Assembly (NCBI GenBank): GCA_963784375.1
Contig: CAWAQY010000021.1
Span: 51,093 to 115,092, forward strand
DNA from: an uncultured Chloroflexia bacterium
GTDB taxonomy: Bacteria; Chloroflexota; Dehalococcoidia; GIF9; UBA5629
DNA length: 64,000 bases
Direction of reading: 5' to 3'
In this document: positions 1 through 64,000 of the stretch, one piece after another
Numbering within the stretch: the first letter of the stretch is position 1
Layout: each line of letters opens with the position of its first letter
Program-made: the position numbers and the translations under genes
The notes under the pieces: generated by a model
Told to the model about the DNA's origin: nothing
The model's database searches: none
Seen by the model: the letters and a program-made list of their open reading frames with translations, nothing else

Positions 1-1271
1 TCGGCGTCAGGTATTTTCTCCCTTATAAGATGGGAAAACTTGAGCGAGTACATACAGCAGACTCGGGAACAATATTCATGGTAGTTAGTATCACGGCTGC
101 CGACGCAGTGGAGGATAGCTACGCTCTTCGGGCATGGAACCATTTTTAAGCAAAAGTTTGCCTCCCGTAGGTCCAGAAGCACTGCTCATCCTTTCAAATT
201 GAATGCCGGTGACGACGTTATCGTATCTGCCGTAGCCAAATTGTGAGATTACGCCTGGATCAAAATTATCGAATCCGGTGGTAACGATAATATTGCCGAC
301 ATCGACTTCAACTATTTTTTCTGTTTGCTCAAAATCAATTGCTTTTGCTTCGCAGAATTTTTCACAGGCGCGGCATTTGCCTTTAAGGAAATACATACAA
401 TGTTCCCGGTCAATAACAGGTACATTAGGCACTGCCTGCGGCAAAGGGAGTATAGATCACTTTACGCTTGCCTACTCCGCTATCGAATTCGCTCGCCGTT
501 TTACTGGGGCATTTATCCTGACAGGTGCCGCATCCGGTGCATTTGCTTTCATCAACATAACGTGGCTTTTCTCTTTACTTTAACTTTGAAATTGCCCACA
601 TAACCGGAAACATCGACGACTTCACTATATGTCATCAGCTCGATGTTTTTGTGTGACCTCACCGAGGCCATTTTCGGTGTGAGTATTCAAGCAGAACAGT
701 CTAGTGTGGGGAAGGTTTTATCCAACTGAGCCATGTGGCCGCCGATTGACGGCTCTCGTTCTACCAGGAAAACTTTATGGCCGGAATCAGCAATTTCCAG
801 AGCAGCCTGGATGCCTGCGATACCGGCTCCGACAATCAGGGTATTTGGATTGACTTGAACCTCTTTATTTTCCAGAGCCTGATTATAGTAGACGCGGCTT
901 ACCGCTCCGCTCACTATTGCCTTGGCTTTCTCAAGCGCTGCGGTTTTGTCTTCCGTGACCCAGGCGCACTGCTCGCGTATATTTGCCATTTCAAAGAAAT
1001 AAGGATTCAAACCAGCGCTGGACAAAGCTCGACGAAAAGTCTGCTCATGCAACCGGGGCGAGCAGGATGCAACCACGATCCGGTTAAGCCCAAGCTCTCT
1101 AATATCATTTTTTATTAGTTCCTGTCCTGGGTCTGAACACATAAATTTGTAATCACGGGCTAAAGCTACCGACGGCAGCCCTTTTGCGAACTCAGTCAGC
1201 TGCACAACATCAACGGTATTCGCAATATTAGCCCCGCAATGACATATGTATACACCTATTTTGGGTTCCAT
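1..1271 (-). CDS. hdrA: Heterodisulfide reductase subunit A, probable selenoprotein; runs off the window end; indel-broken
   Basis: GVYICHCG, VVASCSP, NIREQC, GAGIAG FAD motif. FPTLDCSA-TGA(687-689) continues in frame as ILTPKMASV. Later frames give CTGCGTCQDKCP, CRACEKFC and LHCVGSRD..YCSRVCCMYSLK. Confidence 0.95.
658..683 (-). promoter_or_regulatory. Putative bacterial SECIS hairpin of hdrA
   Basis: Just 3' of the UGA: CTCA-CACCGA-AAATGGCC-TCGGTG-AG, a 6-bp stem with a GG-containing loop. Confidence 0.55.
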
Positions 1272-1283
1272 TGCTCCTCCTTT

Positions 1284-2163
1284 CTATTTCGTAAGAAATC
1301 CGGCCAGAGCCTTATCGGCTGAGACGATACATTTTCCCAGACTCCAGTTGTTGACTATCGACTCCAAAAGCTAAGCCCATAAGCTGGGTAAAAAATAGAA
1401 TGGGAATAGCGAAGTTAGTCTTATACTTCTTGTTTATTTTGTTCTGATAGACATCTAAATTCGTCTGACACAGAGGGCAGACCGTAACAATGCATTGAGC
1501 CCCATTTGCAGCAGCGCTGCTGAATAGTTTGTAAAGCAAGTCCAGGGCAATTTCTTCTTCGGATAGGATGAGCGACCCGCCACAGCAACGGGACTTCAGA
1601 GGGAAAGGTATCGCATCACCGCCCAGGCTGATTATCAAGTTATCCAGCGATTTGGGATACTCAGGATGATCGAAACCGATGTTTGGCCTCACTATCTGGC
1701 AGCCGTAATATGGTGCTACCTTAAGGCCTTTCAGGTCCCTGGTTACATGTGACTTGATGTTTTCGTATCCAATGTCACTGGTGATCACGTCCAGGAGGTG
1801 GCGTACCTTAATTGTACCATTGTATTCCAGATTCCCGGCAGCCAGGGCTTCCTTGACCTGCGCTTTCAATTCCGGATACTCTTTTAACGCTATATTTGTC
1901 TTGTTTAAGAGTACATAACACGCACTGCAGGGCGTCACAAGATCAAATCCCCTTTTTTCTGAAATAGCCAGGTTGCGAGCCGAGCAGCAATAACTTGCCA
2001 GTTCATCAACAGACGCATAAGGGGTTGAGCCGCAACAGTTCCAGTCTTCGAGCTCGACAAATTCGATGTCCAGCACTTTAGCTACAGCCTTTGCAGACAG
2101 GTCATAGGCTTTAGCACCACCATGAGCCGAAGAGCAGCCAGGGAAATAGCTATAGTATTTCAT
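1284..2163 (-). CDS. hdrB: Heterodisulfide reductase subunit B (two CCG domains); indel near 3' end
   Basis: YFPGC, DWNCCG, TPCSAC, YYGCQ, RCCGG, CPLCQ.NLD. The alternative frame ends ...SADKALAGFLTK-TAG at 1284, just before the hdrA RBS. Confidence 0.93.
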
Positions 2164-2738
2164 TTATTTCCCCTCCAGTTAAAAGTTTCTGCTTTATCCA
2201 GTATGGCTCTAAACTGTGCTTCCGCCTCCGGCTTCATTCTTTTAGCTTTGGCGGTGAGCCGCCCGTGTTTGAGCAAGCTGATAGCCTGTGGTAGCATTCT
2301 TAAAGAGCGCAGTGGATTGGTTAATAGATAGTACCAGGTCATAAAGCCCATCTCCGGCACATTTCCTATGCTATAAACGAAATCACTGAAACTTCGATAC
2401 ATGTTCGGCGTATTGGTTCGTTTACTGCTCACATTGTGGCGCATGGCAACACATTCAAGGGCATGCATGAGGTCCGTTGGTTTGATTCCTCGGGGGCAGC
2501 GAACCGTACATAGATAGCAGGAGAGGCATAACCATTGTGAATTGCTGGATAAAACCTCATCGCGCATACCCGCACTTGCCATAGCGATGAGCTGTCTGGG
2601 GGCATAGTCCATCTTTTTAGCGTTGGGACAGGAGGCAGTACATGTGCCGCATTGGATGCACAGCTTGATCTTTTCCCCACCGGGGATGGAACTGATTTCC
2701 TCCAGGAGACTGTTGTTGCCGTGTTCCCTTTTTTTCAT
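2160..2738 (-). CDS. hdrC: Heterodisulfide reductase subunit C (2x[4Fe-4S])
   Basis: CIQCGTCTASCP and WLCLSCYLCTVRCP; overlaps the hdrB start. Confidence 0.93.
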   Translation of the reverse strand: MKKREHGNNSLLEEISSIPGGEKIKLCIQCGTCTASCPNAKKMDYAPRQLIAMASAGMRDEVLSSNSQWLCLSCYLCTVRCPRGIKPTDLMHALECVAMRHNVSSKRTNTPNMYRSFSDFVYSIGNVPEMGFMTWYYLLTNPLRSLRMLPQAISLLKHGRLTAKAKRMKPEAEAQFRAILDKAETFNWRGNK

Positions 2739-3081
2739 CTGACACCAGCCTATGCGTTTATTTTAACGATTAGATTTGCATATATCAGAATAAGTCTAAG
2801 ATGATATTCGGTTGAAAACTCCCTTTTGGTTTTTTTGATTTTATTCCCTTCCCGTTCCGATTGGTATGACCAAACTACCTATTTTAGATACGTACTTATA
2901 CTGGTAATTCCAGGAAGCTTGCTCCTAAGTCTATCATAATCCCATGCACTGTGAAATAAACTATTGCATCATTTGGCATAATGTGCTTATCGCCGGTAAG
3001 CTCACCTTATAAACAAAGGGTAAGAATATATGTGAGCGGGTAGTCTTTATCGACAACCGGAAAAATGAAGATAGTGGGTTA

Positions 3082-3579
3082 TTACGTCAGCTTTATTTCC
3101 TTGTCCAGAAGAGCCAGGCCTATTCCGTTAATAAGACGGAGTCGGGTATTGGCAAGCCTGAGGCTGATCAGTTTGCAAAGCTCCCTCATAACTTCATATC
3201 CCAAAAGTGTATCATCGTTCATGGTTTTCAGTAACATATCACCTTTTATAGCCACTGTGGTACACGGAGTCATACAACGGGCTGACAGAGTAAATACATA
3301 AGGCTCTACGAGCGCCGACCAGCCGAAGAACTCATCCTTGCTGACTACTTCCAGTGCTGTCGGTATTGCGGGGCGGTTTGGGACAGGTTTTACTTCCATC
3401 TCCAATGCGATTCTGCCGTCGGTGAGGATATAGAGCTCGGAGGCTTTCTCACCTTCCTTGAAAATCATATCTCCTGAACGGTAAGAAATTGAACGACTGT
3501 ACGTTGCAACCTTATTAAGATGGGCGGAATCCATTGCCCCAAATAGATCAGACTTCTTTAAAATATCAATAATTGCCAT
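3082..3579 (-). CDS. Stand-alone cyclic-nucleotide-binding (Crp/Fnr-type sensor) domain protein without HTH
   Basis: IFKEGEKASELYILTDGRI..FFGWSAL..SARC cNMP-binding pattern; GGAGG RBS. Confidence 0.85.
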   Translation of the reverse strand: MAIIDILKKSDLFGAMDSAHLNKVATYSRSISYRSGDMIFKEGEKASELYILTDGRIALEMEVKPVPNRPAIPTALEVVSKDEFFGWSALVEPYVFTLSARCMTPCTTVAIKGDMLLKTMNDDTLLGYEVMRELCKLISLRLANTRLRLINGIGLALLDKEIKLT

Positions 3580-3711
3580 CTCTTCATACCTCCTGTACCA
3601 TTATCTCCAAAATTATAGTTCTAATATATAGACAAAGTATCTACATTATCCATTCATGAGCCAATTTGTTTTTATCCTGTTTCTAAACACGTAATGCAGA
3701 CACAAGTGCCG

Positions 3712-3930
3712 TTATTTGCGGTCATTATCATCACCAAAAAATATTTGCGGATGGAACAGTAAATAGATAAATGAGCCAACAATAAGAACCAGTAGTATTA
3801 AAATAGCCCAAATCCACTTTTTACCACCCATCACTCTCCTTCGGTTTGCCAGGTCGTTTAGCATTATAAATGCTAATATCCAATGCAAGACACCAAATAA
3901 AATAAGTCGTAAAATATACTCCCAACCCAT
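3712..3930 (-). CDS. Small membrane protein, PLDc_N-like
   Basis: Two TM helices with KWIWAILILL..IVGSFIYLL, typical of PLDc_N. Confidence 0.7.
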   Translation of the reverse strand: MGWEYILRLILFGVLHWILAFIMLNDLANRRRVMGGKKWIWAILILLVLIVGSFIYLLFHPQIFFGDDNDRK

Positions 3931-4012
3931 CCATCACAACTCTGTTTTATCCAGGATTTCCCATTTCAATCCGCATCGAAGCTACCATCGTTCGTCCTCG
4001 CCTTCGGCCATT

Positions 4013-4041
4013 ATAATATCCCCTTGCCACGAGGTTGTCAA
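4013..4041 (-). promoter_or_regulatory. sigma70-type promoter
   Basis: TTGACA-17 nt-TATTAT upstream of the 3712..3930 gene. Confidence 0.6.
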
Positions 4042-4130
4042 TGAGGTTTGGTTCCCTTTTTGATCAATCAATTGCCGTGAAGGTAAGGGTGAGATTTGCG
4101 GCTATTTTACCTTGGCAATTCGCCTGAGTC

Positions 4131-4577
4131 TCAGTTTGATAGAGGAGATCCTGGTTTGTTATCTTTTTTAAACAGGTTTTCAAGATGTTTTCGGCGGTCG
4201 CATTCTCGTGCAAATAATATTCCTGTTACGACCGCGATTACACTAAAAAGCGATGCCCGTAATAGTGGGTCTGGATAAGGTGATATAAAGAGAGCTCTGG
4301 GTAAGAAAATGCAGATAGTGAGTACTTCAATAATTACAGTCGCCCTCATGCCAAAATAATAGGCAGCATACATTATGGGCACCAGAAATATTAGCCTGTG
4401 TATATCATGAACGCTATAGAAGAATTCCCAGCGCAGAGAATTCCATTTAAAGAAATCGATTATTTCTCCAAAATAATAAAATAGAGAGCATATTACAAAT
4501 ATGAAAAATAGAAAATAAAACCTGTAAATGTTCCGTCTATGCGACTTGTTTTCTATCAACGTAGACTCCATGATCAA
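4131..4577 (-). CDS. Hypothetical membrane protein resembling an isolated histidine-kinase input domain
   Basis: About 4 hydrophobic helices ending in a ECDRRKHLE linker; no kinase domain follows. Confidence 0.55.
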   Translation of the reverse strand: MIMESTLIENKSHRRNIYRFYFLFFIFVICSLFYYFGEIIDFFKWNSLRWEFFYSVHDIHRLIFLVPIMYAAYYFGMRATVIIEVLTICIFLPRALFISPYPDPLLRASLFSVIAVVTGILFARECDRRKHLENLFKKDNKPGSPLSN

Positions 4578-4595
4578 GTCAATTATTCTTGTTTT

Positions 4596-4832
4596 TTATT
4601 TGTTGTGAGATTCCCAATCCTCTATCGACTTCCTGATTACACTGGTAAAATAGGCTGACCAGGCAATCGCCAGAAGTGCACACAAAATCACAAAGATAGT
4701 TATGGCCGCCTTGATTAATCCTGCCCATTCATTATTCGGTACCAGTCCCCAGAGCAAAACGACTACAACAATTGCAAGAGCGGTGATTATCACTGTGGTG
4801 AGGACTGGAATCAGGATACGCAATGTTTTCAA
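4596..4832 (-). CDS. Hypothetical 2-TM membrane protein
   Basis: GGAGG RBS upstream; two hydrophobic segments. Confidence 0.6.
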   Translation of the reverse strand: MKTLRILIPVLTTVIITALAIVVVVLLWGLVPNNEWAGLIKAAITIFVILCALLAIAWSAYFTSVIRKSIEDWESHNK

Positions 4833-4898
4833 TGATAATCCTCCTTATTACAGTATAGTGCGAATTTAATTAAATTGCATGACTTGGGGTTGAAAGTT

Positions 4899-4930
4899 AA
4901 AGGGCTGGAGTCTTTAGATTCCAGCCCTTT
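4899..4930. terminator. Intrinsic terminator downstream of the 52-aa small gene
   Basis: aaagggctggagtct-tt-agattccagcccttt inverted repeat with A/T flanks. Confidence 0.8.
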
Positions 4931-4974
4931 ATACTTTTATTGGATGTAGACAACCTCTTCACTTCATCGACCTT

Positions 4975-5133
4975 TTAGCTTCCCGTGGTAACTTTAGCTT
5001 CTTGTGCTACTCTTGCTTTCCGTTCCTTCAAGGCATGCATCAAGCCACCGATGTTGAGATACCATATGAAAGCTGCCGGGAACAGAATCACTGGGATTGC
5101 GATGACCAGAGCGATTACAAATCCGATTTCCAT
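4975..5133 (-). CDS. 52-aa single-TM small protein, absent from the ORF track
   Basis: MEIGFVIALVIAIPVILFPAAFIWYLNIGGLMHALKERKARVAQEAKVTTGS*; AAGGAGGT RBS and downstream terminator. Confidence 0.75.
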   Translation of the reverse strand: MEIGFVIALVIAIPVILFPAAFIWYLNIGGLMHALKERKARVAQEAKVTTGS

Positions 5134-5293
5134 TTCTATTTACCTCCTTTTTTTACTTTCCGATATTATTATAGGCTCCTCCTCTAAGCATGATAACGGC
5201 TAAAATACCCTTTTTAAATGAGTAGTTATACTGTTAAACGCGGGTATTCGATGGATAAGCTTGGATTGTTGTGGGATATGAGTCATGACTGTA

Positions 5294-5824
5294 TTACCTT
5301 GACTGTCTTATGCTATATTTGCAGCCGCAATAGTTTTGCTGATAAAGATTTAATTGTCTTGCCAGTAGTATAGCGTTCTTGAACCCCTCATTTTCCTTGA
5401 AGTTTCTTTCCAGGAATCTGACTCCGCCGATTTCTTTACCTATTCTGTTTACTACTTCGGTAGACTTGTGTGGGCTTATACTGAGAGTAGTAGTAAAAAC
5501 GTTTGCTCCGCATTGCTGTAGATATAAATATGTTTTCTGCAGCCTTAAACGGAAACAGATATGGCACCTTTTGCCGCCTTCAGGTTCATCTTTGAACGAC
5601 TCGGTCTGTAAATACCACTCGTCAGGGGCAAACGGGACTGCAACCAGGGGAAAATTAAGTTCAGAGGCTACTTTTCTGGCGGATTCAAGCCTTTTTGAAT
5701 ATTCGTCTGGTGGATAGAGATTGGGATTACAGAAAAAGCCAATGATGCTGTGTCCTTCCTCCGCCAGCATTTTTACAGCCCCTGCTGCACAGACTCCGCA
5801 GCAAATATGCAGAACTACCTTCAT
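5294..5824 (-). CDS. queH: Epoxyqueuosine reductase QueH
   Basis: LHICCGVC, NPNLYP..EY.KR, EPEGGKRC..C..LRL, TTTLSISPHK, YQQNYCGC. Confidence 0.9.
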   Translation of the reverse strand: MKVVLHICCGVCAAGAVKMLAEEGHSIIGFFCNPNLYPPDEYSKRLESARKVASELNFPLVAVPFAPDEWYLQTESFKDEPEGGKRCHICFRLRLQKTYLYLQQCGANVFTTTLSISPHKSTEVVNRIGKEIGGVRFLERNFKENEGFKNAILLARQLNLYQQNYCGCKYSIRQSR

Positions 5825-5846
5825 ATAGCGACCTTATTCATTGTAC

Positions 5847-7014
5847 TTAAGCAGTAGTGATAGCCGTTTTCGGTGTGCGAAATAGGCTGATAATAATTAC
5901 CAGACAAAGAGCCAGACTTATCCCGCAGGCAAGAAACATCGTCTCGAGGTTGCTAAATGCCGCCACAGCCCCCATTACGGTAGGTCCCACGGCGCTGCCG
6001 AACTGGTAGAGGCTGGTAAACATGCCTATTGCCAACCCCCTGGTTTCATCTGGGGATAGATCAGCGGTCAATGCCATGCTTGATGGTTGGACAATGCCCA
6101 TACCGATACCGAAGCAGAATCGCTATTATGCTGAGCGAAATGAGCGTGTGAAAGTTGGCGATAAAGCCAACCATCAGGGCACTCAAAGCCAGGCCAGACA
6201 ATATCATAGGCTTTCGGCCGATTCTATCCGATATGCTTCCGGCAACAACTCTGAGCATAGCCGAACTCGCATAGGAAAGGGTTATTATCAGGCCGGCTCC
6301 AATTACACTTATTTCGAGCCCTTTACAGTAAATAGGCATGTAAGCGTTCATTGTTCCGATACCAACAGATATGGCAAATGGCGTCAGTATTGCTCCGTAC
6401 AGAGCTTTTTGCTTTAACCATTTCCATGATTTATTGAGGCTTATCTTGTCGATTTTTCTCTGTGGGATTTTGCGGAATTGAAGAAAAACGATTACTAAAC
6501 CGGCAAGAGAGAGAATCCCACTCACAATAAATACGGGTGTAAAGCTGAAGTTGTTCAATATGTAACCACCCACAACTGGTCCTACCATGAGACCCGATTG
6601 CGTTGCTGTTGTATACCAGCCCAATGCTTTTCCCCGCTGCCCTGCCGGAGACAGGTCAAGTACTGCGGCTATTGTAACCGGAACCTGGGCGGCAAGGCCA
6701 ATGCCATGAAGCGCCCTCAACAGGGAGAGTTGCGTTATTGTAGTCGTAAAAGTATAGAAAATGGGGCATAGTGTTGAGATGACGAGCCCGATTACCAGGA
6801 GTGTGCGCCGTCCCAATCTATCTGAGAGTAAACCGAAAGGGACCATAAAGATGGCTGTCCCGTACGAAAGCAAAGCGACAATTATTCCGATTTCAGAGAT
6901 AGATGCGCCCAATCCAGCCGTGTACAGAGGAATCGCCGGTATGAGCACGCTCTGGCTGCAAAATTCGAAGAAACCGATAAGATAAATTATAGGCAGGATA
7001 AAGGATTTTTTCAC
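5847..7014 (-). CDS. MFS transporter; indel near 6100; likely GTG start at 7014
   Basis: GLLSDRLGRR and GSISDRIGRK motif A; C-terminal part in ORF 5847..6101. Confidence 0.88.
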
Positions 7015-7106
7015 ACCAAACTCTCTTAAGAACTTCAACCAGCGATCCTGGAGAGCTCTCGCTACAAAGTCTATCACGGAAGAGGAGGAAATTCTTATGA
7101 TTTCAG

Positions 7107-7194
7107 TGGCGGAGGGGGTGGGATTCGAACCCACGTTAGCTTGCGCTAAAACGGTTTTCAAGACCGTCGCCATCGTCCACTCGGCCACCCCTCC
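7107..7194 (-). tRNA. tRNA-Ser (anticodon TGA)
   Basis: GGAGGGG/CCCCTCC acceptor stem, ACGGT-CT-TGA-AA-ACCGT anticodon arm, long variable arm, GGTTCGAATCC, G discriminator and encoded CCA. Confidence 0.97.
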
Positions 7195-7205
7195 AGAATC
7201 ACACT

Positions 7206-7234
7206 AGTATAAAAAATTAGGCTTTGTTTGACAA
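7206..7234 (-). promoter_or_regulatory. sigma70 promoter of the tRNA gene
   Basis: TTGTCA-17 nt-TATACT. Confidence 0.7.
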
Positions 7235-7360
7235 CTTTGGTGATACTGCTGAAGTTCCTATTATCTGTGGTAATCGCTCATAAAGGAGATTCGTATAAAA
7301 AGAGAAACAATAGGAAAAAGGGCCGAACAATAGATTGTAAGAAATTATTTTGGATTCAAA

Positions 7361-9301
7361 CTAAAGAGAATTCAGAATAGCCTTTATCTCGTCAGGGCTG
7401 GCAAAGCCTGCGTCTATCTGTATTTTTTTAATCACGCCGTTGGAGTCCAGGAAAAACGTGCGCGGCCAACTCGTAACATTAAAGGTAGTTTTTACTTCTC
7501 TTAGAGAGTCGAGAAGAACCGGGAATGAATATTTGCTGGCATCTATATAGGATTGTGCAGTAGATTGCGCCGAAGCAGCACTCTCCGCAGGTAGTGGAAT
7601 GTAGATTGCCAGTACGACTAATTGCTTGGCACCTGCCCAGCTTGTGAATACCGATTGAATATGCGGCATTTCAGCTATACACGGGGGACAATCTACCCTC
7701 CAGAAATTTATCATTACCAGCTTACCTTTAAGGCTGTTCAACGAAACGTCTGCGCCCTGGAGATTTTTCAAAATAAAATTGGGGGCACGTTGCCCTAGCC
7801 CTATACCTTCCGGAATGTTATCAGGGGGAGGTGGGGGAGTCGGGGGAGTCGGGGGCTGAACTGTTGTAGTGAATACCTGGTCAGTCTCCTTTGTACCTTC
7901 ATTGCCGGCAGCATCAATTGAGCTAACCGTGACGTGATATTTAATACCAAGTTTTATATCGTTGACCTGTGAGGAATGGTTCTTAACCAGTGTTGCATCA
8001 GGTTCAGTCCAGGTACAGACTCCATTAGGGTCGCAGAGTCTGAGCTGGCTGGTCGCTTTTTCGTCAGTGGTCCATTCTATAATTACCGACGAGCCGCTTA
8101 CGCTGGAGACGGATAATCCTGAAATGACCGGTGGCGTTTTATCTATAGTGGCTATTGTTGGCTTAGGAGGCGTAGCGACCACCTGGCTGACGACAAATAT
8201 AACCATGGAAATAAGGGCTGCCGCAACTACAAAAATTGCCACTAAAAGTCCTACAGGGAAACCCTGAGCCTTGCGAGGATAGGCTTTTTCTCTTTTCTTA
8301 GGCCTGGGCTTAGCCTGATATTCAGGAAATTCTGCTCCAATGCCCGGAATAGAACCTGGTTGCGGCATCGCATACGCACCTGGCTGGTCCTGTTGGGGAG
8401 TATAGGCACCGGCAAAATCGGCAAAATCCTGTGGAGGTATATAGGTACCCATGAAATCCTGCACCATCCCTCCCGGGGAAGCAGCTTCGATTGAAGGAAT
8501 CATCCGGCTCATTTGTATCGGGGCACCCCTGTTAGCCAATTCGCTCGCTGGTGTATACCTTTCATATTGACGGCCGGAACCGCTCAACTGTCCGCACTGC
8601 TGGCAGAATTTAGAATCTGAAGGAACGGATGCACCGCAGAAAGGACAGGCATGTCCAGGTTGCTCGTTTCTAGGAGGCAGGAATTGTTGACTGGCATAAT
8701 TCTGAGATGCACGTGGAGAAGGTGGAGTAAAACCGTCAGATGTTTGCTGTTGAGGCATAGCGTATTCCATTGAGCCTATAAAACCACAATTCTGACAACT
8801 TCCTGCCCGGGGATCGGCTTTTACTCCACATCTGGGGCAGGCATATGCCAATTTGGAGTCATGGGCACCCGGGTACTGCTGTTGAACGACATAATTCTGA
8901 GGCGCTTGCCTGATAGCACCGATCTTCGGCTTTGCAGGTCGCGTGTCCTGTTGCGTACCGGCAGTCTGTCCTGTCTCTACCATAAATCCACAATTTACAC
9001 AACGGCCCAAAGTGAACACACTTTTAACCTGACATCTGGGGCAAATCCCTTCCCTGACCTCCGGGATTCCCTGAGATCTTTGAATTGTAGCATCGAATGT
9101 AGGTACCTTTGCCTGAGGCCTCCAGTTTCGGTCCTGCCATCCGCAGGACGAACATATTTTGGAGACAAGTGGATGGCCATTAGGGCACGACCTTGCGCCA
9201 CATTTGCCACAGGTCACTTCGTTCGGATTTTTAGGCGACCGGCAGGAAGGACAAAAAGCTATAGTGGGTCTAGGCTGCATGAGAGTGCATAGCCTCCGCA
9301 A
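7361..9301 (-). CDS. Multi zinc-ribbon / TM / FN3-like / TlpA-type thioredoxin (redoxin) protein
   Basis: Ten CxxC or CxxxH knuckles in the N-terminal half, Q/P-rich linker, one TM helix, DKTPPVIS..EWTTDEKATS FN3-like domain, PPT linker, APNF.L..INFWRVDCPPCIAEMP..WPRTFFLD. Confidence 0.85.
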   Translation of the reverse strand: MRRLCTLMQPRPTIAFCPSCRSPKNPNEVTCGKCGARSCPNGHPLVSKICSSCGWQDRNWRPQAKVPTFDATIQRSQGIPEVREGICPRCQVKSVFTLGRCVNCGFMVETGQTAGTQQDTRPAKPKIGAIRQAPQNYVVQQQYPGAHDSKLAYACPRCGVKADPRAGSCQNCGFIGSMEYAMPQQQTSDGFTPPSPRASQNYASQQFLPPRNEQPGHACPFCGASVPSDSKFCQQCGQLSGSGRQYERYTPASELANRGAPIQMSRMIPSIEAASPGGMVQDFMGTYIPPQDFADFAGAYTPQQDQPGAYAMPQPGSIPGIGAEFPEYQAKPRPKKREKAYPRKAQGFPVGLLVAIFVVAAALISMVIFVVSQVVATPPKPTIATIDKTPPVISGLSVSSVSGSSVIIEWTTDEKATSQLRLCDPNGVCTWTEPDATLVKNHSSQVNDIKLGIKYHVTVSSIDAAGNEGTKETDQVFTTTVQPPTPPTPPPPPDNIPEGIGLGQRAPNFILKNLQGADVSLNSLKGKLVMINFWRVDCPPCIAEMPHIQSVFTSWAGAKQLVVLAIYIPLPAESAASAQSTAQSYIDASKYSFPVLLDSLREVKTTFNVTSWPRTFFLDSNGVIKKIQIDAGFASPDEIKAILNSL

Positions 9302-9328
9302 TAATAAGATGGATTATTAGAGTTTTTG

Positions 9329-9724
9329 TCATTTCTGGTTACCGGACTCGTTTGAATTTGCAGTTTGCATGATACAGCCGCATGAGATACAAAATCCCGA
9401 TGTAAGGTCGACCATAGTGCCGCATTGGGTACAGGGAATGCTTAACCTCGCTCCGCAGGCAGTACAATACCTTCGGCCGGAATTATCTGGCAAACCGCAC
9501 TGGGGGCAGTTAATAGACTTGTATATGGCTTCAACCTTATATTGTCCTTTCCCAAAACGCCCGGTTCCACAAAGAAACGCGCAATCCGGGCAAAACCTCG
9601 AATCCGGAGGAACGATTCCTCCACATTGGGGACAGGGCGTTCCTATTCTGTGGCCGCAACTGATACAAAAGCTCAAACCTTTGGCATTATCCGTATTGCA
9701 ATAACTGCATTTAACTTGTTGCAT
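9329..9724 (-). CDS. Double zinc-ribbon protein
   Basis: Eight CxxC knuckles (CSYC, CISC, CPQC, CPDC, CPQC, CTAC, CTQC, CISC). Confidence 0.85.
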   Translation of the reverse strand: MQQVKCSYCNTDNAKGLSFCISCGHRIGTPCPQCGGIVPPDSRFCPDCAFLCGTGRFGKGQYKVEAIYKSINCPQCGLPDNSGRRYCTACGARLSIPCTQCGTMVDLTSGFCISCGCIMQTANSNESGNQK

Positions 9725-10018
9725 GATATTCGTTTATGGCTCTATATTCTTTTATTTGCATTCACATACCACGCCAAGTATATACCATAATACCATATGA
9801 CTTTACTATAATAAATACAAATAAAGCAAAATTTGCAGACTAAATCAATGCCGACTCATAGCTACGGCGGATAATATCAATAACGTGCGCATAGGTAGGC
9901 GGCCGAAACTTTAAGGATGTTCCCGATGCTTAAACTACATCGTATAGTGCTTAATGAGAGGTTCATTGGAATGGAGGATGCGTTTTGGTACTGCAGAGTT
10001 GTAAATGAAGCAAGAAAA

Positions 10019-10036
10019 CTACCCTCGAGGGGTAGA
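10019..10036 (-). terminator. Probable terminator after the second redoxin gene
   Basis: ctaccc-tcgag-gggtag hairpin directly after the stop, followed on the minus strand by TTTTCTT. Confidence 0.5.
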
Positions 10037-10039
10037 TTA

Positions 10040-11816
10040 CTATTGGAGGGAGTTAAGGGCTTCCTTAATCTCGTTCGGCAGTTTCGAAACTGCCTTCTTG
10101 TTTCTTTCGTATAATACCACTGCTATCGATAAAAAACGTTCTGGGATATACTTTATCTGGTATGCCCGGCCAGCAACCCTATCGGTATCAACGTAAATCG
10201 GCAGAGTCCACTTTTCCTGGACAATGGCCTTCTGGACAAACTCAGGGTAAATCATCGAGATTGATCGCCAGGATTTTTATTTTATCTGAACCGGACAATG
10301 TTTTATATACAGCGTCAATATCAGGCATTTCAGCCATGCAGGCACCGCACCCAGAGCCCAGAAGTTAACCATAACTATTTTCCCGCGGAGGCTGCTCAGG
10401 GTAATCGAAGCGCCATCAAGTGTATATACTTTGAAATCGGGGGCACGTTTTCCGACATCTGGGCCAGTCGGAACAGGCGTTAATGTTTTAAACGGTTGTG
10501 TAATCTCAGACATGGCTTCATTTTTATTAGCATCTTTCGATTTGATTCTGAAAAAGTATGTTTTTTCCGGCTCCAAGCCGCTTAAAGTCAAGCTGTGATT
10601 CGTAAGCAGGCTGTCCTCCTGGACTGTAGTCCCATAGGCCACTGATGCTCCATATTCAATTACCCCGGTAGCTTTTTCATCTGTTATCCAGGTGATTGTG
10701 GCAGTTGTGTCAGAGATATCGGCAATTTTAATACCTGAAATTACCGGTGGATTAACATCAGGTGGAGTTGCGGTACTAAATTTCTCTTCGGCATTTGATG
10801 TTGCTAAATTGCCCCCCGCATCCTTTGACCTTACCTTATAGTAATATTGGGTATTCGGATTTAGTGCGCTCAGTTTAACGGTGTGTTTGGTAACCAGTTC
10901 ATCATTAAGTGCGCTTGTCTTACCAAAGCTTATTGTTGTGCCATATTCTACCTGGGTAGTAGAAGGCTCATCGGTTGTCCAGGTAATGACCGCATTCGTA
11001 TCGTTCACTTCGGTGACAAGGATATTACTGATTAATGGCGCAGTGGTATCTATAATAACGGGAGGTTTCGCTGCACTCGCCTGGGGGAATTCCAGTTTTG
11101 GTAAATCTATTTTAGGAATTCTGGAAAACGCGGTCTGGATAACATTGCTGTTTATTAATTGAAAAATACCAACGCCTATAATGACCAATAAAATTACTAT
11201 CCCAGCAATGCGAAGTACCAGTGCTGCCGGCGAAGGTCCCCAACCCCTGCGGTCTTTGTTTCTAAGCTTTTCAGGTGCAGGGAAATCTTCTGCAGCCAGC
11301 CCCTTAGATTGACGCAGCCACCTTTTTGGGGCTATGTCTTTCAACTGAGAAGATTCTGATTCCTGTAAAGGTGTGCGATAGACCTCTGAGCTTTGCCCCG
11401 GATGTCGATTTGTTGTTGCTGAGCCATCATCCTGTGTCATGGCAAATGGGGGCATTGTTCCCCGCACCCGTCCATATTGTCCGCTCCCTAACATGCCGCA
11501 TTTAGGACATCTTGTTTCAGCATGATCTGAAGGATGGCCACAATTGGGGCATTGAAATTCAATCTTATGAGTTTTGGTTTCCTCAGCGCGTGAACTTGCT
11601 GGCGTAATTGCACCCATCTTTGAAGGAGGTTTAAAGTTATGGTCTTCCCAATTACATTTACTGCAAATTCTGGAATTTGGCTCAAGAAGATGACTTTTAT
11701 CGCAAGACCTGGCGCCACAATTCGGGCAAGTAGCAATATTAGGGTCTTTTTGTTTACCACATGATGGGGCAATAGCATGGACCTATTTCAGGTGGCAAAT
11801 TCGGTTTCAGATACAA
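10040..11816 (-). CDS. Paralogous zinc-ribbon / TM / 2xFN3-like / TlpA-type thioredoxin protein; several indels
   Basis: Frame-joined N-terminus CPSCGKQKDPNIATCPNCGARSCDKSH..ICSKCNWED matches the 7361..9301 protein. Then TM, two WTTDE/WITDE..EYG FN3 repeats, and VNFWALG-CGAC-MAEMP after a frame correction. Start position is approximate. Confidence 0.8.
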
Positions 11817-11889
11817 TTTACTATTCCCCGGTTATTTCCTCTAAGTCTATATGATTAACTAAATTACAGACAAGGAAACTTCATATAAA

Positions 11890-13149
11890 TTAATTGATAA
11901 TGTCCGCACCCATATATGGTCTTAAGACTTCAGGGATTACTACACTGCCGTCAGCTTGCTGGTAATTTTCCAAAAGCGAGATAACTACCCTGGGAAGAGC
12001 CAACCCTGATCCATTAAGGGTGTGTACAAATTGTGGTTTTGCATTTGAGTCCGGTCGATAGCGGATATTAGCGCGTCTTGCCTGAAAATCTTTACAATTA
12101 CTGCATGAGCTTACCTCAAGCCATTCCTTGCAACCCGGAGCCCAGATCTCTATGTCAAATGACTTGGCCGAGGCGAAACCCATTTCTCCCGTACATAGTT
12201 GCACGACACGATAAGGAATTTCCAGTTTCCTGCATACATCTTCGACATCGCCCACCATTTTTTCCAGCTCTTCAGGCGATTTCTCGGGTTCAACGAATTT
12301 ATAGAGCTCAACTTTGTCAAATTGATGTCCTCTTTTAATTCCCCGGGTGTCTTTTCCTGCTGCCATTTTCTCACGCCGGAAGCAAGCAGTGTATGCGCAG
12401 TAGTGAAAGGGTAACGTTTCCGCCGGAATTATTTCGTCACGATGCAGGTTGGTCAGGGGGACTTCTGCAGTAGGTACGAGCCACAAATCATCTTCGGCAT
12501 CATGATAAAGATTGTCGGCAAATTTCGGCAAATTGCTTGACCCGACCAAACACTCACGTTTCACCACGAAAGGAGGATAAATTTCTGTATATCCATGTTC
12601 TTTTACATGAAGGTCGAGCATGAAATTAATAAGAGCCCGCTGCAAGCGGGAACCCATACCTTTTAATATATAAAAACGCGTTCCGGAAAGCTTGACCCCT
12701 CGCTGAAAATCTATTATGTCCAGCTTTTCACCCAGTTCCCAATGAGGCAGCGGAGTAAAAGGCAATGTACGAGGTTCACCCCATGTTCTTATTATTTTAT
12801 TGTCGTCAGCATCTTTACCAATTGGCACATCAATTTCAGGGATATTCGGCAGTCTGAGCAGAAATTCTTCCAATTCAGCGGACATTTTCGCTGACTCCGT
12901 TTCCAACGCAGTTATCTGTTCCCCAACGGATCGCATTTCTGTTATCAATTCAGATGGCTTCTCTTTCATCTTACTGATCTGTTTACTCACTTCGTTGCGT
13001 TTGGCCCGGAGAGTCTCAGCCTGCTTAAGCGACATTCGATAACGTTCGTCAAGGTTTATTATTTCATCGAGCGGAGCATTGTCATTCCGATTTTGCAATG
13101 CCTGTCGAATCAGCTCCGGGTTTTCGCGAATGATCTTTATATCAATCAT
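11890..13149 (-). CDS. serS: Seryl-tRNA synthetase
   Basis: PTAEVP, CFRRE, HQFDKVE, EVSSCSNC.DFQARR, HTLNGSGLA. Confidence 0.98.
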   Translation of the reverse strand: MIDIKIIRENPELIRQALQNRNDNAPLDEIINLDERYRMSLKQAETLRAKRNEVSKQISKMKEKPSELITEMRSVGEQITALETESAKMSAELEEFLLRLPNIPEIDVPIGKDADDNKIIRTWGEPRTLPFTPLPHWELGEKLDIIDFQRGVKLSGTRFYILKGMGSRLQRALINFMLDLHVKEHGYTEIYPPFVVKRECLVGSSNLPKFADNLYHDAEDDLWLVPTAEVPLTNLHRDEIIPAETLPFHYCAYTACFRREKMAAGKDTRGIKRGHQFDKVELYKFVEPEKSPEELEKMVGDVEDVCRKLEIPYRVVQLCTGEMGFASAKSFDIEIWAPGCKEWLEVSSCSNCKDFQARRANIRYRPDSNAKPQFVHTLNGSGLALPRVVISLLENYQQADGSVVIPEVLRPYMGADIIN

Positions 13150-13167
13150 TAATAAATAAGTCCTCAG

Positions 13168-14647
<1,480 letters not shown>

Positions 14648-14652
14648 ACAAT

Positions 14653-15121
14653 TCAGCTTACTTCCATTATTTTCAGTTTAAGCAATCCTGAAGGGGTCTT
14701 TACTTCAACCTTGTCCCCTCTTTTTTTCCCGAGCAATGCGTGGCCTACCGGGGATTCGTCTGAAATCTTTCCATCCACGGGGTTTGCTTCTGTGCTCCCA
14801 ACAATAGTATATTGCTCAATTTTACCATCCTGATTTTGAATAAGCACCTTATCGCCCAGTTCAACCAGGCCCGCTACTGCGGGGGCTTCTATTATGATGG
14901 CATTCCTGATGATGTTTTCCAACATCAAAATCCTGCCTTCGACAAAGGCCTGTTCGTTTTTGGAATCATCGTATTCAGCGTTATTTTCAGTTCCGCCTAC
15001 TTCGCGGGCACGTTTAATTTTTTCAGCAATTTCCGATCTCTGTACCGTGGTCAGTGTGCTTAAGCTCCGATTCCATTTCGGCTAAACCTTGTTTGGTAAC
15101 ATGAATTTTCTTTTGTCCCAT
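14653..15121 (-). CDS. greA: Transcription elongation factor GreA; indel in the 5' part
   Basis: MGQKKIHVTKQG..; ENAEYDDSKNEQAFVEGRI; ISDESPVGHALLG. Confidence 0.95.
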
Positions 15122-15147
15122 GAAATGCCCCCAAATTAAAAGGTAGT

Positions 15148-15179
15148 AAAAAAGACTGAGAGCACGAAGACTCTCAGTC
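15148..15179 (-). terminator. Intrinsic terminator in the greA 5' leader (attenuator)
   Basis: GACTGAGAG-TCTTCGTG-CTCTCAGTC-TTTTTT between the promoter and the greA ATG. Confidence 0.8.
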
Positions 15180-15198
15180 GACACAAAACTTGAATAAC

Positions 15199-15227
15199 AT
15201 TATAAGCTGGTTTAATTTGGTTGTAAA
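15199..15227 (-). promoter_or_regulatory. sigma70 promoter of greA-lysS-serS
   Basis: TTTACA-17 nt-TATAAT. Confidence 0.7.
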
Positions 15228-15271
15228 GTAGTCAAATGATATAATAGCGATGTTTTTTAATAAAACTAACC

Positions 15272-16325
15272 ATGAAAAACCTTTATGTACTTTCAAAAGG
15301 AAACGCGGGGAAAACTGCCTTCTGCGCCGTTTTGGGCAAGAAGTTAGTAAACTGCGGTAAAAAAGTAGGCTATTATGTTCCTGTTCACCTTCCTGAAGAT
15401 GCTAAAAGAAAAGAGTATAAAGAGATTGAATTCCTGAAGGAAATTCTTGGTTTGGAAGATCCCTCCCATGAGATTTCTCCGCTTGCTTTATCCAGTTCAG
15501 AGCTCTGGGAAAACCTCACGAACAGCCCCGAAGAGTTTACTAAGAAAATGAGGAAAAACTGTGAACGCGTTGCAAAGAACAGGGATGTAGTCATAATTGA
15601 GGGATTAGGGGGCTTATCTACAGATAATGTATCCACGCTTGCATGCTATCGGATTGCAGAAGCTTTGGATTCTAAAGTTATTATCATATTACAGGACTCT
15701 TCGACCTTAGCTCCGGCAGAAATCGCCCGTGTCGCTCATGGAATTGAAACAAAAGCTATTGGGAATCGTTGTTAACCTCGCTCCGGGGTCGAGGATCAGT
15801 CAAAGAAAACGTGAAATAATAGATTCGTTTCAAAAAGAGGGGATAAAAATCCTGGGCGTGCTTCCGGAACTACGGAACCTGCTCGGTTTCTCCGTTAAGC
15901 AATTGGCTGAGCTTTTACATGGGGATGTCGTAACCTGTCCTGAAGAGACAGATAAGCTTGTGGCAAATGTAATGCTGGGAGCACTGACAATCGATTCCGG
16001 TGTGAGCTATTTTAGTCGTAAAAAGGACAAGGCAGTTATTGTTCGGGGCGAGCGCGCAGATATGCAGTTGGCTGCGTTACAGACGTCAACGAGTTGTCTG
16101 GTCCTTACGGATAATGTCAAACCGCTGGAGGCAGTAATTTTCGAGGCAGAAAGAAAGCATGTGCCTCTGGTGGTAGTGCCGGGGAATATTACGGATACCA
16201 TAGCCGCTGTGGAACAGGCAATAGGTTGTTCTGCCTTTTCCAGCTCTGAAAAACTGAAACAGTTTGAAGAAATCCTGAATCAACACCTGGATTTTGCTTT
16301 TATTCAGTCGGAACTTGGTCTGTAA
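15272..16325 (+). CDS. BioD-like/DRTGG phosphotransacetylase N-terminal-domain family protein; indel near 15730
   Basis: GNAGKT P-loop, VVIIEG, and VIVRGERADMQLAAL..CLVLT DRTGG-like segment. Confidence 0.85.
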
Positions 16326-16564
16326 AGTGTTGTTTCCAGGATTTGCTTCGCTTCATGAGCGTAATCAACCGGTACCTGAATTTCCACCTGTCCCAGTCCG
16401 TCCACGGTAATTCCATAGACATTGCCAACGCTTTCATAGCGTAGGATGGCAGGTATGCCTTCAACCTCCAGTCGCCCCCTGATTATCTCTGCTTCAGGCT
16501 GCCCTATGGCTGTGTAGACTGTGACCAGTTTAATTTTTCCAGTCATATACTTTGTCAGTCCCAT
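16304..16564 (-). CDS. DUF2007 (PII-like) small protein
   Basis: EAEIIRGRLEVEGIPA..GQVEIQVP..AHEAKQIL. Confidence 0.8.
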   Translation of the reverse strand: MGLTKYMTGKIKLVTVYTAIGQPEAEIIRGRLEVEGIPAILRYESVGNVYGITVDGLGQVEIQVPVDYAHEAKQILETTLYRPSSD

Positions 16565-16612
16565 CTATAAACAATCTTAACGTTGATTGTAAAATTGCTG
16601 TGGAGAAAAAGA

Positions 16613-16650
16613 AAGCCGCAACAGGGAATTAACTACCCCTGTTGCGGCTT
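16613..16650 (-). terminator. Intrinsic terminator
   Basis: aagccgcaacaggg / ccctgttgcggctt 14-bp stem followed by TCTTTTT on the minus strand. Confidence 0.85.
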
Positions 16651-16679
16651 ATCTATTTCAACAGTAGTTTAATCTATTA

Positions 16680-17386
16680 TTAAAATGCTACTTCTTTACT
16701 GGAACTGCATGCCGCATTCTTGTCAAGGTTGCACTGCAGTGCCCAGATATCAGCTTTGCACTCAGAATGCGGAGCACCGGTAATTCCCCAGTCACCACCG
16801 CCACCGGCACTGCGGCGATCGCTATTACCACGATGCATGGGATGTGTATCGATGTATTTAGCCGGCCGATCCTGCTCCGGTCATATTCGCCAGCAGCTTT
16901 GCCGCCCCAGCTCTTATTGGCAAATGCAAGGCTCACGCCCCAGCATTTGGCGCAATGGGCATAACCAACTATTGCCTTTGCATTGCAGGTAGCGGCTTCT
17001 CAGCGTAGGTTGGAACCGCACAGGCACCTGTTCCCGGGCATTCTGTAGATGCTTTGCAGGCTTTAGGATCAGTGCAGCCTCCGAGTACGCCCTGCCTGAT
17101 CATTGCATGAAGCGCAGCTGCCAAAGCAGGTACCGGCATTTGCGCTCAAAGTGCAACCGGTTAATACTGCCGGTAAAGCACCACCTGCTAAGCGTGACAT
17201 AGCAGTTACGGGAGTTTTGCCCCAGTTATCCAAATAAAGGAAACAGGAATTGGCGTTATCCTCCCATTTTACTTTCTCCCAGCTACAATCTTTATCCAGA
17301 GAACCAGCAAATACAGTAGCAGGGAATAACACCAGAGATAGTGCTAGCACGGCAAACATTAAGCCAGCTATTTTCCTCATAGTCAT
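16680..17386 (-). CDS. Secreted Cys-rich hypothetical protein (about 230 aa after indel repair)
   Basis: AGGAGG RBS and signal peptide ending ATVFA. Successive frames give CFGSCASCN, GCTDPKACKASTECPGTGACAV, TCNAK..HCAKCWG, ECKADIWALQCNLDKNAACSSSKEVAF*. Terminator follows. Confidence 0.65.
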
Positions 17387-17567
17387 AGTACCTCCTATTA
17401 TTTTGTCAGATTATTTTACAAGGTAAAAAAACGCTTGTCAATAGGCAAGGCTGAAATATTCTTGAAAATCATAGTGACAAACGTTACAATTACTGGCTAT
17501 TGCGGTTAATTTTTTAATACATTTGGCTCAATTTTAGTGAAAGTTAATCTGACGGAGGATATTTGAT

Positions 17568-17945
17568 TTGGATGTTCTGGGGAAGCATTTATTGCTTGAA
17601 CTTAGAGATTGTAACCGGGAAACAATCGATAATATTGAGTTCATAAAAGAGATTCTCTGCGAAACTGCCGAGAAAATAGGGGCCACAATAGTTAACCAGG
17701 CTTTCCATAAATTTGCTCCTCAAGGTGTAAGCGGTGTAGTAGTAATTGCCGAATCCCACATATCTATCCATACCTGGCCGGAGTATGGATATGCCTCTGT
17801 AGATATATTTACCTGCGGCAACATCATTGATCCCAAAAGTGCTATCAACCTTTTGGTGGAAAGGCTGGAAGCAAAAGAGTCATCTTTCATCGAGCTCAAA
17901 AGGGGTATCCTGCAGGGGAACAAGGTTGTTTGCGGAATAAAATGA
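17568..17945 (+). CDS. speD: S-adenosylmethionine decarboxylase proenzyme
   Basis: GKHLLLE, FAPQGVSGVVVIAESHISIHTWPE, VDIFTCG. Confidence 0.96.
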   Translation: MDVLGKHLLLELRDCNRETIDNIEFIKEILCETAEKIGATIVNQAFHKFAPQGVSGVVVIAESHISIHTWPEYGYASVDIFTCGNIIDPKSAINLLVERLEAKESSFIELKRGILQGNKVVCGIK

Positions 17946-18863
17946 TTCCCGATTATTTTGGTAAAGGTTCCTGGCTGCACGACAGGGTTACCCCCGACCT
18001 CATCCAGAGTCACAGTATCAAGAAATATATCTATTCAGGAAAAACCGAGTTTCAATCGGTAAGTATTGTCGATACCAATGCCTTCGGTATCTGTCTTGTC
18101 CTTGACGGTAAAATACAATCCAGTGAGTATGACGAGTTCATTTACCACGAAGCCCTGGTACATCCTGCCATGCTGGTTCATTCCTGCCCGGAGAAGGTCT
18201 TTATTGCTGGAGGTGGTGAGGGAGCTACTTTGCGGGAGGTCTTATCTCACACATCTGTTAAAAAAGCGGTTATGGTGGATATTGACAAAGAGGTTGTCGA
18301 TATCTGCCGCCGCTTTCTTCCTACCTTTCATCGGGGCTCCTTTGATGATACGCGCGTTGAATTGCATTTTACCGATGCCAGAAAGTATCTCCAGGAGTCC
18401 CCTGAAAAATTCGATGTTATAATTCTTGACCTGGTTGAACCGTTGGAAGCAGGGCCTGCCTGTATGTTGTATACCAGGGAGTTTTACCAGATTGTGCGGG
18501 ACAAGCTTAATGAAGGCGGCATTGTGTCAGTGCAATGCGGGGCATCAGGGTGGGTCAATGTCCAGAATTATTGTGCAATCGTAGCTACATTGAAATCAGT
18601 TTTTACTACAGTCTGCCCTTACCAGGTATACGTGCCCGCCTTTGTTGACCAGTGGGGTTACGCTACTGCCTCTCTAAGTTTGAATCCCGCCTTACTGTCA
18701 CCGGGCACAATAGACGTGAGTGTATCTATCCAGGCTGACTAACCTATTAAAATCCTATGACGGCATCAGCCATCAGAAACTGTTTGCCCTTTCCAAACAT
18801 CTGCGTCAGCAACTTGCCTCGGCCAATAAAGTTATAACAGATGCCAACCCGGTTGTCATGTGA
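17942..18863 (+). CDS. speE: Polyamine aminopropyltransferase; indel near 18730
   Basis: LVLDGKIQS, YHEALVHPA, IAGGGEGATLRE, VDID, FDVIILD. Confidence 0.94.
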
Positions 18864-18927
18864 AGACATTTTAGCGTATAGTCTAGCGGAAATTGCGTCT
18901 CAAATAAAAAAGTGAAAAGGTAAGGGA

Positions 18928-19506
18928 ATGTCATATCGAAGAATCAGCACTGATAACCTAACTCCCATCTGGATAATAATGATTATCAACTTAATGGTAT
19001 ATATTGCTACCCTGGTATCCGGCAAATTAATATTCTTGTTGGGATTAAGTGCTGCTACTTTCCTGGCGCAACCCTGGACGATCATAACCAGTATGTTCAC
19101 CCATGGTGGCCTGTGGCATATTCTGGTAAATATGCTGACGTTATACTTTTACGGCAGTTTCCTGAGCCAGCTCGTGGGAAATAAAAACTTACTGATTATA
19201 TATTTCTGCGGTGGTATATTGGGAAATATTTTCTACCTTTTGCTGGCATTTAATCCGAATTCTATTGTCATTGGAGCCTCCGGTGCGGTATTTGCCCTGG
19301 GAGGAGCACTGGCTGTCTTGACACCAAGACTTAAGGTTTACATATTCCCCATCCCCGTCCCCATGAACCTGTGGATAGCGGTGATCGGAGGTTTCCTTAT
19401 ATTGTCACTGATTCCGGGAATAGCCTGGCAAGCACACCTCGGCGGTTTGGTTTTTGGTCTTCTCGCCGGCTACTATTTTCGCAAGAGACGTCCCTTGTTA
19501 TTTTAA
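18928..19506 (+). CDS. Rhomboid intramembrane serine protease
   Basis: PWTIITSMFTH..HILVNM, GASGA, AHLGG. Confidence 0.94.
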   Translation: MSYRRISTDNLTPIWIIMIINLMVYIATLVSGKLIFLLGLSAATFLAQPWTIITSMFTHGGLWHILVNMLTLYFYGSFLSQLVGNKNLLIIYFCGGILGNIFYLLLAFNPNSIVIGASGAVFALGGALAVLTPRLKVYIFPIPVPMNLWIAVIGGFLILSLIPGIAWQAHLGGLVFGLLAGYYFRKRRPLLF

Positions 19507-19603
19507 TCCCTTAAATCGGCCCTCTTTGCTCATAGATACCACCCTGATGTACAGTGGTAGCCTTCGTTTTTCTAAAATGCGGAAAAGGATGTAGTATATT
19601 TTT

Positions 19604-20134
19604 ATGAAATCGGTCCGGTCCAAGAAGTCGGCAGAGGCATATCTCGATATTGAGACTACCGGTTTATCACAGCTATACGATGCCATAACCGTTGTCGGCA
19701 TTTACCTGTGCAGCGATAAAGAGGAGAGACTGGTACAGTTATTTGGAGACCAGATAACAAAAGACAATTTGAAATCGGCTCTGAAAAATGTACGCAGGAT
19801 ATATACCTATAATGGGAGACGGTTTGACCTCCCTTTCATTGATGCATTTCTGGGGATTGACCTGGAAGCAGAATTTGATCACTGCGACCTGATGTATGAT
19901 TGTTGGGCCTGCAATCTCAGAGGTGGTTTTAAGGCAGTTGAGCGGCGGCTACAAATTCCCAGGCAGACGGAAGGTGTAACGGGACTTGATGCCGTAAGGT
20001 TATGGTGGCAATACCGGGAAAGCTATGATGAGGATGCTCTTAACTTGCTGCTCCAATATAACAAGGAAGATGTGGTGAATTTAAAAGAGTTAAGAATTAA
20101 GCTATCCGAGTACAAGGACGGGCTTCAGTACTGA
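19604..20134 (+). CDS. RNase H-like (YprB/MrfB-type) exonuclease
   Basis: YLDIETTGL, TYNGRRFDLPF, LLQYNKEDV. Confidence 0.88.
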   Translation: MKSVRSKKSAEAYLDIETTGLSQLYDAITVVGIYLCSDKEERLVQLFGDQITKDNLKSALKNVRRIYTYNGRRFDLPFIDAFLGIDLEAEFDHCDLMYDCWACNLRGGFKAVERRLQIPRQTEGVTGLDAVRLWWQYRESYDEDALNLLLQYNKEDVVNLKELRIKLSEYKDGLQY

Positions 20135-20203
20135 CAGCGGTAGTTTAATTAGAAAAATAGCCTGATTTTGAGAAAATCTTCTACAAATAGTTTCGGGTTG
20201 CTT

Positions 20204-21422
20204 TTAACGGGATAGTGAAGGAGTGTGGAGTACAAAGCCCTTCTTTTCTGCTTCGAAAATATCTTTGAGAGCCAGTGTCCTCCCTGTTTGAATTGAATTG
20301 AAACCATACTTCTTGCGGATACGGTCAAAGGCTTTGTCCAGGCGTTCCTGCCGCTGTGATTTGTAATCGAAGAGCTGTAACTGTTTTCCCTCTCCCGCCA
20401 GGTTTGATACTTCTACGCCAAGGAGTCGTACCAGCTTCTGTTTTCCTGAAAGAGCGCTATTTAGCAAACGGGCGGCGGTGGTAAAAATAGTATCATCGGA
20501 ATCGGTAGTTTCCGCTGAGCTATGGCTGCGATTGATAGTATCAAAATCGGCGTATCTCAGTTTTAAGGAAATGCTCTTGGCCCGTTTGTTTTGCTGCCTC
20601 AGTTCCGCTCCAACTCTTTCACAGAGGTAGCGCAAAATAGCCTGGAGTACGTTGGAAATCGAGGGTATCCTGGGCAAGAGTGGTTTCCCTGCTGATAGAT
20701 TTAGCCTCCCCTGAAGGTTCAATCTTCCTGTTATCAATACCGTTGGCATGCCGATATAAGTACATTCCGGAGTCGCCCAAGATTCTTTTGGCGGACTCGG
20801 GAGTTAATTTTGCCAGTTGACCTATGCTGGTGATGCCGTATGTTTTCAATGCTTGTTCAGTTTTAGGCCCGACACCGGGCAGCTTTTTAATCGGAAGCGG
20901 TGCCAAAAATTCCTTTTCCTGTCCAGGTGGAACCTCGATGAGCCCATCCGGTTTACTGAGGTCCGAAGCAATTTTAGCCACCACTTTACTGCTGGCAATC
21001 CCAATTGAAGCAACCAGGCAAAGCTCATTTTTGATGCGCCCTTTCATGGATAAAGCGATCTGGTGCGGGGAACCGAAAATATCGCAGCCGGTAATATCAA
21101 GGTACGCCTCGTCCAATCCACCCGGCTCTATGCAGGGCGAGAAGTCAGCCAGAATTGCCATGAATTGATCAGACGCTTCCCGGTAGCGGGAAAAATTACC
21201 CTGCAGGAATATGGCCTGAGGGCAGAGACGATATGCCCTGGTCAGGGGCATCGCTGAATGAATTCCGAAAGCTCGGGCTTCATAGGAGGCTGAAGCGACT
21301 ACACCCCGGCGGTCAGGCTGCCCTCCCACTATGACAGGTTTACCTCTGAGGGAGGGATTTAATGCCTGTTCCACGGAGACGAAAAAGGCATCAAGGTCAA
21401 CATGAAAAAAACCACGGATCAT
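20204..21422 (-). CDS. dinB: DNA polymerase IV; indel near 20655
   Basis: HVDLDAFFVSVE, SASYEARAFG, LDEAYLD, SDLSKPDG, LKLRYADF. Confidence 0.96.
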
Positions 21423-21487
21423 AACTGCAATTCCTTATTCGCCTGTTGTTCTCTTTAGAAAAGTTAGGAGATATACTTTTGGCGGCG

Positions 21488-21706
21488 TTACCTTTTATCA
21501 TTGTTTGCCGGGCTACTCACGGGAACCACCGATTTTACCTTGCGTTCTAAAATCGTTCTGTCAACGAGTATTTGCCTCTGGCAGCCCAGGCATTTTATTC
21601 TGAAGTCTACTCCGATCTGGAGCACCTCCCATCCATTGCTGCCGCAGGGATGTTTTTTACGCAGCTGGATAGTATCGCCCGGTTTCAGGTCCTTCATTGT
21701 TGGCAT
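21488..21706 (-). CDS. DUF951 family protein
   Basis: LRKKHPCGSNGWEV..GVDFRIKCLGC. Confidence 0.9.
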   Translation of the reverse strand: MPTMKDLKPGDTIQLRKKHPCGSNGWEVLQIGVDFRIKCLGCQRQILVDRTILERKVKSVVPVSSPANNDKR

Positions 21707-22515
21707 GGCTTATTCAACTGGCTGGTCACATTGTTAATTCTATCTCTCAACTCCCGGGCAGTGTTTCGGGCTGCTTCGGCAAAGTCGCTTTGTTTGGAGG
21801 CATAGAGCACCTGTCTGTGAGACATTGATGATGGCCTTCTCGGCATGGGCATCAATTCCATCTTCAACTGCCTGTGCCAGGTCGCCTCCCTGGGAGCCGA
21901 CGCCAGGAATAAGCAACGGCATAGTGGGGCAAAGTTGCCGTATTTGTTTCAATTCCTGCGGATAGGTGGCACCGACCACCAACCCGATATTTCCATGGAT
22001 ATTCCATTCGGTCGCCTTTCTGGCGACTATTTCATATAAATGTCTGCCGTTGGAATCTGACAAGATCCTGGAAGTCCTTCGCTCCGGGATTCGAGGTGCG
22101 GCACAGGATGAATACCCCCTTATCTTCATAATTGAGGAAAGGCTCGATAGCGTCAAAACCCAGATAGGGGTTTACCGTTGCTGCATCGAAGCCGAACATA
22201 TCGAAGAGGCTCTTAGCATAGGCTTTGGCGGTATTGCCGATATCTCCACGCTTGGCATCACCTATGATAGGGATATGTTCCGGGTATGCATTCGATGGTC
22301 TCCAGCAACGCTTCCAGCCCCTCAATGCCCAGAGCTTCATAAAAAGCCAGGTTTGGTTTATAAGCACAGACCAGGTCGCTGGTAGCAGAAATAATCGCCT
22401 CGTTAAATTCAAAGATGCTTACGTCCGGCATTAAGTCCGGGTCGGGGTCAAGGCCGATGCAGAGCAGGCTTTTATTCGCGCGGCTTGCTGCCAGGAGCTT
22501 GTCCACAAATGTCAT
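21694..22515 (-). CDS. pyrF: Orotidine-5'-phosphate decarboxylase; several indels
   Basis: [59 protein letters not shown] spread over three frames. Confidence 0.95.
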
Positions 22516-22652
22516 AGCTGCATTATAGCTCAACACGTCAAGGTATCCAAGCATCTGTGGGTGCCTATCTTCAAACGCCCACGGGGGGGCAACGCTTGTC
22601 AACATCCTTACTCCCTTATTCAGGCAAAATCCCTGTGCTATAATACGATTCT

Positions 22653-23969
22653 ATGAACTATACCCAGGCTGAGACCTACGTCCTGAGCTTTACCGATTAC
22701 GAGAAAATTCCGGGTATTGCCTATGCTGCGGAAAACTTCGACCTGAGGCGCGTAGAAGCAGTGTTGAGCCTGCTCGGAGACCCTCACCTGGGTACAAAAA
22801 CAGTGCATATTGCCGGCACCAAAGGGAAAGGAAGCACTGCGGCCATGATAGCTCAGGTGCTCATCACCGCAGGTTATAAAGTCGGACTTTACACGTCGCC
22901 CCACCTTATTACATTGAGCGAGCGCATCCGGATAAATAATGTCCTGATATCAGAACAGGAGTTTGCCTTACTGGCAACTGAAATTCAGCCGCTGATCGAA
23001 AGGGTTAATAAGGAAGCTTCTTTCGGGAAACTAACTACCTTCGAAATTTTGACCATAATTGCTTTTGCCTACTTTAAGAAGAACTGCGTTGACATACAGG
23101 TGGTAGAGGTGGGACTGGGAGGACGGCTCGATGCCACGAATGTTGCCAGGGGTGATGTCTGTGTTATAACCTCTTTGAGCCTGGACCATACTGCAGTACT
23201 GGGCAATACTGTGGCCAAAATAGCTGTCGAGAAGGCAGGAATAATAAAACCCGGAAGTATAGTGGTCAATTTCCCACAGCCAAAAGAAGCCCTGGAAGTT
23301 ATCAAACAGACCTGCAAGAAGCAGGGCGCTACGTTGATTCAGCTCGGGGAAGATATTACCTGGAGCAGGACCGGTGGTAACCTGAACCAGCAATCGCTCA
23401 CTGTCGTAAGCAAGAACCAGACCTACGACTTGCAAATACCCCTTATCGGTGACTATCAGCTGGAAAATGCTGCCGCAGCAGTTGCAGCCCTTGAAGCATT
23501 AACCGGAATTGGAATAAAAGTATCAAGGGGAGCGATAGTCGAAGGATTGGAAAAAGTTAAATGGCCGGGCAGGTTGCAAATTTTGCAGCACCAACCATTG
23601 GTAGTTGTCGATGGCGCCCATAATGTACTTTCTATTCGGAGGATGCTCGAGACCATCAAAAATTATTTCGAATACGATCGATGCAATGTTATTTTTGGAG
23701 TTTCATCGGACAAGGATATTCCGGGAATAGTGAGGGAACTGGCATCGTTTACTCCACACATTATTGTTACCAGGTCCAGTCACCCCAGGTCGGCTACAAG
23801 TTCTGCATTGGTTGAGGAATTCTCAAAAATGGGGATTAAGCCAAAGGTTGTCGATACCGTATCTCAGGGCATAGCAGAGACACTGATTGTAGCTCAAAAA
23901 ACAGACCTGATACTTATTACCGGTTCGCTTTTTGTGGTGGCTGAGGCAATAGAATCCTATTCCAGATAG
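22653..23969 (+). CDS. folC: Folylpolyglutamate synthase / dihydrofolate synthase
   Basis: HIAGTKGKGST, YTSPHL, EVGLGGRLDATN, WPGRLQ, DGAHN. Confidence 0.96.
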   Translation: MNYTQAETYVLSFTDYEKIPGIAYAAENFDLRRVEAVLSLLGDPHLGTKTVHIAGTKGKGSTAAMIAQVLITAGYKVGLYTSPHLITLSERIRINNVLISEQEFALLATEIQPLIERVNKEASFGKLTTFEILTIIAFAYFKKNCVDIQVVEVGLGGRLDATNVARGDVCVITSLSLDHTAVLGNTVAKIAVEKAGIIKPGSIVVNFPQPKEALEVIKQTCKKQGATLIQLGEDITWSRTGGNLNQQSLTVVSKNQTYDLQIPLIGDYQLENAAAAVAALEALTGIGIKVSRGAIVEGLEKVKWPGRLQILQHQPLVVVDGAHNVLSIRRMLETIKNYFEYDRCNVIFGVSSDKDIPGIVRELASFTPHIIVTRSSHPRSATSSALVEEFSKMGIKPKVVDTVSQGIAETLIVAQKTDLILITGSLFVVAEAIESYSR

Positions 23970-23997
23970 TTTCCGGAATTGTAATTATAGGCTGGAA

Positions 23998-24252
23998 CTA
24001 CTCGGATACCGTTGAAAGGGCTTGTTTGGGCAGCATGGTTCCCAAAAGACGTTGAAGAGCCATGGTATGGCTGCAAATTCCCCTCTGTGAGAAAAAGGAG
24101 CAGGTGCAGTGCCATTTTCCATCTTTAAAACCCACTTTGTAATTGTCATTTTCCCCGCGGAAATCAGTAGCAAAATCTAAAAAGGTAACACGTTCAGGTT
24201 CAAGAGCATATCGTTTGGCCTTTTCGATCTTTCCGATAAGACTTGATTGCAT
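23998..24252 (-). CDS. Small SWIM-type zinc-finger protein
   Basis: MQSSLIGKIEKAKRYA..WHCTCSFF...ICSH (CxC..CxH); GGAGG RBS. Confidence 0.75.
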   Translation of the reverse strand: MQSSLIGKIEKAKRYALEPERVTFLDFATDFRGENDNYKVGFKDGKWHCTCSFFSQRGICSHTMALQRLLGTMLPKQALSTVSE

Positions 24253-24380
24253 GTCACAACCTCCGCGTATAAGTATATAATTTTGGCGGCGGCATTGTCC
24301 AAGAAGTAACGGTTTCATGGAGTGCTTTGCCTCTGTCGGGCTTATCAGGCTACAATAGGTGCAATCGGAGGTTCCTCATA

Positions 24381-25742
24381 ATGCGTAATGAACTTGCCAG
24401 TGCTTTAAAAGGGCATAATGCCGAGTATATCGAGATCAGGCTTGAGGAGGGTGAGTCGACCCGGATAGTTTACCGCGGACCACGGCTGGAAGAGATCGCC
24501 AGAACTTCCGGCGCTGGCGGCAATGTACGTGCCCTGGTTAAGGGGGGTTGGGGGTTTGTCAGTTTTAATACTATGGACGATTTGCGGAGTAAAGTCGAGC
24601 TGGCAGTAACTCAGGCAGGGTTGGTGGGGAAGGGAGATACCAAACTGAGCAAGATAGAACCAAAGGTTGATACAGTGGCTGCTGAAACCGGGAAGAATCC
24701 TCTCTCAATATCCCTGGAAACAAAAAAGAAATTGCTTGATGAATATAACGACCTCATTTTAAAAACACCAAAAATTCAAACTTCAAATATCAGCTATTCA
24801 GACGGGCAGAAAAAGACAACCTTTGCCAGTTCCGAGGGTGCTTATATTGAACAAAATAGAATCGATATAAGTGCGCGATTAACAGCCATAGCGGCGCAGG
24901 ATGGTAATGTCCGTCAAATCGGTTTAAGTATCGGCAGTAAAGGTGATTTTGCGGTTGTTGAAGGATTGCAGGAGCAGGTAAAAGGAATTGCACAACGTGC
25001 TGTCGGGTTGTTATCTGCTCCACAAGCCGCCGGGGGTGAATATACGGTTGTCCTCGATCCTGTGCTGGCAGGGGTTTTTGTTCACGAAGCCTTTGGACAT
25101 TTATCTGAATCGGACCATGTGTATGAAAACCAGAAGCTGCGCGATATTATGGTACTGGGCAGGAAATTTGGCGGCAAGCATCTGAATATAGTCGATGGAG
25201 CTGCTGTTCCCGGTTTACGGGGCAGCTATAAATATGATGATGAGGGGGTGCCTGCAAGTCAGACTTATTTAATACGGGAAGGAACCCTCGAGGGCAGGCT
25301 ACATTCCCGTGAGACAGCCGCCAAAATGGGGGAAAAACCTACCGGGAATGCTCGTGCCATAAGCTATTCTTTTCCCCCCATTGTGCGGATGACCAATACC
25401 TTTATTGAGCCGGGTTCCATGTCTTTTGAAGATATGATTCACGATATCAAAGAAGGCATTTACGCTAAGGATTGGTATGGCGGTACTACCAGCCTGGAGA
25501 TGTTCACTTTTTCCGCGGCTGAAGCCTATATGATTCGCGATGGTAAAGTGGCGGAGCTTCTGCAGCCGGTGATGCTCAGCGGAAATGTTTTTGCAACCCT
25601 TAATAATATCGATGCCATCGGCAATGACCTTGATATGAACCAGGGTGGAGGATGTGGCAAAGCAGGACAATCTCCTTTACCGGTTTCTAATGGGAGCCCG
25701 CATATCAGGATACAACATTGTCTGATCGGGGGTGGCAGTTAG
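24381..25742 (+). CDS. tldD: TldD family metalloprotease
   Basis: HEAFGHLSE, YDDEG, RMTNT, GGCGKAGQ. Confidence 0.93.
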   Translation: MRNELASALKGHNAEYIEIRLEEGESTRIVYRGPRLEEIARTSGAGGNVRALVKGGWGFVSFNTMDDLRSKVELAVTQAGLVGKGDTKLSKIEPKVDTVAAETGKNPLSISLETKKKLLDEYNDLILKTPKIQTSNISYSDGQKKTTFASSEGAYIEQNRIDISARLTAIAAQDGNVRQIGLSIGSKGDFAVVEGLQEQVKGIAQRAVGLLSAPQAAGGEYTVVLDPVLAGVFVHEAFGHLSESDHVYENQKLRDIMVLGRKFGGKHLNIVDGAAVPGLRGSYKYDDEGVPASQTYLIREGTLEGRLHSRETAAKMGEKPTGNARAISYSFPPIVRMTNTFIEPGSMSFEDMIHDIKEGIYAKDWYGGTTSLEMFTFSAAEAYMIRDGKVAELLQPVMLSGNVFATLNNIDAIGNDLDMNQGGGCGKAGQSPLPVSNGSPHIRIQHCLIGGGS

Positions 25743-27045
25743 ATGGAAGAGATTATAAAACGGGCAAAAAAAGTAGCCGAAAAAGCTGAAGTATTTCAGG
25801 TCATTTCAAAAAGAACGCCGGTAAAATTCGAAGCGAATATTTTGAAACAGATTCAGACCAAAGAAGGTACTTCCACTGCGCTCCGGCTGATTAAAGATGG
25901 TAAAGTAGGATTTGCTCAGGTCACAGGCACGGTTGAACCGGAAAAATTGATTGCTATGGCACTGGAAACAAGCAAATTTGGAGCCGTTGCCGAATTTGAA
26001 TTTCCGGGTCCGAAAAGTTATCCCGCGGTAGATATTTATGACGCTCGGGTAGAAAAAGTGACCATTGCCGAAATGGTGCACGTTGGAGAACAGCTTATCG
26101 AGGCGGTTCGAAGTATAGCCCCGGAAATATTGTGCGAGGCATCTATAGCTAAAGGAACAGTCTCTGTTCACATTCTGAACTCGAATGGCGGCCAGGCCAA
26201 CTATGAAAAGAGTTTCTTCTCGACTGGAATTGAAGGTATGATCGTTGAGGGGAATGACATACTTTTTGTCGGGGACGGCCAGAGCTCGTGTCACCCGGTA
26301 CTCGATCCTAAAGAACCTGATTGATGAAGTAATCATGCAACTTGATCTGGCAAAGAATAAAGCAAGCCTTTCCTCACAGCCTATGGCGGTGATTTTCAAG
26401 CCAAATGGGGTCGCCAGTGCCCTCATAAGCCCCCTGATAAGTGCCTTTAATGGTAAGACAGTATTTATGGGTGCTTCTCCATTGAAAGAGAAGCGGGGAG
26501 TGCAGGTTTTTGACAAGAAGTTTTCCCTTTATGATGATGCGCTCTTACCCTACGAGGTAGCGAGTTGCCCCTGTGATGATGAGGGAGTGCCGGGGCAACG
26601 AACGCCCCTTATTGAAGATGGGGTGGTGTCGCAATTCTACTATGATCTTCAGACTGCGGGTTTGGCCGGAGCCAGGAGCACTGGCAATGGTAGCCGCGGT
26701 GGCGGCTTACCTTCGCCGTCAATCAATTCTCTTATTATAAAGGGCGGTACAACTGCCTTTAATGATATGGTGGCACGTATCAAGATCGGATTGATAGTAG
26801 AACAGCTTATGGGTGCAGGTCAGGGGAATGTTTTGAATGGCGATTTCAGCGGCAATGTATTGCTTGGTTATAAAATAGAAAACGGTGTAATAACCGGTAG
26901 AGTGAAAGATACCATGGTTTCTGGTAATGTATATCAGGTAATGAAGGAGATTGAGGCGATGGGGAATGACTCGCGATGGGTGGAAGGATTTTTGAAAACG
27001 CCGAGCATTTATTGCGCTAACCTTTCAGTAGCTGCAAAAGGATAA
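25743..27045 (+). CDS. pmbA: TldE/PmbA family protein; indel near 26310
   Basis: DDEG, STGNG, GDFS, IENG; no HExxxH; directly follows tldD. Confidence 0.9.
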
Positions 27046-27057
27046 GGATGTGGGATT

Positions 27058-27912
27058 ATGAAGAATGCTATTAAGTTTATTAAAGAACCTAAAGCTAAGG
27101 AATTCGACCTTCTGGCATCATGGCCCGGAATCGGTAATGTGTCTTTGATACTGGCCAAGTACCTGAGAGATAAATTGCATGCTGAAGAAATCGGGACGAT
27201 CGAGCCTTTTGACTTTTATAATCCGATCGGTGTTATGGTCAAAAATAATTTGGTAGAAGCCCCTCAGTTTCCTGAGTGCAAGTTTTATTACTGGCTGAAC
27301 CCTAAAACTGACAGGGGATTACTCCTGTTTATCAGCGATGAGCAACCGAATTCGAAGGGTTATGACCTGGCCGGTTGTGTGCTGGACATTGGTAAAAAAC
27401 TTCGGATTAGCAGGGTTTACACCTGTGCAGCAGCTATTGCCCGAATTCATCACACCGAAACACCCAGAGTCTGGGGAGCTGCTACCAAACCCAATCTCAT
27501 TGACGAATTAAAGAAATATGATATTGTGCTGAGAGGTGACATTCAGATCGCCGGGCTTAACGGTTTATTTCTGGGAGTAGCAAAAGAGCGTGAAGTTGAC
27601 GGTATTTGCCTCCTGGGAGAAGTTCCGATGTATACAACCCGGATACCGAATCCGAAAGCCGCATTGGCTATCCTTGGCGTAATGACCAAGATTCTAAAAA
27701 TAGACCTCGATATGACTGAACTGGCAACTATAGCCAAGCAGGCAGATGAAGAGATGAAAAAGCTGGCTGCTGAAGCAATGGAAGAATTTATTACCAGTTA
27801 TACCAAACCGGTATGGCCGGCTCCGGAAGAGTATGAAGAAGAGGAAGGTGATGACGAAGATGAGGATGAAGAAGAAGATGATGATGAGGAGGAAATCAAT
27901 CAGGAGAATTAG
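27058..27912 (+). CDS. PAC2 (proteasome assembly chaperone-like) family protein with acidic tail
   Basis: WPGIGNV, IAGLNGLFLG, GICLLGE, PNPKAA; C-terminal D/E run. Confidence 0.85.
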   Translation: MKNAIKFIKEPKAKEFDLLASWPGIGNVSLILAKYLRDKLHAEEIGTIEPFDFYNPIGVMVKNNLVEAPQFPECKFYYWLNPKTDRGLLLFISDEQPNSKGYDLAGCVLDIGKKLRISRVYTCAAAIARIHHTETPRVWGAATKPNLIDELKKYDIVLRGDIQIAGLNGLFLGVAKEREVDGICLLGEVPMYTTRIPNPKAALAILGVMTKILKIDLDMTELATIAKQADEEMKKLAAEAMEEFITSYTKPVWPAPEEYEEEEGDDEDEDEEEDDDEEEINQEN

Positions 27913-28844
27913 GTGACCCCGGAAGTATCAATCCGACAATATATTGCTGAAGCTTTGGCCCCGAATGAGCTGCTGACTAAATCTCTTTTAACCCGTCTCA
28001 GTTGCATCAGCGTCGGTGACCTGGAATATTTCAAACAATTATGGCCGGGAATACCGGTGGACCGAAAGCGTCATGTGATATCCCAGTTAGTTAAATTAAG
28101 CCAGGATAATTTCAGGTTAAATTTCTCGGAGATATTTGTTTATTGCCTTTATGATACTGATTCCAGAGTAAGGGCCAGTGCCATTGCCGGTTTGTCGGAC
28201 GAGGAAGACTATTGTTATGTATCCCCTCTCGTGCATATAGCTAAAAAAAGATACGACACACGAAGTTAGAGAAGCTGCAGTCAAAGCTTTGGCTAACTTT
28301 GCAACGCTGGGGGCAAACGGCAAGTTGTCGGAAGCTCTTATCAATAAGATTTACGATGCTTTGCTTGAATTATTGGACGATGTATCGACAGAAATCGAGA
28401 TCAAAAGCCTGGCGCTGGAAGCAATTGCACCTCTTAACTTACCGCGAGTAAAGAGTTTGATAGAAGACTCATTATCGTAGTAATGATGCAAAACTTAAAA
28501 CAAGTGCAGTGAGGGCTATGGGACGTACTTGCGACCCGCTATGGCTGACTACATTACGAAATGTTCTGCAGAGCGGCGATAAAGAGCTACGCCATGAAGC
28601 TGTACATGCTCTCGGTGAACTTGGCTCTGAAGAAGCTTTACCTGATATAGTGGAGTTACTTAGAGATGGAGACGTTCAAATTCAAGAAGCGGCTGTCAGG
28701 GCTTTGTCGGAAATTGGCGGCGATGAATCCAGAAGGGTATTGACTGAGCTTGTCAGAAGCCCCCAGGAAGGTTTAAGACGTACCGCCAAACTTGCGCTTA
28801 AGGAGCTCGATATTTGCAGCGACCCACTAAATCCGAATCTGTAA
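27913..28844 (+). CDS. HEAT/PBS-lyase repeat protein; several indels
   Basis: DSRVRASAIAGL, EVREAAVKAL, ELRHEAVHALGELG, QIQEAAVRALSEIG repeats. Confidence 0.85.
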
Positions 28845-29375
28845 ATACACTTCCGACACTCAACGGGAACAAAATAATACTGCGTCCCAAGCAAAGTAGC
28901 GACGCTGTCAATGATTATGAGTGGCGCAAAGATAGTGAGCTGTGTTCTCTCGATGCAGCGCAGCCTATAATCAGTTCTTTTGAAGAATATTTAAGATTCG
29001 CCTCCGAGTTTTCTTCCTCTTCAAAGCGGTCATGTCATTTTGCTATCCAGACGCTACAGGGAAAACATATTGGCAATTGTAGCTATTTTGACATAGATGA
29101 GATTTCCCGTGAGGCTGAGATCGGTATTATGATTGGGGATAAAGACTACTGGAATCGTGGCTTACGGTACGGATGCGATATGCACTGTCGTGCACTATAT
29201 TTTTTCACAAACAAGGCTGAAGAGAGTTTATCTCAAGACATTGGAGTGGAATATTCGAGCCCAGAAATGCTTTCAAAAATGCGGCTTTAAATCCTGCGGG
29301 CACCTTAATCGTGACGGATATAGTTTCATACTCATGGAAATTCTCCGCCCCGCCCCCACATCAGGCCAGATTTAG
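28814..29375 (+). CDS. RimJ/RimL-type GNAT acetyltransferase; indel
   Basis: HIGNC, AEIGIMIGDKDYWNRG-YGTDA, NIRAQKCFQKCGF. Confidence 0.88.
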
Positions 29376-29431
29376 GGGTAAATCCCTAACAACTACCAGG
29401 TCCCCAGGCTATGCGCAAATCAACTTACTTT

Positions 29432-30115
29432 TTAGTCGATTACAAACGTCTTTAACGCGGTTTGAAGCTCCTTGTAGTTTACAAACTGCTTGATCATTGC
29501 GTTTTTAAACCGTTTTGAGTGATTGAAATGTTGGAGATGGAGTAGTTCGTGGTACACAATAAAATCAATCAGACTGACAGGCAGACAAATCAATCTCCAG
29601 TTAAAGGATAAGTTCCCCTGCCGGGTGCAATATCCCCAGCTTTTGGTCTGCTTTGTTGCTATATTGTTAAAGCTTACTCCGAGCTGTGGGGCGAATTCCC
29701 TGGCTTTCTGTTTCACATAACTATAAGTCTGAGCGGTGATGAAATCAACCAGAAGTTTATCGTTTTTTTGTTCAGAGTTACCGTAAACAATAACCCGTTT
29801 CCTGTCCAGTTTTACTCCCGTGAGTTCTTTTTCTGCCAGTTGAAATTCAACTTTAAGATATTCCCCCTGATACAATATTTTACCGTTGCTGAACAATTTC
29901 CTTACCTGTGCTAACTCTTTAACCTTCTTCTCCAGCCACTTATGTTTATCCTCCAGGACACTCTCCGCAGTGATTCTTCTATTATGGGGAAGGCTTATTC
30001 TTAGGTGCAGATCAGAAGTGATCCTGAGATAAGCGTGCCGGATACGCTTGTATTGTATGCTGCAGGTCAGTTTTTTACCGTTTATCTCCAGTTCTGTAAT
30101 AGCCATATTATTCAA
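29432..30115 (-). CDS. YgjP/DUF45 (M48-like) metal-dependent hydrolase
   Basis: WGYC..LSFNWRL..IVYHELLHLQHFNHSKRF. Confidence 0.88.
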   Translation of the reverse strand: MNNMAITELEINGKKLTCSIQYKRIRHAYLRITSDLHLRISLPHNRRITAESVLEDKHKWLEKKVKELAQVRKLFSNGKILYQGEYLKVEFQLAEKELTGVKLDRKRVIVYGNSEQKNDKLLVDFITAQTYSYVKQKAREFAPQLGVSFNNIATKQTKSWGYCTRQGNLSFNWRLICLPVSLIDFIVYHELLHLQHFNHSKRFKNAMIKQFVNYKELQTALKTFVID

Positions 30116-30155
30116 TCTTTGGAAGCTTCTGACCAGAAGCCTGCTCTATTTTCCT

Positions 30156-30299
30156 TCAACAACCTGGTTCGCCGGGATGGCCGCAGCACGTCTGTCCTTT
30201 TCTTATTTTGATAAAGGTATTGCGAATTACGAGATAAAGCTTCCTGTGAAGAGGAATCTGAGCGCTCATATTGGACAAGAAATTGCTGGTAGTTCTCAT
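30156..30299 (-). CDS. 47-aa Cys-rich peptide ending CCGHPGEPGC-TGA, absent from the ORF track
   Basis: MRTTSNFLSNMSAQIPLHRKLYLVIRNTFIKIRKGQTCCGHPGEPGC*; co-oriented upstream of the YgjP-like gene. Confidence 0.6.
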   Translation of the reverse strand: MRTTSNFLSNMSAQIPLHRKLYLVIRNTFIKIRKGQTCCGHPGEPGC

Positions 30300-30425
30300 A
30301 ACGTTGTTGACTGCTTAACAGTGTAAACTGAGTTTCAATTCAGGTCAACCTTCTCTCCCCTCATATTTGTTATAATTGGAGATGCCTGCGGGTCGGTAGA
30401 CTCATGATTGCATCACTCGAATAAA

Positions 30426-31562
30426 ATGACTAAAGATATTGCACTTTACGTCCATTTTCCTTTTTGCCGTCGGAAATGCAGCTATTGCTCGTTCGTATCC
30501 TACCAGGATTTCGATTCCGCTATTCCCTACTATATCAAAGCGCTTAAACGGGAATTGGCTTTACGAGTTGCTGATAAAAATATATCAACTGTTTATTTTG
30601 GCGGCGGCACCCCCAGCTTGCTTAGCTCAGAGCAACTGGGAGACATAGTATCTGCTATACGAACGGTCGCCAGCGTTGACAAAAATGCAGAGATTTCAAT
30701 TGAAGCAAATCCCGGAACGACTGGTGAGCTATTTTTTAGGGATATAAGAAAAATAGGTGTAAATAGACTCAGTGTTGGGGTACAGAGCTTTAATGACCGG
30801 GAGCTCAATGTGTTAGGCAGAATTCACTCCTCAGAGGAAGCAAAGGAGGCAGTGCACTATGCCCGGAATGCAGGATTTTCCAATATAAGTATAGATTTGA
30901 TCTACGGCATACCAGGGCAATCACTCGCAGATTGGCGTTATAGTTTAAAGGAAGCTATGAAACTGGATGTCGAACACCTTTCGCTCTACGCGTTGAGTCT
31001 GGAAGGTTGTGAGCCGATGAGCAAAGCCATTGAGCGTGGAGAATTGCCTGCTCTTAATCCTGATCTATGTGCTGATCAATTTCAAATGGCAGAGGATTTG
31101 TTAGCCCAACAGGGTTATTGCCACTACGAGATATCGAACTGGTCAAAAAAGGGTTATGAATGCAAACATAACCTTACCTACTGGCAGAACGAACCCTATA
31201 TCGGGATAGGAGCGGCAGCACACTCTTATATCGACGGACAACGATTGGCAAACACAAAAGATATCAAAACATACCTGGATACTTTCTTGAACAACTCGCA
31301 GCCGGTGCTGGATGTTGACGAAGAGATTGGGTTTGAGCTGCACCTGGCTGAATCGATTATTCTGGGTCTGAGATTGAACAGGGGAATAGATTTAGTTGCC
31401 TTTGGAAAGCGTTTTGGCGTTAATGTGCTGAGTCGCTACAACAAACAGGTGAGTTACCTTGCGGATTTGGGGCTGCTGGAAATTGCGGGAGAAAGCATGC
31501 GGCTCACAAATCGTGGAAGATTACTGGGGAACGAGGTATTCTGGAGATTTCTACCTGCCTGA
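30426..31562 (+). CDS. hemW: Radical SAM heme chaperone HemW (HemN-like)
   Basis: YVHFPFCRRKCSYCSF, YFGGGTPS, YEISN, HNLTYW. Confidence 0.92.
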   Translation: MTKDIALYVHFPFCRRKCSYCSFVSYQDFDSAIPYYIKALKRELALRVADKNISTVYFGGGTPSLLSSEQLGDIVSAIRTVASVDKNAEISIEANPGTTGELFFRDIRKIGVNRLSVGVQSFNDRELNVLGRIHSSEEAKEAVHYARNAGFSNISIDLIYGIPGQSLADWRYSLKEAMKLDVEHLSLYALSLEGCEPMSKAIERGELPALNPDLCADQFQMAEDLLAQQGYCHYEISNWSKKGYECKHNLTYWQNEPYIGIGAAAHSYIDGQRLANTKDIKTYLDTFLNNSQPVLDVDEEIGFELHLAESIILGLRLNRGIDLVAFGKRFGVNVLSRYNKQVSYLADLGLLEIAGESMRLTNRGRLLGNEVFWRFLPA

Positions 31563-31607
31563 ATTATTTAAAGTAAATCGATGTAATCAGGGAGATTCAC
31601 TAATAAA

Positions 31608-33428
31608 ATGGATCAGTCAATGATCAGGAACTTCTGCATTATTGCTCATATAGATCACGGTAAGTCCACACTGGCTGATAGGCTTATTGAACTTACCGGC
31701 ACAATGAGTAAGGATGAAATTGGCGAGCAGGTACTTGACAGTATGGATCTGGAACGTGAGCGAGGCATAACCATTAAGGCTAAAGCTATCCGGTTGGATT
31801 ATAAGGCGAAGGATGGCAAGACGTACAGGTTAAATTTAATTGACACCCCCGGCCACGTGGATTTTTCTTATGAAGTGTCGCGTACCATTGCTGCTTGCGA
31901 AGGAGCATTGCTCGTAATAGATGTTACGCAAGGTATTCAGGCACAGACACTGGCTAACGTCTATCTGGCCATGGAACATAATCTTGAAGTTATACCGGTG
32001 TTGAATAAAATTGATCTATCTTCCGGTGAGCCCGAAAACGTTCTGGAAGAAATAAGGACCGTACTTGGTTACAATCCCGAGATGGTTGTTTCTATAAGCG
32101 CCAAAACGGGCCTGGGAGTAGCGCATTTACTGGAGGAAGTCGTAAAACGGATACCGCCTCCCAGGGGTGAAGTCGCTATGCCGTTGCGAGCACTTATTTT
32201 TGATTCACACTATGATTCATATAAAGGCGTCATCGCATACCTCCGGGTAGCGGATGGGCAAATATCCAAGGGAACGAAACTTAGGTTAATGGGGCAGGGC
32301 AAAGAAATAGAGGCCCTGGAAGTGGGCTATTTCTCTCCCGGTCCATGTCCTGTCGATACTTTATCAGCCGGTGATGTTGGCTATATGGCTACGGGATTGA
32401 AATATGTGGGAGAATGCCGGGTCGGAGATACCGTTACGACAGTTTCAAACAGTGCGACTGAACCGCTTATCGGATACCGCCCGGCAAAGGCGATGGTATT
32501 TGCCGGCATATATCCCGCCGAAGCAAACGATTACCAGGAGCTCCGTGAAGCAATTGAGAAACTCAGCCTTAATGATGCTTCGCTTTCTTTTGAGCAAGAG
32601 TCGAGTCCGATTTTAGGAAATGGGTTTCGCTGCGGATTTCTGGGTTTGCTGCACCTGGATATCGTGGTTGAGCGTTTGGAGCGGGAATTCAATTTGTCAT
32701 TGGTGGTGACAGCTCCCGGGGTAAGTTTCATCGTGACTAAAATCGGGGGAGAGAAGTTGACAATAATCAACCCCACCGATTTGCCGGAATCCAATGAAAT
32801 TGCCAAAATGGAAGAACCCTGGGTACGTATATCGATTATCACGCCGTCCAAGTTTATCGGTCCTGTGATGGACCTGGTTACGGAATATGCAGGAGTGTAT
32901 AAAAAGACTGAATACCTGGGGCAGGCAAAAACTTTGAGTGAATTTGGCCAGCGGGTACAGCTTGAATATGATATGCCCTTACGCTCTATGTTGACCACCT
33001 TTTATGATCAGTTGAAAAGCCGGAGCCAGGGGTATGCTTCCCTTGACTATGAGCTTATAGGCTATCGTGAGGCCAAGCTTATAAAAATCGATGTGCTGGT
33101 CAACCAGGTGGTGGTAGATGCATTCAGCCGTATTGTGCCACCGGATAAAGCGCATGATGTCGGAAAAGCGATGGTGCATAAATTAAAGGAAGCCATCCCG
33201 CGCCAGCTATTTAATGTGCCGATTCAGGCGGCTGTTGGCGGACGGATTGTAGCTCGAGCCGACATACCTGCTAAACGCAAAGATGTGCTCGCGAAATGTT
33301 ATGGGGGCGATATCACCCGCAAACGCAAACTTCTGGAAAAACAGAAAGAGGGCAAGAAAAAAATGAGGCACATCGGACATGTCGATGTGCCCAAAGAAGC
33401 GTTCATGAGTGTACTGAAACTTAGCTAG
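31608..33428 (+). CDS. lepA: Elongation factor 4
   Basis: [50 protein letters not shown]. Confidence 0.98.
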
Positions 33429-33482
33429 GTAAACGCTGGTGAGGGGTAGACTCCAGTCGCAAGCGCATAAATAGAGAGAGCT

Positions 33483-34661
33483 TTAATAATCCTTTATTAC
33501 GATTCCCCTCTGGGGCACAATCTCGAAAAAGTGATCTTTTAAGTCGGAATAGGTACTGCGCATTTTTCTGATCGAAAGCATTCGAGCACGATGACAGCCG
33601 AAACTACTTATGCTTAAAACAATAACGCCCTCAGCAACAAATTCTTCGACACCGTAGCGGGATAGCGAAGTAGATCCAGAAAGTATGCCCGAAGTGATTA
33701 CTACTGTGCATTCAAGACTATCCTCAATAGAAGATACCAGGTTTTTGGTATAACCCTGTATATACGGTAGATTTTCCTGCCCGAAGACCAGAGGGGCAAT
33801 AGTGTCAATTACGATACGTTTGGCACCAATTTCTTTGACATGTTTCTGTAGATCGTTTATCACGGTAAGGACGTCGACTTCTGCTGTTTTGCCGCTGCGC
33901 ATCCCGTAAAAGTAAGGAGATATATCCACCAATCCCAACTTCCGCTGCTCTACATATTTTCTAAAATTCCAGCCTAAAGATTCAGCATCAACTATGAGAT
34001 GCCCGGGTTTCTCGTCTCCGGAAATATAAATGCCGTTTTCGCCTTCTATAAGTCCCTGGTGAAGATACTGCAATCCGAAAATAGTCTTGCCGGTGCCAGA
34101 TTCACCGCTCACTAAATAGACCTTGCCGGCCAGGAATCCTCCGCCAATGAGCGGATCAAGCCCGGCTACACCGGTCGATACTCTTACCGGTATCTTTATA
34201 TGTAATGCTTCTTCTTCAGGACGCGCCTTTGGTTTTTCTACAGGCTTTACCTCTTCCCTTAGTGCTGTAATAATCGCTTCCAGAGGTTTTATTTCGTCTT
34301 TCACTCCGGTTTGTGCGGCCGGTTCCGGTTCCTTTGTCTCAACTTTCTCAGATATAGTTATCTTAGTCTCATCAGTGACAATCGCCTCTTCTTTTATTTC
34401 CGACTTGGGTTCTGCTTTCACCTCTTCCTTCTTCCCTTCCTCTTGTTTTGTTTCTCCGGAGGCCTCTTCTTTTGCCCCAAGTACAGGGGAAACTACATCT
34501 CGCCCTAGACCGGTGCCGCATTGAGTGCAATAAGTGAACTGGTGAGGATTGCTGGCCTTACATTTGGGGCAGTCTTTGGCCAGCCTTAAACCGCATTGTC
34601 GGCAAAATTCAGCATCATAAAGATTATCTGCAAGGCACCGTGGACATTTAATAGTAATCAT
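33483..34661 (-). CDS. Double zinc-ribbon fused to a single KaiC/RAD55-like ATPase domain
   Basis: CPRC, CRQC, CPKC, CTQC; E/K-rich linker; RVSTGVAGLD, GESGTGKT, RIVIDTI, IRKMR. Confidence 0.87.
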   Translation of the reverse strand: MITIKCPRCLADNLYDAEFCRQCGLRLAKDCPKCKASNPHQFTYCTQCGTGLGRDVVSPVLGAKEEASGETKQEEGKKEEVKAEPKSEIKEEAIVTDETKITISEKVETKEPEPAAQTGVKDEIKPLEAIITALREEVKPVEKPKARPEEEALHIKIPVRVSTGVAGLDPLIGGGFLAGKVYLVSGESGTGKTIFGLQYLHQGLIEGENGIYISGDEKPGHLIVDAESLGWNFRKYVEQRKLGLVDISPYFYGMRSGKTAEVDVLTVINDLQKHVKEIGAKRIVIDTIAPLVFGQENLPYIQGYTKNLVSSIEDSLECTVVITSGILSGSTSLSRYGVEEFVAEGVIVLSISSFGCHRARMLSIRKMRSTYSDLKDHFFEIVPQRGIVIKDY

Positions 34662-34914
34662 TACTACGCCTCCAGTTTCTTATAACAGGGTTTGTCTTTT
34701 CATTTGCAGCCCACCCCATCGCATCGACGCTACGAAAGCTACTTTGGTAGTAGAAAAATTTCCTACATTAGATTGGGATTTAATCATTGTGAATATTAAC
34801 CATATCATAAGTCATTGACTATGCGTAGTCAATAGGTTTGTACTTGTCTTTACCTTTGTCAGAAGCTATAATTGATTCCACTTTTTAAGGAAAAGTGAAG
34901 GGAGGAGGAGATTT

Positions 34915-35832
34915 ATGCCTCCATATGCGTATTTCAATAAAAAATTCATGCCTCTTGAAGAAGCTAAAATTGGGGTTCTGACCCATGCCTTGCACTATGG
35001 CACTGCTTGCTTTGAAGGGATCAGGGGTAACTGGAATGCCGAAGAGAGCCAGATTCTTATATTTCGCGCTAAGGAACATTTCGAGCGCCTTCATCAGAGT
35101 TGCCGGATTATACGGGTGAAACCCCAGTATTCAGTCAAAGAAATGTGCGATTTGACTGTAAAGCTGGTCGCAAAAAGCGGTTACAAAGAAGATGTTTATA
35201 TACGCCCTCTGGCATATAAGAGCGCTGAAAGGGTTGGCGTTCGAGTTCACGATATTGAAGATGATTTTCTGTTGGTAGTAGTTACTCTGCCCGCATATCT
35301 TGACGCAGAGAAAGGTGTGCGTTGCTGCGTTTCTTCGTGGAGACGTGTTGACGATAATATGATCCCGGCACGAGGAAAAATTACCGGCATTTACGTGAAC
35401 AGTGCGCTGGCCAAGAGCGAAGCTCTGGAAAGAGGTTTTGACGAGGCTATATTGCTCACTCAAGACGGTCATATTTCGGAGGGGAGTGGTGAGAATGTAT
35501 TTATGGTAATAAATAACAAGTTAATAACACCCCCTACCACTGATAATATACTACTGGGTATCACCCGCGATACGGTAATGCGCATTGCTCAAAGTGAGCT
35601 CGGTATAGAAACTATAGAAAGATCAGTCGACCGCAGCGAATTATATACATGCGATGAAGCATTTTTTACCGGTACTGCTGCACATGTGACCCCTATTATT
35701 GAAATCGATGAACGGCCGGTAGGAAACGGCAACATTGGCAAGATTACGAGTAAATTGCAGCAACTTTATTTTCAGATAATACAGGGCAAGAACCTTAAAT
35801 ACCGCGAGTGGTGTATTCCTGTCCGTTCTTAA
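34915..35832 (+). CDS. ilvE: Branched-chain amino acid aminotransferase
   Basis: LHYGTACFEGIR, YIRP, EGSGEN, LGITRD, FTGTAA. Confidence 0.95.
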   Translation: MPPYAYFNKKFMPLEEAKIGVLTHALHYGTACFEGIRGNWNAEESQILIFRAKEHFERLHQSCRIIRVKPQYSVKEMCDLTVKLVAKSGYKEDVYIRPLAYKSAERVGVRVHDIEDDFLLVVVTLPAYLDAEKGVRCCVSSWRRVDDNMIPARGKITGIYVNSALAKSEALERGFDEAILLTQDGHISEGSGENVFMVINNKLITPPTTDNILLGITRDTVMRIAQSELGIETIERSVDRSELYTCDEAFFTGTAAHVTPIIEIDERPVGNGNIGKITSKLQQLYFQIIQGKNLKYREWCIPVRS

Positions 35833-35838
35833 GCTAAA

Positions 35839-35869
35839 AAACCCACGACGATATCATCGTCGTGGGTTT
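35839..35869. terminator. Bidirectional terminator between convergent ilvE and rpsT
   Basis: aaacccacgacgat-atc-atcgtcgtgggttt. Confidence 0.88.
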
Positions 35870-35916
35870 AATACTTTTAGACTCTGCCTGTCAATATCGA
35901 GAGTATGCCAGCGTAG

Positions 35917-36252
35917 TTATTTCTCTGATTTGGCCCGTTTTTTCTTGCTTTTTGCCGCAGGCTTGGGTGCTTCTTTTTCAGCAGTCATCACTATGCCAGC
36001 TTTATTTAGTTTTTTGGCCAATCTTGATTTTTTCCTGCTGGCGGTGTTGGGATGAATGACCCGCTTTTTGGCAGCCTTATCAAGATGACTCGAGGCTTCT
36101 TTGACTGCTATTGCAGCCCCTGCCTTTTTATCTTGAATAAGATTCTCAGCCTTGGCTACGAAGGTCTTGGTAGCGCTTTTCATAGACCGATTCCGCGCCT
36201 GTTTCCTTTTACTGGACCTCGCCGCTTTCTGTCCTGATTTACTTCTGAGCAA
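35917..36252 (-). CDS. rpsT: 30S ribosomal protein S20 with Lys/Ala-rich C-terminal extension
   Basis: RNRSMKS..LDKAAKKRVIHPNTASRKKSRL. Confidence 0.93.
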   Translation of the reverse strand: MLRSKSGQKAARSSKRKQARNRSMKSATKTFVAKAENLIQDKKAGAAIAVKEASSHLDKAAKKRVIHPNTASRKKSRLAKKLNKAGIVMTAEKEAPKPAAKSKKKRAKSEK

Positions 36253-36265
36253 AATAGTCTCCTTT

Positions 36266-38433
36266 CTACGTATTGATACCAGCCTTTGTAGGGCTGCTCC
36301 TTATTGCACTGATAACTCCGCGCACACTGCGAACCCTTGATAGCAAGTGAGTTAATTGTGTCATACCACTGATATCCAGCATGAAAAACATGGAACTGGC
36401 GTCTCCGTGTTCCACTATTTTTAGATTGGATATATTTACATTCTCTTCGGCAATGACTGCGCTTATATCTCTGAGCACCCCCACCCTGTTCCAGGCATCG
36501 ATTTCGATATTTACCGGATAGACTTCATGAACTTGCCCCCACTTCACCCCGATTAGTCTTTCTTTTTCTTTTAAATTAGTAATATTGGGACAATCCCTGC
36601 GATGTACCGTAATCCCCTGGCTGCGCGTAATGAAACCAATTATATCATCGCCTGGCAAAGGATTACAGCAAGCACCCAGCCGGGTAAGCAAATCGCCAAC
36701 TCCGAGCACCTGTATCCCAAGGATGTTTGGCCGTTCAGCAGGGAATTTTGGATACAAACGCTGTCAGATCCGGTTCCGGCTCCGGTTCTCGGCCCAGTTT
36801 GATATCCAACTGGTGAGAAGTGATTACTCCGCTTCCTATTGAAGCCAGAAAATCGTCGTAACTGTCACAATTAAACATGCGAGCGAGTTCTTCTACATTG
36901 GGAAGGCTGATGCCTAACCGTCTTACTTCTCTCTCCAGAAGCTGTCTCCCGCGTTCGATATTCAGGGTTCGTTCCTGTTTCTTAAACCATTGCTTGATTT
37001 TTCCTTTGGCATGGGAAGTCTTAATGTAGCCCATATCCGGGTTAAGCCAGTCAAGGCTTGGCCCCCTGTCGGTTTTGGTGACCATTATCTCTACGATGTC
37101 ACCATTTTTGAGTTCATGATTTAACGGAACCAATTTGCCATTTACTTTGGTCCCAATACACCGGTGTCCTACCGACGTATGAATTCGGTAAGCGAAATCG
37201 AGCGGCGTAGCACCTCTGGGCAATGCTTTAATCTCCCCTTTTGGTGTATAAGCAAAGACCTGGTCTATGAAAGACGTCTGTCTTTAACGATTCCAGGAAC
37301 TGCTCGCTATCCAGTTCGTCCTGCCCTTCAATTAGTTGCCGTAACCAGGAAATTTTATCCTCGAATTGAGCATCAGGTTTGCCGGCTTCTTTGTAGCGCC
37401 AGTGGGCGGCAATGCCGTAATCGGCAATTCGATGCATCTCGTAGGTTCGTATTTGTATTTCCAGGGGGGTGGTGCCCTTGCTCAAAACGGTAGTATGCAA
37501 TGACTGATACCCGTTAGTTTTTGGATTGGCAATGAAGTCAGAAAATTCTTCTTGCAAAGGATGCCAGAGGTTATGAATAACACCAAGCGCTTTATAACAA
37601 TCAGGAACCGTATCTACGAGAACCCTGAGTGCGAAAAGATCATGAATATCGCCAAAATCTTTTCCCTGGGCTGCGTATTTATTTATCTTGTTGTAGATGC
37701 TATAAATGTGTTTCGGTCTTCCTATTACCTTTGCCTTCACGTTGGCTTTTTGCAACTCCAGTTCAAGAGTCTTCGTTGCTTCAGCGATAAAATCCTCACG
37801 TTCGTTACGACGCGCAGATACCAGGCGGGCGATTTCATGATACTTGTCGGGTTCGAGGTAACGAAAAGCCAGATCTTCAAGTTGCCATTTTATTTCCCAG
37901 ATCCCGAGCCGGTGGGCTAGAGGAGCATAGATCTCCTGGGTTTCGCGAGCAATAGTGCGTCTTTTCTCTGGTGACAAAGGCGCCAGTGTGCGCATATTGT
38001 GCAAACGGTCAGCAAGCTTGATAAAAACTACCCGTAAATCCTCCGCCATCGCAATCAGCATCTTACGCAGATTCTCGGCCTGGGATTCATCTTTCTCTGT
38101 TGTAGTGGTTGGTAGTTTCAGTTTTCTTAATTTAGTGGTACCTTCAACTAATTTGCGTACTTCAGGACCAAACTTAGCTTCGATTTCAGATGGAGGTATG
38201 TTGCAATCTTCGGTAACGTCATGGAGTAAGGCAGCTGCCAGCGTATATGCATCAAGTTGAAGGTCAGCCAAAATCAAAGCTGTCTCAAATGGGTGTTCGA
38301 GGAAAGGGTTACCTGATAACCGGGTTTGCCCTTCATGCGCCTTTGAGGCAAATTGATAAGCTTCCTCGATCAGAGACAATTTCTCTTCAGGTAGATATTG
38401 CCTGGCTTTTTCTATAAGTGGAGTTACATTCAT
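36266..38433 (-). CDS. rel: Bifunctional (p)ppGpp synthetase/hydrolase (HD, SYNTH, TGS, ACT); indels
   Basis: LLHDVTED, KLADRLHNMRTL, GRPKHIYSI, NGYQSLHT, EIQIRT, TPLDFAY.IH, ACCNPLPGD. Confidence 0.96.
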
Positions 38434-38610
38434 TTGACTACTCTGTAAACGTTATAATAAGCAAATTTGGCATTTGATGCAAATGCTCACGCACTGGCTT
38501 TTGTTAACAACGACTTTTTTGTATTTGGCGTATAATATCAATCACGAAAAGTAAAAATCTGCAAATCCTTGCGATAGGGAAAACAACATTCGTTATATGG
38601 TTTACTAACG

Positions 38611-39342
38611 ATGGCCACTGTAAAGGAATTTCAAAGATACCAAAGGCAACTGTTAATTGAAGATTTTGGCGTAGAGGGCCAGAGACGTTTAAACAAAGCC
38701 AGGGTCATTATTGCAGGGGCTGGCGGACTCGGAGGCGTAGTAGCCACCTACCTTACTGTCGCAGGGGTGGGGAAAATAAGATTGATTGATCATGACCTTG
38801 TAGAAACTACCAACTTAAACAGACAAATCTTATATGGGGATAAAGATATAGGCAAAAAGAAAGTAGATGTAGCCAGCTCGAAGCTCAAATCTTTAAACAA
38901 AGAAGTTGAGATAGAAGGTGTGTGCCAGAAGATAACGAAGGAAAATGTCTTTAATCTGGTTAATGACTTCGATTTGATTGTCGATGCCATGGATAACTTT
39001 CCAACAAGATTTATTCTTAATGAGGTTGTAATTCAGAAAAAGATTCCCTTATTTCATGGGGCAGTCCGGGGCTTTGAAGGGAGAGCAACTACCATCGTGC
39101 CGGGTAAAACAGTGTGTTTAAAATGCCTTTATTCCCGGGTTCCCGAGCCCAGTGTGTCTCCTGTCATCGGCGTTGCTCCCGCAGTGATAGGAAGCCTTCA
39201 GGCGACGGAGGTTATTAAATATCTTACCGGAATAGGAGAATTGCTCACTAACAGGTTATTGATCTACGATGGATTGGGCATGGAGTTCACGGAGATAAAA
39301 TTGAAAAGGCGTGCAGACTGTGAAATTTGTCACCTCATTTAG
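38611..39342 (+). CDS. ThiF/MoeB/HesA family adenylyltransferase
   Basis: RYQRQ, GAGGLG, TNLNRQ, CLKC..CEIC. Confidence 0.92.
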   Translation: MATVKEFQRYQRQLLIEDFGVEGQRRLNKARVIIAGAGGLGGVVATYLTVAGVGKIRLIDHDLVETTNLNRQILYGDKDIGKKKVDVASSKLKSLNKEVEIEGVCQKITKENVFNLVNDFDLIVDAMDNFPTRFILNEVVIQKKIPLFHGAVRGFEGRATTIVPGKTVCLKCLYSRVPEPSVSPVIGVAPAVIGSLQATEVIKYLTGIGELLTNRLLIYDGLGMEFTEIKLKRRADCEICHLI

Positions 39343-39547
39343 AGATTGCCCCACCTGTGTAATAGTACCTGATACCCTGGGTTGCCTGCACTTGACGGTG
39401 GTTTAGATTACCGGATTAAATAATTTTACTCACGGTATGAGTTAGTATAGAATTTTGTACAATAGAGGCGTTTACTGTGAAATGAATTGGTATTATTGTT
39501 GTCGAAGGTGGATATCTTTAATAGATTGAGAGTAAAAGGAAAATTAT

Positions 39548-39991
39548 ATGGCGGAAATAGTTGCTGTTTGTATTAGCGAAAAGAAAGGGACAACCAAAAA
39601 TAATATTGGCAAAGGATTCTTTCAAGAGAATCTGGGCCTGGTTGATGATGCTCACGCTGATTGCCAGACTCATAGACAGGTAAGTTTATTGGATATGAGC
39701 AGCATCGAGAAGATGAGAAAACTGGGTTTGAACGTAAATCCAGGCGACTTTGCTGAAAATCTCACTACTGAAGGCATTAGCCTGGTTTCGCTGCCGGTAG
39801 GTACTCGTCTCAACGTGGGAGACGAAGTGCTTCTTGAAATAACGCAGATAGGAAAAGAATGCCATGCCGGTTGTGCTATTTTTCAGCAGATCGGAAAGTG
39901 TATTATGCCTAAAGAAGGTGTATTTGCTAAGGTGATTCGAAGTGGAAACATTAAAACCGGTGATGTGATTCAAAGAGAAAAACAGGAGTGA
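39548..39991 (+). CDS. MOSC domain protein
   Basis: DAHA..HRQVSLL, PGDFAENL, TQIGKECH..C..CIMPKEG. Confidence 0.9.
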   Translation: MAEIVAVCISEKKGTTKNNIGKGFFQENLGLVDDAHADCQTHRQVSLLDMSSIEKMRKLGLNVNPGDFAENLTTEGISLVSLPVGTRLNVGDEVLLEITQIGKECHAGCAIFQQIGKCIMPKEGVFAKVIRSGNIKTGDVIQREKQE

Positions 39992-40016
39992 AGACTTCCA
40001 AAATCTGAGATGTAAA

Positions 40017-40343
40017 ATGCCGGAAAATGCCCAGTTCATAGTTATTTTTGTGACGGTTAGTAATAGTGCGGAAGCGGAAAATATCACCAAACATCTGCTT
40101 AAACACAAAAAAGCTGCCTGTGTTAACGTAGTGCCCACTATAAATTCGAGCTTCTGGTGGAAAGGGAAAATTGATTCAGAGCAGGAAAGTCTGCTGATCA
40201 TCAAGACGGTTGCATCTGCACTTCAGGAGGTAATCACACTGGTAAAAGAAGTTCACAGTTATGAAGTTCCAGAGATAATTGCCCTCCCCATTATTGGCGG
40301 GAACGATGATTACCTCAGATGGATAAGTGATGAAGTTAAATAA
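40017..40343 (+). CDS. cutA: Divalent-cation tolerance protein CutA
   Basis: AACVN, SFWWKG, E.LLIIKT, HSYEVPEII. Confidence 0.93.
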   Translation: MPENAQFIVIFVTVSNSAEAENITKHLLKHKKAACVNVVPTINSSFWWKGKIDSEQESLLIIKTVASALQEVITLVKEVHSYEVPEIIALPIIGGNDDYLRWISDEVK

Positions 40344-40384
40344 CGGCAAGCTGCAGCCAAAACATTACATGGGTAGGGAATTTT

Positions 40385-41647
40385 ATGTCGTTTAAAGCAC
40401 CGCGCGGTACTGCTGATATTTTGCCCGAGGAACAGCGATATTGGAGATATATTGAGGGTAAAGCTGCCGAAATTTGCAGGTTATACGGATATGAACGCAT
40501 CGATACGCCGGTATTTGAAGACGCCGCGTTATTTACCCGCAGTATTGGTGAGGGTACTGATATTGTTACCAAAGAGATGTATGTTTTTCAGGATCAGAGC
40601 GGCAATAATTTATCGCTCCGGCCTGAGGGGACAGCTTCTGTCTGCCGCGCTTACCTGGAACATGGCATGGATAACAAAACGCAGCCGGTTAAGTTATTCT
40701 ACTTTGCTACTATATTCAGATACGAACGACCACAGGCTGGCCGCTATCGACAGCATTACCAGTTTGGTTGTGAAGCGATCGGGGAGTCTTCCCCCGGTCT
40801 GGATGCTGAGGTAATTGACATGGCATGGCAATTCTTTTTGTCCCTTGGCCTCAAGCAGATTTCTCTGCAACTGAATAGCATAGGGTGCAGTCTTTGCCGA
40901 CCGAAGTATCTGGAAGTGCTAAGGCAATATTATGCTACGAAGCTGGAAGGACTGTGCACTGAATGCCAGATAAGAATGGAGAAAAATACCCTGCGGTTGC
41001 TCGATTGCAAGAAAGATTTTTGCCAGGAAGTAGCTGATAACGCTCCTAAGAGCAGCGATTATCTTTGCCGGGATTGTGATGACCACTTCAAAGCAGTAAA
41101 AAGATATTTAACCATGTGGCAGATTCCATTCAAAATAAATAACCGGCTGGTCCGCGGCCTGGACTACTATAGCAAAACAGTTTTCGAGATACATCCGCCT
41201 GAAGAGGCGTCGCAGAGCGCTCTGGGTGGAGGCGGGCGTTACGATAGTCTTATTCAAGCAGTGGGCGGTAAACCTGTTCCGGCTATAGGGTTCGGTACGG
41301 GAATAGAGCGGATTGTATTGAATTTAAAAAAGCAGGAAATTAGTGTGCCCGATTTACCAAAGCCCCAGGTATTTATTGCCCATTTTGGAGAGGAGGCTGA
41401 GCTGGAAGCTGCTCGACTTGTGTTTGCTTTACGCCGGCAAGGTATCTCGGCCATATTAGCGACCGGTAATAGAAGCCTCAAAGCTCAGCTACGGCAAGCG
41501 AACGGCCTATCAATTGACTTGGTAGCGATTATTGGCGAAAATGAGTTGCGCAATAAGACAGTAACGCTGCGTAATATGGTAACCAGTGAGCAACGGGAAA
41601 TAGGAATAGATACGATAAAGACATTCCTTACACAAAAGCAAGGGTAG
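40385..41647 (+). CDS. hisS: Histidyl-tRNA synthetase
   Basis: [39 protein letters not shown]. Confidence 0.98.
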
Positions 41648-41651
41648 AAGC

Positions 41652-42229
41652 ATGGATGTAATTGAAGCTATTAAAACGAGACGAAGTATTCGAAGTTTTA
41701 GACCGGACCCGGTAAGCGATAAAGATCTTACCATAATAATGGAAGCTGCCCGCTGGGCGCCATCATGGGCAAATACCCAATGCGCCCGATGGATTGTAGT
41801 TACCGACAAAACAGACTAAATCTCAATTGCAGGAGACTCTTTCCCCACATAATCCTTCAAGGGCCGCCATGACCGTGGTTCCCATAATCATTGTGGCGTG
41901 CGCCGAGTTAAAAAAATCAGGTTATACCCATAAGGGTGACCAGGTCGCCACGGATAAAGGTGACTGGTTCATGTTTGACGTCGCTCTCGACGATTCAAAA
42001 TTTAACCCTGGCAGCCCATGCCCTGGGATTGGGCACCGTACAAATCGGTTTGTTTGATGCGGTTAAAGCTGCCCGGATATTAAGCGTTCCAGAAGGCTTC
42101 GCAGTGGTGGAAATTATCCCGGTAGGATATCCTGCTGTTGAGGGGAAAGCACCTTCGCGGAAAGAGTTAACTGAGACATTATTTTATGAAAGCTGGGGCA
42201 ACACAAAACGACATATAGTAACTCAATAG
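41652..42229 (+). CDS. Nitroreductase family protein; indels
   Basis: [29 protein letters not shown]; [14 protein letters not shown]; IPVGYP. Confidence 0.9.
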
Positions 42230-42254
42230 GGAATTTACGGAGGAGTGAACTGCA

Positions 42255-43460
42255 TTGACAAAAACAATTGCTGAAATTAACGAGAAAATAAAAAAGGGTC
42301 AGGCTGTAGTCGTAACCGCCGAGGAAATTACAGAAATTGCCCGTAAGAAGGGATTAGCTAAGACTGCTCAGGAAGTTGACGTGGTGACTACGGGCACATT
42401 CGGACCTATGTGCAGTTCAGGTGCTTATTTAAATGTCGGGCATACTAAACCTCGTATCAAGCTTGGTGGCGGAAAAGTAACTCTCAACGATGTTCCAGTG
42501 TATACCGGATTGGCGGCGGTTGATGTTTTTCTGGGGGCAACTGCAATGCCGGACGATGATCCCCGGAACCGGATGTACCCGGGCGAATTTCGATATGGTG
42601 GTGGACATGTTATTGAAGAACTGGTGGCGGGGAAAGATATTAGATTGATAGCAACTGCTTATGGCACTGACTGTTATCCCCGGAAGAAACTCGAAACCCT
42701 GATCAATATTAAAGATGTTAATGAAGCAGTTCTGTTTAATATCAGAAATGCTTATCAGAATTATGGCGTTGCAGTGAACTTATCGGAACGTACTATTTAC
42801 ACTTACATGGGTGTGCTTAAACCTAAAATAGCGAATGCCAATTATTGCAGCGCCGGGCAACTTTCCCCGTTGCTGAATGATCCCTACTACAAAACTATTG
42901 GTGTCGGAACCAAGATATTTTTAGGTGGAGGTGTCGGGTTCGTCGCATGGCAGGGGACGCAACATAATCCCGGCGTCCCCCGTACAGATGGAGGCGTACC
43001 CAAAAGGCCAGGTGGCACGCTGGCGGTCATCGGTGATTTGAAACAGATGAAGCCAGGGTGGCTTATCGGAACCAGCTTCATGGGATACGGCACTACACTG
43101 ACTGTTGGAATAGGTGTACCAATTCCCATACTTTCGGAAGAAATACTTAAATATACTCTGGTCACTGATAACCAGATATTTGCGCCGATCATTGACTACT
43201 CGGAAAGCTATCCACAGAGGAAGCCTGATGTGCTGGGCGAAGTGAATTACGCTGAACTCAAGACAGGTAAGATTACAATTCAAGGAAAAGAAGTACCGAC
43301 GGCATCGCTGTCGAGCTATCCGAAAGCTCTTGAAATTGCGACTACGTTAAAGGAATGGATAACAAGTGGCAAATTTATGCTTACGGAGATGGTTGCTCCT
43401 TTACCTGGCGTTGAAGCAGGGGTAGTAATTAAACCACTTCAGGAGCGCGCAATCTCTTAA
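42255..43460 (+). CDS. Homocysteine biosynthesis enzyme (COG1900/DUF39, aspartate-semialdehyde sulfurtransferase)
   Basis: KTIAEINEKI..DVVTTGTFGPMCSSG, YGGGHVIE, RNAYQNY, SPLLNDP. Confidence 0.9.
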   Translation: MTKTIAEINEKIKKGQAVVVTAEEITEIARKKGLAKTAQEVDVVTTGTFGPMCSSGAYLNVGHTKPRIKLGGGKVTLNDVPVYTGLAAVDVFLGATAMPDDDPRNRMYPGEFRYGGGHVIEELVAGKDIRLIATAYGTDCYPRKKLETLINIKDVNEAVLFNIRNAYQNYGVAVNLSERTIYTYMGVLKPKIANANYCSAGQLSPLLNDPYYKTIGVGTKIFLGGGVGFVAWQGTQHNPGVPRTDGGVPKRPGGTLAVIGDLKQMKPGWLIGTSFMGYGTTLTVGIGVPIPILSEEILKYTLVTDNQIFAPIIDYSESYPQRKPDVLGEVNYAELKTGKITIQGKEVPTASLSSYPKALEIATTLKEWITSGKFMLTEMVAPLPGVEAGVVIKPLQERAIS

Positions 43461-43475
43461 CAAAGGAGAAAAAAG

Positions 43476-43886
43476 ATGGCCCTTTCAAGAAAATTAGTAT
43501 TACACTTTCCTCCAAGACTGATTGAGAAACCTATTGTCAGCCGCCTGGTCAAAGATTTCAATCTGGACTTCAACATCCTTAAAGCTTCGGTTTCTCCCGG
43601 CGAAGAAGGGCTTCTGGTTATGGAATTAATTGGTGAAAGGGCTGACTATGACAAAGGTGTAAAATATCTTGTAGATACGGGAGTGAAGATACAATCGCTG
43701 GGGCAGGACGTTATCCGTAATGAAAACCGCTGTACCCATTGCGGTGCTTGTGTCACTTTATGCCCAACCGGAGCTTTCAGCCTTGAGAAAGGCACCAGGA
43801 TGATAAAATTTGATCATTCAAAATGCGTGGTATGCGAACTTTGCATCAAAGCTTGCCCCCCCCGGGCCATGGATTTGAGATTCTAA
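43476..43886 (+). CDS. NIL-domain ferredoxin, partner of the DUF39 enzyme
   Basis: DFNILKA NIL motif; CTHCGACVTLCP; CVVCELCIKACP. Confidence 0.92.
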   Translation: MALSRKLVLHFPPRLIEKPIVSRLVKDFNLDFNILKASVSPGEEGLLVMELIGERADYDKGVKYLVDTGVKIQSLGQDVIRNENRCTHCGACVTLCPTGAFSLEKGTRMIKFDHSKCVVCELCIKACPPRAMDLRF

Positions 43887-43935
43887 CCTTTGGGTTTGTG
43901 ATCAGCCTGTTGAACAATTCACCCTGGAAAGGCAT

Positions 43936-44664
43936 TTGATGTATGAACCCAGGACGTACCGGCAGTGGATTAAAGATAAAGATCTGATTTCTTTCACAGC
44001 TATTGTCAGAGAAACAGACCTGCATATCCGTGCCCGGCGAAACCTAAAGTCGTTAGCTCTTCAAGCTATCAAGAAAAATCGCAGGCCGATTGAAGATTAT
44101 ATAAAAAGCCATCCCCTGTTCCTCCATAGCCTGGAGCCATTCCCTGTAGAAGATACCGCCCCGGATATTGTAAAAGAAATGGCTAATGCAACGAAGGCAG
44201 TCGGCGTAGGGCCCATGGCCGCAGTCGCAGGAGCATTAGCCCAGGCGGTGGGTGAAGAATTATTGAAATATTCACCGGAAGTAATTGTTGAAAACGGCGG
44301 CGATATTTTCCTGAAAAGTGTCAAACAAAGGCTTGTCGGCATTTATGCTGGAAAATCTCCGTTTACGGGCAAAATTGCACTGCAAATCGAGTCCGAAGAT
44401 ACTCCGATCGGAATTTGTACTTCCTCAGGGACAGTTGGACCTTCACTAAGCCTTGGAGCAGCCGATGCCGTAATTACCCTGGCTACTTCAGCCGCGCTGG
44501 CAGATGCAGCCGCGACCGCCGTGGGAAATCATATTGTGAGCTCTGAAGATATCGATAGAGAGATAGAGCAAGCCGGCACAAAATACGGCCTGATCGGCCT
44601 GGTCATAATAAAGGATGAAAGGATAGGGTTGTGGGGAAAAGTGAAACTGGTTTCTCAGTCTTAA
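43936..44664 (+). CDS. UPF0280 ApbE-like protein (COG2122)
   Basis: VGPMAAVAGA, VENGGDI, ICTSSGTVGPSLSLG.ADA, ADAAATA. Confidence 0.9.
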   Translation: MMYEPRTYRQWIKDKDLISFTAIVRETDLHIRARRNLKSLALQAIKKNRRPIEDYIKSHPLFLHSLEPFPVEDTAPDIVKEMANATKAVGVGPMAAVAGALAQAVGEELLKYSPEVIVENGGDIFLKSVKQRLVGIYAGKSPFTGKIALQIESEDTPIGICTSSGTVGPSLSLGAADAVITLATSAALADAAATAVGNHIVSSEDIDREIEQAGTKYGLIGLVIIKDERIGLWGKVKLVSQS

Positions 44665-44684
44665 CTGAGGGCAAATTATCGCTT

Positions 44685-45407
44685 TTAACCTTGCCCGCAG
44701 CAAGGAACGTGCATATAAACCGTGGCTTTAGTTATAGCGCCTTTGCTATCAATAGCGGTAACGGTAACAGCAAAATCGCCGGCTGTTGTAGCAATATACT
44801 GAACTATAGGCCCTTCACCTTCAATTTTACCTTCAGTAGTTGACCATTTAAATGTTACTGGATCACCATCTACGTCTTCCGACTTGCATTCTATTTCCGT
44901 GGTGCTCCAGCGTTTGGCTTTTATCGGGCCCGTTGATTGATTAACAGTAATAGCTGGTAACCCTTTTTCCCTTACAATGAGAGTGATGAGTGGTGCGTGA
45001 TTTGGCTTAATGTTCACCACGATATTAGTTGAATCCCGGGCTTCTCCGCCTTTGCCATCGGTTACGGTAACTCCGATCGTATACGTGCCAGGTGTCTCGG
45101 GCGCAATCCATGTTACCGTATCTCCGTCTCCTACGATTTTACCGTTGTTTGCAGACCAGGCGTAAACCAGCGGGTCGCTATCTGCATCTGTAGCCACGCA
45201 GGTTAATCGTGAATTGCTGGAGGGAGATACTTGCTGCTGGGCGGTTATATAATTAATGACAGGTTTATGGTTCTCTGCGGCTGGCGGAGGAGTTGTTGGA
45301 GTTGGTGTTGGGGGCGTTGGCGTCGCGAACGAACAGCTGCTGAATAAGAGCATTGCAATAATTAGAAAAGGGATAATCCATTTAGAGTAGCCTGACCACA
45401 TTATCAT
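44685..45407 (-). CDS. Lipoprotein with two Ig/PKD-like domains and C-terminal CCG
   Basis: Lipobox-like LLFSS-C, PT linker, repeats N.P.I..C.A.D.D.DP....WS...G, end VPCCGQG*. Likely ATG at 45407. Confidence 0.7.
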   Translation of the reverse strand: MIMWSGYSKWIIPFLIIAMLLFSSCSFATPTPPTPTPTTPPPAAENHKPVINYITAQQQVSPSSNSRLTCVATDADSDPLVYAWSANNGKIVGDGDTVTWIAPETPGTYTIGVTVTDGKGGEARDSTNIVVNIKPNHAPLITLIVREKGLPAITVNQSTGPIKAKRWSTTEIECKSEDVDGDPVTFKWSTTEGKIEGEGPIVQYIATTAGDFAVTVTAIDSKGAITKATVYMHVPCCGQG

Positions 45408-45950
45408 ATTTTTAACCATCCTGGTTTCTTCCGAAAAAGCTGATAACCATTCCCGGAGATAATCACCCGGATGTAAGAAGATTATAATCACAGCCAGAAC
45501 GAAAAGTCCAATATCGTAACTCAGAGCCTGTACCGGAGTCAGTCCTCCGAATATCTTTTCCCACATCCCGAAGCAGACACACTGGGGAAATTTATCCATT
45601 CCCTGGCTGATCGACCAGATATTGTTGGTCATAAGGGCTAAGCTTAGAGGAATACAGATAATGGCCATTATTCTGGGCATAAATCCGATGAGTAAAAATA
45701 TTCCCAGAAGTAGTTCTATGGCAGGGAAAACAAATGGAATGAAAATCTCGTAGATTAAGAAAACGGTAGTAGGAGTCACGAAAGCATTGGGAAGTATATC
45801 GCCAATGAACTCCACGGTCTGGCCAGGTATTTCGCCGAATCCCATGGCTTTGCCGCTGCCAGAAGCGATAAACGTTATTCCTATAATTATGGAGGCCGCC
45901 AGGCTAACTATGTATTTGATCCAGTTCGATTTATTGAATTTTTGCTCCAT
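45404..45950 (-). CDS. MauE/DoxX family redox-associated membrane protein
   Basis: FIASGSGK, PAIELLLG, CVCFG motif. Removing one T of the T5 run (45434-45438) ends it ...RKKPGWLKI-TGA, overlapping the next ATG. Confidence 0.75.
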
Positions 45951-46087
45951 CGTATTTGACCTGCCGAATATTATAACCTACAATGAAACCCATAGCAAAG
46001 CGCACTATCGCTCTCCCGGTTAATGAATTAATCGGAACAAAAATAACTTTTTCCCTTCATACCTAATAAGATCCTAGAATTGCTACC

Positions 46088-46387
46088 ATGAATACAGGCG
46101 TCGGTATTATAAAATTGCACATTCCTGAGAGTCAGTCGCTGAAGGATAAGAGGCAGGTGCTGAAGTCTGTGGTCGCCAAACTTAAGAATCGATTTAATAT
46201 TTCAATTGCTGAAGTAGACGATAATGATCTCTGGCAGGTTGCTATGCTGGGAATCAGCTGTGTCAGCAATAACGATAAGGTTGTCGATGAGACCTTTACT
46301 AAAATTATTAATTTCATTGAAAACAACTATCCTGAAGTGGAAATAGTGAACCAGGAAATCGAAATCTTACATGGTCCCTCACTCTAA
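46088..46387 (+). CDS. DUF503 (YlxP) family protein
   Basis: SLKDKRQVLKS..RFNISIAEV..DLWQ. Confidence 0.92.
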   Translation: MNTGVGIIKLHIPESQSLKDKRQVLKSVVAKLKNRFNISIAEVDDNDLWQVAMLGISCVSNNDKVVDETFTKIINFIENNYPEVEIVNQEIEILHGPSL

Positions 46388-46405
46388 TTTTATATTTAAT
46401 TTGTC

Positions 46406-48686
46406 ATGTTCAGCGATGCATTTTTACATCATTTAACCTCCCTGCCTGATTATGAGCAGCAGATCGTTTATTCTCAGCATATTCCTCCTCAAAATGCCCG
46501 TTTTACCAAATTGGATAAGCCTCTGAACCCTTTGCTTCAGTCGAAGCTGACATGCCTGGGAATAGATGCTCTTTATAGTCATCAAGCAGCTGCTGTCAAT
46601 AACGCCCTGAACTGCAAGAACATAATTGTGGCCACTGCCAGTGCCAGCGGCAAGACGCTGTGCTACAACATACCGGTTCTCGAATCACTATCGAGTGGCC
46701 ACTTTGGGAGGGCTCTCTATCTTTTTCCTACCAAAGCCCTGTCGCAGGACCAGCTGAGAAAGGTAATCGAGTTGGCCTGTCCCGAGCTTTTAGCGCCTGG
46801 TGAATGTGCTACCTTTGATGGGGATACACCTCAGGACGAGCGCCCTCAGATCAAGAGGAAAGCCAGGATAGTGCTTACCAATCCCGATATGCTCCACGTA
46901 GGTATTTTACCCAATCATGAATCATGGTCCAAGCTGCTGGGACAACTGAAATATGTGGTTGTTGATGAAGCTCATATCTATCGCGGTGTATTCGGCTCGC
47001 ACGTAGCGCAGGTTATCAGAAGGTTACGACGGCTCTGCCGCCACTATGGCTCGTCTCCTAAATTTATCTTATGCTCGGCGACCATTGCTAATCCCGGGGA
47101 ACATGCTGAAAAACTGGTCGGCGAGACTTTTGAGGTAGTTGAAAAAGATGGTTCATCCCACGGAGGAAAATCGTTTATTTTCTGGAACCCGCCGGTTGTT
47201 GACAAGAATAAATCTGTCCGACGGAGCGCGAACAGCGAAGCTACGTTCATCCTTACTGAATTGGTACGGAAGAGTATCCGCAGCCTGGTGTTTGCCCGTA
47301 CCCGGAAGCTGGCCGAGCTCATCTGTATCTACACCCGCGATCATCTGGGTAACCCGCTTGCCGACCTGATTAAGACCTATCGGGCCGGATATCTTGCCGA
47401 AGACAGGCGGCAGATTGAGCAGGAGCTTTTCAGCGGCAAATTGCTCGGAGCCGTAACTACTACTGCTCTGGAGCTGGGGATAGATATTGGAGATTTGGAA
47501 GCTACGGTGCTCACCGGTTATCCCGGCAGCATTTCCAGCACCTGGCAGCAGGCAGGGCAGGAGTGGTCGGAGCGGTGAAAAATCTTTGAGTATTCTTATT
47601 GCCCAGGATAACCCCCTGGATCAGTATATTATCAATAATCCGGATTTTTTCTTCGGAAAGACCTTCGAAAATGCATTGATAAACCTGGATAATATCAATA
47701 TTTTAAAACCACATCTGCTCTGTGCCGCCTGGGAATCGCCTTTGAATGAGAGCGATCAAAAATATTTTGGCCCGGCACTTGCTCCGGTATTGCAGGAACT
47801 TGAAAATGAAGGGTCTATCAGAAAAGTAAAAAGCTGGTGGTATCTTTCCCCCCGCATCTCCCACCCCGCACAGAAGGTGAACATCAGGTCTTCTTCAGAC
47901 GTGTATTATGCGATCATTGATGATTCCAGAAACCACGAATTGCTGGAAACGATTGAGTCAGGCAAAGCATTTTCCCAGGTGCACCCGGGAGCTATTTATC
48001 TCCACCAGGGCGATGCCTATTTTATCAAAGAACTTGACATAGAGAAAAAGATTGCAATCGCTGTTCCTTCTCATGAACCGTATTATACCCAGATTAAAGA
48101 GCTGACGGATATAAAGATTCTAAAGACTAAATACGAGACCGAACTTCGAGATGTGAAAATTTGCTTCGGGGATGTGGAGGTTACCAGCATGGTGGTGGGT
48201 TTCAGGAAGAAAAAACAGTTTACCGAAGAGATAATCGGCGATGAGCTTCTGGATTTGCCGCCGCAGAAATTTTATACCGAAGCTTTCTGGTTTGACCTGC
48301 CGCAAAAAGAGGTCGATATGGTTGCCGAAAATCAGCTTGATTTTGCCGGTGGATTGCATGCTACAGAGCATGCTGCCATCGCTTTATTGCCCCTTTTTGC
48401 CTTATGCGACCGTAACGATATAGGTGGAGTTTCCACCCCGTTTCATCCTGACACCGGCAAAGCCCAGATCTTCATCTACGATGCTTATCCCGGCGGCATC
48501 GGCATTGCCCAAAAAGGCTTTGATATTATTCTCGAGCTATGGGCAGCAACCTTAAAAGCAATAGAAACGTGTCCCTGTCAGAGCGGCTGTCCCTCATGTA
48601 TCCAGTCTCCCAAATGCGGAAACAACAACGAACCTCTGGATAAAAAAGCAGCTGTTGTTTTGCTTAAAGGCTTGCTGGGTATTTAG
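46406..48686 (+). CDS. DEAH-box helicase with DUF1998 Zn domain (MrfA/Hrq1-like); indel near 47555
   Basis: TASGKT, PTKALSQDQ, DEAH, SATIANP, LELGIDIG, GRSGR, CPCQSGCPSC. Confidence 0.93.
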
Positions 48687-48765
48687 CTTTAGTTTACTCT
48701 TATCGCGAACCTTTTTTGTACCTTAAATTTGTGTTAAGATTTGCAGGGTTTTAGGGGGGTTACTT

Positions 48766-48869
48766 CCCTCTTCCTTGATGGAAGAGGGCTAGGGAGATGG
48801 AATACAATCTTCCCTTTCTCCCCCATGAATGGGGGATGAAGGGGGCTGAAACCCCCGATGGAAATCGGG
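48766..48869. repeat. Cluster of REP-like GC-rich hairpins
   Basis: ccctcttcc/ggaagaggg, tccccca/tggggga, ggggg/ccccc and cccgat/atcggg inverted repeats. Confidence 0.55.
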
Positions 48870-48918
48870 ACTGAATCCCATTATTATCAAAAAGGGGATC
48901 GGATTACCCTGGGGAAAA

Positions 48919-49830
48919 ATGTCAGATATAAATCAAAAAACAGATTATGCAGTTAAGCGAAGCCGCGAAAACTGGTTTGGGAAAATAACCGGCCTTTTCA
49001 ATCGACCTAAAATTGATGACGGCGTGTGGCTCGAAGTTGAGGAGCTGCTCATCGGAGCCGATGTTGGCGTGACTACTGCAGACAGGCTAATTCAGAGAGT
49101 AAAACGACGGGTCGGAGACGAAAAGCTCAGCGAAAGCGCACAGGTATGGTCTGCTTTGAAAGATGAAATGGTCAGCATGCTCAGTTTCGGCGAAAAAACC
49201 GTTTCTATTTCCAGGGACCAGCCTGTTCAACTGATTCTGGTGGTTGGAGTAAACGGTTCGGGAAAAACTACCAGTATTGCTAAACTGGCGCACTACTATA
49301 AGAGAGCGGGGAAAACAGTAATTTTAGGCGCAGCCGATACCTTCAGGGCGGCTGCCATTGATCAGCTTGAACAGTGGGGCAAACGTATTGAAGTTCAGGT
49401 GGTGGCGCATCAGCCCGGAGCTGATCCGGGTGCAGTGGTTTTTGATACTATTCAGGCGGCCCAGAACAGAAAAACACAGGTAGTTATCATTGATACGGCG
49501 GGACGTTTGCATACAAAATCCAACCTCATGGAAGAGCTCAAGAAAATACAGCGTGTTGCCGGCAAATATAACATACCTCAGGAAGTCCTGCTGGTGATGG
49601 ATGCGACGACAGGCCAGAATGGTTTATTACAGGCCAGGCATTTTACCGAAGCAGTTGGAGTGTCAGATATTTTCCTGACCAAGCTTGATGGCACTGCCCG
49701 GGGTGGTATAATGCTGGCAATTGCTGACGAACTAAAGATTCCCATTTCTTATATCGGTACGGGAGAGCAGCTTGATGACATGGTACCTTTTGAAGCAAGG
49801 GCATTTGTTGAGGCAATTTTCGCAAGCTAA
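48919..49830 (+). CDS. ftsY: Signal recognition particle receptor FtsY
   Basis: GVNGSGKTT, DTFRAAA, DTAGR, TKLDGTARGG. Confidence 0.97.
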   Translation: MSDINQKTDYAVKRSRENWFGKITGLFNRPKIDDGVWLEVEELLIGADVGVTTADRLIQRVKRRVGDEKLSESAQVWSALKDEMVSMLSFGEKTVSISRDQPVQLILVVGVNGSGKTTSIAKLAHYYKRAGKTVILGAADTFRAAAIDQLEQWGKRIEVQVVAHQPGADPGAVVFDTIQAAQNRKTQVVIIDTAGRLHTKSNLMEELKKIQRVAGKYNIPQEVLLVMDATTGQNGLLQARHFTEAVGVSDIFLTKLDGTARGGIMLAIADELKIPISYIGTGEQLDDMVPFEARAFVEAIFAS

Positions 49831-49839
49831 AGGAGCGAT

Positions 49840-50619
49840 ATGATAGAGATTGATTTATGCCCGATCGCTTTCAGTATAGGGCCTTTTGAGATAAGGTGGT
49901 ACGGTATCATGGTTGTTCTGGCAGTGGTGGCGATTATTGCGATCTCCGTTCTGGAAGCGAAGCGGGTTGGTATAGCTGAAGATCATGTTTATAACCTGGG
50001 TGTATGGGGGCTCATCGGGGGGGTACTGTTCTCCAGGGTAATCCATGTAATCGATAAATGGGATTACTACATATCTAATCCAGCACAAATATTTAACTTT
50101 GAGGGCCTGGCAGTCTATGGTGCGGTAATCGGGGTAACCATAACAATAGTAGGATACTGTCTGGTTAAAAAACTATCTATAGTGCAGCTCGCCGATGTGA
50201 TATCGCCGGGGGCGCTTGTCGGGATGGCGATAGGCAGGATCGGGTGCATTTTTAACGGCTGCTGCTACGGGTTGCCCTCCTCTTTACCCTGGGCTGTGGA
50301 GTATGAATGTCCCACCAGCTATGCGCCGCAGGGAATTCCTCTTCAACCTACCCAGGAGTACCATATAATCTGGAATTTGATCGCTTTCGGCATACTGTGG
50401 GCATTGCGCCGTCGACTTAAACCCCAGGGTTCTGTTTTCCTACTTTATCTCGCTTTTTATGCTGCCGGTGACCTGTTGATCAGAACTTTCAGGGAGGGAG
50501 ACCCGTTCCTTTTCGGTTTGCAACAGGCACAGGTGATCGGGATTATTATGCTGGTAATAGTGATACCATTGTTAGTCGTCAGGATGGTTTTGGCAAGGAA
50601 GAAATCGAAGGAAAGTTAA
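49840..50619 (+). CDS. lgt: Prolipoprotein diacylglyceryl transferase
   Basis: IRWYG, GLAVYGA, GRIGCIFNGCCYG, QPTQ.Y. Confidence 0.93.
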   Translation: MIEIDLCPIAFSIGPFEIRWYGIMVVLAVVAIIAISVLEAKRVGIAEDHVYNLGVWGLIGGVLFSRVIHVIDKWDYYISNPAQIFNFEGLAVYGAVIGVTITIVGYCLVKKLSIVQLADVISPGALVGMAIGRIGCIFNGCCYGLPSSLPWAVEYECPTSYAPQGIPLQPTQEYHIIWNLIAFGILWALRRRLKPQGSVFLLYLAFYAAGDLLIRTFREGDPFLFGLQQAQVIGIIMLVIVIPLLVVRMVLARKKSKES

Positions 50620-50630
50620 CGTAAGGCCAT

Positions 50631-52317
50631 TTATTTTGACGGCTCAAAATCAATCAGGTTAAGCCTTAGCGTTTCCTGTCCATTCCAGCGGTTTAGTTCC
50701 ACGGTATAAACCATGTCCATGCACCGTGTCATCTCGCTGGTATACCCTCCCAGGCCGAAACCCATGGCATCCCAAACTTTTCCCGATTGTTTTTTTAATT
50801 TCAATTTAAGGTGCTCGTTCTGAGTGCCGCATAAATGCTGTTCCTGGATTTCTACCCGGCGGCTCAAGAAGACGGGCAAAGGATTTCCAACGCCAAACGG
50901 CGCAAGCTGCTGTATTTTCTGATACATTTCGCCGGAAAATGAAGACAAATCTACTTCGGCATCTATATTTATGCGGGGACGCAGGTCCAGGCCATCAAGT
51001 TTTTCTCTGGCCAGGTTCGTGATGCGTTCTTGAAATGCGCTTAGATTGCCGGTCGAGACATTGAAACCTGCTGCCCTGTTATGACCTCCGAAATTATTTA
51101 GCAGGTCGCTGCACGATTCCAGTGCCGCCATCAGATTGAACTCGTCTATACTCCGGCCACTGCCTCTGGAAAACTCATGCCCTATCCTGATCAGAATTGC
51201 AGGACGGTAATACTTGTCAGATAGCCTGCCTGCAACCAAACCCATAACGCCCGGGGAATAATCCTCACCTGCGGCCAGGAGCAGCGGTTGTTCGACTCCA
51301 GCGGTAACCACTGCAAGGTTTGCTTTGTCCATTAATATATTGGTTTGCTGTAATCGTTCTATATTCTTCTTTTCTAACTCCAATGCCAGGCTATTAGCTT
51401 CCTTCGCGTTATCGGTTACCAGAGAGGCGATAGCTGGTGGTAGCATTATCGATTCTGCCTGCAGCATTGATACGGGGACCCAGAGACCAGGATATACTCT
51501 GGGCAGTGAGTTTACCGGGCTCCAGTTTGGAGCACTTCATTAGCTCTTGCAACCCGACACGTTGTGTTTTGTTGAGTAATTCCAGGCCGGATTTTACCCA
51601 ATACCGGTTTTCCCTCACCAACGGCACCATATCAGCCACAGTCCCCAGTGCCACCAGATCTACTGCCTTGTGAACTATGTCCTGCCTTGAGCCTTTATCC
51701 GGGATCAAGGCCTGAAGGAATTTGAAGGCCACCCCCACGCCGGCAAGGTCAAACAAGGGGTATGTTGAGCCGATTATCTTGGGATTCACTACAGCTGTAG
51801 CCTGCGGCAACTGCGCCGGAGGGACATGATGGTCGGTGATGATGACGTCCATGCCCATTTTGCGGGCATTCTCAACTTCGGCAATGGCGGTAATGCCGGT
51901 ATCAACGGTGATGAGAAGGCTTACGTCCTCCTCGCGCAATTTCTCAAGGACGGAGGTTCTTAGCCCATAACCTTCTGTGGAACGGCGGGGTATATAAGGG
52001 ATAACTTTTCCCCCTATTGCGGTAAGTCCCTCGGTAAGCACTGCAGTCGCGGTTATACCGTCGGCATCAAAATCGCCATAGATAGCGATTTTTTCCCCGG
52101 AATAGAGTGCCCGTTGAGTACGGATGGCTGCTTTGCCCATGTCGGGCAAAAGCAGAGGATCAGCTTCTGAGCGCTGGTCATTGCGCAGAAACAGCTCGAT
52201 TTCATAAGGATCTGTGATGCTGCGGTTTGCCAGTATCTGAGATATCAGCGGGTCGACGCCATCGGTAATGGTCGGTTTATTTGTTGTGGACAGCAAATTC
52301 CAATGAGTATGGCTCAA
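50631..52317 (-). CDS. recJ: ssDNA exonuclease RecJ; indel near 51420
   Basis: YGDFDADG, TVDTG, ITDHH, GTVAD, PRINAAGR, GSGRS, FGGH..AAG, PFGVGNP. Confidence 0.96.
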
Positions 52318-52544
52318 ACTGTTTCCTTGTCATTTTTCTTGTGATTTATACCATAACTGGTCGCTTACTTCAACTTATCATAGTGCTAATTTTCCCAAGA
52401 TTCGGGGAATAATGGGGGAAGAAAGGCTAAATTGATATCACTTTTCTTACTTTTGATAATAAACCTCCGTCTATCCTTTAATGGCAAAATTTTTCACCAG
52501 AACAAATAGGGATACGACCATGGGGCAGACGTCCTTAGAACAAG

Positions 52545-52572
52545 TTGACAAAAATTCTCTGGATGATATCAT
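52545..52572 (+). promoter_or_regulatory. sigma70 promoter of the GH3 gene
   Basis: TTGACA-16 nt-TATCAT with an extended -10 TG. Confidence 0.6.
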
Positions 52573-52625
52573 TAGGCTGACTGACTTTAGTCGTAGTACG
52601 AAATGACTATAATGCGGAGGTAGTT

Positions 52626-54263
52626 GTGTACGAAATCAGGGAATTGCTAAAGCAAGGCAAGAATGCAGAACTATGGCAAATGTGCTGCGGTTTTCTTGAT
52701 TTAAGCCTGGATCAGTTTATGGCGATCCAGAAACAACTCCTCATTGAGCAAATCGAACTATTAAACCACTCCGAACTCGGCAGAAAAGTAATGCGCGGCT
52801 CTATGCCCTCTACCATAGAGGAATTCAGATCACAGGTCCCCTTTACCACCTATAAAGATTATTGTCCTGAACTTCTGGAAAAAAGAGAGACAGGTTTGCC
52901 CGCAAAGCCGGTTCGCTGGATGCATACCTCAGGAAAATCAGGAGAATATCCTTTCAAATGGATACCGGTTAGCCAGAGAGCCTGGGAGGAATTGTCACCG
53001 GTTATATGTGCGGGAAGAATTCTTGCAGCTTGTAAAAACAAGGGGGAGGTCAATTTAAAGTTAAAAGCCAAGTTGTTATTTGCTACAGCGCCGGCTCCTT
53101 ATATGACGGGTGTTATCGCCTGTAAAATGGAAGAGGAATTCGGTTTCAGATATTTCCCCTCACCTCAGGATTCCGAACAGATGTCATTTACGGAAAGGTT
53201 GGATAAAGGGTTCTGGCAAGCTCTTTCTGAAGGAATAGACGGTTTTTATGGCCTACCCAGTGTACTTCTGGCAATCGGTGAAAGATTCAAAGAGGGTGCT
53301 GGAAGTGTAAAGATATCCAAACTCCTGCTGCGACCTAAAGCGTTTCTCCGTTTAGCCAGAGGATTTGCCAGGGCCAGGAGAGCCAAGCGAACCATGCTTC
53401 CCAGGGATCTATGGAAGCTAAAGGCGATATCATCTGCAGGCACAGACAGCATCATTTACAGAAAAAAGATTGAAGATTTGTGGGGTGCTCCTCCTTTCGA
53501 TATTTACGGAGGAACTGAAACCCTCATAGTTGCCATGCAAACCTGGGATCGTACGTCCATGTCATTTATACCCAACCTCAATTTCTTTGAATTCATTCCG
53601 GAAGCGGAACATTTCAAATGGCAGCTTGACCCCTCATACCAACCGAAGACCGTGTTGCTCGACGAGGTTAAAGCAGGTGAAAATTACGAGATAGTCATTA
53701 CTAATTTCCATGGAGGGGCTCTGGTTCGCTTTAGAGTTGGTGATATGATCAAGATAGTATCGCTGGAAAATGAACCTCTTGGTATAAAAATACCCCAGAT
53801 GGCTTTCGAAAGGCGCGCCGATGACCTCATTGACCTTGGCTTGATGCGTCTAACTGAAAAAATAATATGGCAAGCTATTGAAAATAGCGGGGTACCCTAT
53901 CGTGACTGGACTGCACGGAAAGAAATTAGTGAAGGAAATCCGACTCTCCATCTCTACCTGGAAACTAAAGATATTTATAATGGCAATGAGCATGATGTCG
54001 CTATTGCGATTTTTGAACAGCTTCGGAAACTCGATGATGGTTTTATCCATAAGGACCTGACCACCATAGAAAAACTAATCAATCTTAAACCGATAAAAGT
54101 CACCCTGCTTAAAGCGGGAGCTTTTACAAACTACACAGAAAAGCGGCAGGCAGAGGGAGCGGATTTGGCTCATCTGAAACCACCACACTTAAATCCTACG
54201 GACAAGATTCTCATGCTACTAGGTTCACAAAGGGTTAAAGAGCCAGTTCAGTTCGAAAATTAA
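52626..54263 (+). CDS. GH3-family (auxin-responsive-like) acyl-adenylate/amide ligase
   Basis: VPFTTYKDY, TSGKSG..KWIP, IYGGTE, FFEFIP, YEIVITNF.GG.LVRFRVGD; GGAGG RBS. Confidence 0.85.
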   Translation: MYEIRELLKQGKNAELWQMCCGFLDLSLDQFMAIQKQLLIEQIELLNHSELGRKVMRGSMPSTIEEFRSQVPFTTYKDYCPELLEKRETGLPAKPVRWMHTSGKSGEYPFKWIPVSQRAWEELSPVICAGRILAACKNKGEVNLKLKAKLLFATAPAPYMTGVIACKMEEEFGFRYFPSPQDSEQMSFTERLDKGFWQALSEGIDGFYGLPSVLLAIGERFKEGAGSVKISKLLLRPKAFLRLARGFARARRAKRTMLPRDLWKLKAISSAGTDSIIYRKKIEDLWGAPPFDIYGGTETLIVAMQTWDRTSMSFIPNLNFFEFIPEAEHFKWQLDPSYQPKTVLLDEVKAGENYEIVITNFHGGALVRFRVGDMIKIVSLENEPLGIKIPQMAFERRADDLIDLGLMRLTEKIIWQAIENSGVPYRDWTARKEISEGNPTLHLYLETKDIYNGNEHDVAIAIFEQLRKLDDGFIHKDLTTIEKLINLKPIKVTLLKAGAFTNYTEKRQAEGADLAHLKPPHLNPTDKILMLLGSQRVKEPVQFEN

Positions 54264-54503
54264 TACCGGAAACATAACGAAGCAGCTCCTCTAACCTTTA
54301 AAGATAATTAATACCTGCGTACGGTCAAACAAAAAGCAAGCCTTTGTTCAATCTTTGATAAAATCGGATATTCCTTATTTTACCGCTTTTTCTCCTTAAT
54401 ATTTACTCCCTTTTTACTCGATATTTACCATATTTTTTACTATTTCCTGTTATATTTTCTATAAATAAGAACACATTAAAAAACAACTGGAAACATAACT
54501 ACT

Positions 54504-57500
54504 ATGAATATAAGCAGTATTTTTCCGCTGGCTGCCGGATTAGCCTATATCCCGCTATTATGCCTCCTGGTTATAAATAATAAGTGGGAAAAAGGTCACA
54601 AGCTGTTTGCCGCATATCTGATTGCAGCAATGATATGGAGCCTCAGTGACTTTTTACTGCGCAGTGACTTCCTCGTATCCCACAAAGTAATTCTGTTCCA
54701 AATTGTTATGAGCTCTTATCTATTGGTATTAACTCAATATTACTATTTTATTAAATTTTATCTCTACGGTTCAGGCGATCTGGTAATGCGTCTTAGCTAC
54801 GCTCTGCTCATTATTTTCATCGCAGCCTGTATTCTGGGATACATTCCACAGGGTCTCACTTACCATAATGGAGAAGTCACACCTGTCTTTGGTTTATGGA
54901 TTATTGTAATCATTGTGCCACCCGCACTCATTATGACTCGACTAATATATTGTATGGTAAAGAGGTTCCGGGTTTCAGAGGACCCTACAGAACGTAATCG
55001 AATTAAATACTTTTTGGCTGGAGTTAGTTTGGTAACCTCTATGGCTTTATTAAATTTGGCGCCTATAGGTAATGCACTACCGGTGACACATATAGGCCGT
55101 ATTGCCAGTGCAGCCATCTTAACCTATGCTTTCCTGCGATATCGAATACTGGACACAAAGTTCCTGTTCCGTCGAGCATTTTTCTATTCCTTAATGCTAG
55201 GTCTTTATCTGTTCGCATATTTAGTTTGGCTTTTTCTGTTTCATCTGGGCTTCGGAATTGAGTTAAATCCATACACGTGTGTCATCATCGCCGTGCTCAC
55301 AGGGCTATCTCTCGCGGGAGTTTGGGGTAGAGCACGCTTATTCTTTACCGATAAGACGGAGGAGCTTTTTTATGGAGAAACTTATTCGCAGCGCCAGGAA
55401 CTAACCGATTTTGTGAGAGAAAAAATACGCGGCGTTTTTAGTTTACAGGAACTAAGTCAGGGATTATTGCCGCCCTTATCTAAAGTGTTGAACTGTCAAC
55501 GGGCATACATGTTAATCCCTGAAATTGGAACCGGGGATTTTGTCAGCGAGTATTCCGAGCCCCCTTTGCCCGAAGACAAGCGGTTAAGAATAGATAAAAA
55601 CAGCCCCATTATTACCTGGCTCAAGCACGAACGACGTTACTTGAATAAAGCAAGTTTGTCTATTCTGCCCGAATTTAGAAGTCTGTGGGCCGACGAAATA
55701 GGTAAAATCAACAAGTTGGACGTGGCATTGTTTTTCCCATTCATAAGCAGAGATAATCTCATTGGTATCCTGGCATTAAGTCATAAAATTTCCGGTAAAT
55801 ATTCACTCGATGAAACTAATACCGTGGAAAGTATTACAAATCAGGCAGCGATAACTCTTGAAAAGGAATACCTCCGAGCAGAAATCAAGAGACAGGAACA
55901 GGAACTATTACTCATAAACCGCCTCTCCGTGCTTATTACTTCAAGCCTGAATATTCAAGAAGTTTATGATGCTTTCGTAGCAGGGCTCAGGGAGATGATT
56001 CAGGTAGATTTTGCTACCGTAGCTTTAATTGATGGCGAAGACTTGCGATTTTCCGCTCTCTCTTCTCAGGTTGGTTCTGCCTGGAAAGTTGGAGAAACTA
56101 TCCCGCTAAAAAATACCGCTACCGAATGGGTTATAACTCACAAAAAATACCTGATGGAACCTGACCTGGAACAGGATACGACTTTTGAAACCGGAAAAGA
56201 ATTTCTTAGACGAGGAATTCGTTCAATAGTTTATTTGCCTTTAATTGTTAAAGACAATGGGATTGGCGCTCTCATCATTGGAAGTCGATCGTCAAATGCA
56301 TACCCACGTGCCCAGGTAAATCTTCTGGAGCGTCTGGCTTCTCAGATTTCAGTATCAATAGCCAATGCGCAGCTTTATTTAAAAGCGGAACAGAGGGCAC
56401 GTATAGACGAATTAACCGGCTTGTATAACCGCAGGCACTTCGATGAAACGCTTACGCATGAAATTGAGCGCCATTCGCGTTATGGCAGTATGCTCTCTTT
56501 AATTTATATTGACCTTGATAATTTTAAGAAATTTAACGACTCCAACGGCCATCTGGCTGGCGATAAAATGCTGACAAAAATTGGACACTCTATAAAGCGG
56601 GCTACCAGGAACGTTGACTTTGCTTTTCGCTATGGTGGTGATGAATTCGCAATAGTCATGCCTCATACTCCTGCCGAAGAAAGTTTGACCGCAGTCGAAA
56701 GAATAAGAAAGGAAATTGCTACCACGTATGGTGAAAACGAATTAATTACTGCCAGCATCGGCATAGCCTCCTGGCCCAGCGATGGACTGACGATAGATCA
56801 GATAATTGACGCCGCCGATAAGGCGCTTTATCATGCCAAGAGGACTGGAGGCAATAGGAGCTGCCTCGTTTCCCAGATGTTAACGTCAACCACAGATATA
56901 GAAGAGAGTAAATCTGATTTGGAAAAAGAATCATTGAATACGATTTATGCACTCGCTTCAACTATTGAAGCACGAGACCTCTATACCTATGGCCATTCTC
57001 AGAAGGTACGAACTTATGCAGTAGCCCTGGCCGAGGCCCTTGGTTTGCCTGGTTCAAAAGTAGTCAGTATCAGTCATGCAGCTCTTCTTCACGATATAGG
57101 CAAGATAGGCATTTACGATGAAGTGCTCAATAAACCAGGGAAACTTGATCCAACGGAATTCGAGTTGGTCAAGACTCATCCTCAATTGTCCCGGACTATC
57201 GTGGCTCACGTGACCAGCTTAACACCATGTTTACAGGCGATAGTCCAGCACCATGAACGTTGGGATGGCACTGGATATCCCAATAAATTAAAGGGTGAGG
57301 CTATTTCACTCGAAGGGCGAATCCTTGCTGTGGCTGATGCATTCGATGCAATGACCTCCAAACGTCCCTATCATGAACCTTTGTCTTCGAAGAAGGCGAT
57401 TCAGGAACTTAAACGGTGCGCCGGTAACCAGTTTGATCCCAAATTAGTGGAAATTTTCATACCCATTGCTCTCTCTGTTATTCCCCAGGAATCACCGTCC

Positions 57501-57545
57501 AAACAACAAAAGGACAAAAAGCAGGAGGAAATTAAATCACCTTAA
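54504..57545 (+). CDS. Membrane sensor (HisKA_7TM-like) + 2 GAF + GGDEF + HD-GYP protein
   Basis: Multi-TM N-terminus; DELTGLYNRR, RNVD I-site, RYGGDEF; GHS, LLHDIGK, HHERWDGTGYP, ADAFDAM. Confidence 0.92.
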   Translation: MNISSIFPLAAGLAYIPLLCLLVINNKWEKGHKLFAAYLIAAMIWSLSDFLLRSDFLVSHKVILFQIVMSSYLLVLTQYYYFIKFYLYGSGDLVMRLSYALLIIFIAACILGYIPQGLTYHNGEVTPVFGLWIIVIIVPPALIMTRLIYCMVKRFRVSEDPTERNRIKYFLAGVSLVTSMALLNLAPIGNALPVTHIGRIASAAILTYAFLRYRILDTKFLFRRAFFYSLMLGLYLFAYLVWLFLFHLGFGIELNPYTCVIIAVLTGLSLAGVWGRARLFFTDKTEELFYGETYSQRQELTDFVREKIRGVFSLQELSQGLLPPLSKVLNCQRAYMLIPEIGTGDFVSEYSEPPLPEDKRLRIDKNSPIITWLKHERRYLNKASLSILPEFRSLWADEIGKINKLDVALFFPFISRDNLIGILALSHKISGKYSLDETNTVESITNQAAITLEKEYLRAEIKRQEQELLLINRLSVLITSSLNIQEVYDAFVAGLREMIQVDFATVALIDGEDLRFSALSSQVGSAWKVGETIPLKNTATEWVITHKKYLMEPDLEQDTTFETGKEFLRRGIRSIVYLPLIVKDNGIGALIIGSRSSNAYPRAQVNLLERLASQISVSIANAQLYLKAEQRARIDELTGLYNRRHFDETLTHEIERHSRYGSMLSLIYIDLDNFKKFNDSNGHLAGDKMLTKIGHSIKRATRNVDFAFRYGGDEFAIVMPHTPAEESLTAVERIRKEIATTYGENELITASIGIASWPSDGLTIDQIIDAADKALYHAKRTGGNRSCLVSQMLTSTTDIEESKSDLEKESLNTIYALASTIEARDLYTYGHSQKVRTYAVALAEALGLPGSKVVSISHAALLHDIGKIGIYDEVLNKPGKLDPTEFELVKTHPQLSRTIVAHVTSLTPCLQAIVQHHERWDGTGYPNKLKGEAISLEGRILAVADAFDAMTSKRPYHEPLSSKKAIQELKRCAGNQFDPKLVEIFIPIALSVIPQESPSKQQKDKKQEEIKSP

Positions 57546-58182
57546 CCAGGGCGAATATATTACGGGATAAATAGGTCACCGGTAGTTTAAAAGACTTTTC
57601 CGGAAACATGCTGATTACGTTAAATCCTGCAGAAACCAGTGTGCTTTTTAGTTCAAGATATGAATAAAGATAATAATAACGATCAAGTGCTTTATCGTGT
57701 AATCGCCACGGTACATTTACTTCCTTGCCCTTCAGCCAGAATCCAGGTTGCCACCGGTTCCACACTGTGATTAAAGCTTCTCCCCCGGGCTTCAATACTC
57801 TTCTCAACTCTTGAAACGCGATTCTCCTCTGTCCTGCTCCTTGAATATGGTGATAGGAAGCAATAGCAATCACCCAATCGAAAGAACTATTGGAAAATGG
57901 CAAATATGAAGCATCCGCGACGGCAAAGTTGGCTTTAAACCCAAATTTTACAGCGTACTTTTGTGCCATCCCAATCATCCGTTCTGAGAAATCAATTCCG
58001 GAAAGTTCGAAACACCCTTTAAAAGGCAAGAAGTCAGGCCCATGAGCGCAACCAATATTCAGCAGAGTGCCATGCTGCCACCTTTTTGCTATCTCAGTAA
58101 GCTCCGCGGTAAAACGGCACCAATGCCGCAGGCGGTACCAGCTTTCAGCAATGTCGTTGAAGACTTCTCTGTTTGTTGACAT
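57532..58182 (-). CDS. Class I SAM methyltransferase, Trm9/ALKBH8-like
   Basis: VFNDIA, LNIGCAHG, DAS.LPF...FD..IAIASYHH...RR...EL.R.LKPGG.ALITVW, VPW, RYYYLY..EL. Confidence 0.8.
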   Translation of the reverse strand: MSTNREVFNDIAESWYRLRHWCRFTAELTEIAKRWQHGTLLNIGCAHGPDFLPFKGCFELSGIDFSERMIGMAQKYAVKFGFKANFAVADASYLPFSNSSFDWVIAIASYHHIQGAGQRRIAFQELRRVLKPGGEALITVWNRWQPGFWLKGKEVNVPWRLHDKALDRYYYLYSYLELKSTLVSAGFNVISMFPEKSFKLPVTYLSRNIFALVKVI

Positions 58183-58221
58183 ATATGGAATTTGTTACAC
58201 TCTGCTATAGAAGAACACATC

Positions 58222-59646
58222 GTGAAGAAAATATCAAGAACGATATCTGGCGTTACTCCCGTTGCGGTTATGGCCCAACCTACAGGTTGCCCTAATAACT
58301 GTGTCTATTGCCCGACTTATTCCGATGCACCCAAAAGCTATACTTCCGAATCACCGGCTGTAATCAGAGCAAAATATTGCAACTATGAGGTTAAAGGCCA
58401 GGTTGAAAAGAGACTAAAAACATTTTCCGAAATGGGTCATCCCGCAGACAAGGTCGAGCTTATTGTCATGGGAGGAACATTCCTGGCCTGTCCCGAAGAG
58501 TATCAATACCAGCTCATAAAGGACTGCTATGACGGGCTTAACGGTTGCATTTCCCGGGACTTAGATAATGCCAAGGAAATTAACGAAACTGCCGTCCACA
58601 GGTGCGTGGGGCTCTGCATTGAAACCAGGCCCGATTGGTGCCAGGAAGATCAAATCAAGAGAATGTTGGAGTTCGGTACCACCAGGGTAGAGTTGGGAGT
58701 TCAAACTCTCGATGATCGAATTTATGAGATTGTCAACCGGGGACATACGATTGACCATGTGGTGCAGGCAACCAAATTGCTCAAAGAAGCCGGGATTAAA
58801 GTCTATTATCACTGGATGCCGGGGCTTCCCGGTTCGAATCTCGAACACGACCTGGAATTATCCAGAATGCTGTTTGAAGACCAGAGATTCAGACCCGATG
58901 GGCTTAAACTTTACCCGACTCTGGTCATCGCCAATACAGAACTTCTAAACTGGTATGAGGATGGCCGCTATCAACCTTATACCAGGGATGAAACCGTAGA
59001 ATTACTGGCAAGAATTAAGTCTATTGTTCCGGAGTATGTAAGAATACCACGCGTAATGAGAGATATACCTGCCCAATTCATTGTTGCAGGTTGTAAAGAC
59101 TTGTCCTTACGAAGCTCCATCAGACAAAAAATGCTGGAGATGGGCACCACCTGCAAATGTATACGGTGCCGCGAATACGGCCACCGTCTGAGGGATGGCT
59201 GGAAAATCGGAACACCTCATTTGAAAAGGATAAATTATGAGGCTTCTGATGGGACCGAAATATTCCTTTCTTTTGAGGATGAAAGAGAGACATTATTCGG
59301 CCTGCTTCGCCTGCGGATCGGCTCTTCAACACACGATAATAGAAATATGACCATGGTCAGAGAGCTCCATGTATTCGGTTCGGAATTACCGCTCGGGACA
59401 CAGTCTGTTGATGCTGCTCAGCACAAAGGATTGGGAGGACAGTTGCTCAAGGAAGCTGAAAGGATCAGCAGGGAAGAATATCATGCCGGGAAGATAGCAA
59501 TAATCAGCGGCGTGGGTGTCAGGAATTATTTTAGCTCCGAATTCGGGTATAAACTCGAAGGAGCTTATATGGTAAAAGACCTCAAACTCAATGAGAACTC
59601 TGGTAAAGATGGCACGAGACTTGATGCCCCGGAGCCATTTCCTTAA
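58222..59646 (+). CDS. elp3: tRNA uridine(34) carboxymethyltransferase Elp3 (radical SAM + KAT)
   Basis: KKISRTISGVTPVAVM, CPNNCVYCP, MGGTF, IETRPD, VELGVQ, PDGLKLYP, RVMRDIP, CKCIRCRE, VRELHVFG, QHKGLG, ISGVGVR. Confidence 0.95.
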   Translation: MKKISRTISGVTPVAVMAQPTGCPNNCVYCPTYSDAPKSYTSESPAVIRAKYCNYEVKGQVEKRLKTFSEMGHPADKVELIVMGGTFLACPEEYQYQLIKDCYDGLNGCISRDLDNAKEINETAVHRCVGLCIETRPDWCQEDQIKRMLEFGTTRVELGVQTLDDRIYEIVNRGHTIDHVVQATKLLKEAGIKVYYHWMPGLPGSNLEHDLELSRMLFEDQRFRPDGLKLYPTLVIANTELLNWYEDGRYQPYTRDETVELLARIKSIVPEYVRIPRVMRDIPAQFIVAGCKDLSLRSSIRQKMLEMGTTCKCIRCREYGHRLRDGWKIGTPHLKRINYEASDGTEIFLSFEDERETLFGLLRLRIGSSTHDNRNMTMVRELHVFGSELPLGTQSVDAAQHKGLGGQLLKEAERISREEYHAGKIAIISGVGVRNYFSSEFGYKLEGAYMVKDLKLNENSGKDGTRLDAPEPFP

Positions 59647-60574
59647 GTTCGGGTTCGACAGTACTACAGATTGAAAGCACTTTATGGCACCGGGTATGAA
59701 AACGGCATCCGGAAGGAGGGGCCACCGGTGACGGTACGTCACCTTTTAATATAATCCTCTCCTTTTTCCCCGATTGAAGGCTCGGGACTGCTGATAACAA
59801 TGCTTCAGTATAAGGATGCAAAGGATTCTGAAAAAGCTCTTTCTTCTCCGATAGCTCTACAATCTTTCCCAGATACATTACAGCTATCCGGTGAGAAATA
59901 TATTTGATGACTGAAAGGTCGTGGGCAATAAAAATATAGGTCAGCCCGAGTTTTTGCTGGATGTCCAGCATCAAATTTAATATCTGTGCCTGGATAGAAA
60001 CATCCAGAGCGCTCACCGGTTCATCAGCAATAATCACCCTGGGATTTATTGCCAGGGCGCGCGCGATGCCTATTCGTTGCTTCTGTCCGCCGCTGAACTC
60101 ATGAGGATATAGTTCTGATTGTTTTGCTTCCAGCCCAACCTGCTCCATCAAGTCGCCAATCCGTTCATAGCGCTCTTTTTCACCGGCAATATCGTGTATT
60201 ATAAAAGCCTCCCCGATGCTGTCGCCCACTGACATCCTGGGGTCCAGCGAAGCTTCCGGATCCTGGAATATTATCTGGATACCACGCCTCAGCTCTTTTA
60301 ACCCTTTCTTATCCAAAGCACTGATATTGATTCCTTGATAAAAAATCTCGCCGCCGGTTGGGTTTTCTAATCTTACGATCGTCCGTCCTAAAGTGGATTT
60401 CCCGCATCCCGATTCGCCAACAAGACCCAGAATCTCTCCCGCATTTATTTGAAATGAAACACCGTCAACGGCTTTCACATCGCCAATGCGTTGAGAAAAA
60501 ATACCTGAGGTAACCGGATAATACTTCCTCAAATTCCTGATATCCAGGAGGGGCTTTTCTATAAAATTAATCAT
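59588..60574 (-). CDS. Oligopeptide/dipeptide ABC transporter ATPase (OppF/DppF-like)
   Basis: [36 protein letters not shown]. Confidence 0.94.
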
Positions 60575-60591
60575 GTCTCACTAAATCTTTA

Positions 60592-61566
60592 TTAATTTTT
60601 ATGTAAATGGCAGCTAATCGAATGTTCTTCTGAAAGTGCCACTTTTTCAGGCATTATTTGACGGCAAATTTCTTTAGCCTGTAGACATCTCGGGTGGAAC
60701 GGGCATCCGGAAGGCAGGGCAGTGGGATCCGGGGTATTTCCCGGAATCGAGACCAATCTATCCCCTGATAATAAGAAATTAGGCAGACATTCAAGCAGCC
60801 CAATAGTGTAGAAATGCTTCGGATTATGTATCATCTCGGAAACGGGAGCTGTTTCCAGGTCTCTGCCTGCATAGATGATCGCAGCCCTGTCTCCAATCTC
60901 AGAGACTACCCCGAAGTCATGTGTGATAAATATCAAAGACATCTGCCTGGTTTTTTTTAATTCATTCAAAATACTCAAAATCTGGGCTTTAATAGTCACA
61001 TCTACGGCTGTAGTAGGTTCATCAGCGATTAAGAGCTTTGGATCGCAGGAAAGGCTCATGGCAATCATCGCTCTTTGCCTCATACCTCCGGATAATTGAT
61101 GAGGGTAGTTTCCCATAGCTCTCTCCGGAGAAGGAATGCCCATTTCGGAAAGTAACTGTATACATCGATTCCTGGCGGCTTTGTTATCTGATCCAAGATG
61201 AAGCTTAATTTGTTCTATTATTTGTTCTCCAATGGTAAACACGGGATTCAAAGCAGATTGAGCGTCTTGAAAAATCATTGCTATTTCTTTTCCCCGGATT
61301 CGCCTTAGTTCCGCAGGGGGACATTTAAGTAAATCCAAACCATTATAGAAAGCTGTACCACCTTCAACCTTACCTGGTGGACTCTGAACTAAACCCAGAA
61401 TGGATAAAGCGGTTACCGATTTCCCGCAACCCGATTCACCGACAAGGCAAAGACATTCCCCTTTTTTAACTTCAAAATTAACACCATCGACCGCCTTCAC
61501 TTTACCGCGCCTGGTAAAAAAGCTGGTCTTTAAGTCACTCACTTTTAAAATGCTGTTATTTTCCAT
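60592..61566 (-). CDS. Oligopeptide/dipeptide ABC transporter ATPase (OppD/DppD-like)
   Basis: [30 protein letters not shown]. Confidence 0.94.
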   Translation of the reverse strand: MENNSILKVSDLKTSFFTRRGKVKAVDGVNFEVKKGECLCLVGESGCGKSVTALSILGLVQSPPGKVEGGTAFYNGLDLLKCPPAELRRIRGKEIAMIFQDAQSALNPVFTIGEQIIEQIKLHLGSDNKAARNRCIQLLSEMGIPSPERAMGNYPHQLSGGMRQRAMIAMSLSCDPKLLIADEPTTAVDVTIKAQILSILNELKKTRQMSLIFITHDFGVVSEIGDRAAIIYAGRDLETAPVSEMIHNPKHFYTIGLLECLPNFLLSGDRLVSIPGNTPDPTALPSGCPFHPRCLQAKEICRQIMPEKVALSEEHSISCHLHKN

Positions 61567-61593
61567 GACCGTTACATTCTATTTTCTTACAGG

Positions 61594-62555
61594 TTAAATT
61601 GAGCTTTTAGGATCAAAAGCATCTCTAAGCCCATCTCCCAGGAAATTGAAGGCTAATACTGTCAAAAGAAGCATAATACCCGGCTCAACAGCCACCCACC
61701 AGGCAGTATCCAGGCTTTGCTGTCCCGATTCAAGGACTTTACCCCAGCTGGTTACCGAGGGATCCCCTAATCCGATAAAGCTCAATGCCGATTCGGCTAA
61801 AATAACCCCCGGGATCGACAGAGTCGCCATCACTATAATCAAGCTGGCAACATTGGGTATCAAATGTCTGAAAACGACTCTTTTATCGCTGGCACCAAGT
61901 GCTTTGGTCGCTGAGATAAAATCCCTGGTTCTTAGCGACAATGCTTCGCTTCTGATTAACCTGGCAGCGCCCGTCCATCCGGTTAAACCAATCATCAACA
62001 CTATCAACGCCAGGTGCGATCCGAAAATAAACACTATCAGCACCAGGAGAAGGAAAAATGGAAAGGTCATCATGATATCGGTAAATCTCATCAGTACACT
62101 ATCGGCCCATCCCCCAAGATATGCAGATGACACTCCGATAACAGTCCCTATAAACAGAGCTATCCCGGTAGGCTATTAATCCTACCAGTAATGATATCCT
62201 GGCTCCGGAAATTAACATCGCCAGCATGTCCCTCCCTTTACTATCTGTTCCCAGAGGGATGGCTCCAGACTCCATCTATTTTTTGGGCAGTAAGCTTAGC
62301 CGTTGCAATATCATAGGTTGATGACTCTGTACTGAAGCCTACCGGCGGCAAATTATTTTGTTCGAAGTTGCTCATCGTGGGGTCCAGAGTAAAAAACGGC
62401 CCTATAATTGCGAGCAAAATTAAAAACAGAACAAATCCCAGGCCGGCTATCGCCAGCTTATTTTTGCTGGTCCTTCGCCAGTAGTATTTGATCAAGCGTC
62501 CGTCACCGAACAGCCACCTGGTAATTTTCTTTAGTAATTCTGATGGTTTAATCAT
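61594..62555 (-). CDS. Oligopeptide ABC permease (OppC/DppC-like); indels
   Basis: NKLAIAGL, HP.GTD..GRD, ARLIRSEALSLR..FI.A.KALGAS, ESALSFIGLG. Confidence 0.92.
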
Positions 62556-63526
62556 ATCTGATCCTCGGGTCAAGATAGGTATACGCAATGTCGGTCACCA
62601 GATTTATTAATAGCACTAAAAACGTCCCTATAATGGTCACCGCCATAACGACAGGATAATCAGAAGCAAAAATAGCTTTAAAGGATATTTGTCCCAGCCC
62701 CGGGATACCAAAAATTATCTCCGTGAGATAAGCACCTCCGAAAACAATACTGCCCAGATCAAACATTATAATGGTGAAAAGCGGCAGTAAAGCATTACGA
62801 AAAACGTGTTTACCAATCACAGTACGTTCCGGCAGCCCTTTGGCTCTCGCTGTAGTAACAAAACCCTTTTTCAAGTTATCCAGCATGGCCGACCTGGTAT
62901 AACGTACATAGCCGGCCACCATGCCGGTGCCCAGAGTAATCACCGGCAATACAAGCGCTTTCAAGTTTTCTAAAGAAAACAACGGCAGGGTCGTGTCGTA
63001 AAACGTTTTAAACCATCCCAGTTGTACTGAAAACACCAGAATCAGCATAACTCCAAGCCAGAAATTGGGGACTGAAATGCCCAGGAAAGAGATTAATGGT
63101 GGCAGCATAATCAATCTTTGAGTATTGCCTCACAGCAGAATAAATACCGATCAAAATGCCCAGAATACCGGCGAGGACGGTGCTCAACAATACAAGCTGG
63201 AAAGAATAAATCCAGTGTTTTTTTATCAGGTCGATAACGGGCATTGAGGTGCTGAATGACCAACCCCAATCTCCCCGGAACAGGTTAATCACATAATTGC
63301 CGTACTGCTCCCAGAGTGGTTTATCCAGTCCATATCTCGCCTCAATAGCAGCCGTAATCTGGGCGACATCCTGTCCTTTTACGTTCATATTTGCCAGATA
63401 CTTATCGGCGGGAGAATTCGGCCCGATCCTTAAGAGTACGAAGGTGATAGTAACGACACCAAGCGCAATTATAATTGCGTAGATAATCCTTTTTATCAGA
63501 TAATATTTAAGCCAGCTTTTTCCCAT
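62548..63526 (-). CDS. Oligopeptide ABC permease (OppB/DppB-like); indel near 63090
   Basis: YGLDKPLWEQY, GDWGWS, PNFWLG, TARAKGL, DYPVVM, LDPRIRY. Confidence 0.93.
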
Positions 63527-63568
63527 TTTACGGCACTTACACTTTAACCCATCAAGATCAGGTAGGAA

Positions 63569-64000
63569 CTACTCAAAATACCACAAATAAGAGTTATAGC
63601 CCATATTGATGCCGGGTTCTATCCCTTTAACATTCTTCTGGAAGCCTATGTTCGACAGACGGAATACCAGAAAATCTACAGGTTGTTCTTCGGATAATAT
63701 GCGCGAAATTTCACCGTATAAAGTCCGCCTTACATTTTTATCGAGCGCTTCTTTCGATTTAATCCGGCTGAATAGCGAGTCGATCTGAGGATTTGTATAT
63801 CCGAAGAAGTTCAAACCGCCATTAGTCGTAAAGAATACACTGCTCCCTGAAGGGGCCATGATGTCAGTTCCAAAGCCCATCAAGACCAAATCCCAGGCTT
63901 CGTCGCTCACTGCTTTCGGCCCGTTGTTATCCCTTAATTCCTGGTTACTTCCGGGCTCTTTATTCATTAAATATTTCCTGACCAGGGTTTCCCAGGGGAC
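63569..64000 (-). CDS. Oligopeptide ABC substrate-binding protein, C-terminal part; starts beyond the window
   Basis: NFFGYTNPQIDSL..RRTLYGEI.RILSEEQP.DFL family-5 SBP C-terminus upstream of the permeases. Confidence 0.85.
   Translation of the reverse strand, partial: VPWETLVRKYLMNKEPGSNQELRDNNGPKAVSDEAWDLVLMGFGTDIMAPSGSSVFFTTNGGLNFFGYTNPQIDSLFSRIKSKEALDKNVRRTLYGEISRILSEEQPVDFLVFRLSNIGFQKNVKGIEPGINMGYNSYLWYFE

Follow-up and report, generated by a model that had tools for sequence, protein, structure and literature searches.

In the stretch of 64,000 nucleotides from an uncultured Chloroflexia bacterium that was analysed here (the window), a gene for Elp3 stands head-to-head with a gene for a methyltransferase, and the question raised by this locus is whether the two genes together could provide a bacterium with a wobble-uridine modification pathway of the eukaryotic and archaeal type. 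The formation of cm5U by radical-SAM chemistry with acetyl-CoA is established for Elp3 enzymes, and the Elp3 of Dehalococcoides serves as a structural model for Elongator. The cm5U34 synthase activity on tRNA has been shown for archaeal Elp3 (2017 and 2020 reviews), and the enzyme of Dehalococcoides mccartyi (DmcElp3) was weakly active in vitro (2020 review). The same 2020 review confines bacterial Elp3 to one clade, and according to it there is neither evidence for its in vivo product nor direct evidence that these bacteria contain xcm5U34 derivatives. A bacterial Trm9 partner was not found in the published literature, in a search that covered passages of the main texts; this agrees with the preliminary description of the locus, which knew of no characterised partner, though IMG automatically labels many homologues as TRM9.

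The divergent gene pair and its Elp3

The divergent orientation and the spacing of the two genes, as they had been described, were borne out by the open reading frames and by the positions of the start codons (ATG at 58180-58182 on the reverse complement, GTG at 58222-58224; Table 1). A promoter and terminator scan of 57300-59900 detected 5 promoter-like sites with 3.7 expected, and none of the matches fell within the spacer.

Table 1. Features of the elp3/methyltransferase locus in window coordinates
Feature	Coordinates	Strand	Description
Trm9-like methyltransferase (type A)	57532..58182	minus	ORF, ATG start, 216 aa
Spacer between both start codons	58183..58221		39 bp, divergent intergenic
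Elp3	58222..59646	plus	474 aa counted from the GTG start; the ORF itself spans 58192..59646

Judged by its sequence, the window Elp3 is a clear member of the Elp3 family and a predicted radical-SAM/GNAT tRNA U34 carboxymethyl (cm5U) synthase. It reached 577.1 bits to TIGR01211 (cut-off 350) over model positions 57-522, and its Pfam domains are Radical_SAM and Radical_SAM_C. Against the D. mccartyi Elp3 (5l7j_A) it scored 594 bits, with residues 1-454 aligned on 1-458, and the next distinct Elp3 group among the solved structures (6ia8, 6iad, 6iaz) reached 431 bits. Since the alignment to the crystallised D. mccartyi protein begins at GTG 58222 with the same MKK(I/L)SRTISGVTPVAV, this codon is the correct start of elp3.

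Trm9 likeness of the methyltransferase

The general family models are of little specificity for the second gene: in Pfam it matched the generic Methyltransf_25 and Methyltransf_11, with no Trm9-specific family among the matches, and in NCBIfam the matches were generic or below cut-off. In the PDB the best match of the family profile (A1; 46 sequences, 212 positions) was the solved Trm9, 5cm2_Z, with an E-value of 9e-30 over profile positions 17-197, and its lead over a generic methyltransferase was small (106.8 vs 102.7 bits). The Trm9 likeness proposed in the preliminary description is thus favoured, by a match of nearly full length and with this small margin. When the single sequence was used as the query, 5cm2_Z ranked third, and it was the only one among the three printed alignments to span the C-terminal VW/VPW/RYY blocks. 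The AlphaFold model of the methyltransferase (mean pLDDT 96.5) gave 5cm2_Z as the third match by E-value in Foldseek; among the matches listed, no other structure had so low an rmsd (2.6 A) or as high a target TM-score (0.80) and identity (25%). The C-terminal 78 residues alone (57535-57768, minus strand) found nothing better in the PDB than an unrelated phosphatase at E 0.13, a single-sequence query without power.

Automatic annotation of the relatives is divided. Among the 120 homologues listed, 44 carry a name, and JGI/IMG labels 26 of these as TRM9 and 9 as UbiE, the NCBI label of the homologues is 'class I SAM-dependent methyltransferase', and the automatic cluster names of 10 distant representatives are UbiE for 3 and TRM9 for 1. 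Longer or fused forms at E 1e-15 or better were represented by a single protein of 393 aa with an extra PF04304 domain among 1216 candidates, and in one representative of 492 aa the methyltransferase is fused to a glycosyltransferase domain of the WecG type. No Elp3-methyltransferase fusion occurred among the 1216 candidates, which is weak evidence of absence.

All motifs quoted in the preliminary description were found in the translation, namely VFNDIA (7-12), IAIASYHH (105-112), QRRIAFQELRRVLKPGGEALITVW (118-141), VPW (157-159) and RYYYLYSYLEL (168-178), and the blocks named there for Trm9/ALKBH8 coincide with residues experimentally essential in Trm9. Alanine mutants of the S. cerevisiae enzyme (ScTrm9) were zymocin-resistant at R29, D72, H116, W145, W168, R241, Y243 and N271 (Letoquart 2015), where R29 and R241 were proposed to hold the cm5U carboxylate and N271 to read the uracil. 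According to the alignments all eight residues are present in the window methyltransferase, as R19, D64, H112, W141, W159, R168, Y170 and N208 respectively, and in a set of 80 Dehalococcoidia-type sequences each of them is conserved in 76-80. D64, the counterpart of the SAM-binding Asp D72 of ScTrm9, aligns with the VGSD aspartate of 5cm2_Z and is invariant (46/46 in the family, 80/80 in the Dehalococcoidia-type set); R19, H112, W141, W159, R168 and Y170 were also assigned from alignments to 5cm2_Z, and N208 was equated with N271 via the family alignment only, for the HMMER alignment to 5cm2_Z stops before it. The protein is therefore described here as a predicted tRNA cm5U34 carboxyl O-methyltransferase, a Trm9-like class I SAM enzyme.

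Linkage to Elp3 and the other wobble-uridine enzymes

In a class sample of 151 genomes, of which 24 have Elp3, the methyltransferase (counted at >=150 bits, that is, at least 150 bits) was found in 23 of the 24 Elp3-positive and in none of the 127 Elp3-negative genomes, and the generic methyltransferase matches reached at most 95 bits. The two genes are adjacent and divergent in 21 of the 23 genomes that carry both, and among 80 genome loci Elp3 lies upstream on the opposite strand in 68; of the 12 others, 7 have a flank shorter than 400 nt. The divergent arrangement is far beyond chance, and the link of the methyltransferase to Elp3 is very strong, with the reservation that the genomes counted are related and so are not independent samples. 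The synteny survey of this class sample hence speaks in favour of the original proposal: the methyltransferase is conserved beside elp3 and occurs only where elp3 does.

In a phylum sample of 251 genomes the same subtype, type A, was present in all 21 Elp3-positive genomes of the window's class, and a second Trm9-like subtype, type B, in all 27 Elp3-positive genomes of the other Chloroflexota classes, so that a Trm9-like methyltransferase accompanies every Elp3 in 48 Chloroflexota genomes, usually head-to-head. The two subtypes are homologous to each other (hhalign 99.9%, 192 columns), the best PDB match of type B is likewise Trm9 (55.6 bits vs 44.1 for the next), and 11 of the 29 named homologues of type B are automatically labelled TRM9. 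More distant relatives were surveyed in 80 metagenome loci, and in 52 of them Elp3 neighbours the methyltransferase; in 27 of these 52 the Elp3 is only 41-54% identical to that of the window, and in 4 the genes are co-directional, not divergent.

The pairing thus extends well beyond the window's clade, which the preliminary description did not contain. As a separate observation, the nearest look-alike clusters of the window methyltransferase outside Chloroflexota are archaeal (Nanobdellota, Thermoplasmatota); this is a lead only.

The genome of the window (an assembly 78% complete) gave no match for MnmG and none over cut-off for MnmE, and neither CmoA nor CmoB was found over the cut-offs in any of five genomes. 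Together with the presence of a Trm112-like gene, this is the outcome of the genome check proposed at the outset. In the genome samples Elp3 and MnmG exclude each other: MnmG occurs in 0/24 Elp3-positive and 52/127 other genomes of the class sample, and in 0/48 and 117/203 respectively of the phylum sample. Nevertheless, 75 of the 151 class genomes have neither Elp3 nor MnmG, therefore having neither is common and a 'replacement' of MnmG is not proven. MnmA was over cut-off in all five near-complete relatives.

The Trm112p-like protein of the window's genome (59 aa, PF03966 39.9 bits, G000:C1:256355-256531, L004:1498-1674) is encoded by a gene unlinked to the methyltransferase. PF03966 occurs in 119 of the 151 class genomes, with or without Elp3, but in just 15 of the 24 Elp3-positive ones; since no match was found in the other 9, including the complete genomes G055, G079 and G133, Trm112 dependence is doubtful. 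The predicted complex of the methyltransferase with the Trm112-like protein scored 0.87, and two controls with unrelated partners likewise scored 0.87.

Among tRNAs with U34, the assembly contains Glu-UUC, Gln-UUG, Arg-UCU, Gly-UCC and Leu-UAA. The more particular suggestion of the preliminary description, an action on the tRNA-Ser(UGA) of the window or on tRNA-Sec, was not supported: SelB is present, and tRNA-Sec was not found in the 78%-complete assembly. The tRNA-Ser(UGA) (7107-7194, minus strand), the sole tRNA gene of the window, was rejected as a dedicated target, as it lies ~50 kb from the gene pair and is just the best sub-threshold match of the tRNA-Sec model (46.6 bits vs 47).

Proposed pathway, its alternatives and the known systems

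The best reading of the gene pair is probably a bacterial pathway of the Elp3/Trm9 type that leads from cm5U to mcm5(s2)U, and the two-gene wobble-uridine route envisaged earlier is supported by the Trm9 likeness, the linkage to Elp3 and the absence of MnmE, MnmG and Cmo matches. The two genes would constitute a self-contained modification module, in which Elp3 would first attach a carboxymethyl group to C5 of U34 by radical-SAM chemistry with acetyl-CoA, and the Trm9-family methyltransferase would then use SAM to methyl-esterify the carboxyl of cm5U, so that mcm5U results. The module may substitute for the bacterial MnmE/MnmG route in this clade. Its substrates are likely to be those tRNAs with U34 that read split codon boxes, and since near-complete relatives keep the bacterial MnmA, mcm5s2U is probably the final state in tRNA-Glu, Gln and Lys, in a hybrid pathway. 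A Trm112-like protein may assist the methyltransferase, probably without being needed everywhere in the clade. The Trm9-like partner that accompanies every Elp3 of the phylum sample, the lack of MnmG and (in a subset) of CmoA and CmoB, and the retention of MnmA lead to a concrete prediction, the occurrence of mcm5U and mcm5s2U in bacterial tRNA.

The methyltransferase might also be tied to Elp3 and catalyse another reaction, on a different Elp3-dependent intermediate, base atom or anticodon-loop nucleotide, with a product other than mcm5U. The low identity to Trm9 (25% in Foldseek) is compatible with this, as are the position equivalent to H116, H112 in the window, which is His in just 28 of the 46 members of the wider family, the lack of a Y243 equivalent in type B, and the missing match in 9 of the 24 Elp3-positive class genomes for Trm112, an obligatory partner of Trm9 in eukaryotes and in H. 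volcanii. We consider it unlikely, as all eight essential residues are present, including the equivalents of R29 and R241 for the carboxylate and of N271 for the uracil, and archaea have the same Elp3/Trm9 pairing with mcm5U shown there. Considerably less probable is a protein substrate, for example Elp3 itself or a translation factor, whose methylation would regulate Elp3: strict co-occurrence and adjacency show a functional link and not a substrate, and the enzymes partnered by Trm112 include protein methyltransferases such as Mtq2 (Letoquart 2015), but the family profile and, by rmsd and target TM-score, the structure comparison point to a tRNA enzyme, Trm9, whose nucleotide-binding residues are conserved, and no result points to a protein. 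The least probable reading, a generic UbiE/SmtA-like small-molecule methyltransferase that does no more than stand beside elp3, would suit the generic or below-cut-off family matches and the UbiE and class I labels, and is already strongly disfavoured by the strict restriction to Elp3-positive class genomes (23/24 against 0/127), by a neighbourhood that persists across divergent Elp3 lineages and altered gene order, and by the like behaviour of type B.

Beyond the cm5U-to-mcm5(s2)U pathway of the window, a wider picture can be drawn, to which we would give slightly less than even credence: a portable two-gene Elp3-Trm9 module in Chloroflexota and in some low-GC bacteria and archaea from metagenomes, which would have displaced MnmE/MnmG, exist as two co-evolved forms (type A paired with a short Elp3 in the window's class, type B with a long one in other classes), be independent of Trm112 in at least some lineages, and yield mcm5s2U with MnmA by a hybrid bacterial/archaeal pathway. 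If the proposed function is true, the xcm5U pathway of eukaryotes and archaea can operate in bacteria too, the automatic labels 'UbiE' and 'class I SAM-dependent methyltransferase' on these genes could be corrected, and a small, possibly Trm112-independent Trm9 would be at hand for biochemical and structural work.

Among the known systems, CmoM (tRNA 5-carboxymethoxyuridine methyltransferase, PDB 8JOZ) is a bacterial class I enzyme that also methyl-esterifies a side-chain carboxyl at U34. It was a distant match of the family profile (E 1.8e-11, far below Trm9), and its substrate cmo5U needs CmoA and CmoB; as these were not found in the five genomes, a CmoM-like role was rejected. The MnmE/MnmG route (with MnmC) for xm5U34 modifies the same position, C5 of U34, serves the same split-box tRNA set and combines with MnmA likewise, whereas its enzymes and chemistry are unrelated to those of Elp3/Trm9. 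DmcElp3 (PDB 5L7J, 5L7L, 6IA6) is a close homologue of the window Elp3 with the same N-terminus and length class; the available text of its literature has no mention of a neighbouring methyltransferase, and 'Trm9' is absent from that of the 2020 review.

The window protein shares its class I SAM fold with the Trm9-Trm112 of eukaryotes (S. cerevisiae, Y. lipolytica; PDB 5CM2) and with the ALKBH8 methyltransferase domain. Trm9 is the best solved match by family profile, its eight essential residues have equivalents, and it acts downstream of Elp3, as is predicted for the window enzyme. The latter is bacterial, shares ~25% identity and is a single domain of 216 aa without RRM or AlkB; Trm112 is obligatory in yeast (Letoquart 2015), while in the window's clade its gene is unlinked and lacked a match in the genomes counted above. 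For the Trm9 of archaea (HVO_1032 of H. volcanii, partnered by Trm112; S. solfataricus) the comparison is with the published description of HVO_1032, whose close orthologues were reported only in Sulfolobales and Halobacteriales (2017 review), and the window's host is a bacterium. In H. volcanii mcm5U depends on Trm9 and Trm112 (van Tran 2018), and an Elp3/Trm9 gene cluster is reported for Sulfolobus solfataricus; a stand-alone Elp3 and a Trm9 homologue are found in these archaea just as in the window.

The divergent gene pair and its products

The elp3 gene and the methyltransferase gene of the window diverge with only 39 bp between their starts, as had been claimed in the preliminary description. 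Since residue 1 of the protein translated from the GTG falls on residue 1 of the Elp3 of D. mccartyi (5l7j_A; 1-454 against 1-458, 594 bits), this GTG is taken as the true start and 39 bp as the true spacer. The pair is flanked on both sides by convergent genes and therefore forms a stand-alone divergent unit. The gene converging on the methyltransferase, with a 14 bp overlap at its 3' end, codes for a 1013-aa multi-pass membrane protein in which GGDEF (RYGGDEF) and HD-GYP-like (HHERWDGTGYP) motifs were read from the translation alone. On the other side there are two neighbouring ATPase genes, judged from their translation to be oligopeptide-type ABC transporter-like, the first of which runs towards elp3 and shares 59 bp with the 3' end of that gene.

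By sequence the identity of the Elp3 protein is unambiguous: it matched TIGR01211 with 577 bits (cut-off 350), and Pfam Radical_SAM and Radical_SAM_C were both detected. The methyltransferase matched only generic families in Pfam (e.g. Methyltransf_25, Methyltransf_11) and nothing above the cut-off in NCBIfam, and no Trm9-specific model was among these results. All the motifs quoted for it earlier were found in the translation. Its proposed kinship with Trm9 came out differently by method. When 46 diverse full-length representatives of its family (type A) were combined in a profile, the Trm9 structure of Y. lipolytica (5cm2_Z) was the top PDB match (E 9e-30, 106.8 bits, profile positions 17-197 of 212), and the runner-up, a generic methyltransferase with 102.7 bits, was covered in the Rossmann core only. 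With the single sequence 5cm2_Z was third (E 2.2e-10), but of the three alignments shown it alone extended through the C-terminal half, where LITVW, VPW and RYYYLY of the window protein were aligned with LIYVW, VPW and RYYHLY. Foldseek with the confident AlphaFold model (pLDDT 96.5) also placed 5cm2_Z third by E-value, although among the listed hits it was the best in rmsd (2.6 A), target TM-score (0.80) and identity (25%). Judged from sequence and model, the overall similarity appears to lean only narrowly to Trm9 over generic methyltransferases.

Coordinates of the genes discussed (G000, assembly of the window; G382, sampled genome; L, retrieved loci)
Feature	Location	Strand	Remark
Methyltransferase ORF, 216 aa	window 57532-58182	-	ATG at 58180-58182
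Elp3 ORF	window 58222-59646	+	GTG at 58222-58224
1013-aa membrane protein gene	window 54504-57545	+	
Two ABC-type ATPase genes	window 59588-61566	-	
SelB	G000:C19:30423-32261	-	
tRNA-like gene	G000:C1:11090-11161	-	
Type A methyltransferase in L009	G382:C1:339155-339766		no adjoining Elp3
Type B methyltransferase in L107	5226-5963	+	
Elp3 in L107	3053-4732	-	head-to-head with type B gene
Co-directional pair	L167:3562-5624		Elp3 first
Co-directional pair	L187:4962-7062		methyltransferase first

Linkage of the methyltransferase to Elp3

Elp3 was present in 24 of the 151 genomes sampled from the class of the window. With the type A profile 23 genomes, every one Elp3-positive, were matched over the full length (152-271 bits), the remaining hits of this sample being restricted to the core and not exceeding 95 bits. 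The survey of elp3 synteny advised in the preliminary description found the two genes adjacent and divergent in 21 of these 23 genomes; in the exceptions they were on different contigs (G054) or both at contig ends (G112). In genome G130, where Elp3 lies on a short contig, there was no methyltransferase match. The same survey found Elp3 upstream on the opposite strand in 68 of the 80 genome loci retrieved with the methyltransferase, at a gap of up to 519 nt in 64 and of 1.2-1.6 kb in four. In the other 12 loci the upstream sequence is shorter than 400 nt in seven and long enough for the gene in five. When four of these five were searched genome-wide, two had a full Elp3 elsewhere, one had a C-terminal fragment, and the last, an incomplete genome, gave no match. 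The fragment is the sole Elp3 match of the genome G382 (about 1.8 Mb); it covers model positions 315-522 with 209.8 bits in a 252-aa frame and may stem from an Elp3 gene that is decaying or was mis-assembled.

In a sample of 251 Chloroflexota genomes, mutually related like those of the class sample, Elp3 occurred in 48, 21 from the class of the window and 27 from other classes. With the best 11-12 first-look candidates per genome scored, type A was detected in exactly the 21 same-class Elp3-positive genomes. Beside Elp3 in six genomes of other classes, five carried a divergent methyltransferase of 237-249 aa (type B), which shares no more than 16-21% identity with the window protein. The type B profile, scored on the same candidates, matched exactly the 27 other-class Elp3-positive genomes; it was trained on five sequences whose genomes are within the 27, which leaves 22 of 22 as the independent count. 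The type B gene was divergent from Elp3, on the same contig and within 2 kb, in 22 of the 27. The best PDB match of type B was again Trm9 (E 5.3e-14, 55.6 bits against 44.1 for the runner-up), with the N-terminal FS-x-TR motif covered, and the two types are homologous across 192 columns (hhalign probability 99.9%, E 3e-31). Type B lacks the equivalent of Y243 of yeast Trm9 (ScTrm9) and carries the motifs FSATR, LHHxP, SxWQ, DWR and RYxH (loci L106-L110). The Elp3 next to type B in G220 (L107) was 40% identical to that of the window. Some homologues of each type bear a TRM9 label from JGI, and Brevefilum sp. is the NCBI source name of four type B homologues.

Additionally, more distant type A-like proteins were used to collect 80 metagenome loci. 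Of these, 52 contain Elp3 (48 divergent, four co-directional), which in 27 of the 52 is only 41-54% identical to the window Elp3; among the 28 loci without Elp3, the upstream sequence is shorter than 1 kb in 18. The co-directional, abutting genes lie on low-GC contigs (L167, L187, also L168 and L189), and in L167 the ORFs share one base. A bacterial-type Tgt is encoded in L167 and a sigma-70 factor in L180. In L172 and L190 the N-terminus of ThrRS is in part covered by NF011500, a model of Ser-tRNA(Thr) hydrolase, which is an archaeal-type editing domain; these neighbours indicate that the contigs are not all of one domain. The pair thus occurs in bacteria of these metagenomes and probably also in archaea. 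The two genes stay neighbours even where the proteins have diverged widely and the gene order has changed, the classic sign of a functional couple.

The wobble-uridine context

Among the proteins whose search had been proposed, only a Trm112-like one was recovered: a 59-aa zinc-knuckle protein on another contig of the 78%-complete assembly. Its family, PF03966, was found in 119 of the 151 class genomes irrespective of Elp3 and was not found in nine of the 24 Elp3-positive ones, three of them complete, so that the methyltransferase may or may not depend on Trm112. MnmG had no match in this assembly, and MnmE gave only partial hits below the cut-off (model positions 177-367 of 446). Neither CmoA nor CmoB was found above cut-off in it or in four near-complete relatives. 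MnmG was present in 52 of the 151 class genomes and in 117 of the 251 of the phylum sample, a count that takes in G185 and G282, both unpublished; none of the Elp3-positive genomes of either sample (24 and 48, respectively) had a match. Since related genomes are not independent and many have neither protein (75 of 151 and 86 of 251), this pattern is read as exclusion, and replacement is not proven.

MnmA was above cut-off in all five near-complete Elp3-positive relatives, thus 2-thiolated products are expected in the Glu, Gln and Lys tRNAs. The window's assembly gave no match to MnmA or to PF01171 (TilS/TtcA-type), and five near-complete relatives have both, the lack being most likely a gap of the assembly and not a real loss. 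ARAGORN found 32 tRNA genes, including Glu-UUC, Gln-UUG, Arg-UCU, Arg-UCG, Gly-UCC, Leu-UAA, Leu-UAG, Val-UAC, Thr-UGU and Ser-UGA. It also reported a tRNA-like gene with the two-base anticodon '(ct)' and no identity given. The apparent selenocysteine use noted earlier agrees with a SelB above cut-off (336 bits), which makes selenocysteine decoding likely. No tRNA-Sec in the assembly scored as high as the Rfam gathering threshold of 47 bits; the model was matched best by tRNA-Ser(UGA), with 46.6 bits.

Proposed reaction and comparison with known systems

According to the parts of Letoquart et al. 2015 (PMC4678810) consulted, ScTrm9 is inactive or far less active when R29, D72, H116, W145, W168, R241, Y243 or N271 is replaced by alanine; R29 and R241 are proposed there to hold the cm5U carboxylate, W145 to stack on U34 and N271 to read the uracil. 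The equivalents were assigned from the numbering of yeast and Y. lipolytica Trm9 in those parts and from HMMER alignments.

Residues of ScTrm9 and their equivalents in the window methyltransferase
ScTrm9	Window	Basis
R29	R19	HMMER alignment to 5cm2_Z
D72	D64	single-sequence alignment to 5cm2_Z
H115 / H116	H111 / H112	single-sequence alignment to 5cm2_Z
W145	W141	single-sequence alignment to 5cm2_Z
W168	W159	single-sequence alignment to 5cm2_Z
R241	R168	single-sequence alignment to 5cm2_Z
Y243	Y170	single-sequence alignment to 5cm2_Z
N271	N208	family alignment only

The HMMER alignment ends before N208, which was assigned because members without a 10-residue insertion share the E-x-(K/R/D)-N-hydrophobic strand start of Trm9. 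The equivalents of the essential residues are each conserved in 76-80 of 80 Dehalococcoidia-type sequences; in the wider family (n=46) R168 and D64 are invariant and H112 occurs in 28. In the proposed reaction Elp3 would make cm5U34, as demonstrated in other organisms and assumed here, and the flipped-out nucleoside would be bound by the methyltransferase, its carboxylate held by R19 and R168, the base stacked on W141 and the uracil read by N208. The methyl group of SAM would then be moved onto cm5U34 to give mcm5U, and MnmA would supply a 2-thio group where appropriate.

The Elp3-to-Trm9 pathway is textbook knowledge in eukaryotes. In the papers, as far as their text was covered, it was also shown in H. 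volcanii, Elp3/Trm9 gene clustering was noted in S. solfataricus, and bacterial Elp3 was described as a Dehalococcoides rarity without a known in vivo product. The portions of the DmcElp3 literature covered make no mention of a methyltransferase partner, and full-text searches, apart from supplements and the 2016 structure paper, that paired Trm9 or Elp3 with Chloroflexi or MnmG came back empty; where Trm9 and Dehalococcoid were mentioned together in the papers checked, it was always through citation of that structure paper. The automatic TRM9 label of IMG means that the similarity has already been caught by annotation pipelines. Accordingly the Elp3-Trm9 kind is rated as known already and its bacterial member, as predicted from sequence, as the new part, while some features of the bacterial pair would be variant: the two subtypes, the loose or absent coupling to Trm112 and the pairing with MnmA.
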